Source of the DNA: Octopus vulgaris
Taxonomy: Eukaryota
Assembly: GCA_951406725.2 (NCBI GenBank)
Contig: OX597838.1
Location: 2,294,001-2,358,000 of the forward strand
Reading direction: 5' to 3'
Length of the DNA: 64,000 bases
In this document: positions 1 to 64,000 of the stretch, piece after piece
Layout: each line of letters begins with the position of its first letter
How positions within the stretch are numbered: position 1 is the first letter of the stretch
The notes under the pieces: model-generated
What the model saw: only the letters and a program-made list of their open reading frames with translations
Database searches by the model: none
What the model was told of the DNA's origin: nothing
Made by a program: the position numbers and the translations under genes

Positions 1-38
1 ATACTGTTGTGTTCTGCGGTTATATCAGAATGCTGTAG

Positions 39-258
39 AAGGAGGTGAGCTGGCAGAACCGTTAGCACGCCGGCCAAAAGTACTTCGCAACATTTCGTCC
101 GACTGCATGTACTGATTTCAAATTCCGACAAGGTCGACTCTGACTATTATCCCTTCGACGTCTATAAAATAAATACCAGTTGAGCAATGGGGCTCGATGT
201 AATCAATTTGCACCCTTCCTCATAATTGCTCACCTTCTGGCAAAACCTGAAACCAAAA
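39..258 (+). mobile_element. SINE family C copy (about 215 bp)
   Basis: Starts AAGG(C/A)GGTGAGCTGGCAGAACCGTTAGCACGCCGG, has box B-like TTCAAATTCC and central GGTCGACTCTG...ATCCCTTCG...ATAAAATAAATACCAGTTG; homologous copies recur at 31584, 37097, 37371, 39456, 39839, 49801 and 50041. Confidence 0.85.
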
Positions 259-818
259 TTAGAAAGCCGTCGGCATTCAACCGAAGCAATCGCCCGACTG
301 GAACCTTCGTGTATGGTTATAGCTGGCAGCGGTAAAATACTGGCTTCTTCCATACTTACCAGAGCATACCTCTGCCGTCGTCTCTTCTCCTTCCTTCAAG
401 CACTTCGAGTTCATCCTTTGTTGATTTGAGCCAATCTTCTTGGAGCTGTTTGTGTTGGATTGCCTCGAAATCCGCTGTCAGCGGCTATAATTGAGTGCAA
501 TTGTCTAGACTACATGGAGGTGAACAGGCGCGGTGGGGGTGGGGGTGATGTATGGGGGAGTTTGCGTGCGTTTTTATCTGAATATAGAGAACATTTCGTT
601 ATATATGTGTGTGTTTGTGTGTGTGTGTGTGTGCGTATGTGTCTATGTATGACTGTATGTATGTATGTATATATGTATTTATGTATGCATGCGTACGTAT
701 GTATATATAGGCACATACATACATACATACATATATAGATAGATATAGATATATATGTATACTATATATATGTGTGTGTATATATATATATATGTGTGTA
801 TATATATATATATATAAA

Positions 819-850
<32 letters not shown>

Positions 851-851
851 C

Positions 852-897
<46 letters not shown>

Positions 898-1430
898 ATA
901 TACATATATATATATACACACACACGTACATAACATACTTAAACACACACACGCAGTAATACACGTACCTACATTCATTGATGCAAATGGCCCGCAAACA
1001 GCATCCAGATATATAAACACATAGACGCACACAGACATGCACACATATACATACACCCATGTATGTGCATATACGTGTCTATATATATATACACGTATAT
1101 GTACACGCAAACACCAAACAAAACATTCGCATATATTTGTAGACGGAGGCCAATCTATAAACATGGTTAGTTAATAGTTAAGATGTTTAAACGTCTATTC
1201 ACCAAGAGTAATTGATGGGCCATTGACGTGTTTATATCATTAGAAGGAAAAAGCTGACATAGAAAATTCGGTGTGGAATTGAGGATTTTCAGAGAACATG
1301 GCTGGAATCGATAGTCATGGCATTAATTTAATTCTAGCCAGCATCATTTTACCAAACATACAAGAGATGGATAGACTTTCTGAAACGTGATTTTCAATGC
1401 GCTTGTTTACGCTTGTCTATGTGTGCGCGG

Positions 1431-1672
<242 letters not shown>

Positions 1673-1804
1673 TCTCACACATCTGTATATATTTATGCAT
1701 AGATAGATGGAGGATTGTATATGTATGCTTGTGTCCACGTACAAATATATGCACTTATGTATGTGTATGTCTTTACATATAAAATCTAGTATGTATGTGT
1801 GTTT

Positions 1805-1845
<41 letters not shown>

Positions 1846-2036
1846 CGCGGGCGTATGTCTGAGCATGCCAGCGTGTTAAGTGGGACTTGGTTTCACGTCT
1901 TCTGCTAGAAAGAGAAGACAATTTTATTTTAGTATAATATAAATATATATTTACTAAGAAAACAGAAGGTACGCACTCTGACACTGGTTAATTACTTTCA
2001 TCGCCCTTGTCTTCTGTTTCCTTCTTTCTCACACTC

Positions 2037-2037
<1 letters not shown>

Positions 2038-2118
<81 letters not shown>
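2038..2118. repeat. (CA)n microsatellite
   Basis: Directly visible. Confidence 0.98.
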
Positions 2119-2121
<3 letters not shown>

Positions 2122-2404
2122 GTAAACGATTTTATTTGCAACTCTTTCGTCGATTCCTCCTTCCATCGTGCCATTCCTTGCGCTCCTCTATTTCTCTTGT
2201 TTCCAACATTTTCGGTTTTTGCAACGTAAATTCTAAATTGGCGAAATATCCTCGAAATTGTATTAAAAAAAATACGACTTAGTTCTGTCTTTCGGTGAAA
2301 ATGTAGCAGAAAAGTCTGTCTGTAGTATAGTAACGCAATCCCGTCAACCATCTCAGCATCTCCTGTTTTATGAAGCCTGTCGCTTCATCCTTTGCCTATT
2401 GTCG

Positions 2405-2518
2405 TTTTTTGTTTCAGTCATTAGACTGCGGCCATGCTGGGGCACCGCTTCGAAGAATTTTATTCCAACGAATCGACCCTTGTTTGGTAAGCTTAAGCCT
2501 GGTATTTACTCTACACTC

Positions 2519-2553
<35 letters not shown>

Positions 2554-2751
2554 CACAAGCACACAAACACACACACACACACACACAAATATATATGCGA
2601 CGAGCTTCTTTCAGTTTCCCTCTACCAAAGCCACTCTCAAGGCTTTGTTCTAGCTGATGCAATTATAGAACACGGACTCCCAAGTTGCCACACGATGGGA
2701 CTGAAACCGGAACTCTATGGTTGGAAAGCAAACTACTTGGCCAACAGCCAC
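2405..2751 (-). mobile_element. SINE family A copy (diverged)
   Basis: Reverse complement of the 3759-4203 element: head, GAAAGAAGCTCGTCG, internal (GT)n, tail GCGGTGCCCCAGCATGGCCGCAGTCTAATGACTGAAAC. Confidence 0.85.
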
Positions 2752-2869
2752 TCTCTATCCTTCCATAGAGATTTTCGTCAAATAATGCTTATTTATTGTC
2801 TCGTTCGTACGATCTTTCGAACTCCCTATTATCTTTAATGTTTATTCAACAAAATCACAACGCATTATT

Positions 2870-3342
2870 AATTACAGCTTGGGCACAATTGTGTGTGTAT
2901 GTGTGTGTGTGCGTGTGTGTATGTGTGTGTGTGCGTGCATGTGTATGCTCGTTCGCATGCGTGTATACATGTGTGCGTGTGCGTGTGTTGTGTATGCGCG
3001 CACGTGTGTGTGCGTGCGTGTATGTGTGCATAATGTGTGTGTGCGCGCGAGTGCGAGTGCCTTTGTGTGCACGCGCGCACGTATGTGTGCGTGTGTGCGT
3101 GTGTGTGTTTGTGCGTGTTTGTGTGTGAGTGTGTGTCAGTGTGTCAGTGTGTGTGAGTGTGTGTGTGCATGCGTGTGGCTGTGTATTTGTATGTGTCTGT
3201 GTGTGTGCGTATGTGTATGCGTGTATGTGTGTGTGTATGTGTTTGTGTGTGCATCCAGGTGAAATGTTTACTGTATGTGGGCCAAGCGGTTCGAGAGGTT
3301 TCCGTGGGGGGGTGTCCCCCCCCCCCCTTGTAAGCGGTTAGT
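2870..3342 (+). mobile_element. Putative Helentron-type non-autonomous element (HINE/DINE-1-like)
   Basis: Imperfect subterminal inverted repeats ACAGCTTGGGCACA (2874-2887) and TGTGGGCCAAGCGGT (3276-3290), internal (GT)-rich microsatellite, G7-TGT-C12 hairpin (3306-3327), end TTAGT. Confidence 0.55.
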
Positions 3343-3758
3343 GATATTGAGAAAGAAGGAGCATCAACGGCAAACGCTCTCCACATAAGCAATACATCAA
3401 TAGGAAGAGATAAAAATAACCCGGATGCCGATGGTCGGCTGTCAGAAATAACGTATTACACAGTTACACTTCAGCATTTCCATTATTTTTTCTCGATTTG
3501 ATTCATTGTTAATTAATCGGTGTTAATTGATAATTCTCTAAGTGAAGTTGCACGCGCATGTGTGCGACGGTATGTCTGTGTGTCTGTGTATGCGTGTGTC
3601 TGTGTCGAAATGTGTGTGTGTGTGTAGCTGTCTTTCGCGTGAGCTATGTTAAGCCTGTTCCAGTCTCTTCAACTGAACACTGTTTCGTGTTCTACTGACC
3701 CTAATCAGTTTGTTTGGTGATAAAGGGCTGTATTGTTATTACATGTTTTTAAATATAT

Positions 3759-3926
3759 AGGCGCAAGCGTGACTGTGTGGTAAGAAACTTGCTTCCCAAC
3801 CACATGGTTCCGGGTTCAGTCCCACTACGTGGCACGTTGGGCAAGTGTCTTCTGCTACAGCCTTGGGTTGATCAAAGATTTGTGAGTGGGTTTGATAGAT
3901 GGAAACTGAAAGAAGCCCGTCGTATT

Positions 3927-3984
<58 letters not shown>

Positions 3985-4203
3985 TGTGTGTGTATTTGTA
4001 TGTCTGTGTTTGTCCACCTCCATCGCTTGACAACCGATATTGGTGTGTTTACCTTCCCGTAACTTAGCGGTTCGGCAAAAGCGAACGATAGAATAAGCAC
4101 TAGGCTTACAAAGAATAAGTCCTGGGGTCAATTTGTTCGACTGAAGGCGGTGCTTCAGCATGGCCGCAGTCAAATGACTGAAATAAATAAAAGAATAATA
4201 GAA
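3759..4203 (+). mobile_element. SINE family A, full length (tRNA-like head, internal microsatellite, LINE-like tail)
   Basis: Head GGCGCAAGCGTGACTGTGTGGTAAG (box A-like) and GGTTCAGTCCC (box B-like), CORE-like GGCACGTTGGGCAAGT, (GT)n, tail GGCGGTGCTTCAGCATGGCCGCAGTCAAATGACTGAAA; about 9 related copies in the window. Confidence 0.9.
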
Positions 4204-4469
4204 TGAAAGAATATGTCCATTGGCCTCAGTGTGGCCAATTATCAAATCAACAACTTATATGGCATCAGAGAACCCGAAAGAATGCTTTTCGACCTTTGTT
4301 CGCCATCTTTAAATTCTCAGATGATATCCGTATCATCCTTTATCTTTAAGTTCCATACAATAAGCACATATCTATGAACTTGCCGTATCGAGCAGCCTTT
4401 CTCTAAGAATTTCTTGCCCTTGCGTCTAAATCAGATCCCATATTTTCATTGCACATATTCATTTAACAT

Positions 4470-4660
4470 ACCATACTCAGGTTATAACACACTGCAGCCT
4501 GGGTAAGTGCAGTGTCTCGTTTGGTGTCAGTCGTTCCCATTACATTGAATATATTCTATGCAATGCATGTGCAGTTTCTAGTGGTGCCATTTTTCATTTT
4601 TGCTGTTTCTCGCTTGACATCATTCCCAAAGTGTCTATTAATATCTATTGATACAGAAAT
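4470..4660 (-). mobile_element. Possible 3' end of an R4/Dong-like non-LTR element (decayed)
   Basis: Minus-strand translation ...EKQQK*KMAPLETAHALHRI resembles the C-terminal QKxxLLGTAHILR motif of RLE-type elements. Confidence 0.4.
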
Positions 4661-5449
4661 TGTTTGTCCTTCCCAGCATCTCCCTTTCCAGATGTTTACA
4701 TTCGGAGAGAAATCTTCAGGCAAGTCTTACCAGGCCAGACGGGTCGAAGGGTAGGAGACAGAAAAAACCTTAACGACAATAAATCGAAACATCGGCAGCA
4801 GGGCGTGGATTTATTTATCGACAGGGGACCTAACAGATCAGATTCCTGGCTTTGAACTAACAGGATGTCATGCGGAGGATCTTGAATAGAAGACAATGGA
4901 GGAAACCCTAATATTCCTAGTTAGATGGAAACTGCGAAACCACATGGAGTAGCACCCTGTGACTCCTATTCTATGCGTAACCGAAACCCCTAATGGGGCG
5001 TCCTATGGGACGGCCAAGACATTCGGATAATTTCCCCATTCCTTTGACAGACACATCATCACTATCATTCATTTATTGTTTGACTAATACTTCAGTTTAG
5101 CGGCACTTTCTTTCTTGAGGGTCCATCACGTCCATATCTGCCAGTTAAGCTTTGGTCTCCACATTTCAGTGAATTAGTATATCTCAGTGTATGGTCGTTT
5201 TATCATGCTTTGGTCCCTATTCGATCATTAGTTTCTCAATTAAAACAAACATTCGCCACAGTTTGCAAAATATCCATAAATCATCCACAAGTTCACAAAA
5301 CGTTCACGATGAACAAATGTTATATGAGGATGTACAGATAATGCTTACACACCTCAAATGCGTTTCTCTCGAATGCGCCAGTGTCCATCCTTACTGGTAA
5401 TCTTCCAAATCTTTACAGAATGTTCAAATAGCTGGTTGTGCCAGTCATA

Positions 5450-5729
5450 AATGGAAAAATAGACAAGTTTCTTAGCGTTTCTCCAATGTCATAACGGTAT
5501 TAATTCAAAACCTTGGTCCGTGTTATTTCTTATCTGCTCATTTCGCTTCTGCACAAATCTATAATCATTTGGCATTGTGCATTTAAATTAAATACTTCCA
5601 AACTCCTTCGCCGAGATATTGTCATTTGGACAAGACACAGTAATTTCATACGCAAGACCTGGATCTGTTGTCTTTTGTAAGGATGTCTGGTCGGTTTGCT
5701 CTTATCTGCCTCTCTGTACGGACTTCCAT
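5450..5729 (-). mobile_element. R4/Dong-like non-LTR retrotransposon, restriction-like endonuclease remnant
   Basis: Minus strand reads MEVRTERQIRANRPDILTKD... then, after a stop and frameshift, VSCPNDNISAKEF; this fits the NRPDI...D/E..P.D.N...KE pattern of the RLE domain. Confidence 0.7.
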
Positions 5730-6214
5730 ATTACACACATACACACACACATACACACATACACACTTACACATACATACAAGCAACAACAAGAACATAC
5801 TCGCACACACACAGAAACAACAAGCAGGCACATACAAACACACACACACGCACGCACGCATGAAAGAAACACATGCACACACAAAAATATTTCATCTTTT
5901 ATGTGTTTGCTTTATTTTTCTTTTATATTTTTACTTTTTTTTATATTTTGCAAACGAACAAATTCTTTTCAAACAGCAGTTGCAACATCAACAATAACAA
6001 CTACAAAAAATAACATCTAAATCATCATCGCCACCACTACCACCATTGCCACCAACGCCAACAACAGCAACAACAACATCTGCTACTGCTGTTGTTGTTG
6101 CAGAAAAACAATAAATCAAACCGAAGCAATAAACTTAGATTTCAAAATGCAGTTTTCTTTCTGGCAGAAATCCCAAAGCCACAGAGAAACCGTCCAAACT
6201 TTTAGTCGTTGCTG

Positions 6215-7105
<891 letters not shown>

Positions 7106-7625
7106 ACCATTGTCATTATTATTGTTCTGCTTTAGTTTGGATGGAAAAGAAAGTAACAGAGAAGGCAAACAGGGAAAGAGATTGAGGTCGATGGTACACG
7201 CGTGTGTAACACGGCGGTGGTGTGTGTTTGTGTAACGTAGTGCAATGTAGTGTGTGTGTGTGTGCGCGTGTATTTAATACGTAGTGTGGTTCTGGTGTAG
7301 ACAGCGGTTTGGCGGTTCGGTGGAGTGTTGGGGGTTAAGGTTGGATGCAAATGGCGTGGTGTAGACAGAAGCTGGGTTCGGTTAGGGCTTGGTCTGTGTG
7401 CACCAGAATATTATTATAAAATTTTTTTAAAAAAGCAGAAACAGAGAAAGTTTTCTGTTCAACTCGCAATTGTTATTCAGCTCTACATATGTATACACTA
7501 GTGTGTGCATCTGTGTATGCGTATATATATAAATATATGTATGAATATCTGCATGCCTATATATATCATTATGTGCGTATTTGCATGTATATATATATAT
7601 ATATATATATGTATCTCTCTCTCTT

Positions 7626-7661
<36 letters not shown>

Positions 7662-8004
7662 CACACATATATGTATGCATATGTTCCTGTATACGCATAC
7701 ACGTATAAGTATGTGTATGCGCGTATATATTTATATGTGAGTGGCGGGTGTTTGCATGTGCTAATTCCTTTCTATGTAAGGGTATATATATATATGTGTA
7801 TGTGTGTGTGTGTATACATGTATGTATATGTGTGGGTGTATGTAAATCATGTTGATTGTATTTGTCTCCATGAATGCAAATGGATGTGCACGTGTTTGTA
7901 TCTGTGCATATGTTTGCATGCAAATTTGCGCATGCGTTCTTATTGTTGGCGACGGAGATTGTTTTAGATTTCATCACGATTACGTTGACCACTACAAACT
8001 TGCC

Positions 8005-8101
8005 AACGACGATGATGATGATGGTGGTGGTGTGGTGGTGGTGGTGATGATGATGATGATGATGATGATGATAGTGGTGGTGGTGGTGGTGGTGATGACG
8101 A

Positions 8102-8135
<34 letters not shown>

Positions 8136-8287
8136 GGTGGTGGTGGTAGTGGTGGTGGAGGTGGTGGTAGTGGCGATGATGGTGATGATGATGATGATGA
8201 TGATGATGACGACGACGACGATGATGATGATGATGATGACGACGACGATGATGATGATGATGATGACGACGACGACGACGACGATGA

Positions 8288-8321
<34 letters not shown>

Positions 8322-8338
8322 GTTGGTGGTGGTGGTGA

Positions 8339-8370
<32 letters not shown>

Positions 8371-8772
8371 TTGGTGGTGGTGGAGATGATGATCCATCAT
8401 GATCACGATAATGATGGCGATGATGCTCATGAGGAAGATGTGAACGGTGGTGATAATGATGACGTTGTTGATGATGTTTATGACGGAGATAATAATGATG
8501 ATGTGTATGATGGCGATGGTGCTTCTGATAATGACGACGACGATGATGATGATGATGATGACGATGACGATGATGACAATGATGATGATGATTATAAAAA
8601 TGGCAATGATGTTAGTGTGTTTCTTGTTGGTGACGCAAATATTGTTGCAGTTCTTGTTCTTGTTGTTAGTGTTTGTTCCACCAATAACCTTTGAGTTTTT
8701 GTCATTCTTGTTGCCATTGGTAACAATTATGCAGGTGTTTTTGATAGGGATACTAATATTTGTTTGGGTGGA

Positions 8773-8835
<63 letters not shown>

Positions 8836-8890
8836 GAGGAGGAGGAGGAGGAGGAGGAGGAGGAGGAAGAGCAGCAGCAGCAGCAGTAGC

Positions 8891-8947
<57 letters not shown>
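8005..8947. repeat. Compound trinucleotide microsatellite (GAT/GGT/GAC/AGT/AGG/AGC)n
   Basis: Directly visible. Confidence 0.95.
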
Positions 8948-10221
8948 TGATGTAGCTATAGTTCCTCTTCTGATTTTGTTGATGTTGTTATTGTGGTTGT
9001 TTGATTCGGCCTTCTGTGGTGTTCGGATGTTTATTACATATTATGATACTGGACCAAAAAATTGTAGTTATCAGGTATTGTACCCACCCAAATACATTAC
9101 TGGTATTACAATGCTCTCAGAAGTACTTTTTCAAACTCCACACACAATCAAAGATGGTGAAGTGGAGATGTTAAAAGTTTTAGTTTTCTGTAACAATATA
9201 ATATTCCTCCGATACTTTTGATGTTTTATTCTTTTGCACTGAGGAGTAATTTAATTATAATTAATTTAATTTTTTCCATGTTTCTTACATGTTGGTGTTG
9301 CCATTCGAAACGATCGTATGCATGGATTAAAATTTTATAAAAACTTTTAACATCCTCCAGCTTTAATTGTTTGTTGAGTTTATATAGGATACGTGTTCTA
9401 TAAATGTTCATAACACACTTTATATATATATGTGTATATGTATATATGTATATGTATGTATATATGCATATATATGTGCTGTGTGTGTATGTATGTGTGT
9501 ATGTGTGTATGTATGTATGTATGTATGTATGTATGTATGTATGTATATATGCATGCATACATGTATATATTGTGTTCTGAAATATATGTATATTGGCTTC
9601 TAACACCCGGTTCTTAGTAGCGCTAACGCCCTCGATATTAAGAACATGGCGGATCAATTAATTGGCAAAGGTTCAATATGCTAACAGATAACGTTTGTCC
9701 CATTAGCATTTTCCCATCACTATTCCATAGTTTTCTGTTTTTCTCATTTAATGTCCTCACTCAATCACCGAGGCCCAGGAAGTAGGATAATATATCGAAG
9801 AGTAGTTCTTCATCCTTGTTCTTATTTATGGAAATGGAGAGTCATTTCTATCAGCATAAAAATTTTACGGCCTGGATCAACGACCAGACGTCCCTGAAAT
9901 TATTTTCTGTTGTCTCAGTAGAGAACGCTGCCCGATATAGACACAAAAGATTATCGCGGTTAATGCTGTTAAGTTATCGCTTCTCACTACATGCGATAGG
10001 TTTTACTATGGCCAGCATTGATATTTACAAACACACACACACACACACAAACAGACGAACGATCACAACCACTCACAGCTACATTACATATCTGCACATA
10101 TACATGTATGTGTGTGTGCGTGTGAGGGTGGTGGTTCTGTGTCTGTAAGTGTGTTTGTGTAGTATGCTTTTGTGTAAATACATACATAAGTAATTACACA
10201 CATATACATATACATACATAT

Positions 10222-10261
<40 letters not shown>

Positions 10262-10356
10262 ATATATATATGTATGTATATATATGTGTATATATATATG
10301 TATGTATATATGTGTATATATCTATATCTATATATATATATATCTATAGCTATATC

Positions 10357-10403
<47 letters not shown>

Positions 10404-11542
10404 ACATATATGATATAAACATATATGTAATCAATACATTCGTATACACGTACATATATACGTATTTATGTGTGTGTGTGCGTGTTTGTAAGCATCTATG
10501 CACATCAATATCTTTCAGGCATATGTGTGTGTGTGTCTATTGCGTACATATATCCATACGGTCACACAAACATACATCTACGAATCTCTTTTGTGACGAA
10601 ATGGAAGGTTCTTTTTTTTTATTCTTGCATATTTGTTTTTCTTTCTTTTATTTTCTCTTTGTTGCAGAATGTCTGTTGGAATTTATTTCAGGAAATGCAC
10701 CAGAATAGTTACAGTTATGCATCAAATTTGCAACTGTCAAATCAGCAATAACGAAATGCAATTAAACTATCATTTAAATAAAACAAACCAACAATTAGTC
10801 GCATTTTTTCCTTTTCTTTGTTTGTTTTATTTAATTTTTTAAATATATTCTTTGTTTTTAAAGATTTTCGCCATCGATTGTGTGATGAGATGAAGTGGGT
10901 GCGGATGTACTGCATAAACTGGGCGTATTCGGGGTGGCGGATGAGAATTCTCACACGGCTATACAGACACACAAACGCACACACACACACACACACACAC
11001 ACATCTGCATATCTGAATTTCTCTCTCTCTCTGTTTCACACTTACTTTATCTATAAGCATACATATTTATAGATACACACATTCACACACACATACACAC
11101 GCATATATATGTATATACACGTCCATACATACACACATGTATATGTATAGCATATTGAATATGTGAAATTCAGCCATATATATATGATAAATTGATAGAT
11201 TTATGTGTTAAACGCAACACATATCGACCGACCTAATCTGAGGCATAATACCACAAAATGCTCGATGCAAAGGCAACCATAAAGAGAAAATATGTAACAT
11301 TGTTTTGTTAGTTTAGACGATGAATATGGAACAGGGTGAAAGGATTTCAGAAAATATACGTCATAAATGTGTGAAAATAAGAATATAGCGATCGCAAATT
11401 GTCTGTGTACGTGTGTGTGTGTGTGTACTATGTATGCATACATACACGCATATATACACATACATATATGTATGTTTATATATAGATTTTTTAACGTATA
11501 TGTATCTACATATCTTAAAGTATTCTAAAATACTTCTATAAT

Positions 11543-11710
11543 AGGCGTAGTCAGGGCTGTGTGGTAAGAAGCTTGCTTATCAACCACATGGTTCTGTGTA
11601 CAGTGCTATTGCGTGGCACCTTGGGCAAGTTTCTTCTACTATAGCCTCGAGCAGACCAAAGCTTTGTGAGTGGATTTGGTAGACGGAAACTGAAAGAAGC
11701 CTGCCGTATA
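11543..11710 (+). mobile_element. SINE family A, 5' half
   Basis: GGCTGTGTGGTAAGAAGCTTGC...GGCACCTTGGGCAAGT...GACGGAAACTGAAAGAAGCC, ending at a TA tract. Confidence 0.85.
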
Positions 11711-11719
11711 TATATAATG

Positions 11720-11840
11720 TTTTCTTTTTATTTTCTCTGTTTATTTCTTCCCGTTCCTTTCGGTTGAAGAGCGCAGGCGCGAAACGTAAAAGATTTTCTC
11801 CCGTTCCCCAGCGTCAACCTAATACACATACTTGTTGTTT

Positions 11841-11850
<10 letters not shown>
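11720..11850 (+). mobile_element. Penelope-type terminal repeat fragment with a degenerate hammerhead
   Basis: CGGTTGAAGAGCGCAGGCGCGAAACGTAAAAGA...GCGTCAACCTAATACAC; homologous to the minus-strand copy at 14310-14430. Confidence 0.55.
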
Positions 11851-11925
<75 letters not shown>

Positions 11926-11969
11926 TGTGTGCGTGTGTTTGTGTGTGTGTTTATGTTTGCATGTGTGTT

Positions 11970-12330
11970 GGACTCCTGTAGTTAAGTCTGACCGTACATT
12001 TGCCCATGTATCTGCAAGTTTCTGCAATATTTTTTAGAGATATCAGACTGCAGACTGTTGCCAGCACTTCTACATCTCTCCCTCTCAACCCCCGCAAAGT
12101 TTTTTCAAAGGAAAGGCCGTCCACTTTGATCGATACAGCTTTCTGTCACTTTATTCTCCAGTCTTACTGTAAGAACCTAAAGGACAAGAAGAAAATCCGC
12201 AAGGCACCTGGCCTCATATTCTGGAGGCTGCATGTATCAACCGATCTGCTTTTATGGGAAGTCCCAGACTTTGGGCGTTTGCATTCGCCAGTGAATTTAA
12301 GTGTTGATGTGTTTAGCTCAATCATAACTG
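11970..12330 (-). mobile_element. Possible Tx1/L1-like LINE C-terminal remnant
   Basis: Non-repetitive island between microsatellites; minus-strand translation ends KLADTWANV, loosely like Tx1-clade C-termini; weak. Confidence 0.3.
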
Positions 12331-12564
12331 CTGTACATGTATGTATTTGTGTATATTATAAGCGCATATATTTATACATATATAGATGTATTTCTCTATG
12401 CAGTTTTATGTTTATACAAGTATCATTTGCAGAGACACACAGCATTGGATTCAAGATATTCACAAACTAATATTGTCGGTACTGACGATTCCTGCTGCTA
12501 TTCTGTGAATCTCACTTCGGTTCGAACCGCTCTAAGGTTACACATACGCACAGGCATAGAAAGA

Positions 12565-12640
<76 letters not shown>

Positions 12641-13530
12641 TGTATATGTATATATACACACAAGCACAAACTGATATACAGAAAAATAACTTTTATATAT
12701 ATGTATGCATATATATTAATTTCTGCATTACATCTATATGTATAAATGTATATTACACCTGTGTGTGTGTGTGTGTGCGTGCGTGTGTATATGTATGTAT
12801 ATATATATATCCATACATATATATATATGTATATATATATATATTTATATATGTATATGTATGTATGCATGTATATATTATATGTATCTACACACATACA
12901 CACACCCACACACACACACGTGCTCATAGGCAAACACACCGATAGGTGTGCATACACATATAGACTGACACGCACTTGCACTTTTTTTTAAAGATGAAAA
13001 TATTGAAGACCTAACAAAAGCCGAATAGAACGAGAGGCTACTGAGCCAGACAGAGCCGAGAGAAGGAACGGTTCTTATATGAAATATAAAATATTTAAAT
13101 TAAAAAATTATCTGAAGAAAAATTTTCCAGAAACACAATTACTGGAGGAGAACTTAATCAAAAAAAAAAAAAAAAGAAAAGGAATGGAAAAAGGAAATAA
13201 ATAAAAGACTAAAAGAGGAGAGGAAGGAATTGGTAGATGGTGGCCAAAGTAATAGAAAGAATGAATTTGAAAGAAGACTGGTGGAAACTAGAAAGGAAAA
13301 AAACAGGAGTTTTTTCAGACTGTTCAAAGGATGAAAAGAAAGCTAAATTAATTAAAAACAATAGAATTCCAAGAGATTATGAAGAAGAAGAAGAAAAAAA
13401 TGGTTATTTTTCATTGTGAAGAAGAAAAACTTTTGATAAGACATTTTCAACCTTTTTGTTGTCGTTGTCGTTGCTGTTGAGAATGACTTCGAATATTTTA
13501 GGATTTCGATACTTTTACCCATGAAAACAT

Positions 13531-13586
<56 letters not shown>

Positions 13587-13661
13587 CGAGAAAGAATCTG
13601 TGTATACAAGTTCACATACACTTACAGACAATCATTCACACCCACCCAAACACTCACACAC

Positions 13662-13692
<31 letters not shown>

Positions 13693-13902
13693 ACTGTATA
13701 ATAATATATCATAATATATAATCTCCGATTTGAAGCTACCATTTTTAAATACAAACAAATGACCGAAATATGATGAGCTAACCCTTGCCAGAATCGAGTC
13801 CACAAATCAACGCTAACACGGTTCCTTGCGCATCCGGTTGGCCAAACGCCCACCCATCAATTAGTCTGAAATCTCTGAATTTCATTTATTTTCATTTGTG
13901 TT

Positions 13903-13962
13903 CCTCGCTGATGAAGGATGAATCCTTTTTAGATTGATCCAGAAATGAAAACCGATTCGGAG
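13903..13962 (+). ncRNA. Degenerate type I hammerhead-like motif
   Basis: ctcg-CTGATGA-A-GGAT...ATCC-A-GAAA-tgaaaaccga-TT-cggag; stems I and III imperfect. Confidence 0.4.
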
Positions 13963-14222
13963 ATAAGTATATCTTTATGAATTTCTGTAAGCTTGCTTTC
14001 CTCGTTTCGCCACGTGGTCTAACAATATAAGTGAATTTATTGGGTTAGACGAGTTAGCATCTATTGATCAGAATATCGGCATAGACATTTGTTTCTTTTT
14101 ACACTTATTTATAATTGTATTTATAATTTTCACCTTAAAAGGTATTTTTCATATGCTGGCTACTCTTAAAATTTTTAAATAAAATTTTATCCTTATATTC
14201 GTAGTGTTTACATACATACACG

Positions 14223-14268
<46 letters not shown>

Positions 14269-14361
14269 AATATAGCTGAAATTTATAAAAAAACAAAAAC
14301 GAAGACTGGTGCATAAGCAACGAGTAAGTGTATTAGTTTGACGCTCGGGAAAATGAAATAG

Positions 14362-14399
14362 TCTTTTACGTTTCGAGCCTACGCTCTTCATCAGAAGGA
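14362..14399 (-). ncRNA. Minimal type I hammerhead ribozyme motif (Penelope-type)
   Basis: Minus strand tcctt-CTGATGA-A-GAGC-gtag-GCTC-GAAA-CG-TA-aaaga; stem III reduced to the palindrome ACGT. Confidence 0.65.
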
Positions 14400-14515
14400 A
14401 TAAGAAAAGATAAACAAAGGAATGAAAAACTTGTTGAGTTCAGCGGTTCAATATGGCGAATGTATATACAAATAGATCCATCCATCCATCCATCCATCCA
14501 TCCATACATACATAC

Positions 14516-14546
<31 letters not shown>

Positions 14547-14595
14547 CATACATACATACATACATACATACACATATATATATATATATATATTT

Positions 14596-15025
14596 CCTTT
14601 CTGTACTAGTTCCAGCGAGTGTTGAAGGCATGCTGGGATACTGCCGTTAGCTCTGCTACTATTTGACTGCTTGAAGCCTCTTCTGATATGTGGCATTTGA
14701 TGAATGAGGGAGTTTGGCGTTGCTTTCTTCATCTACGTCTCTTGCTGCGATTCAGTTACATCTACCATTCTTGACAGAAGGAGATCCAGTTTTGTTTTGA
14801 AGATAACTACATCCACCCAATGTAGGCCTCTTAGGTTTTTCGGGTGAACATCGAAAAGCTTCTGACCACTGAAACCCAAGCTGTCGCAGTAACTGGTCGA
14901 GTATTCCGACGGCACCAACGGGATCTTTTGCTCTATGCAATAGATCCTCGTTCTGCACATTGTGTAAATTTCAATGCCAATGTTTGGTACAATATCTTTT
15001 AGGATTTTCCAAACCTATAGACTCA
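14596..15025 (-). mobile_element. CR1-like LINE, 5'-truncated 3' fragment (older copy)
   Basis: Translation VWKILKDIVPNIGIEIYT...SYCDSLGFSGQKLFDVHPKNLRGLH..D...FKTKLDLLLS is homologous to ORF 54072-54635; the 3' tail is also homologous. Confidence 0.88.
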
Positions 15026-15134
15026 TAGCTTGAGTTCTGTTTTACTGTTTCTCTCATCAAAGGTATACACACACTCCTACACATAGAAATACACGCGTGT
15101 GTGTGTTTATGTTTTCGTGAGTGAGTATGTGTGC

Positions 15135-15209
<75 letters not shown>

Positions 15210-15644
15210 TGTCTGCGAGCGTACATGTCCCCGCACACCCCCGTAAACCATAATTGAATACTGAAAAATAAATAACCCAAATTATAAAAAGTGTAGAAAC
15301 GTGTAAAAAACCAATCGCTATCTATTACCACCGGCCCAATCATATTATCGATCATTACATCACAATGAGTTTGGTTGCCCTGCTTTTTTCAAATTAATAA
15401 AATTCATGAAATGAGGTCACATGTTCGGTCATTCTTTGATAGAACGCCATGATTCCACCCTTTCCCGCGCCACGTAGCAGAAACCCCGCCACGCTTCTTT
15501 TAGCAGCGCACACAGTTATTTTAAGAACGTTATTAAGTGTAATTTGCCGCGACAGACCAGCACTAGTTGCCTTGGAACCCGGTCTGTTTTCTGAAAATCT
15601 CTTTGCAAATTAATATCGTTTATATTAAGTAAAATAGTGTCTAA

Positions 15645-15701
<57 letters not shown>

Positions 15702-15855
15702 TATATATATAAATATATATATAAACGTGTGTGCGTGTTTTTATGTATGTGTATGTATATATGTGTAAATGTATTTATGTATACACACACATAAATGTGT
15801 GTGTGTGTAGTTATTTGCATTAAAATATGTATCATATATATATATATAAAATGTG

Positions 15856-15964
<109 letters not shown>

Positions 15965-16406
15965 AACACACAAACGCTTGTATACATAAATGCTTATATA
16001 CGTATAAAAATATAGGTACATTATACAGAGAAATATAGACACAGGCACACAGATGTGTGTATATATATATATATATATCAGCAGATAGTACTGTCATATC
16101 GAAGTAGACATATAAAAACATACTTTCTCAGAATATGGCGTCTCTGTATTTCACCACAGAATTCAGATAATTAATTTTTTTCCCCTTTCTTCTAGTAGAA
16201 ATATCATCAACTTCAAATAATAGCAAATCACTTTACGACACCGAGCGGAAAATTGTTAGAGAAAATGGCTGCTACAGAGACCGAACCGAGAGTCATCCAT
16301 GTTTCAGTAGCTACTCGTCGTTGGACAGCCATGCTTGTTGACTCTTACCAGCTTCTCGATCTCCATCGTTTTCTTTACTGTGGTGTATATACATATATGT
16401 GTGCAT

Positions 16407-16523
16407 GTATGTATGTGTGTATGTATGTATGTATGTATGTATGTATGTATGTATGTATGTATGTATGCATGCATGCATGTATGTATGTATGTATGTATGT
16501 ATGTATGTATGTATGTATCTATG

Positions 16524-16555
<32 letters not shown>

Positions 16556-16735
16556 TGTATGTATGTATCTATGTATGCATGTATGTATGTATGTATGTAT
16601 GTATGTATGTATGTATGTATGCATGCATGTATGTATGTATGTATGTATGTATGTATGTATGTATGTATGTATGTATGTATCTATGTATGTATGTATGTAT
16701 GTATGTATGTATGTATACATGTATGTATGTATGTA
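16407..16735. repeat. (ATGT)n tetranucleotide microsatellite
   Basis: Directly visible. Confidence 0.97.
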
Positions 16736-17046
16736 TTAAATGACAGAGGTATGTCACGCTTACATTCTGAGCTTTGAGTTTCTGTGCAAACAACACAGCA
16801 AATGTTGTACTCAACAACTTAAATAAGTTTAATGCATACGGACAGAGTGATTAACACGGCCTGTGTCTTTCACAGACGATCTTTACTCTCTTAATAATGA
16901 CTCGGTAGGCATTCATTACGCTTGCAGGATCTGATGAAGGGCAATATTCATTAGATTGTTTGTACAGAAAGCCAGTCTGGAATATAAGTGTTACATAACT
17001 GTGTCATTCGCGTTTCTATTTCCAGCAACATTGAGGAATAACTTCT

Positions 17047-17360
17047 GCGCATGGCTCAGTGGTTAGAGCGTCGAGCTTACGATCGTGAGGTTGTGAGCTC
17101 GAATCCCGGACCGGGCTGCGTGTTGTGTTCTTGAGCAAAGCACTTTATTTCACGTTGCTCCAGTTCACGTTGCAACGTCACGAGTGCCAAGCTGTATCAG
17201 CCTTTGTCTTTCCCTTGGATAACACTGTTGGCGTGGAGAGGGAGGCCGGTATGCATGGGCGATTGCTGGGCTTCCATAAACAACCATGCCCAGACTTGTG
17301 ACTAGGAGGGTAACTTTCTAGGTGCAATTTCTAGGTCAGTGTCGTGACCGAAGGGGGTCC
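17047..17360 (+). mobile_element. tRNA-derived SINE family D
   Basis: Box A TGGCTCAGTGG, box B GAGCTCGAATCCC, CORE-like TGTGTTCTTGAGCAAAGCACTTTA...TTGCTCCAGT, unique tail ending at (TA)n. Confidence 0.85.
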
Positions 17361-17397
<37 letters not shown>

Positions 17398-17746
17398 GAG
17401 CAAAACGCCCCTCGTCCAATGGACGGTGCTGAGTTGTCAAACATGTAAACCAAATTTTCTCAAAACAACTTGTCCCACCGTCCCATAGGCCTCCCCCGTG
17501 AGAAACACTGCTCTAACTTAAATTTGAGACACCAGCGAAAGAACAAATAAAGATAGACTTTTTTCTATTCCAAGGAATGCTTTATCGATCGCATTCTTAC
17601 CTGGAAACGATTTTTGTAATTTTTGTTCAAGACTTATACACGCCATGATACCGTCGGTATCTACATATCAAATTTGAGCGCAATCAGATGGGGGATGTCT
17701 GAGATCTTAGAAGACACACACAGAGGCAGACAGAACGGATTTTATG

Positions 17747-17810
<64 letters not shown>

Positions 17811-18355
17811 TGTGTTTGTGCATACAATGTGCAAGCGCACAGCAATAGTTAAAATATCTCTGCAGTGAATTTTAGTAATAGTTCACTATATTATGGTTAA
17901 TGTCAGATATTTTTAAAACTGCTATTTCACATAAATTTATTAGAATATTTGAAGAAGTTATTAGGTTATTTAGCGTTTGCCTTTCTTGGCTTAACATTGC
18001 ATTCATATTTGCGAGTGAGTGTCTGTATATGTGTATTTTTGTATGTGGGTATAAGAGTGTATACAAATGTGTATGTATGGATAAAGGGACGGTGCTAACA
18101 CAAAGATGACCGAACGCATAGATAGATAAATAGAGAGATGGGCAAGATAGATAACGTATGTGCGTATGGTTGCGCATGTGTGAGAGATTCTGTGTGTTAG
18201 ACTATAAAATTGCATCTATTCATTACGATAGGTTCATGTTATTTAAAGACAAGCAGCGGTTGAATTCTTCGTTTTGAGTTCATTGACTGCGGTCGATATG
18301 AAAGCGCTTTAATGAACTGGCGAAATGTTAAATTCTAACATTAATAAATACACAA

Positions 18356-18393
<38 letters not shown>

Positions 18394-18680
18394 ACACACA
18401 CACAGCACGGTCCCCGTTCCCAAATATACTTATGTACACACAATTATGTCCCTCACTGAATTATATCTCGTAGTGTTTTTCCTTTCTCCCAATGACTTCC
18501 TCTAACCGTACATACATACATACCTATAAACACACACACATATATATATATACACGCACATATATGTGTATATATACATATATATATGTACACATATTCA
18601 CATATACACACACTGATACATTCACATACATTCGTATATGTTTCTGTATATATTTAGATTTATAAATACGTGTGTGCGTG

Positions 18681-18719
<39 letters not shown>

Positions 18720-18866
18720 ATAAATATACCTATATATATATAAGTATATATGTTTATATATGTATGTGTGAGTATATGTGTTTATATATATGTGCATATA
18801 AATATATGTATTATATATATATATATATATATATATGCACGCATATAAAAATACATGTATATATAG

Positions 18867-18969
<103 letters not shown>

Positions 18970-20220
18970 TGTATGTATGTATGTATGTATGTATGTATAT
19001 ACATACTATCATGTGTAAGTGCGTTTTGATTCACAAGACAAAAACGTGCGAGAAAACTGTGTACTGAAAGCAGAGTGTATGTATATAATTTACTAATATC
19101 TGGCAATATCTCCGACGCTACTCGAAGGTCTAGACTTTCGTGCCATGCCAACCCTTGTCATGCTCCTATAGCTTGGTAAGTACACTGACACCAAACTTTT
19201 CGCTTTTCAATAGCCACGTTCTCCAAGCTGCTCGTTCTTTATTCAGAGAAAGAGAAAGAGAGAGAGAATTTGTGACAATGAGACAGAGAAACAGTCCGAC
19301 ACAGAGAGATATATGCTCAATTCTACCTTCAATCATCTGCTCATTAACTCTATCACCTTGCTCAAATTTGTAACGGGTCGTTATTTTTATTCGACTTCAC
19401 TTCATTATCTGTGGTTTTGAGAGATTATAAAGACATCTAGAATGAGCTGTCGTTGACTAACTTCATGGCAAGCGAAGAGTTTCAACTCTTTCTATTACTC
19501 ACCTGATAAAATAGAGTTTTGGTTTATTTTTCCCTCCACCATATTTTAGGCTTACAATGTGTGTGGTGGGAAATATGTGTGTGCGCGTGTGTATGTATAT
19601 ATATGTGTGTGTGTGTATCTTTGTTTGTGTGTGTGTGTGTGTGTGTGTGTGCGTCTGTGTTTGTGTGTGTTAGTGTGTGTGTGTGTGAGGTAACTATTTT
19701 AAAGGAATTCCAATGGTACATTTAGAACACCTACAAATAGGGTGAATTAATCCTGAAAGTACAGTCAAATTGAATGTAAAGTTTTGTGTTGACTGGGCTT
19801 TATAAGCATATATTTATGTATATACATATATGCATGTGTGTGTGTATGTGTGCCTGCGTGTTGGTGTGTGTGAGTATGTATTTTTATACATATACATATA
19901 TACGAAGAGTTTTATGAGTGAGGGGTTGTTAATCCAAGGAAAATACTTCATAAGATTCCTGTTAGTACACCAGGCTGACAACACTGTTTGCATTATTAAA
20001 GAGCTCCACGTCTTCTTGTGGCAGAGTCCAAGGTTAGAGGCCATTATCAGTGTGTTCATGGTTGTGATCCAGTTGCACTGGTTTTTGCACAGAATTATAT
20101 ACAAGACAAGCCATAAATATTGGCCAAAGCACATTTCTGTATTGTAGGGAATTCGACTTACAACTGCAAGTCAAATTCACTACAATGGAGAAATAAGCAA
20201 TGACCAGTGTTTATGCCTTG

Positions 20221-20515
<295 letters not shown>

Positions 20516-21934
20516 ATACATATACATATGTATCATATATGCATTTATATATATGATATATATGTATATATTATATATCGCATATATATATAATATATAT
20601 ACACACTCACACACATATTTAAACATATATATATATATATATATAGATAGATAGATAGATAGATAGTTACATACATATATGCATACATACATAAATGTAT
20701 GTAGGTATCTATATATACACCCTGTGTGTATACAGCTGTGTGTGTCTGTTCAGTTCTGTTGCTGTTGTATCAGTTGCGTCTTATTTAGTTGTATTATTTT
20801 TGTGTTATTTACTTTGGTATAAATTATTGATATTGTTGTAAATCCATGACATTCTGCAATCTCCACGATTTGACCTTATCAAGACAATACTGAACTATAA
20901 ACGGCAATCTGGCAATGTGTAATCCATATTCTATATTTATAGAGACTTTTGCTTTTGGCCAAATATTTGGAAGAACGTGAGGAAATTGTAGTATTGCAAC
21001 ATCGCTAGCCATGTAGTGCTTCCTTCACGTGTTTCGGTCATGTTCCGAATAATTATTGTATATTTAGATATTTCTCCTGATTTTATGGTTTGGAAGATTT
21101 TCTTTTAAATTGTCCTTCTTTATTATGAGTATTAGTGTAAGCCTTAGCTTCTATTTTTTGCAATCTTAAGGTATAATCAATAATTTCTTCTGGTAGATGC
21201 ATAGTTAGTCTACATATACATTTAGTTTCAGTATGACATAGAGAACTTTTTTTATTACAGTAATTGTTCTTTTTTTCTTTCTTTCTTTCAAGGATGGTGT
21301 AGTATCCATGAGACGCATGATCTTCACCTACGACCAGAGATTGCTGATATCGATCAAGTGAAGCAGTGATCGATTCGGTTTTCCTTTCAGGCTCAAAATT
21401 TACGATGAATTGCCTGTGGCATCCGCAAGAAAAATATGGTCGGGATGAATTTCCAAAAGATGAACACTTAGGGGAAGAAAACTGAGAGAAGTGATCAGTG
21501 TGAGGTCTTAAGATAGGACAGAGTAGGGGTAACAAAAGGATGAGATATGGGTGCATCTAATGGACAGTTTCGCATGAAAAATCACCAGTGAATTGGTTGC
21601 GTAATATCTTAGTTGGATTAAACTCGTTATAAATGTTGCCGCCTGCCGTAAATTCTGTGGTGAAATTAAGAGAGAGGTAGGAAAGTGAAAGAGGAGAAGG
21701 AGAGAGAAAATTCCCCAAGTTTTATTGTATCAACACCGTCTCATAGACTTTCTACTGCTTTATTTAGATGAGATGGTTGCAGTGGAGATGGTTATATACA
21801 ACTGCAATGAGTTAATAAGCTTAAAGCTATAAAGATCGAGGAATGTCTTAAATAATGAGAGAAATAAATGAGTTCAGCTATGCAGACATATCCTTCATAT
21901 ATTGAGATCAATATAAGTACATAAATTTATATGT

Positions 21935-22610
<676 letters not shown>

Positions 22611-23097
22611 ACATGCGTATGGCCCCCAACGATGCGATAGCTTTTACTGTCCTCGATGTTTGTTTATTAATACATTAAGTAGTACTAGTAATGGTTTTAT
22701 ATTTGCTGATTAAACAAGATTTATCGATTGGCTATCTCACTGTATCAGAATAATGATAATTCACCATGCCAGTGATATTATCCAGTAATATCATGTAATA
22801 TCATGTAATATCATGTAATAGATGTCCATTAGATACGTGCTTCAGGCTAACTACAAACGCCGTTGAGACATGTTCCGACGTGGAGAGCGAAATGAATTCA
22901 AGGTCACTCAATGCGGTTTCGTTCAACATTTTTCTTCTTCTCTCTTTACCCTCCCCTCAGTCTATGCCCCCCACCTTCTCACTATTCTCACGGCTATCCC
23001 CTAGCTCTCCCTCCCACTTCATCTATCTGACTCTATAAGCTCTTCTTTGCTCCTCATATATGTATACTTTTTATTTGTAGACAAGTTTCTACTCTTG

Positions 23098-23140
<43 letters not shown>

Positions 23141-23257
23141 ATATATTTACTCATAATATATTAGTTACAAACTCTGCCAAATGATAAATGTACTTATTCA
23201 TACGATTATATTTATGCAAACACACAGACATACATTCACATACATCTGTACACATGT

Positions 23258-23311
<54 letters not shown>

Positions 23312-23546
23312 GTATATACATTTTCCAGTAATATGTACCTATGTAGTTATAAATACAACCAGATGCATATTCATATATGTTCTTGTATGTATGTGTGTTT
23401 GTGCAGATTTAGAGTTATTCATACTTGTTAATACATATTTATATATACGTATATGTATACATGTAGGTATGTATGTATGTATGTGGGTATGCATATGTAT
23501 ATATATATATATATATGTATACACACACACACATACACACACACAC

Positions 23547-23608
<62 letters not shown>

Positions 23609-23633
23609 ATATGTTACAATTACTCAATAGTCA

Positions 23634-23696
23634 AGATAAAACTCTGAGTTTCAGATGCCGAAGTGGAAATCCACAACACCATCTCTTCGGTTATCT
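23634..23696 (-). ncRNA. Type I hammerhead ribozyme motif (core variant CCGAAGA)
   Basis: Minus strand agataa-CCGAAGA-GATG..GTGGAttTCCAC..CATC-T-GAAA-CTCaGAG-TT-ttatct; perfect 6-bp stem I, long stem II, palindromic stem III; partial second copy at 53890-53930 has CTGA. Confidence 0.7.
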
Positions 23697-23935
23697 GGCC
23701 ATCTGAAAAAACGCTATGAAAAAATACCGTTATATAAAGGGAAATTACTGTGTTATAATTCTACTACTTATATAAAATAAGATTAAAATTTCATAGTCTA
23801 GTCATACGCTCACATGTGCGCTCGCGGACCCACGTGCGTAATTATACGTCACTATAAAAACGTACACATCTTCACTCGCATAAATAGTTTTATAAATAAA
23901 CCCGAAAGGCTTTGCAGGTTAAACTCACACACACA

Positions 23936-23971
<36 letters not shown>

Positions 23972-24086
23972 TATATATGTGTATATATACTCATACATGC
24001 ATATATATATATATAAATATATATATATATATGTGTGTGTGTGCCTGTATGTACATATATATATATACTAATAGATAGATAGATAG

Positions 24087-24210
<124 letters not shown>

Positions 24211-24869
24211 TTTATTCAGAAATTCACCTACGATGTATCTTTCAGGGTTCGATTCGTTGTTTTTCAGTAAATGGCATTGACACTGAGACATCGCACGTCA
24301 AATACTTTATTGTTTGTCTCCTAAACACATTCCTATGAAGACTTAAATCTGGGAGTCTTCTACATCTGTATATTTTCATCGCTGTCTCCCCTACATGTAC
24401 ACACACGCACCCACGCATGCACACGAACACACAGACGCATACACATACACACACAAACACAGATACCTAAATGTTGGGTAACCTTCGCCCACCCCACCCC
24501 TGTGCACTTTGGTGACTCATGTGACCGATCCAAGATTGGCAGATCCGCACACAGCGGCCACAAGAAAGTCTTTGTGCTGTGCTTGGCTCCGCCAGGTTGT
24601 GCCATTCCATCATCCTACCATCTTTTCCAGGTTGACACGCCGGTTTGCCTCAAGTGCGTCAGTAGCCTGCCAAGTGATAAATTCATACGGTTATGTTTAC
24701 ACACTCACACACGCACATACATACATATGTAGCCACCAGTAGCCTTAGAGTCCGAAGTCTGGGTGATCCATTTATGGGGCGGTCAAAGTTACAAATTTCC
24801 CATGCCATTTTTATACTGCTTATTGGACGAATCGCTCTTTCGACAGCCACTAGACAATTCCCCGTAAAG

Positions 24870-25245
24870 TACGATCTCTAGCAAGCGATGGGGACATTCT
24901 GGAGATATGCTTCACCCTGTGTCCTAATAAGAATGGTCTTGAGACTGGTTGTGTTGGCTCCTCGAAGAGTCCTGTGTTGGTGACGTAATTAGTCCAGTGA
25001 ATATTTAATATGGCATGCAGACAGAGTTGGTTGAACGTCTCCAGGAGACGGGCGTGACAGCGATACAAAATCCATGACTCAAAGACTTATACGTGTCTAG
25101 TAAGACCTGCGGCCCTGTGAATGCTGAGATTTGCCTGGTTTTGAAGTTATTTCTCTACACCTTCTTGCTATGTCCTGGCTTTGGTTAGTCTGTTGCACAA
25201 TTCCTTATCGATTCTTGTATCAGTGAACACTCCCTAGATAGCAAC
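24870..25245 (-). mobile_element. RTE-clade LINE fragment (post-RT region, decayed)
   Basis: Translation SWILYRCHARLLETFNQLCLHAILNIHWTNYVTN...HISRM matches the RTE motif W..YRRH...LE.FHQRCLR.IL.I.W...VTN; upstream IDKELCNRL.KA. Confidence 0.85.
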
Positions 25246-25329
25246 ACCAGATATCGTCACTGTCACCCAATTCATCGCCATGTATTGTATTCTTGGAGCA
25301 CATTGATGAGACTACAACAAATGTTTTTT

Positions 25330-25680
25330 CCAATTAAGCCCTTGTATTCCAGCTGCCTTGCCAACCAGCTCCCCATATTCTCCATCCATTCTGTTCTTTG
25401 CCTGCCTCTTCATCTACTGCCCTTTAGTCCTCCTTCCATGTTATTGTTTTCCGAACCTCTGATTCTTCGAATGCTGCTTGGGGCTGTTGTTTCGTTTTTC
25501 TCTTCACAATATTCACGCCATGTTGTCTTTCACTTATTGTGTCACCCGTTCATCTGTTCAATGATCCTTGTAAGAGACTCGTAACATTTTCTTATTCACC
25601 CATATTTCAAACTCATTGAGAAAGTCAGAACTAAGTACTCCGCGGCTGCCATATCTTCTCCACTGTACACTCCGTATCTC
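25330..25680 (-). mobile_element. Second RTE-like LINE C-terminal remnant
   Basis: Minus-strand MEGGLKGSR*RGRQRTEWMENM resembles the RTE C-terminal EG...G.R.RGR.R..W.D motif. Confidence 0.6.
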
Positions 25681-26074
25681 CACCCACTCATCTTCTGCTG
25701 CACATTTTCCCTTCTTCTTCTTTTTCTTTCATTCCTTGCTCACGTTTTTTTCTCTCGATAATTTCATCTTTTAAACTTTTAATGATTTTTATTGCTTTTC
25801 TTCTTCTGTAAATTAAACGTGATGTTGTGTGGAAATGTGTTTTAATTAAAATTAAAAATAAAACAACGTCCCTCATTATCTTTGCTACATCTTCCTTTTC
25901 CCGCTCTGCCTCTGCTAATAAGCACCAATGTTACGCTCTTCATCCTCCAAACCATTACATCTGATAAACCTTGTTGTTCAGCAAAGCTTTCGCTGCGGTC
26001 AGCAATTAAAGTCAAAATGGGTGGAACATTCCCTCTCTCTTTTTTTCTCTTCTTTTACCTTTTAATCGTGTTAT

Positions 26075-26457
26075 TTGTTTCATTCTTCGGCCATACTGGA
26101 GCACCACCTCAGAGAATATTTTAGTGGAATATTTTAGTGCTTATTTCTTCATGTATTTCTTTATTTCTTTATTTACTTTTGTAAAACCTGACACTTATTC
26201 GAGGGGATCTCTTTTGCCGAAAGATGCAACAGTCAGCATCGGTTCTCAAGTGATGGTGGGGGGGGACACAAAGACAGACACAGAGTCACACACGCATACA
26301 TATATGCATGTGTAATGTGTGTGTGTGTGCGTGTGTGCGTGTGTGTGTGTGTGTACATGCAATAGACATGACTCAAGGTACTATGCAGGGGTATTGAACC
26401 CGGAACGATGTGGTTTGCGAAGCAAACTTCTGACAATACAGCCACACTTCTGCCTAT
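26075..26457 (-). mobile_element. SINE family A copy (diverged, internal deletion)
   Basis: CGGCCATACTGGAGCACC tail, CTTTTGCCGAA, head ATTGAACCCGGAACGATGTGGTT...ACAGCCAC. Confidence 0.75.
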
Positions 26458-26602
26458 GCTTATAAATCACTTCCTTGCACTTGTGTTCACGCCATGACAT
26501 GTCCTAAATCCATGAGAGGGATTTGCAAGTCCCCTTGGCTTGATTCCTTTAGACCCTGTGCAGAGAGCATTCCTTGGTATGGCACTTGGCACCAGGAATA
26601 CG

Positions 26603-26636
<34 letters not shown>

Positions 26637-27284
26637 TTGGAGTTGGCATTGATGACACAATTCCAGTGACTAACAAATCTGATAAGCAACATTGGTGAAG
26701 ATGCAATATGTAAACATCTTGATTAATTGCACATTTAATATTTTGCGATAAAAAATTTCAATTGAAGAAAGAAAGGAAAAGGGGAAAGAAAGAATAAATA
26801 GCGGAGAGTAGAAGAAAGAAAAGAAGGAATGAAAGGGCGAAGAGATGGAGAGACGGAGGGAGAAAGAGAGAGAAAGAGACAGTGAGAGACAGGTAGAAAG
26901 GACTGATAAGGAAAGCAAGAATCGTCTTGGAATAATTCCCAATCAAAATGCAAGTACATATGATATGAGAGACATCCATTTGTTAGAATTCAATGCCTGC
27001 AACTCCATAGCAATCCTAAACGAAATTATGGGAAAGGTTATTTCCCGCTGCTTACAACACAACCAGAGAAATAAAGATCTATGGCAAAATACAATGTCAT
27101 TAACCCTTTCATCTCTGTCTGTGTGTCTCTCTCTCACTCTCCTTCTCTCTCTCTCTCTCATTCACAATCGCTTTGTCTATCTAAATCTGTCTTGCTATCT
27201 AAGTGTGTGTGTGCGTGTGTGTGTGTGTCAGAGAGTTTTCGGATTGAGCTCTCTACGTGTAGGTGTTAAGGTTTCCATTTTGAA

Positions 27285-27365
<81 letters not shown>

Positions 27366-27468
27366 ATTACTGCTGTGCTTGTTACTATTATCATTATTAT
27401 TATCATCATCAACATCATCATCATCACTATTATCATCCTAGTTGTTGATACCGTCGTTGTCGTCGTCG

Positions 27469-27502
<34 letters not shown>

Positions 27503-27710
27503 GCATCGCGGTAAAGATAGAAGCGTAATTAAATTTTTGCTTTCATAAAATTTGTGTGAAGCATTGTGGAGTTTGATTTGAATAATGCTGTTACAAAACG
27601 AACTTGTATTTTGAAAAAGAAAAATGTTTTAATTTATCTTACATTTAATATTAAATATTTCCACCATGGAAATTTATTTTCATATTGGAATACACATATA
27701 TTATTTATAT

Positions 27711-27831
<121 letters not shown>

Positions 27832-28140
27832 TATAAATATATATATATATGTATATATACACATATCAAGCAAGAGAACGAGAGATGTATGTAAATAAAG
27901 TGCATGTATGTGCATGTATGTGTGAGTATTTAAGTGTGAATATACATACACAAATGTAGGTATATATTTATGGGTGTGAGTATGTGCGTAATAAGTAGAG
28001 AAATATTTTATCGAGTTGGTTGAGAGTACACACACACAGGGTTAGGCTTAGAGATAGAATAGCTGAAATATTTCTATTTTTGAATGTCAGCAAGTCTCTC
28101 ACACACACGCATATATATGTATCTATTCACATATATATAC

Positions 28141-28207
<67 letters not shown>

Positions 28208-28521
28208 CCTGTAGACATTAATACATAAGTCCATAGAGATATATGTACAGACCTGTATAAGTATGTATGCTTATGCTAGTACACATGCCTAAGCATATGC
28301 GTTGAACTAATACATACACATGCGTAGATACTGTCGAAATGTACCGAAATCGCTTAATACCTCCCACCGACAGCTGATGAAGGGAATGTCCTGCTGTGCA
28401 AGTTTAGATAATGCATAGATACATACACAAATACATACATAAATACATACATAAATACATACATAAATACATAGAAGCAGAAATAGATACATACACGCAT
28501 GCAAACATGCATACATACTTC

Positions 28522-28577
<56 letters not shown>

Positions 28578-28854
28578 TGCATGAGTGCGTATACACATGT
28601 GTGCAATTTTGTGCTTGCATCTGTATAAACTTCCATGCAATAATAACTTACTGACATGAGTAAATTAAAATATGCAGAAAAACTGACATGTGCAATAATT
28701 GATGTAAACCTTCACACACACGCGCGCGCGACCCCCACACAAACACCTATATGTATATACAAGTATGTATATGTGTATAAATATATGTGACATATATATA
28801 ACATATATACATATACAGGAGATTTATAAGTTATATATATACACACATATATAT

Positions 28855-28907
<53 letters not shown>

Positions 28908-29157
28908 TATGTAGAGAACACGTGTACGTATATGATGCACATACATATCAACGTATTTAAAGGCATAGATATATTTATTAATATATGTATACATGTATAT
29001 GTATATATATATGTGTGCGTATGTATATATATATATACATATATACATACATATATATATATATAGCATGTATGTTTGTTTACACATATACAAATGATCA
29101 TGTATATACATATGTGTGTGTATATATTTATGCCTTTATACATATGTATATATGTGT

Positions 29158-29204
<47 letters not shown>

Positions 29205-29244
29205 TGCATACAATACACACATATACATATATATATACATACAA

Positions 29245-29296
<52 letters not shown>

Positions 29297-29712
29297 GTAC
29301 ATATATTCAGAAATGCAAAGACAACCACGATAAGTACTCCACAGCCGCCCTACAGAAAAATAAATATGATAAATATGTATGAAAACAAAATAAAAAAACA
29401 AATAACAACAGCCAAAACAACAATTGCAACAGCACGAACAGCAACAACAACAACAACAACTACATCTGTAGCGGAATAAAAAAAAAAACGAAGGTAAGAT
29501 CTTGGAAAATATTCCGTTTTCTGGTGAAATGTCTTTGAAAGATCATCAAATAAATTTGTTTCTGTTTTTTCTCCGTTTCTGAATATTTATTAATCTTATC
29601 TTTCTTGCAGGCAAACATAATTGATAACACAGATTTGAACACCGACACACGGGTTTGAACCCGAAAGCTTTGTTTTATGTTTGTTTCTCTGTGGCGTGTG
29701 GGTGCGTATATC

Positions 29713-29749
<37 letters not shown>

Positions 29750-30189
29750 ATGAGTTTGCATGTTTGCGCGTATGTGCATGGTGTTGGCGTTTGTGTTATT
29801 AGGGATGTATATGATAGTGACGATGATGGTGGTGTTGCCGATGCTGCTGACATCTGGTGGGAAGAGGTGCCTTTATTTTGCTTGTTGCCTTTCCCTTTAA
29901 TAAGGCGATTATCACCATCAACATCACCAGCATCACAACCGACATTATAACTGTGTGCTTCTACAAACACACACACTTGAACACATATACACATATACAA
30001 GTACATACACACATACACACACGTACATCAAAGAGGGAAAATATAATGTATGGAAGAAGCGAAACGTATTTATATAATGTTATTAAAACTCTACTACACG
30101 CATTGACATATACATATATATATACATACACATACGTATATATACAAACATATATACCTACACACATAAGATCTTTTGTTTCAAGCTCG

Positions 30190-30224
<35 letters not shown>

Positions 30225-31237
30225 CATACATACGTATGTATATGTTTTATATATATATGTGTGCGTGTTTATATGTATGTATATATATATATATATACAT
30301 GCACACGGTTTATATATATGTATATATACGGATGTATATACACACACATAGCATACACGCACATACACGCACACACACGCACACACACACACACACTCAC
30401 AAACATATACATAAATACACACGGTGTCGATTTCATTTCTATATTCCTATATATTTAAATATTCACTTGAAACTGTATATTTTCTTCCTGTCATATTTTT
30501 ATTGTTTTATATATTAAATACAATTATTTTCCTATTTTACTTTAGTGTTTTTATGTAATTATTTACCTATTTTTATTTTTTGGGTTTCTATTTTTTTTTT
30601 GTCCATTTCTTCTGTTTCTTCTGCTCTACATATCCATGGTTTCCGTCTGTTGATCTTCCGCCACTTATGCATTCACCACTCTTTCAAATCCTTCCCTCCA
30701 ACCACCTCTCTTCCATATTTGTTCCTCATCATTTGACCCTTATGCTTCCTCCCTTTCCTCTTACCTCACCCCGCTTCTTTTGTCTGATTCCTTCCTTTTA
30801 TGTAAGTTAAGATGATATTTTCTCGTTTTTGCTTTAAAGTTATTGTAAGGAATCGATTCATGTTGAAATCGATTGATAATGCTCCTTAAACAAGTTCAGA
30901 TGAAAAGAAAAACAATATCAGTGATCAATGGTTCGCGTTCACACATCGGCAGTGTTCTGTGTTGACTGCGTCTATCAGATGACCCCTAAAGTTTCCAATA
31001 TTCCAACAACATCAACCAAGGTAATATTGTATTGCATAAAACATGTAATTAGTGGGAGCATTATGATTTTGACGAATGTTTATTACTAACGTTGCTCTGT
31101 TGTGTCTATATTTCCAAGATAGCCTTCGATATTTTGAAATATTAGAAAGATATGAACTAAAAAAACATTATGTAGCAAATAATAAATTATAAACGGTGGT
31201 AGCATTATGTTTTGACGAAGGTTTATTATTAACGTGT

Positions 31238-31559
31238 GAAAGCAAGTGGCGCAGCGGTCAGTGGATTCGGCTGACGATCGTACGGGCATGAGTTCTGTTC
31301 CTCGCCGCATGTTGAGTTCCTGATGCTTTACTTGACATGGCTCCAGTCCACTCAGCTGGCAAAAATGAGTTGTAAATGTAATTCCAAAAGGCAGCCTTGT
31401 TACATTACGTGTCTCACTGAATCTTCCAGAGAGCTATATCAAGGGTACGCGTGTCTGTGGAGTACTCAGCCAGTTGCACGTTAACTTCACCAGCAAGCTG
31501 TTCTGATGATTGTGTCAACTGGAACACACGTCGTCGCAACCGACGGAGTGCCAGTTTTC
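31238..31559 (+). mobile_element. tRNA-derived SINE (D-like head, tail shared with the family B copy at 41399)
   Basis: Head GTGGCGCAGCGGTCAG...GAGTTC, then CTCCAGTCCACTCAGCTG, tail ...GTCGTCGCAACCGACGGAGTGC; flanked by a 10-bp direct repeat ATTAACGTGT (31228-31237 and 31560-31569). Confidence 0.8.
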
Positions 31560-31583
31560 ATTAACGTGTTATTTTGAAATATT

Positions 31584-31788
31584 GCTTTCAGATTTTGGCA
31601 CAAGGCCAGCAATTTTGCGGAGGGTTTAAGTTGATCACATTAACCCGTGCAGTCAACTTATTTTATCGAGTCTGGAAGGATGAAAGGCAAAATCGACCAC
31701 ATCGGAATTTGAACTCAGAACATAAAGCCGGACGAAATGCAGCTAAGCATTTTATCCGATGTGCTAACGATTCGGCCAGCTCGTCACC
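31584..31788 (-). mobile_element. SINE family C copy
   Basis: Reverse complement of the family C consensus; flanked by direct repeat GAAATATT (31576-31583 and 31789-31796). Confidence 0.85.
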
Positions 31789-32356
31789 GAAATATTCTGG
31801 AAATATTGAAGAAAGAACTCATCCGATGACGTTATATAACGAAAAAATAAGAACAACAGCGGTAGCATCATAATTTTGACGAAGGTTCATTGCGTAATTA
31901 ACGATGTTTCTGAAGATTTTTGTTTTACAGATTTGAGATTATCTTGTTAGTTTCCTGCCAGATAATTTCAGGAACTTAGGAGTGTTCTTTACAATTCTAT
32001 CACTAACAATTGAAGGGTGATTGGAAACGTATTCTTTCTTCCAGTCGATCTTTCGCTGTATATATCTTAATTGAATTAGAAATAAAAGTGATGAGTGGTA
32101 CCACAATATCGAAACGATTACACACAAGCGACAAATGTCAAGAACTCTAAGAAAATACAACCAAATGTCAAGGAAGCCTGGCAAATATACCATTTCAAGA
32201 ATTCGTTTTGTTTTTATATATAATATGGAAACGTTTACGTAAAAAGTTGTCTCATGGCAAAGAGAACTACTTCAAGGTAATATAAAATTGCCATGGCAAC
32301 AACGTGACACAACATCAGAAAGGTTCCCCAATAAATTCAAACATCTGAGTTACAAC

Positions 32357-32512
32357 AATGCACCTATCTTAACAATAGCAAGCTATCTTTGCATCAGCAT
32401 TGTATCTTAGCAACAGCTTGGTGTATTAGCAGCAGCATTCTGTATGACCGACAGCGATACATCTCAACGTCAGCATTGTATCTTAGCAACAGTATTTTGT
32501 TTTAGCAACAGC
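32357..32512. repeat. 19-bp minisatellite, about 8 degenerate units (CAGCATTGTATCTTAGCAA)
   Basis: Units start at 32357, 32376, 32395, 32414, 32433, 32452, 32471 and 32490; the units at 32395 and 32471 are identical. Confidence 0.85.
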
Positions 32513-32685
32513 CAGATGACAAGATAGTCATATCTGGAACGTCTATGATCGTTAGTGCACTAAATCAAGCCTGAACTGGAGCTAAATACCAACAACAACA
32601 ACGCTACCACCACCTACACTACCACCGCTACCAAGACCACCAATACCACCATCACTGCTACCACCACCAGCAGCAGCAGCAGCAG

Positions 32686-33060
32686 TGGAGGCTCAATGGC
32701 CCAGTGGATTTGGGCAGCTGCCTCGCGGTCGGAGGATCGCGGTTTCGATTCCCAGACCGGCCGTTGTGTGTGTTTATTGAGTGAAAACACCTAAATCTCC
32801 ACGAGGCTCTGACAGGGGGTGGTGGCGACTCCTGTTGTACTCTTTCGCTCCAACTTTCTCTCACTCTTTCTTCCTGTTTCTTGTCCCCGACTTCCTACGC
32901 AACCGCTGAGCCTGGATGCGCATTCATCCATCCGTCGATGCTCTCGGTGTCGGGGGTTGACCTGCTTTCTCTTCTGCGGGTCTTACGAATAGCAAAGGAC
33001 CGCGTTTCGGACTTCTCCAACTACAGGACGAAGACCGCTTCGCTCAACAAACAAACAAAC
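32686..33060 (+). mobile_element. tRNA-derived SINE family B, tail type 1
   Basis: TGGAGGCTCAATGGCCCAGTGG (box A), GGTTTCGATTCCC (box B), body shared with 41399 and 49431, (AAAC)n end; inserted in an (AGC)n tract. Confidence 0.9.
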
Positions 33061-33859
33061 AGCAGCAGCAGCAGCAGCGACGACAGCAACAACACAAGCC
33101 TATGGAGGAGCCTGTACGTTGTTGTTGCACCTGCTAGAAATAGCACCACTGCTTCCTCAAATCAAAGTCTACTATTCTTTTAAATGTGTTTATTGGATAG
33201 AAGAGTCCTGTGAAAACTATTTCTGAAGAGAAAAAAGGAATGGATGGTCATGTTTGGAATACTTTGATCTTTATTCAATTCAGTGAAGCGTAATCAAGAC
33301 CTACCCATCTACAACAAACGACAGTTAAACGCACAAATATCCTCATTAATTGCATAATTACCCGAAATATTACTCCTCATTAAAAAAGAAGATATTGAAT
33401 TAATTAATCAGATATCCTAGTCTCGAAACCATCAACGTTGCGGTTGTGGCATTTATTCATCTTTATACTACTTTATTTATTTATTTTTTCTTTTATTTAC
33501 ACACCACAATTCTATATTTTACTCCAGAATTCCCTGCCTCTTTGTCTACCAAAATTTCTTTTCCTTTTCCTTTTTTTTTTGTCTTTTTTTTTATCTAGCA
33601 CAATCCGCCATTTTATTCTACAGAAAGGAAATACAACTTTATCAGTTTTATCTTCCTCTTAGTTCCACACCATTCTTCACATTCGTCTCTCTCTCTCCCT
33701 CCCCACCCCCACCCCCATCCATAATTAGCCACCATTGAATATTTATAACTTTTCTTCAAATTCATTCTCTTCTACCATCTACTTATCTACTTTCACCATT
33801 TATATTTATTCGTCTTCCTCTTCTTTTATCTTTCTTCTTCAATTTTTTCATCTACTTCA

Positions 33860-33903
<44 letters not shown>

Positions 33904-33906
33904 TTC

Positions 33907-33980
<74 letters not shown>

Positions 33981-34043
33981 GTTGTTGTTGTTATTGTTGT
34001 TGTTGTTTTTGTTGTTGTTGTTGTTGTTGTTGTTATTATTATT
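33860..34043. repeat. Compound (CTT)(ATT)(GTT) microsatellite
   Basis: Directly visible. Confidence 0.95.
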
Positions 34044-34412
34044 ACCTCCGCCAAAGAAGGAGGTTATGTTTTCATCGGCGTTGGTTTGTCCGTCTGTGTG
34101 CAAAATAACTCCAAAAGTTGTGAACAGTATTTGATGAAACTTGGTAGAAAAGTTGGTAATGACACAAGGAACAGATACGGAAATTTTGGTAGTGATCTGG
34201 TAATTTTCATGGATCCTTGAAGGATTTTTCATTTGTTATATTTACTTTACATGATGTATTACAATGTTATTTCTTTGATTATCTCCCTTGAAAACACGTT
34301 CATCGTTTGCACGTAACCTATGGTGGCGTTGCTGTTTCCAAAGTTTATTTTCGCTTCTCAGTTTCCTTTTCAGGTGGAACTTGAAAACATCGATGAAGGC
34401 TTGGCTGAATAT
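34040..34412 (+). mobile_element. Putative Helentron-type non-autonomous element
   Basis: 5' ATTACCTCCGCCAAAGAAGGAGGTTATGTTTTC with ACCTCC/GGAGGT hairpin, GTTTGTCCGTCTGT micro-repeat, partial complementary subterminal motif CTTGGCTGA near 34400; this architecture is typical of HINEs. Confidence 0.65.
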
Positions 34413-34607
<195 letters not shown>

Positions 34608-34640
34608 TGGGATGTTGATGATAAAACAGACAGAAAAAAG

Positions 34641-34909
34641 ATGACTAAAAGTGATTTAAAACCAGAAATGGATTCTCTAATCTGTGCTGCCCAAGAGCAA
34701 GCATTAAGAACCAATTACATCAAATACAGAATAGACAACACATCAGAAAGTTATAAGTGGAGAATTCGTAGACAAAATTGTGAAACCGTATGACATATTA
34801 CTACTGAATGTACGCCACTGGCCCAGGGGGAATATGAGAGACGTCACGACAATACAGCAAGGATTGTTCATTGGACACTTGGTAACAAGTATGGACTTGG
34901 CAGAGAAAA
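34641..34909 (+). mobile_element. R4/Dong-clade non-LTR retrotransposon fragment (zinc knuckle and RHD region)
   Basis: Translation MTKSDLKPEMDSLICAAQEQALRTNYIKYRIDNTSESYKWRIRRQNCETV*HITTECTPLAQGEYERRHDNTARIVHW; AAQEQAL, decayed CCHC and Y..RHD motifs. Confidence 0.88.
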
Positions 34910-35249
34910 ATGTCACTAACTAAATTGCTACTCTGCTCTTTTCGTGATCAAAGCACCATCGGGAATCATTCTTCGGTAATTCTCGAATCAATAGTTCCAG
35001 TATTTATGGGCCAATAATATCCAGTGATTAATTTTTGATTTCTCAAATGAATTTTCCCAGAATGATCATGTCCTTTGTGTAAACCTGTGCAGCGTCGGTT
35101 GTTTTCAGGTAAAGCATGTATTTGCACGTCTGTCTGTCTGTTGGTATGTATGTATGTTTGTACATACGTACGTATGCATTTATACATGTATGCATGAATG
35201 CATGTATATAATGTATCCATGTATCATGTTTACATATATATGTGTGTGA

Positions 35250-35280
<31 letters not shown>

Positions 35281-35480
35281 CATGTATATGACTCTTCTAT
35301 TTTTTAATTATTATAAATCTTTCACAGAAGAGGGAGCCGGTTTCCAACAAAGATACAAAGCTCCATATTTGTTGGAACTTGAGAAAAGTCTTGCACATTT
35401 TTACTGTTTCACCCACAGATTGCTCTTGTAATTTACGAATTAGCAGGTCGATATCCCAGTTTATCCGGATTCTTCTTGTT

Positions 35481-35690
35481 TGTATGTATGTATGTATGTA
35501 TGTATGTATGTATGTATGTATGTATGTATGTATGTATGTATGTATGTATGTATGTATGTTTGTATGTATGTATGTATGTATGTATGTATGTATGTATGTA
35601 TGTATGTATGTGTATGTATGTATGTATGTATGTATGTATGAATGTATGTTTGTATGTATGTATGTATGTATGTATGTATGTATGTATGTA
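35481..35690. repeat. (TATG)n microsatellite
   Basis: Directly visible. Confidence 0.97.
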
Positions 35691-36037
35691 TTATGTTGAT
35701 AGGGTTAAGATCCAAGCTGCATCCTTTTGACGCACATTTGCTTCTACCAGTTTTCCAAAATTTTTTGTAAATACGAAATTTATGTGAGGTATGTATAAAA
35801 GTTGAAAAGTACAAGAAAATTTTTGTGGAGTAATTATATATCAAAACAGGAGATTTGAAAAACAATTGTGGATATTGTATATTCACCATTGCACATGTTT
35901 CGTAGGTTAATAGGAGTTACAAAATTGTATATATAAAAGAAACATATATAAATTCTTGCAGAGAATCAAATAATACAAAATTCACATTTCAATGAAGTGT
36001 TTATATATAGTAAGTTAATTAGTAATTCATTGATTTT

Positions 36038-36077
<40 letters not shown>

Positions 36078-37096
36078 ATATATACATACATATGTTAGAA
36101 GTGATATTTTGTTGCAAGTCGTGATTCAAGTCCAGCGCTCTTACAGAAGCTATCATTAAATTCGACTTTTGATACTATTCATATGTTTTATTAATATCTC
36201 CGTCTTTTTTAATGTTCTTTTTCTATTTAATATTTACTATGTGGCACACTGATGCCTCGTGTTATGCAACACTATGATACAATGGCAGTATTGTGTTATG
36301 TAATACTGCGGCACAATGATGTCTGCCATTATATAAAATTTTGGGTACAGATTTATCTGGCGTTTAAGTGTCAGACGTTTAAAAATATTTTAGCGAAAAA
36401 AGTTGATAGATGTCGATAAACATTTATTATCTCCGAACGATTGCTTAAGATATAATTCTATTAATTCCTGCAGAACAATATCTTCATTATTTTTCTGAAA
36501 TACAAAGATCACAGCCGTTGTTACCCTGATTTAGTTTCTGATAGATTCTGATATACTTTATGACTTAAAGACTTGATGCACATCGATAAATTTCTGACAA
36601 AAGATCTTTCGAGAATACTGGAAGTATATTTATGTCGATGATAACTGAAAAGAATTTTCGCTTAACTAGATATAATCTTCAGAAATTGAACTGTTAGCTA
36701 TAAATATTTTCACACAGTAAACAATCGATTTGGGGCGACAAATTATCTAATGGACAATTCACGTGGTTAAAACAATTGCACAAACAAGAAAATCTAGACG
36801 CAAATATCTGAAGAATATTTCACTATTAATATTATGAAACAGAATTGTGTACAACTACAACTTAATTGTCAATCATTTCTATCAAAATCTTTCGAACATA
36901 TGACATTTTAGGGAGGGAATATTCACGTTGTAAGTTTTTAAAATATTCAAAATACTTCTGGTAATATTAGGATTTCAAAAATTTACTGAACTAAATCATT
37001 CCACACTTAATCTTTTTCTGTGTCAAAAAAGATATAAATAAAAAGTTAATAAATTCTTCTTCTGCATCTGGTTGTTAGTGTTGTTGCGGTTATTAC

Positions 37097-37293
37097 AGCG
37101 AGCAAGCAGAACCGTTAGCACGAGGGACAAAATACTTCGCGGTAATTCGTGCTATTTAACGTTCTGAGCTCAGATTCTGCTGAGATGAATTTTTCCTTCG
37201 GGTCGATAAAGTAAGTGCCAGTTGGGCGCTAGGGTCGATACAATCTACTAACTCCCTTACCTGAAGTGGCTGGTATTGTGCAAGAATTTTAAA
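37097..37293 (+). mobile_element. SINE family C copy
   Basis: GCAGAACCGTTAGCACG...GGGTCGATAAAGTAAGTGCCAGTTG. Confidence 0.8.
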
Positions 37294-37370
37294 GCATTGT
37301 TGTTGTTGTTGTTATTATTATTATTATTATTATAGCTGGTGTTGTTGCTCTTGTTATTTTTGTTCTTCTG

Positions 37371-37585
37371 AAGGCGGCGAGCTGACAGAGCCGTTAGCAC
37401 GTCGGACCAAATGCTTAACGGCATTTCGTCCGTCTTTATGCTTTGAGCTCAAATTCTACCGAGTTGGATTTTGCCTTTAATCCTTGTAGGGTCGATAAAG
37501 AAAGTACCAGTTGATCACAGGGGTCGATGTGACAAACTTACCCACTCTCTTGAAATTGCTGGCCTTGTGCCAAATAACAGAAAGA
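37371..37585 (+). mobile_element. SINE family C copy
   Basis: AAGGCGGCGAGCTGACAGAGCCGTTAGCACG...GGTCGATAAAGAAAGTACCAGTTG...CTGGCCTTGTGCCAAA. Confidence 0.87.
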
Positions 37586-37629
37586 ATTATTGTTGCTATT
37601 GTTGCTGTTCACCTAGTTAATCTCTTCCT

Positions 37630-38110
37630 TAACACCGTTGCTTTCTATGGTTTCACTGTAATGAAGGCTTGCCTTAATAACGTTAGTATATTTAGGGCAA
37701 TATTGGAAAACAGTGTCCTGACATTTTTGACGGAATTATTTATGATGGCTGCAGGGTGGTTTGAAGCATTATTTATATACTGAATCGTTGTATTTGGATT
37801 GTGGGCTGTATTTATTGCTTTCTAAATTTAAGATCGAAGAAATTGGTTATGTGTAAGTTTGTATCAACAGCAATCTTTAGGCGTAAATCTTTAAACAACT
37901 CGGAGCAATTCTTTGAAAATTCTTCTTAGGTCTTCATGTCGCACATTGTTCTGCTTTCTGACAGATTATTGTAAATTATGAATCTCTCCACTTGTCAGAG
38001 AAGGACTCATGTACTTAGCAACCCGATTTGTGAGTAACAGTTTAAACTAATTAAATAATTTTGTGATAAGGAATAAACAGCTTCGGGAGATATTTGAAGA
38101 AATAAGCATT
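37630..38110 (-). mobile_element. Penelope-like element reverse transcriptase remnant
   Basis: Minus strand with frameshifts: LFKDLRLKIAVDTNLHITNFFD-LNLESNKYSPQSKYND-YINNASNHPAAIINNSVKNV, matching the PLE RT thumb pattern NFLD..L.L....Y.PY.K.N....Y....SNHP. Confidence 0.75.
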
Positions 38111-38399
38111 CTCTGATATAATTACATTCACGTCACTGTCAGATTCCCTCTATAGAACTGTCCCCTTAACTCGCGGTTCGGAGCAAAGGAAGTCATATCT
38201 GTCCATTATGAATGGCATCAAGTTGGAAAATGTTCGCCAACGTATTATTAAACCTTTGCCAAGTGAAGTGGTGCAACGGTTGAGCTGTGGATTCGAGAGT
38301 GTTTACCATCCTGTCTTTCTAAATATGAACTGTTTAAAATCTAAAATTAGAATCCGATCAGAGACTGTTAAAAGTAATTATTAACAACTTTATGTCACT

Positions 38400-38610
38400 A
38401 TTCGTTGCATCATCAAGTGCAGCAGCATCTTAATAAAATGTCTGTCCTCTGATGAGTTTTTCCTTTTATTTTTATAATCAATTATGGTTAGTTCTTGGTT
38501 TTCTGCAGCTAAAAGCAGACATTTTCTTTCTGTTTTTAATCCAAACACTTTTGCGTTATTTCTCACTCTTACTATATTTTTTTTTTATATATTATTCCTC
38601 TCTATCAAAT
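38400..38610 (-). mobile_element. Possible R4/Dong-like remnant
   Basis: Minus strand GLKTERKCLLLAAENQEL...YKNK resembles the LK.ETE..L.AAQ.Q.L motif also seen at 34641. Confidence 0.4.
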
Positions 38611-38739
38611 ATTCCAGTATATCGGTCCCGGAATAGTTCTTTATTATAAAAACTTGCTAACTCAGAACTTCTTCTTAAACTGTCTGACTGTTGGCTAAGC
38701 ATAAATATAGAACGATCTTCATATATAACATTATTTCTT

Positions 38740-39170
38740 TTTATCCGTTGCTTGTTTCAGTCATTAAGACTGCGGCCATGCTGGGGCACCGCGTTGATGA
38801 ATGTTTTTTCTAGGAAAATGAATCGACTCCAATACTTGTTTTAAAAGCTTGTTACTTATTCTGCAGGTCGTTTTGCCGAACCGCTGTACAACATGGATGT
38901 AAACACTCCAATACCGGTTGCTAAGCGGCGGTGGGGAACAGGCACACGCACATATACATCCACACACGCACACAAAAACACACACGCACACACACATTTA
39001 TATAGAGTACGGGTTCCTTTCAGTTTCCTTCAACTAAATCCACTTACAAGCTTTTGGTCGGCCCGAGTTTATAGAAGACGACACTTGCCCAAGGTGCCAT
39101 GCAATGGGACTGAACCTAGAACCATGTGGTTGGGTAAGAAGCCTTTCACCACACAGCCACGCCTGCGCCT
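38740..39170 (-). mobile_element. SINE family A, full length
   Basis: Reverse complement of the family A head (ACACAGCCACGCCTGCGCCT), internal CA tract and tail (CTGCGGCCATGCTGGGGCACCGC). Confidence 0.88.
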
Positions 39171-39455
39171 GTATCAGTTTTCATATGTTCTAACATTGGT
39201 ATTGTTATTTCTGATGTTATTTCTGTTGTTTCGTTCCGTGCGCAACGAATGCGTCCCGTAAGTTGTCTCATTTTCTTGGGTGGAGGCCATGTGTTTTGAG
39301 TCGTGGAATTGGTGTTATGGGCTTTAGTGCAGGGTCGTGTGCAATATGTGAGTTGTTGGTGTTGCGGTATTCAGTATTGATTATGTAAGGGTTTGGTGCT
39401 GGGATTTTTTATTTAGTTGTGGAGAGAATATGTCTCGCGTTATGTGTTACTTTAT

Positions 39456-39662
39456 TGGTTTCGAATTTTGGCACAATGCCAGCAGTTTCGAGTGAGTGTC
39501 CAAGTCATTTACATACACCGCAGTTCTCAAATAGTACTTATTTTATCGACTGCGAAAGGAGGAAAGGTAAAGTCGACCTGGAGAGAATGTGAACTCAGAA
39601 CGTCAAGACGGATGAAATGCCGTTATGAATTTAATCCGGCTTACTATCCATTTTCCCATCGA
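39456..39662 (-). mobile_element. SINE family C copy (diverged)
   Basis: TTTTGGCACAATGCCAGC...TACTTATTTTATCGAC...GAAAGGTAAAGTCGACC...GAACTCAGAACGT. Confidence 0.8.
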
Positions 39663-39838
39663 CGTTTCGACATATTCCCCGGATGATATAGCGGTCAAAT
39701 GAGAAATGAATTTATGTTAATATTCTCAATTTGCCCTTTATTACTATACATTACCATAATATATTATAACGCATTGTTATTTCCTTACAATACATTATTA
39801 GAATAAATTTTTATAATGTATTGTTATCACACATTATC

Positions 39839-40055
39839 AAGGCGGTGAGATGACAGAACCGTTAACATGCCGATTAAAATGCTTAGCAGCGTTTCGTCCG
39901 TTTTACGTTCTCAGTTCAAATTCTGCTGACCATGACTTTGCTTTACCTCCGTACGAGATCGTTAAAATAAGTAGTAGTTGAGTAAGGGATCAGCATACCC
40001 CCGTCCCACCAAAAAAAAATAAAAAAATCAGGTCTAGTACTTGTTATAGAAAAGG
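39839..40055 (+). mobile_element. SINE family C copy
   Basis: AAGGCGGTGAGATGACAGAACCGTTAACATGCCG...GTTCAAATTCTGC. Confidence 0.8.
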
Positions 40056-41194
40056 ATTATTACCACATATGATAATCCGTTTACCACATTTGACTAATCC
40101 AATGTGTCTTGGCTGAATTTATTAACAAATTTTATTAGAGTTTCCAACTGTCTCAGTCATAAATATTTTAAAAAAAATTTTCCATATTATTTATCGATTT
40201 CTTGTGGCCCTTGTGATGACTGCCAGTGATTATTTCATTCTGTAGATTTGTTAAGGATCTCAGAAGAATGGTACATGTGATAAAGACCCAACCAGGTGAT
40301 TATTTTCTTCTTGAGGTTACACGGCAAGTTTTAATCCTCATCTCTGGGTTCTCCTCATCGTTGTTTGTTTCTGTTCATTTTGACAAGGCTGGGTTGACGT
40401 AAATGCAAATACTGTTACATTCGACAGTCGTCAACGACTTTGAACGGTTTAAGCGTAAAGTTAATAGCATTCATATCGAAGGGATTTTGGAGGATCATCA
40501 AACTTCATGGGCATAGTTCTTGCTAGAACCTCTAGAGTAAACCAGAACAAATCAATATTATAAAAAACTGAAATGAAAATATATTTTCATATATTTTCAA
40601 CAACGACACACTTAAAATTTTAAGTGTCAGATTTTCCCCCATCACAACACCGAATATCAATTCTATGGCCGCCCAGTTGGTTTGATATCAATGATAAAAC
40701 TAATAAAAGAGGTGGCAGATTCTCTGCAGATATTCTCTCCTACCGAAAGTTGGAATTACATTTTCCTGTCACGCGCTGCGGAACCCAAAATGTGAGTGCT
40801 AATGGCAACACTGAATATAAATCATACATCCAACTGACATCCGAAAGGGACCGACATTTTAAATTGAAGGGACACCCTTCTTCCTTCGGATGCACGTTTT
40901 CAAATCAACTGCGCCAGGATTTAATTACTGGCGTCAACGATTTCAAAACCTACCTCGAATATCAATGATATATTCAATAACAATACAGACGATTAACCAA
41001 CGCAGACGGTAATTATTCTTGCTTTTCGTGAAATCACAGTTTAAGGCAATGGTTGTCGAGGCGCCATCTTGTATGCTATTAATTGTATCAGAACTTCATA
41101 TTACTGACGTCATCGTGGCATCCGCAGAATCGAGAATTAGTGTTCACTCAGAGTAGAGGCGCAAAAGACAGCACTCGTGTGTATGTGTGTATAC

Positions 41195-41249
<55 letters not shown>

Positions 41250-41398
41250 AATACACACATATAATCATATGTGTGTATATATATATATAGACAACGTTGT
41301 CAAACTTTGGTGGGGTATAGACACGCACATACATATACTCATACGCACGCACACACATGCACACACATGCACACACACACACACATATATACACACCT

Positions 41399-41760
41399 TG
41401 CACTCCGTCGGTTACGACGACGAGGGTTCCAATAGATCCGATCAACAGCCTGCTCGTGAAATTAATGTGCAAGTGACCGAGTACTCCACAGGCACATGTA
41501 CCCTTAGGGTAGTTCTCGGAGAGATTCAGCGGGACAAGGCTGGCCCTTTGAAATACAGGTACAACAGAAACAGGAAGAAAGGGTGAGAGAAAGTTGTGGT
41601 GAAAGAGTATAGCAGAGTTCGCCACCACCCTCTGCCGGAGCCTCGTGGAGCTTTAGGTGTTTTCGCTCAATAAACACTCACAGCGCCCGGTCTGAGAATC
41701 AAAACCACGATCCTACGACCTCGAGTAGGCTGCCCTAACCACTGGGCCATTACGCCTCCA
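41399..41760 (-). mobile_element. tRNA-derived SINE family B, tail type 2
   Basis: Minus strand TGGAGGCGTAATGGCCCAGTGGTTAGGGCAGC..., family B body, then a tail ending GTCGTCGTAACCGACGGAGTGC; inserted in a (CA)n tract. Confidence 0.9.
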
Positions 41761-41781
41761 CACACACACATACATATATAT

Positions 41782-41840
<59 letters not shown>

Positions 41841-42677
41841 TACAGCGGGACTTAATTAACAGGCGTCAACTATCTCAAAGCCTTCTTCGACTATTACGCC
41901 TGCGCCTGCGTCTATGTGTTTATTTTTAGTGCGTCTAGCTCTCCTGTGACTGTCGTAATATAGTAACCCGTCCTATGAGATATGTGTGTGTGTGTGTGTG
42001 TGATTTTTGAGTCATCAAAGTATAAGCTTCAATGGTTGCGTATCACTTTAAAATCTCTTATCTGGCTGTCAACGGTAAGACGTAACGCTGTCTAAGATGA
42101 ATCGCAGTTTGGACAATATTATTTGATGTTTGAAAGTCAATTGATCTTAATAAATTGTGTGTGACTGAGGATAAAACGCATCGTTGTGTGGGTCAAGCAG
42201 TCCATTGTAGAACATCTCGGGTACCTGTTTTCTATAACAGAATCTGATCGACCAATATCTCGTGACAGAATTTCGTGGACAGAAACTGTGTTAAAGACAA
42301 TTCGTATACATACATACATACATACATACATACATACATACATACATACATACATACATACATACATACATACACACATATATACAGACACATACATACA
42401 TACATACATACATACATACATACATACATACATACATACATACATACATTAATAAACATAAACATGTCTTTGTGTGTGTATAAATAAATGCATGTATATA
42501 TATGTGTGTTATGGAGTGATGTATACAGAGGCAATGTTATTACCAGTTCGAATAGGCTTGAGGCACGTTCGAAACCGTAAGCAAGCTATTCACTGTATTT
42601 TATCATGGAGAAAATTTCTTACTGTGGACAAATGGAGTAAATACACCTAAATCAGCTCGCGGCGCCACCTATCCAGA

Positions 42678-42725
42678 CAGTGAGATGCAAGCATTTCGGA
42701 GTGGTTATCTCCTCTTCAGCTACCG
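42678..42725 (-). ncRNA. Type I hammerhead ribozyme motif
   Basis: Minus strand cggtag-CTGAAGA-GGAG-ataacca-CTCC-GAAA-TGC-tt-GCA-TC-tcactg; canonical core, G-C closing pair of stem II, AUC cleavage triplet, weak stem I. Confidence 0.7.
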
Positions 42726-42760
42726 AAACCAAACAGAGTGCGCTGCAAGCTGTTCATATT

Positions 42761-42955
42761 TGTGCCCCACCCAATGTTACTTGAATAACCGGTGTTTGCA
42801 TGTTTACATCACCGTAACTTAAAAACAAGGTAGAATAATTAACAGATTTAAAAGGAAACTAACAACAAAAGCTAACTACTAGGATCGATTTGTTCGGTTA
42901 AGACATTACCAGGCGCTGCCCCAGCATAGCCGCAGTTCAAGGACTAAAACCAGTC
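42761..42955 (+). mobile_element. SINE family A, 3' half (old)
   Basis: TGTTTACATCACCGTAACTT...GATCGATTTGTTCG...GGCGCTGCCCCAGCATAGCCGCAG. Confidence 0.7.
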
Positions 42956-43241
42956 AGACACACAAGATATCCGATTCTTAAATACTCGTCCTTTCCATTC
43001 AAAAATAGACACATAGCAGCAAAAATCTCTGTTGTTTTGAAACGTAACTCTATAGAAATAATGTATACACAGACCTCACACACAATATGCATCCAAATAC
43101 ATCATATATGTATTCACAAATAAGAAATATGTAATCAAAATTTGAAATAATGCCAGAACACCTACAAAGCAATACACAGCACATAACCCAGATACTGACA
43201 AGGCAAGTCAACCAACTTCAAATATCAAAAGGCAACCTTTA

Positions 43242-43288
43242 ACAATCTGACGATTGTCGTCTACAATCTGAAACCTGTTGGTCATTGT
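43242..43288 (+). ncRNA. Type I hammerhead ribozyme motif
   Basis: acaat-CTGACGA-TTGT-cgtct-ACAA-tct-GAAA-CC-tgtt-GG-TC-attgt; perfect 5-bp stem I, GUC triplet, irregular stem II junction. Confidence 0.65.
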
Positions 43289-43556
43289 GAAATATTGAAA
43301 TATTGAACATTGCTCTATAAATGTAGTTTGTTCGTCCTATTCTGTGCGATCGGAGCACAAAGCATAACGTAAATGCTATTCGCTTAGTTTGTCGTTCTAT
43401 CTCTGTCTGTCTGCCTCTCTCTCTCTCTCTCCCCGCCATATATATCTATACATACACACACACACACACACAATAACTTTTGCTTGTCTATTTTGTCCCT
43501 CTGTCTTATCTCAGACACCCTCATTTTTAATTGTAAAAATTATATATATATATATA

Positions 43557-43720
43557 TAGGAGTGGTTGTTTGGTAAGACGCTTGTTACCCAACCACATGG
43601 GGTTCCGGGTTCAGTCGCACTGGGTGGCACCTTGGAAGAATGTCTTCTATTATAGCTTCGGGACAGCCAAAGCCTTGTGAGTGGATTTGGTAAACAAAAC
43701 CTGAAAGAAGCCCGTCGTAT
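43557..43720 (+). mobile_element. SINE family A, 5' half
   Basis: GGAGTGGTTGTTTGGTAAG...CCAACCACATGG...GAAAGAAGCCCGTCG followed by (TA)n. Confidence 0.85.
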
Positions 43721-43742
43721 ATATATATATATATATATATAT

Positions 43743-43829
<87 letters not shown>

Positions 43830-44023
43830 CATATATACATACATATATATATATAGGTAATTTTTTACTTACATACATAAGTGTATAAGTTCCAAAGATC
43901 GATTGAGTCGCCATGTGGTATGAAATATGAATTTTCAAGATGTCTTACTATTTTCTCTCATTGGTTTCCCCCACAACTTCTTCATTTAAAGTAATAAAAA
44001 CAGATACAGCAACAAAAACGATA

Positions 44024-44081
<58 letters not shown>

Positions 44082-44475
44082 CAACAATATTTCCTTATAT
44101 GAATCGATTGTGTACATGTTCATATGTATCTGTGTGTGTGAGTGTGTGTGTGTGTGTGTGTGTTTATGTTAAATATTTCCTGTATTTCCTTTTGTTATTC
44201 CGCGGTTTGACATCCACTGACAGGTGAATACTAAAAGAACTAGTATATATGCATGAATGTATGTGTTTACCTATATACGTAATGCACACATAAATATGTG
44301 TGTGAATATATGTGAATATATATATTCACACACACACATACATATATAATCGTACAAACACACGTGTAAATATAATATAGCATATTTATGTGTGTGTCAC
44401 TGTTTTCTGAATACCCATACATGTGTAAGATATTTATAATATATATAAAAAGTATATATATATATATACAGATAT

Positions 44476-44540
<65 letters not shown>

Positions 44541-45319
44541 CAGATATACATTGACATATATCGTCATATGGATATATAATTAAATACGAATGCATATGTT
44601 TGCGTATGTATAAACATATTTATAGCATAAATATACACAAACATATATAGTATGCATATATTCACATACACACACACACTCACACACACACACACACACA
44701 CATATATACATAAGTACTTTGAGTAATTTTCCGTAGCGGTACCATTCGCCCACCTCTACGAGAGCCATTTACCGTTTACCATTTTACTGGTGTCATTCCA
44801 ATATATATTTAAATTGCAACCAACGAACAGAAGTGGCCCTCCAGTGATTTTAGTCATCCAATGTAGTTTCTATCTGCAAATAGATGTGGAAAACTGATCT
44901 GATGAAGACGGCGGTAACGAGACGTTTAAATGGAGATATTTTGTATAGTCATGTGATCGAAAATACTGCCACCATCACCGCCATCTTTAATTCTCTCCTT
45001 TATTGCTTTCTACGTTTTCAATCTTTTCTTTGTCAAATGTTTTTACTTGGTTAACTCTCCTATAGCTGTTTCTGATTTTCTTTTATGAAATTATCTTCCC
45101 CTCCTCCACCTTCGCGTTTTGTTCCTCACACTGTCTCCTTTCCTCAGTCTCCTTCTCTTTTTTCTTTTCCTTCTTTTACTCTCCCGCTTTCTATCTTTCT
45201 CGTCTAGTGTTTCTCTTCATATTCTTTTTGGGTGGTCGTTAAATCACTCTTCATTTCCACGCTTTTTATTGTACGCGTATTTACGTTTATAATCAATATA
45301 TATATATATATACATACAT

Positions 45320-45368
<49 letters not shown>

Positions 45369-45453
45369 TATATATTATGTATTTTTGTCTATATACATAT
45401 ATATGCAATATATAATAATATATATGTGTGTGTGTATTAATAAGTGTGTGTGC

Positions 45454-45498
<45 letters not shown>

Positions 45499-45504
<6 letters not shown>

Positions 45505-46098
45505 GAAGGTGTGTAAGTTATTTGAGGACAGATTTATGTTTATAAAAGAAACAGTTATATAATAAGAGATAGTAACTTTATTTGTCAAAAAATGCTTTGA
45601 GGATAAAAACAAACATCTTTTTCTATAATGTCATTCAATAAAGCAACCTTCAGCTTCCGCAATTGCTTCTATACGAGATCTAAACCATCTACATGCTCGA
45701 CTCAAATGGCCCCTTTTCATTTTGGACATTACTGTGACTACGGCAGCTTTCAAAGAATCTTTCGTGTCATGATCGTGCTCATTAACCTCTTTCTCAACAA
45801 CGCTCTATATGTAATAGTCCAATGGATTGAGATCTTGGGCATTAGGAGGCCAAATGTTAGGGGTTATGTGATCATAAAAATGTTCAACCATCCATTCGTG
45901 TGTTACCAGAGCTACGTGTGATAGTGCAGTCTTACTGAAACACATATGGCCTTCCATTGGATATACTGTCTAACAATTATTTCCTGGACCTCAATGTAAG
46001 CGGCAGAGTTAACTCTGGCCTTGTGGAAAGTAGTAAGGAGGCATCACATGTCCTTCGTTGCTGACAACCCCTACAACCATGACAGTTGATATCACTTC
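45499..46098 (-). mobile_element. Tc1/mariner superfamily DD37D (maT) transposase pseudogene, 3' half
   Basis: Minus strand VMVVGVVSNEGHVMPPYYFPQG-RVNSAAYIEV...RPYVFQ*D-ALSH...WPPNAQDLNPLDYYI*SVVEKEVN...ACRWFRSRIEAIAEAEGCFIE* (stop 45631-45633); about 37 residues between the last two Asp after correcting a frameshift. Confidence 0.9.
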
Positions 46099-46137
46099 TT
46101 GATATCATGTTCCTTATTTTGATTATATATACATACA

Positions 46138-46183
<46 letters not shown>

Positions 46184-46653
46184 CGTGTGTGTGTGTGTGA
46201 ATAAATGTTAACGGTAAAAATAGGATGATTCATTCACCCATCGATATATATATATATATAATATGCAAGGCATGAGGTGTAAGAAGAAAGTTAGCTTCAC
46301 ACAATCCATAGTAAATATTAAAAAAAAAAACTTTTAGGGGCAATAGTGGTTTATTGCGACGGAAGGTTGTGGATTTGTTTCGTATCGAAGCACGATAAAC
46401 TGAAAATAATTTGTTTTTATATTTCACGGTGGGCGACCAGGGTTGCCACGTATACAAATAGGAATACAAGGGTTAAGGAATCGAATAGAAACGATCCGGG
46501 CTTCAAATGTTTCATAGCGAGCGGAATCTCAGAAGTGATAAATACCCAAGCGATGTACACACTGCATGCTACTCTTCAGGCCAAATATATCTTGATTAGA
46601 CTAAAGGTTACATTGTCGCAAGGAGATACATGCTAACACGTGGAAGATTTATG

Positions 46654-46755
<102 letters not shown>

Positions 46756-47269
46756 GTGTGCGTATAGATACACATAAATGCATATACACATGTATATCTG
46801 TGGGTAAAATTAATTTTCTAAACAAATTAAACATTACAATTTAAAATTAATGAATTGATTCTTAATACACACATACACACATGTATACATATATATATAT
46901 TAATATTTGCATACAATATGGTAATATTATGGAGGATTTTTTTTTTTGTATTGTGATGTATTATCTAGATTACAATGAAAGCAGTAATAAATACAACCCC
47001 GACACCAACAGCGCCACCGCTACCAACCACTCCGCCATTTATAATCCTCGTACGATTGGCAATGATAATGTTTTTGCTGTCGCTATTGTTGTATTCGGGG
47101 CAACTGAAATATTTTCTAACATCAATTGAAGCGATAATTGTTACAAATGAATATAAAGATTTAAATATTATGGCTCATCAACAAAATAATATAAAAATCA
47201 CTTGTAAGAATAAAGATTAGGACAATGATAATAATAATAATATTAATAATAATAATAATAATAATGATG

Positions 47270-47312
<43 letters not shown>

Positions 47313-47480
47313 TAACAATACCATCTATAGCAATAGCAATATTAATTATATAAAATATGAACATAAAAGTAATCATAACAATAATAATACTAGTGATATT
47401 ATAATTATTATTAATGAAAATTTTGGTAACAATGGTGTAATAATTATTATTTTTGTTATTATTATCATTATTATTATTGC

Positions 47481-47532
<52 letters not shown>

Positions 47533-47557
47533 TCTATTATTTACAGCAATAATGATG

Positions 47558-47617
<60 letters not shown>

Positions 47618-48189
47618 GTATTAAATTGGCACCTAATAGCGTGAGAGTCATTTTTCGGAAGCGAAAACAAATATGGCAATGGTATTCTGTTTGGATCATT
47701 TCATGGCATGGAAATTTAACTGTAACAACAACAACACCAACAACAACAACAACAACACTAAGGAAAGAAGGGGAAAAGGACAAAGAACGAAGCAAAGACA
47801 GTGAGAAATGAACAAATATGAGTATATTTGATTGTGGATTTTTGTAATTTTAAGAAATTTTCCTGTCGGAAATCAGAAATAGAAATTATAAGACATTATA
47901 AGCAGAAACAGAATCGGCAAAAGAAGAACAACAGCAACAACAACAAACAGGACAACTGCACCAAGAAGGGTAGTAGTAAAAATAAGTATAACAACAACAA
48001 CAACAACAACGACTGCTATTGCTGCGGCTACTGCTGCTCCTGCTGTTACTACGGCAACAACACCGACAAGAGAAGCAGCAGCAGTAACAACAACAACAGC
48101 AGAAACGTATAGCAGCAACTTGGAGAACAGGAACAACAACAACAACAAAATTGATAACAACACCAACAACATGAACAACAAAGTCAAAT

Positions 48190-48273
48190 GAGAAGAAGAA
48201 GAAGAAGAAGAAGAAGAAGAAGAAGAAGAAGAAGAAGAAGAAGAAGAAGAAGAAGAAGAAGAAGAAGAAGAAG

Positions 48274-48303
<30 letters not shown>
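48190..48303. repeat. (AGA)n perfect microsatellite
   Basis: Directly visible. Confidence 0.98.
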
Positions 48304-48306
<3 letters not shown>

Positions 48307-48538
48307 AACAACACCAGTGGCAAAGAATCGTGTGAACGTAACCATAGTGATATTTATGTCAGTTAATCTCTTCAGTAATCTCTTTCTCCCGGGCTTTAAG
48401 TTTGCTGGTTCAAATCTGGTCTAAACTACAAAACAATTGCAACACCACTAACAAATGCAAGATGGCGGCCAACGACAGAACGAGGCTCGAAGTGGTCGAT
48501 CGACATGCTAGAAATACTAGGCCTATCACACTAAGAGT

Positions 48539-48623
48539 GAAGGTGAGTGGACTACAGGTTAGAACGTTCGACTCGCTATCCTAAAATCGTGAGTTCAGCT
48601 TCCGAGCCAGTAGGTACCTTGTG

Positions 48624-48628
<5 letters not shown>
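48539..48628 (+). mobile_element. Degraded tRNA-SINE head (family D-like)
   Basis: GAAGGTGAGTGGACTACAGGTTAGAACGTTCGACTCGC...CGTGAGTTCAG...TTGTGTC resembles the head at 17047. Confidence 0.5.
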
Positions 48629-48680
<52 letters not shown>

Positions 48681-48681
48681 C

Positions 48682-48715
<34 letters not shown>

Positions 48716-49430
48716 ATCCCGGATGTCTATCCTAGATGAGCCGCTTCATGAAAGATAAGCAGTTCGAGATAGTGTCTGTGTTTGTTTGTGACTACAATAG
48801 CTCCTTAATCAATTACCAAAATACATGGTAGGGGCTATCAATCCCAATTCGCTTATGAATGACGGCTTAGTATCCCGTTCTACTATTTCCGCCAGATAAC
48901 TACATTTAATAACAAAGAAAAAACCAAAACATTCCCTAATTTAGTTTGAGATAGATTAGAGCCGAATAAATGGCATAGCCAGAGTTAGGTCATCCTTGTT
49001 CCATAGCTTTTCCAAATAAACTTTCTCCATTTGCTAAACATCTCATAATAACAATACCGCAAGCGGGTATATCATTTTAGTTAGTTTCAATCTGACACAA
49101 AACCTAAATCATGCACAAATCATATTAAATATGGAAAGCCATGCTAAATTATTTCGTCCAATAAATACCATAGCAGAATACTATGAGCTGGATCACGACA
49201 ATGAAACTTGAATATATGTGGTAAAAACTAGAAGTTAGGGGAGAAACATATTTATAACTCTAGGTAGTCTTAGCCATGTGTGCTTTGTAAAACTAGCTCC
49301 TTTTTTCAGCTTTTATGTGAAATTTTTCCAACATTCGCCCATCGATTTTAATATCCATATCGATGCGAATACTACTAAATCTTTTTATGTTGCTTATTAT
49401 ATGATATTTCCAAGACAATTAAAAGAATGG

Positions 49431-49770
49431 TGGAGGCGCAATGGCCCAGTGGTTAGGGCAGCGGCCTCGCGGTCAGAGGATCGCGGTTTCGATTCCCAGA
49501 CCGGGCATTGTGTGTGTTTATCGAGCGAAAACGCCTAAAGCTCCACGAGGCTCCGGCAGGGGGTGGTGGCGACCCCTGTTGTACTCTTTCGCCACAACTT
49601 TCTCTCACTCTTTCTTCCTGTTTCTTGAGTAACGCTGAGATGCACTGGCATCCCGTGCAGCTGGGGGGAACACATACGCCACAGAAACCGGGAAACCGGA
49701 ACCCAGGAGCCTGGCTAGGCTTGAAAAGGACGCATAAATAAATAAATGAATAAATAAATAAATAAATTAA
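49431..49770 (+). mobile_element. tRNA-derived SINE family B, tail type 3
   Basis: TGGAGGCGCAATGGCCCAGTGGTTAGGGCAGC, GGTTTCGATTCCC, family B body, tail with AGAAACCGGGAAACCGG and (TAAA)n; flanking TTAAAAG(A/G)ATG direct repeat. Confidence 0.9.
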
Positions 49771-49800
49771 TTAATTAGTTAAAAGGATGTTTTAACCAAC

Positions 49801-50018
49801 AGGGCGGCGAAGGCGATGAACATACAGAATCTTTAGCACGCCGGGCAAAATGATCAGCGCCATTTCAAGCGACTTTACGTTCTGAGTTCAAAAATCCGCC
49901 GAGGTTCACTTTACCTTTCACACTTTCGGGGGCGAGAAAATAAGTACCAGTTGTACATTGCGGTCCATATAATCGACAAGCACCTGAACTTTCTTGCCTT
50001 GTGCCAATATTTGAAACG
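49801..50018 (+). mobile_element. SINE family C copy
   Basis: TTAGCACGCCGGGCAAAATG...CTGAGTTCAAAAATCCGCCGAGGT...AAATAAGTACCAGTTG...CCTTGTGCCAATATTTGAAAC. Confidence 0.85.
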
Positions 50019-50040
50019 AATATTATTGCTAGGGCAGCGA

Positions 50041-50254
50041 AAGCGGCGAGCAAGCAGAATCGTTAGAAAGCTGCACAATATTGGATAGCAACATTTCATC
50101 CGATTTTACGTTCAGAGTTCAGATTCCGTCGAGGTCGAACTTGCCTTTCATTCTTTCGGGATCGATAAATTAAGTACCAGATGCTCACCGGGGTTGATGC
50201 AATCAACTTACTCCACTCCCTGGAATTGCTGGCCTTGTTTCAAGATTTGAAACC
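50041..50254 (+). mobile_element. SINE family C copy (tandem with the previous one)
   Basis: GCGGCGAGCAAGCAGAATCGTTAG...GAGGTCGAACTTGCCTTTCATTCTTTCGGGATCGATAAATTAAGTACCAG. Confidence 0.85.
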
Positions 50255-50404
50255 GTTTCTACTCGGTCGGTTCGGTTACAGGAACCGTTAGAAAGAATTT
50301 TCTGAAAATTTATCAGAGAAAAGTGAATAGCAAATGTCAACAATTATTTTTATCAATTATCGTTTGGTTTGCTTCAAACTTTCTATTTTCCAAATACTTC
50401 AACA

Positions 50405-50446
<42 letters not shown>

Positions 50447-52232
50447 TAATATAAATAAAAGTTCCCCAAATTTTGTGAAATATGTAATCCTTAGCTGACC
50501 TCTTGACCCAGTAACTGATATGTATAGTGCAACCACGACAAAACCTTTACTACTCTTCCCAAACACATCATATTTCGCAAGAAATACGCATATACTAGCG
50601 CTGCCTTTTATTTTCGTCATTCAAGCATCATATGCGTATGTGCGTGTGTTTATAACCACACTACAAACACATGCACACGCTCACACACACACATATATAT
50701 ATATACATACGCATACATCTACGTATTTGTTCTTGATGTATTTATATGAGTTGAGATTTCAATGAAGAAATATATACACAGTTGATTTTCTGGTTATTAA
50801 TAATTCACAACTTAGTGTCTCCAAAATATATGTAAAACTAGAAATGCGTGAATGTATCTACATTTGTGATTGTGCAAGCCGATGTGTGTATGTGGATGTG
50901 TATGTGTGTATTTCTCTGTGTGCGTGTGTGTGTGTATGTCTGAATTTGGAAAGTTGGGGAGTGAGAAGTTATTACCAAGAAATAACACCATATATTCTAT
51001 CACACTTTGTGTATATATGCATATATGTGTATATGTGTATATATGCATAAGTGTATATTTGTATATAAGTATACACTCATACATATGTGTATATATGTAT
51101 GAGAAAAATATATATATATATACATATGTGCATGCGAGTGTGTGTATGTGTGCGTGTTTATGGCAGTTCGGAAAAAGACACTTGCTTACGAAGTTCACTT
51201 CGTTATCAGGTGCTTCCGGATTCGATGCAGCTGCGGGCTTGGTGAGAAAAGGTCTTTCAGAATAACAACGGCGCGGTTTTAATCATGTGATCCAACTGGC
51301 ATAGACGGAAACTGTGCGGAAGCCTGCCGAATTCACTACACCAGGAATTCAAAGGTCAAGCGTTTAGACATGAGCCACTATTATGCAGAGTTATAAAGGC
51401 CGTGTAGAAGTGAGCGACAGTCATATGCATTTAAGGAAAATGTAGTTCGGTGCGCCGAACAAACTGTCATCGCAGAAATCAATGTAGGATACATGATCAG
51501 GTGTGCATATGTCTAGTAGTACGGGTGGTTGATGACATTGAGAAACCCCAACATTTCGAAACTACTGGCATTGTGTCTAAAACAGAAACAATAATTTTTT
51601 CCAAGGGACACGAACCTTGCTGAATTGGAGATCTCATGATAATTGATCCGAGTACATAACTGGTACCATTTTTATCGAAGCACGCTCTATGCCAGGTGAG
51701 TGCTAAGAGCTACAAATAAAGAGAAAAATGGTTAATGCTGTGGCGATGTCTGAGATGAGCAGAGTTGTTGGGGAAGCGAATGGGAATAAAGAAAATGTTG
51801 TGTTTAAGATGGAATCTAGTTAAGATTGGAAATGTTCTACTTGTAAATGGTAAGAAAGAAAGGAAGGCAGAAAGAAAAGAGACAGAGATGGAAGTGTTCA
51901 TGAAGAAAAACATAGAAAAGACACGAAGTAAAGGAAGAAAAGAAAGAAGGGAAAATAAAAAGAAATTGATTAAAATCGAAATAAAAAATAAAACTTGTGT
52001 TTTTACTAAAGTGCAAAGATATGTAAACAATTAATGCAGATCACATTTATATACACTCACTTGTGTATACAAATAAGATTACATAAATATATGTACACGT
52101 ATCTATATATAAATACATAAGGATATATATTTATATATTTGTATATATATTTATTGAGCTATGTGTTTTCATGGCTATATGTAGATATAGATAACTAGAG
52201 AAATATGAATATAGACATATATACATACATAT

Positions 52233-52303
<71 letters not shown>

Positions 52304-52364
52304 TCTATATATACATACATATATACATTTATATACATTTATATATATATATACATTTATATAC

Positions 52365-52408
<44 letters not shown>

Positions 52409-52771
52409 GTGTATATATATATACCCACACACATAGATAAGGAGAGAGACTGCTGACACTATGGAATACGACTTGTGAAGTGTTTAATCGATCAGATCAA
52501 CTATGCTCAAAATGAAATTCTGGAACTCGTTTTATCGAAGCGTATTTGTTGAATTGCTAAGTTTCTTGATATGACACGGGACGCGCAATGCTGAACGTCA
52601 ATTTTCAAAACAAGTGTAACAACCACAGATTGGACACAAGCATAGCGCCGTCATATATATGTACATATATATATATATATATATATGTAGGTCCCGGGTT
52701 GAGTCGGGGTTAACCACAGTAAATAAGGTACTCAATACATAGAAGAGTAAATTAATTTATTTTATAGAAGG

Positions 52772-52822
52772 AGCTTCTACAGGACTAGAACTGTTTCATT
52801 CAAATGAAATCATCAGGAAGCT
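52772..52822 (-). ncRNA. Type I hammerhead ribozyme motif (mirror copy)
   Basis: Exact reverse complement of 52873-52923. Confidence 0.75.
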
Positions 52823-52872
52823 TGCTGTCAGAATAAGTTTAGGTATAAATGCCAAAACTTATTCTGACAGCA

Positions 52873-52923
52873 AGCTTCCTGATGATTTCATTTGAATGAA
52901 ACAGTTCTAGTCCTGTAGAAGCT
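52873..52923 (+). ncRNA. Type I hammerhead ribozyme motif
   Basis: agcttc-CTGATGA-t-TTC-attt-GAA-t-GAAA-CAG-ttctagtc-CTG-TA-gaagct; perfect 6-bp stem I, 4-bp stem III, GUA triplet, U-U at the base of stem II. Confidence 0.75.
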
Positions 52924-52936
52924 CCTTCTATAAAAT

Positions 52937-52981
<45 letters not shown>

Positions 52982-53492
52982 CATATGCTATAATTATAAA
53001 CAGGGCAAATTTACCCATTTCTCAACAGACTGCAAAAAAAAAGAGACGAAGAAGCATAATCGATTTTTGAAACTTATTGGTTTCTCATCAGAAGCGTCTA
53101 CAACATTCTGACAGTCTCCATATATATATATATATGTATATGTGTGTGTGTATGTGCGTGTGTGTTTATTTGTGTGTATATGTGGTGTGTCCTTTATGTT
53201 CGTTAACGGGAAACGTTTTGAATATGGATAGCAAAGCTCCCATTTCATTATGTCGGCGACGGCCTGATGATACCAACAAGCAATAAAGGTTTTATGGGCT
53301 TCTACCGAATTGTGTGGCTGTGATGTAAGATAAACATAGTAATAACAATAATGATCCTCGGACGGAATTAATAAATATTTTAATGCATCGCTATACGCGT
53401 TTCCACAAAACACATGTTTCTTACGATCATAGTCCGTATTCCTAAGGTGATTACGGTACAGACCCTATTATTCATACAGACCCTATTATTCT

Positions 53493-53584
53493 TGGCACCT
53501 TGGGCAAGCGTCTTCTACTATAGCCTCGGGATGAACAAAGCCTTGCGAGTGGATTTGGTAGACAAAAACTGAAAGACGCCCGTC

Positions 53585-53666
<82 letters not shown>

Positions 53667-53868
53667 GTTTGTATGTCTGTGTCTATACCCTACCATCGCT
53701 TCATAACCGATGTTGGTGTGTTCACGTCCCCGTAATTTAGCGGTTCGGAAAAAGAGGCCTATAGAATAAGTACTAGACTTACAAAGAATAAGTCGTGGGG
53801 TCGATTTCTTCGACTAAAGGCGGTGCTCCAGCATGGCCGCAGTCAAATGCCTGAAGCAACTAAAGAAT
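53493..53868 (+). mobile_element. SINE family A, 5'-truncated
   Basis: Begins at GGCACCTTGGGCAAG, internal (TA)n(GT)n, tail GGCGGTGCTCCAGCATGGCCGCAGTCAAATGCCTGAAG. Confidence 0.9.
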
Positions 53869-53888
53869 ATATATATACATACATACAT

Positions 53889-54030
53889 ATGGCCAGATAA
53901 CTGAAAAAATAGTGCTGTGGATTTCCACCTGGCTACCGAGTAATTGTCACATGATATTTTTACAGATAAATTCCTCTATTTACATAATATTGAGGTTTTT
54001 TCTTTCTTTTGTTATCTTACCGTTTTACCT
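53889..54030 (+). mobile_element. Partial copy of the hammerhead-bearing repeat seen at 23610-23780
   Basis: TGGCCAGATAACTGAAAAAATAGTGCTGTGGATTTCCAC matches the minus strand of 23660-23701; the GAAA half is deleted; resumes at GAGTAATTGT. Confidence 0.65.
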
Positions 54031-54043
54031 ATATATGAATATA

Positions 54044-54818
<775 letters not shown>

Positions 54819-54824
54819 TGTATG

Positions 54825-54888
<64 letters not shown>

Positions 54889-55160
54889 CATATGTACATA
54901 TGTGTTTAGTTGGTTTTGCCAATTAAGCAGAAAAGCAGAAGTCGTTTTGCCCGAGGTGCTTGCTGTTCGGGCTCCGACTCCGGCGTCTCAGAGTTCCGGA
55001 AAGAAATTGTGACCGAAAGAGCCGTCCCTCAGCCCAAATTTTCAAATATGAAGATTTGTTTGTTTATAAATGTAAGAATGTCAATCTGTGTATGTGTACG
55101 TTTCTGTGTGTTAGCATAGTTGTGTGTGTGTGCGTGTGTGTTTGTTTGTGTGTGCGTGTG

Positions 55161-55209
<49 letters not shown>

Positions 55210-55306
55210 CCACAGATATACACAAGCATTTATATATACTTATGTGAAAACGTGTACATGAATATTTAGCATAAAGGAAATAATAAAAGGTGGAGAGAAA
55301 GACTAA

Positions 55307-55342
<36 letters not shown>

Positions 55343-55732
55343 ATAGAGCGAGAGGAGACTAAGAGACAGAAAGAGACAAAGAGAGAGAAAGAGAGAGAGA
55401 GAGAGGGACAAAGGAGAGAAGGGGAGCTAGATATGGATAGAGATTTAGATTGTGAGAGATAGACATATGCTTAAAGAGACATACACACACACAAAACATG
55501 TGTGCCTGTATGTTTGTGGGTGTTAGTGTGTTTATGCATGCGTGTGTGTTTGTGTGCGAGTGGAGAGGGGAGGGGGGTAAAGAGATAAATACAGATTCAC
55601 TCACCGCGGACATTTCGCTAAATGTATATTTTGAATATTGATATTTTCATAGAGGTTTACCAGTTTGTAAGTCTACATATATGTATGTATGTATATTTAT
55701 ATATGTATATATATATTTATATATATTTTTTT

Positions 55733-55772
<40 letters not shown>

Positions 55773-55883
55773 ATATATATATATATATATATACATTATA
55801 TATATATATGTGTATATATATATATTAATATATATATACACATATATAAATATGGATTTATATGTGTACATGTATACATATAA

Positions 55884-55964
<81 letters not shown>

Positions 55965-55969
55965 AAAGC

Positions 55970-56021
<52 letters not shown>

Positions 56022-56559
56022 GTATATACATATATACATAAACATATATGTATGCTTATACGTATTTATACATGGATATATAAATAGATAAGCACCACAA
56101 TGAATATGCATATTTAAACACACATACTCACACATTTACATATGAATATATAGACACGTATATGTGTGTATGTACATATATATACATACAATCATATATA
56201 TATATATATATATATAGACATCAATATACGTACATATTTATACGTATATCTATGCGTGCATGGTGTATTGTGCAAGAATGTGTGTTCTGGTGAGTGTGTT
56301 TATGTCCCTATATTGCTATATCTGTGCATGTGTACAGAAGCATAAAATTCTGATTGAATTATGGCCGCCGCCTCATTTTTGTGGGCATATTAAGTGATTT
56401 TCTGCTTATGGCTGTGGGTGCTGGCACCGTAAATGTGTACGGAGCAGATACGAGAAGACTGCTACACATATACACGCCGATACTTAAACCCACCACAGAT
56501 ATATGTACGTAAGTACATACGTATGACTATATGTAAATACATATATATATGCATATATG

Positions 56560-56626
<67 letters not shown>

Positions 56627-56975
56627 GTATGTATCATAAATACTGTGTATGAGCGTTATATGGGTATTTACACGTGTGGGCATGTGAATATATATGAAAG
56701 CGTGAGCGTATTTCTCTGTCTTTCTACGTCTCTATTCGTTTTCAGTTTCTTCTAAATATTTCGAATGTTTGGAGAGAATATTTCAACGGCACCCCAACCA
56801 CTGACTCTGCTATATGTCCAATGAAACAAAAACAAAACAAGACAAAAAGGAAAAGACGATAATAAATCTATTTATGCTTATACATACATACACACATACA
56901 TACATATATATGTAATGTGTGTGTGAGCGTTCATACATGTATATATCTCCAACCATATATACATATATATCTGAG

Positions 56976-57012
<37 letters not shown>

Positions 57013-57175
57013 GAGTATGTGTGTATGTGTGTGTGTTTGTATGTGTGTGCTTGTGTGTATGTGTTTGTGTGTCTGTGTGTGTATACACACACACACACCT
57101 AGATACATATTATATGACAAAATATGAAATTAGCGATACATAACTTAAGTCCCATTTTCCAGTGCAAACAAATAA

Positions 57176-57645
<470 letters not shown>

Positions 57646-58363
57646 TAGTAACGAGGCTAAATTTGAAAAATTGTTGAAATGTAAAATATGAAATATTATG
57701 TATTTACCGAGAGAGAGAGGGGGAGAGAAAGAGAGGGGGGAGAGAAAGAGAGAGAGAGAGAGAGAGAGGAACAGAAAGAAAGAATAATAAAAATTAAGGG
57801 AGTAGAAAAGAGAGAAAAACGGTAGTAAGAAAAATTAGCAACGCAGGAATATAAATAAAATACTATGAAAAAAAGAACCATACAAAAATCATATGAATAA
57901 TTTATAAGAAGTTTGTTATTTTATATTCTGAGAAAAGTTTGGAATAAAACGATAATATAAAGCACCATTATACTATCTCATGAAATCATTTGTATCCAAC
58001 ATAAACAACAAGTTTATAGAAATCAACACACAGGAGGAGACGAGTTCTTCACGGTTTTTTTTATTACGTTTCTCTTTTTCTTTCATATATATTGAATATT
58101 GTTAATTACGATATATATATATATGTGTGTATGTGTGTGTATGTGTGTATGTGTGTGTTTGTGTGTGTGTGTGCGTATGTGTGTGCGTATGTGTGTGCGT
58201 ATGTGTGTGTATATATGTTTCAGTATATGTATATACATGTATATATATATATATATAAATATATATAAGCATATATATATATATATATATATTTATGTAT
58301 GTATATATGTATATATGAATGTTTATATTTAAATGTCTATATGTGTATATGTGTACATGGACG

Positions 58364-58394
<31 letters not shown>

Positions 58395-59029
58395 ATGTGT
58401 GTTTATGCGTTCGTTTATTCCGACTTTTTTCTTGAGCAATTTTCTTTCTCACTCTGTATTTACGTTTTTATTTAAGAAAAATATAATTTTTTTCCCTGTT
58501 TTTGTCTTTATATATGTCTGAATATGTATGAGCCTCTCTTAGTATATATGGACGTATGCAAATATATATATATGTGTGTGTGTGTGTATGTGTGTGCGTG
58601 TGAGTATTTGGCTGTGTGCATGAGGTTACATATATCTGTAATTATAAATATGTAAACACACACACACACACACACAAATATATTGATGATACTTAGGTCT
58701 TTATTTGCGTATATCTACATAGTTTTCTGCATACATGTACGTACATTTATCTATTTGGATTTATGTTCATACGAGTATGCGTAACTCTAAGAATGAGTGT
58801 GCGTGCGTATTTATATACACATACACACTCACACACACACATACATACATCTCTTTACACACTTATCTGCGTGCTTAAACATGTATATGCATGTGTGTAT
58901 ATGTGAGTGCTTGTGTGTATGTATGGGTATGTGTGGAAATATATTCCAGTTTGTCGGAAAATTTGTCAATAATACTCCCGGCCAACAAATAAATGTAATT
59001 ATATTACTACTACTACTACTATTAGTAGT

Positions 59030-59031
59030 AA

Positions 59032-59088
<57 letters not shown>

Positions 59089-59169
59089 CTGCAGCAGCAG
59101 CAGCAGTAGTAGTGGAGTAGCAGTAGTGGCAGCGGCGGCAGCAGCAGCAGCAGCAGCACCAGCAGCAGC

Positions 59170-59210
<41 letters not shown>

Positions 59211-59303
59211 CAGCAGCAGCAGTAGTAGTAGTAGTAGTAGTAGTAGCAGCAGTAGTAGTAGTAGCAGCAGGTGTAGTAGTAGTAGTAGTAGTAGTAATAG
59301 TAG
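59030..59303. repeat. (GTA/GCA)n compound microsatellite
   Basis: Directly visible. Confidence 0.95.
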
Positions 59304-59669
59304 TCTTTTCTTTTTTTGTATCCACAAGTTCAACGGATGAAGCAACAGCGACCACCCTGTTAGTGATTGGATCAAACGTGGGTAATAATCGCCACAGATC
59401 CCCCGATTATGTGTTATCGTGTAATGCGAGTGACCCTTCACATCTGGCTTGACCATCCTACAAGCAGTGATGCCTCCACATTGAAGGATGTCTTAAATGG
59501 ACTATCTGTGAGGTGGACAGAGATGATGGATACCCTGGCTCAACTCTCCTGCTTCGTCACTGGATCTCTTTATTTGAGTGTACATCGTTGCAAAGGATCA
59601 GGTGTTTTAAGGAACACTTTACTTCCTTCCTCTCACCCGTTTCGGAGACTTTTTAAAGGATCAATTCGC

Positions 59670-60570
59670 TATTTTCCCAGCTGACCAAATTATAAAATAT
59701 TGGCGCCAAACACACGAAACCTGTGTGTCCGTCTTGACTAAAATTTTTGCCATGAGTTTTCCCCGACAAGAAGTGGATCTGTCGATTAAACGTCACCAAG
59801 TGTTTGTTAAAAAAAAAAAAAAACACGGGTAACCAATGTTTGAATAAAAAAGAAAACAAAAACAAATCTGTACTTCTCTAAAATTTGTTGTCGAATTGAT
59901 TGGACTGAATCCGCTGACGATATTTCCATTGTTGCAGAGTTCCCCTTGGTAGAACTGTTCAACTAAGGATTCATGGAACTCATCCAGAGATCTCAGTCTA
60001 ATGGTTCTCTGGAAGAGATTGTTATAGAGAGTTTTGTCGACAAAGAAAATCTCCACAACAATGATTAAGTACTTGCTGATAGCCAAATCCCTGCTTTCTG
60101 CCGGCTACAGGTCGAGATGTGAGGTCACCTGGTATTCAGCCCCCTGTAACAGTTTAGCTTCCAAACGCCCCATTTTAAACACCGTTTCGTCCAAGTGTGT
60201 GATTCCACTAACATGACTTTTTATGTGAAGATATACCTGATAAGCAACAATCACTCATTATTGTAAACTGGTAAAAATTCAGCCCTCAATATTAAGAGTA
60301 TGTGAAAGAAACGGGCATTTTCACTTTAAAAGCCATCCCGTATACAAGAAACAAGAACCGACCGTCACTTCATTCTTGTACAACTACCAGGCCTTAAAAA
60401 ATAAAACCGTAGCGATTCATGCATCGCCATCTCTGCTTGATAAATCAAGGTAATTTCTGGGCAAGACTTGCCACTTTACTTCAAAAACTCTTTCCAGGTT
60501 TTATCCCTCTGAATTTCAATCCCGAATCAGACCCCTAACACCTTCACGCTTTTGTCTAACTGTCTTTTCT
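59670..60570 (-). mobile_element. Tx1/L1-clade LINE remnant (end of RT and downstream region)
   Basis: Minus strand VKVLGV*FGIEIQRDKTWKE resembles K.LGV.FG......NW of the L1/Tx1 RT; downstream LFQRT...LDEFHESLVEQFYQGEL; many stops and frameshifts. Confidence 0.6.
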
Positions 60571-60617
60571 CTGTAATAAACTGTTAGAAAGTATAGGCAA
60601 GTTACGCTATTCTTATT

Positions 60618-60717
60618 TCTTTATTACCCACAAGGAGCTAAACATAGAGGGGAGAAGCAAGGACAGACAAACGGATTTAGTTGATTACATCGACCCCAGT
60701 GAATAATTGGTTCTTAG
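60618..60717 (-). mobile_element. 3' fragment of a family C-related SINE with an alternative tail
   Basis: GTTGATTACATCGACCCCAGT...TGGTTCTTA matches the family C core; the adjacent CCCACAAGGAGCTAAACATAGAGGGG differs from the usual C tail. Confidence 0.55.
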
Positions 60718-61963
60718 TCAAGGAATGTATCTACGTGAGCGTATGTACATACATACATACATATATAATACATGCATGCATGCTTGCATGCATATATACA
60801 TATATACATACATACATGCAAGAAGGGGCCTTGAATCTGGGTTAGAAACCGGCTCTTTCTCTATTGGCAAGAAATCTTGAAATTAAACTGAACACTGACA
60901 TACGTACATACATACATAATACATAAATACATACAGTCTGACAACAAGCATTTGACTTGTTTCCATTTTCCCCAATCTACATTGGTGCATATGAGAGACT
61001 CCCTAGCAATTGGATACTGTCGGTCAGATTACAGAGGCTATTTCTCTACACCACACATCAGCGGTAGGGGCACCAAATCCCAGCGTGTGTCTCATATGCC
61101 AAACAAGTCACCTACTAGAATATACAAGGAATAATGTCCCGAAAATATTTGCAGGTGGGTGTATAAGTTTAGTTGCCCTTTCTATATCAGGATGAAGATG
61201 TCCACTCTCTTCACCGCCATTCATGTCCAGTCAAATGATCAGCCGCTTGTGTCATAGAAATTTGTCTTCAACAGCCATTGGACACCAGCTGCACACTAAC
61301 CAGAACCACTGTCGACCAGCAGTTCGAGGGGAGGGTCATGTCAGAAAACGTTAGTCCGGCTATTCCTATTCAACCACAAGAGACACTGTTGACCGACAAA
61401 TTCTAAACCACGTGATTAAAAATTAAACAAATATAAGTTGATCCATATTTGTAGTCGACGAAGCCTAGATTTTTAAAAAAATCAATTTATTTATTTATTT
61501 GTATTCCAGTCAAGAGCCGTCCTGAACGTCTTCACCATCGCCGCAACTGCCAAACCCAACCAAATCCCCCACGGCATGTTCTTTACGATAGAGAAAGAAA
61601 ATTGACCTGTTTTTTCACAAATAAACAATAGCATCTCCGCCCCAAACTCATCAATTTCTATGATGTGTGCTCTTTCTATATAAGGCACGCGCTTCAACAC
61701 CACCACCACCACCATACTCTCCACACCAGATTTTTATACACCTCCAAGGAAGCGATTCATCGCACCACAACACACACAGAATCCTCTCGATATTCGGGCA
61801 TCTACTTCCTGTTTATTCCAAACACGCACGCACACACACGAAGGCTTTTACTTAGATATACATACATACATATATACATGCATATATATATATATTCATA
61901 TATATATACTTACATACATATATACACACACACTTCTATATTCATATATAGTTACACATACAC

Positions 61964-62024
<61 letters not shown>

Positions 62025-62775
62025 TATACGCATACATATATATATAGATGTGTGTGTGTGTGTATGTTGATAGACAGGCAGAAAACAAACAGGTAGAGAG
62101 ACATATATACATACACATACATGTATACTTACGCATTTGTGTTATGTGAGCATGTGCCCATAGGTTTCTGCACTTATGAGTCAAAGTATATATTCAACTA
62201 GCTAATGTGTATATATATATATATATATAAGAGCAGAGGAAACTATACTGCGGAACATGAAGTTTCAAGTGGGAATCTATACTTTGAAGAGTGAAATGAT
62301 TCTCTCTCTCTCTCTCTCTTTATATATGTATATATATATATATATACAGCGCATATGGGAACTGTATATATATATGTATATATATATATATAAGTAGTTG
62401 TAAGTGAAGACCGCTCACGGTAGCAGATATACTCGGAGTATTGGGCACATAGCTCCAAATTTATGACGTAGAGGCGGATAGGAAATGATTCTCTCTCTCT
62501 CTCTCTCTCTCTCTCTTTATATATGTATATATATATATATATACACGTATATGGTTGTGGAGTATATATATATATATAAAGCCATCTGAATATGGCTAGG
62601 GATATATATACTGTTGCATTTAGCCCCAGGCGAACATCGACGTCACCAGAAAGGCTATAAGGGCACCGTGACGGTATCGAGCCTTCTGTGATATGTCGTG
62701 CAAATATATATATTCATGGCTTAGTCCCTTATATCGGCAGTTACTGTCTATATCCCTTTTAGAGAATTATTATTG

Positions 62776-62828
<53 letters not shown>

Positions 62829-62829
<1 letters not shown>

Positions 62830-63011
62830 CTCTTTTACTTGTTTCAGTCATTTGACTGCGGCCATGTGGAGCACCGCCTTTAGTCGAGCAAATAGACCCC
62901 GAGACTTATTCTTTGTAAGCCCAGTACCTATTCTATCGGTCTCTTTTGCCGAACCACTAAGTGACGGGGACGTAAACACACCAGCATCGGTTGTCAAGCA
63001 ATGCTAGGGGG

Positions 63012-63062
<51 letters not shown>

Positions 63063-63235
63063 CATATATACGACAAGCTTCTTTCAGTTTCCGCCTACCA
63101 AATCCACTCACAAGACATTGTTCGGCCCGGGGCTATAGCAGAAGACACTTGCCCAAGATGCCACGCAGTGGGATTGAACCCGGAACCATGTGGTTGGTTA
63201 GCAAGCTACTTACCACACAGCCACTCCTGCGCCTA
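62829..63235 (-). mobile_element. SINE family A, full length, young
   Basis: CTTGTTTCAGTCATTTGACTGCGGCCATG...internal (CA)n(TA)n...ACCACACAGCCACTCCTGCGCCT; flanked by (TA)n on both sides. Confidence 0.92.
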
Positions 63236-63965
63236 TATATATATATATATATAGAATTTAATCCTGGTAAGCAACCATTTGACAGAGATGGGGCAACAAA
63301 ACTGTCCCTCTTGGTCCCTGCAATCCAGACATTGCTCCCAGGGACTTGGAGGCGAAAATGAAGGGAGACTGTAGTAGGGGTCCTGGGCACATTCACTTCG
63401 GAAGACTTCCATGGGACAATGCCTGTGATTGGAGCGCTACAACGAGTTCAATATCAGTGTGTAGTAAGCTAAGCACGTATCTTTAAAATGGCTTCTACAG
63501 AGAGAAAGAGAAAGAGAGAGAGAAATGAGAGGAAATGTGAAGTCAACAGAGTTAGACATTTTGTGTGCGGGCATTCACACACGCACACTCACACTCACAC
63601 TCACACTCACACTCACACACACACATTCACAATTTTATCTATGAACATATGCATGTGTGTGCATATGAATGTGTTTGCGTTTGCGTTACTATGTTTGTTT
63701 ATGTTTATATTCTCGGTTTAAAATGCGTTCTTGCTCTTGTGTATGTTTCTGGCCGTTTATGTCCATTCCTGTAGCGGTTCGATAAATATGAATGAAGATC
63801 GATAAAAGAAATAGCGGGTTAAAAGACGTTCTGTTCTCCATAGAGTCGACAAAACTATAGAAGGGGATGCTACAGCTTGGCCGCACGCCATGGATTGAAA
63901 CCAAAACCACTTCAAAATGTTACACATAAACTATGCAAACAAGCAATTTTTCTCACTTTCACCCT

Positions 63966-64000
<35 letters not shown>

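Follow-up and report, generated by a model that had tools for sequence, protein, structure and literature searches.

An inverted-repeat check of the window, by which we mean the whole 64-kb stretch of DNA analysed here, confirmed that it contains a perfect 85-bp palindrome with a 14-nt spacer, as a preliminary description of the sequence had indicated. The two arms were exact reverse complements at 85 of 85 positions, pairing ended at the first base outward of the palindrome, and no second non-simple inverted repeat of more than 20 bp (arms within 3 kb) was found in the window. The palindrome had also been described as lying between (TA)n tracts; this was correct for the right side, but on the left a 69-nt element tail intervenes between the tract and the arm (Table 1). 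Twelve of the spacer nucleotides (52843-52854) are element sequence prolonging the right arm, and in element coordinates the tail-less copy starts 12 nt upstream of the start of the left copy. The insertion amounts to 253 bp in total (52687-52939), with no protein-coding part. Both of its ends lie within (TA)n, where a target-site duplication is not readable, and the last four bases of the left tract also match the element sequence directly beyond the tail.

Table 1. Features of the insertion and its flanks (positions in the window).
Feature	Position	Strand	Basis
Left (TA)n tract, target site	52653..52686		TRF
Tailed, 5'-truncated pLTR-end copy	52687..52840	-	97% match to the L065 pLTR end (151 nt)
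69-nt tail, this copy only	52687..52755	-	32-nt piece with 3,772 exact genome matches
Left palindrome arm	52756..52840	-	exact inverted repeat
Type I hammerhead motif, predicted cut between 52778 and 52777	52772..52822	-	mirrors the plus-strand motif
Junction filler, 2 nt, between both copies	52841..52842		comparison with both element strands
Tail-less, 5'-truncated pLTR-end copy	52843..52939	+	reference 168-264 versus 181-333 (row L001)
Right palindrome arm	52855..52939	+	exact inverted repeat
Locus-private substitution	52864	+	mirrored at 52831 in the left arm
Type I hammerhead motif, predicted cut after 52917	52873..52923	+	folding; Hydra-type U-flanked stem II
Right (TA)n tract, target site	52940..52980		TRF

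Among the frames of at least 120 aa in 40000-64000 no host exon was recognised, a threshold that short exons would escape. The window also contains a 198-codon open frame at 54039-54635 (+), which we take to resemble the C-terminus of a LINE ORF for reverse transcriptase, and an exact 17-nt direct repeat, with two copies 18 nt apart, at 53457-53491.

The hammerhead motif that had been proposed for each strand could be recognised in the sequence, with the core elements CUGANGA, GAAA and NUH and with stems I and III. In the putative plus-strand motif, stem I (AGCUUC/GAAGCU) is formed by 52873-52878 and 52918-52923; it is followed by CUGAUGA at 52879-52885, a 3-bp stem II with a U on each side at 52886-52897, GAAA at 52898-52901, stem III at 52902-52904 and 52913-52915, and the GUA site ending at 52917. 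Rfam reported no hammerhead family in the window at gathering score, and none among the 37 matches with E <= 10 in the palindrome region, where the miRNA matches merely reflect the hairpin; the ribozyme call therefore rests on the motif and on its variation in the family. Since a simple hammerhead regular expression gave no match in the window or in L079-L110, the motif was found by inspection and folding. Folding of a single arm predicted the formation of stems I and III. Stem II, composed of a U.U and 3 bp, received pair probabilities of 0.01-0.02, and a rival stem II register was preferred even in the single arm. A stable stem II closed by G10.1-C11.1 was not found, as U.U occupies that position.

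The arm proved to be multicopy rather than specific to the locus, a point on which the preliminary description had suggested a check. Scoring the best 40 of 280 candidates for the arm yielded 47 matching places, mostly with 98-100% identity. The 39-nt ribozyme core of the subfamily found in the window has 699 exact copies in the genome, whereas a 32-nt piece of the tail has 3,772. Two sets of loci were compared: a core-picked set, comprising the loci of 96 among the first 100 core matches (two known C3 pairs were left out), and a tail-picked set, comprising the loci of the first 30 tail matches. The span fetched per locus was 1.5-4.5 kb, and partners farther off escape detection.

Variation among the three common subfamilies was confined to the free position N7 and to loop II; the subfamilies were represented by 138, 28 and 20 arms, counts that come from partly core-picked samples and are not frequencies. 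The ribozyme table for the Hydra clade (PMC8557442, File S2) lists stem II as 3-5 bp long and flanked by one additional U on either side. The restriction of the variation to N7 and loop II, together with this Hydra-type U-flanked stem II, argues for a selected ribozyme motif. Metazoan ribozymes of Penelope-like elements (PLEs) show weak activity in vitro (PMC4209133), and the one from Anolis requires the element protein (PMC11167929). We also observed recurrent losses of 1-2 G within the four bases 3' of the predicted cut (52918-52921), mostly in one arm only, in 15 of 204 arms and in 7 of the 53 arms of the tail-picked set; deletions elsewhere in the arms numbered 0-4 events per 5-nt bin. The commonest of these losses perfects a 7-bp hairpin. 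They could stem from quasi-palindrome correction, from a systematic assembly error or from a reverse transcriptase crossing a cleaved template.

The proposed Penelope origin was supported as well: the arm is the hammerhead-bearing pLTR end of a young Penelope-like retrotransposon, and the insertion is an inverted partial terminal repeat, as anticipated, made of head-to-head 5'-truncated pLTR copies. Two longer copies, L064 and L065, reach the C-terminus of an endonuclease by way of a UTR that is rich in microsatellites and about 2.5 kb long; the pLTR end of L065 sits after the endonuclease gene and the 3' UTR. A search with this C-terminus, in which 150 of 18,632 candidates were scored, returned matches with 90-100% identity. 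The locus L091 is a partial tandem consisting of a pLTR with tail, a 722-codon open frame, the microsatellite UTR and another pLTR with tail, in which ATAT follows the tail and leads into the ORF. The subfamily of L091 is a sister to that of the window copy: over the common end the two copies are 93-95% identical, compared to 97% for L065. Its tail ends at 4223 and 9005 define a unit of about 4.8 kb, which is not under 3 kb because of the 3' UTR. Short ORFs beside six copies turned out to be microsatellite frames alone.

For the ORF of the parent element, Pfam gave nothing relevant (one weak unrelated match below the cut-off), nor did a sequence search of the PDB. Its structural model had a pLDDT of 93 and its best fold match was a telomerase reverse transcriptase (TERT 3du5, E 4e-9); the fold-search rows shown contained no GIY-YIG structure. 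When the query was aligned with 59 of 150 listed relatives of the protein, 4 of the 60 sequences matched RVT_1 and 3 matched GIY-YIG (PF01541), and Atlas neighbours of the protein carry RVT_1, HTH_animal and GIY-YIG. In the alignment YRDD is invariant and further reverse transcriptase motifs are present, while VY..YIG and the R, H, E and N residues of GIY-YIG are conserved in 98-100% of the rows. We also found RWR at 38-40 (the variable position is K in 39% of rows and R in 44%), DKT at 116-118, a linker of the form CxCx5C (C567-x-C569-x5-C575), C667-x2-C670 before E673 and C695-x-H697 after N686. The CCHH motif is absent, with one non-conserved Cys between VY and YIG. According to PMC8557442, RW[K/R], DKT, CxCx5C, CxxC-E and N-CxH without CCHH define the Hydra clade. 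As judged by its motifs and predicted fold, the parent is thus a Hydra-type EN+ PLE. Identity with Neptune or Nematis was considered and dropped on account of the linker CxCx5C and the absence of CCHH. Four motifs of the family had no match in the supplement of PMC8557442, where line breaks can hide matches, and it is apparently a Hydra-type family without an entry there.

Other Penelope-like open frames were noticed near family copies, at L077:4163-5260 (-), L071:5520-6068 (-) and L105:1657-3998 (-), and by eye these have GIY-YIG-type C-termini. Between TA tracts at L008:270-830 and L013:240-830, which are near-identical loci on different contigs, there is another palindrome, of about 550 bp and unrelated to the first. 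Its arms contain a hammerhead-like motif with UUGAUGA as the first core, a long stem II and a palindromic stem III loop, and it is probably the same kind of product of another Penelope family.

The head-to-head arrangement is common in the family, as pairs were found at 58 of 73 core-picked loci and at 24 of 30 tail-picked loci. The locus in the window is one of hundreds of counted mirror-image stubs, and their total in the genome likely runs into thousands. A tail was present on exactly one arm in 58/58 core-picked and 24/24 tail-picked pairs (82/82), the latter having been preselected for at least one tail. In 46/58 core-picked and 20/24 tail-picked pairs, the two 5' ends both fell on the 5' edge of the ribozyme. 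An identical junction, GAAGCTTC, is shared by 354 loci genome-wide and crosses the self-complementary middle of stem I; another, through both strands of stem I, is present at 29. At all 30 tail-picked loci TA repeats were present at the tail end or within a few bases of it. Twenty-two loci carried an ORF and eight of these had both arms, with the ORF on the side of the tailed arm in four and of the tail-less arm in four; therefore, neither arm can be taken as always copied from the other.

Termination at the cut site of the ribozyme was seen in none of the 24 tail-picked pairs and in one of the 58 core-picked pairs. This speaks against cleavage-truncated templates as a rule and suggests that the template was mostly uncleaved. 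In L181-L190, which belong to the 29 loci mentioned above, one arm starts exactly at the ribozyme cut and is joined via stem I complementarity; in 8 of the 10 displayed loci it is the cut-site arm that bears the tail. The 29 junctions are possibly a trace of a cleaved template or a matter of microhomology alone. A cleaved template is not required for them, since 6-7 nt of complementarity suffice as an explanation. Many copies (L003, L004, L007, L009, L014 and others) share a fixed start about 200 nt upstream of the ribozyme, immediately behind a TA run belonging to the UTR of the element itself, and the element may be cut or re-targeted inside its own microsatellite UTR.

Family identity, copy numbers, the parent ORF, the one-tail asymmetry and the composition of the junctions were observed directly, and solely from the geometry of the ends we infer how such insertions would arise. 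The locus is most probably a protein-less insertion of a Hydra-type PLE, in which two copies of the ribozyme end were laid down head to head with both nicked target strands acting as primers. The GIY-YIG endonuclease would introduce a nick into each strand of a TA tract. Priming from one of the 3' ends would take place where the tail ends, and from the other where the pLTR ends, about 69 nt farther upstream. With ATAT following the tail in the element and a TA-rich pLTR end, each of the two start sites matches the target by a few bases. Both antisense cDNAs would then stop early and be joined by their 3' ends, usually at the self-complementary AAGCTT in stem I of the ribozyme; in the window the join would lie 18-30 nt upstream of AAGCTT, with the 2-nt filler. 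The template RNA was likely uncleaved. Each window copy contains a piece of the element missing from the other, namely the tail on one side and the 12 spacer bases on the other, which favours two independently primed cDNAs. A Penelope protein studied in vitro cuts and extends both strands, uses two RNA start sites bracketing the tail, and employs mostly uncleaved RNA (PMC11167929). The strict one-tail rule is left unexplained by that work, which saw no difference between the strands in the choice of start site in vitro. Listings of the open-access literature gave no paper that treats either this family or twin priming by PLEs. The term twin priming itself comes from work on LINE-1.

Alternatively, the cDNA could snap back at a short palindrome and prime its own extension, in which case the second arm would be a DNA copy of the first. 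Junction palindromes in Penelope insertions have been explained by self-priming on an antisense template (Arkhipova et al. 2013, PMC3846280), the junction hotspot shared by 354 loci does lie on self-complementary sequence, and the short copies ending there are also compatible with self-priming. A further point in its favour is a substitution that both arms share. A 25-nt pattern containing this variant occurs genome-wide at two places only, which are the two window arms, and the substitution is absent from 100 of 100 other arms covering that column. Independent cDNAs explain such a base only if the source RNA carried it, and no source locus with the base exists in this assembly. Alleles seen in no other arm are likewise shared in 5 of 71 other pairs, a list that counts one near-duplicate locus twice. 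They also occur, however, in pairs whose arms are 0.7 and 3.6 kb apart (L068, L063), and this distribution fits the copying of both arms from one source RNA; a single conversion event or an effect of polishing is possible for the shared base in the window. The tail-less arm with its 12 extra element bases, facing an arm with a tail, is a further difficulty, as are the ORF-bearing pairs, in which the inverted pLTR joins the ORF or UTR kilobases away in both tail orientations (four and four of eight). In view of this mutual extra sequence and of the even division of the ORF sides, simple fold-back would need extra jumps, and we consider it unlikely.

The palindrome, or its perfection, could also be an artefact of assembly or polishing. 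Polishing is able to homogenise the arms of a palindrome. It could explain the shared private base, and among the pieces listed from contigs of four public DNA runs none spans the locus. Yet the locus has a different unique sequence on either side and its copies lack symmetry, features that set it apart from a fold-back chimera. Contigs assembled from public DNA runs contain head-to-head joints of the family, two of which (52809-52888 and 52822-52873) occur in runs that stem from two separate studies, which argues against a general assembly artefact, and a single junction is common to 354 loci. This explanation thus appears very unlikely to us.

The zero mismatches between the arms had been read as a sign of a recent event or of ongoing arm conversion. 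A recent event agrees with the 97% identity to the copy that is attached to the endonuclease gene. Ongoing conversion, by contrast, is not supported by the sibling pairs: arm differences stood unrepaired in 59 of the 77 pairs scored, at 0.023 per site in the core-picked set (77 events in 3,393 sites), which is biased towards arm identity, and at 0.025 per site in the tail-picked set (25 in 999). Perfect pairs made up 11 of 55 core-picked and 7 of 22 tail-picked pairs (18/77), mostly with 40-50 sites compared, and zero differences over 85 bp are expected with P of about 0.12-0.15. Perfect symmetry is therefore not rare and ongoing conversion is unnecessary to account for it. It had further been suggested that a read-through transcript could switch between a long hairpin and the self-cleaving fold. 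Judged by nearest-neighbour energies only, the ribozyme scaffold lies about 84 kcal/mol above the hairpin for each of the strands, and whichever strand is transcribed, its antisense arm comes before the ribozyme; given both, a switch is unlikely. A read-through transcript would rather fold as a fixed 85-bp hairpin with both ribozymes off, and the inserted stub would be inert. No RNA run was among the public sequencing runs listed for this sequence, which has no bearing on expression. The combined idea of continuing conversion within the palindrome and of a locus maintained as a functional hairpin/ribozyme RNA switch can draw on the 85/85 identity and on the one shared private substitution. It conflicts with the sibling pairs and the energies, with the other stem II register preferred by a single arm, and with the position of this locus as one among hundreds to thousands of similar stubs, and we regard it as highly improbable. 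That the palindrome is a MITE-like or retrozyme-like mobile unit copied whole is barely conceivable, since the recurrence of the same junction at hundreds of loci is offset by junctions that form a graded series and are found in all three loop-II subfamilies, by arms that match in subfamily within a pair, by a junction variant unique to the window, and by the lack of head-to-tail ribozyme tandems such as non-LTR retrozymes have.

Many parts of this picture are in line with earlier work. Inverted truncated pLTRs, one-sided tails and (TA)n targets have already been published (PMC3846280, PMC8557442), and so have ribozyme pairs on opposite strands (PMC4209133). The C-terminal EN+ PLEs of the Hydra clade, including Hydra-1_Obim from Octopus bimaculoides (Craig et al. 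2021, PMC8557442), have the same ORF motifs, the (TA)n targets and the U-flanked stem II of 3-5 bp in common with our family, the likeness to Hydra-1_Obim having been judged by eye from the supplement. Members of the clade are generally smaller than 3 kb, a tendency that is not diagnostic, whereas the window family reaches about 4.8 kb. Its tail, with 69 nt, is longer than the usual 30-40 nt of published elements, its stem II is A-U rich, and its stem III loop measures 8 nt, while those in the displayed Hydra rows measure 1-3 nt. Pen2a_Av of Adineta vaga (PMC3846280; PMC8557442, Fig. 2) is alike in its inverted 5'-truncated copy, its tail at one end and its junction palindrome; unlike that type, the insertion in the window has no ORF, and here the short inverted form is the majority product (24/30 loci), with a junction hotspot inside stem I of the ribozyme.

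The dual minimal hammerheads on opposite strands, about 100-700 bp apart, that were described by Cervera and de la Pena (2014, PMC4209133) resemble the arrangement in the window. In that study, Penelope hammerheads have a palindromic loop 3 and low activity in vitro, and the G10.1-C11.1 pair is called "highly conserved"; in our family this pair is U.U, and stem III has 3 bp with an 8-nt loop. The PAc/Poseidon element of Anolis (Frangieh et al. 2024, PMC11167929) is similar in the two RNA start sites bracketing the tail, in the AT-rich target and in the extension of both strands, and its ribozyme, including cleavage, is dispensable for insertion. It belongs to a different clade, and its ORF starts inside the ribozyme, while that of the window family starts after the tail. 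PAc showed no strand preference of the start site, whereas the genomic pairs of the window family always have one of each. The arrangement of a non-LTR retrozyme, with hammerhead units head to tail (bioRxiv 10.64898/2026.07.22.740005), was not found, as the copies are head to head.

Octopus has exceptionally many loci that form near-perfect dsRNA, along with strong hyper-editing, and in a lizard Penelope is heavily edited (PMC5625713). It is plausible that the hairpins of this family could serve as ADAR substrates. Extrapolating the 24 of 30 loci to the 3,772 tails gives about 3,000 palindromes. Whether these, together with sister Penelope families, would be a main source of the unusually plentiful perfect dsRNA that is hyper-edited by ADAR in octopus, and the one-tail rule the outcome of a dimeric enzyme that couples two fixed RNA starts to the two target strands, we offer as a speculation that is more doubtful than probable.

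Taken as a single locus, the palindrome carries little weight: it is real yet ordinary, an insertion of a Hydra-type family likely produced by both cut target ends copying RNA. The family, on the other hand, constitutes a large natural data set on Penelope-like insertion, with one tail per pair in 82 of 82 cases, a hotspot in stem I and hardly any ends at the cut site. It is also a countable candidate for the octopus excess of near-perfect dsRNA (PMC5625713), which could be tested with existing editing data.
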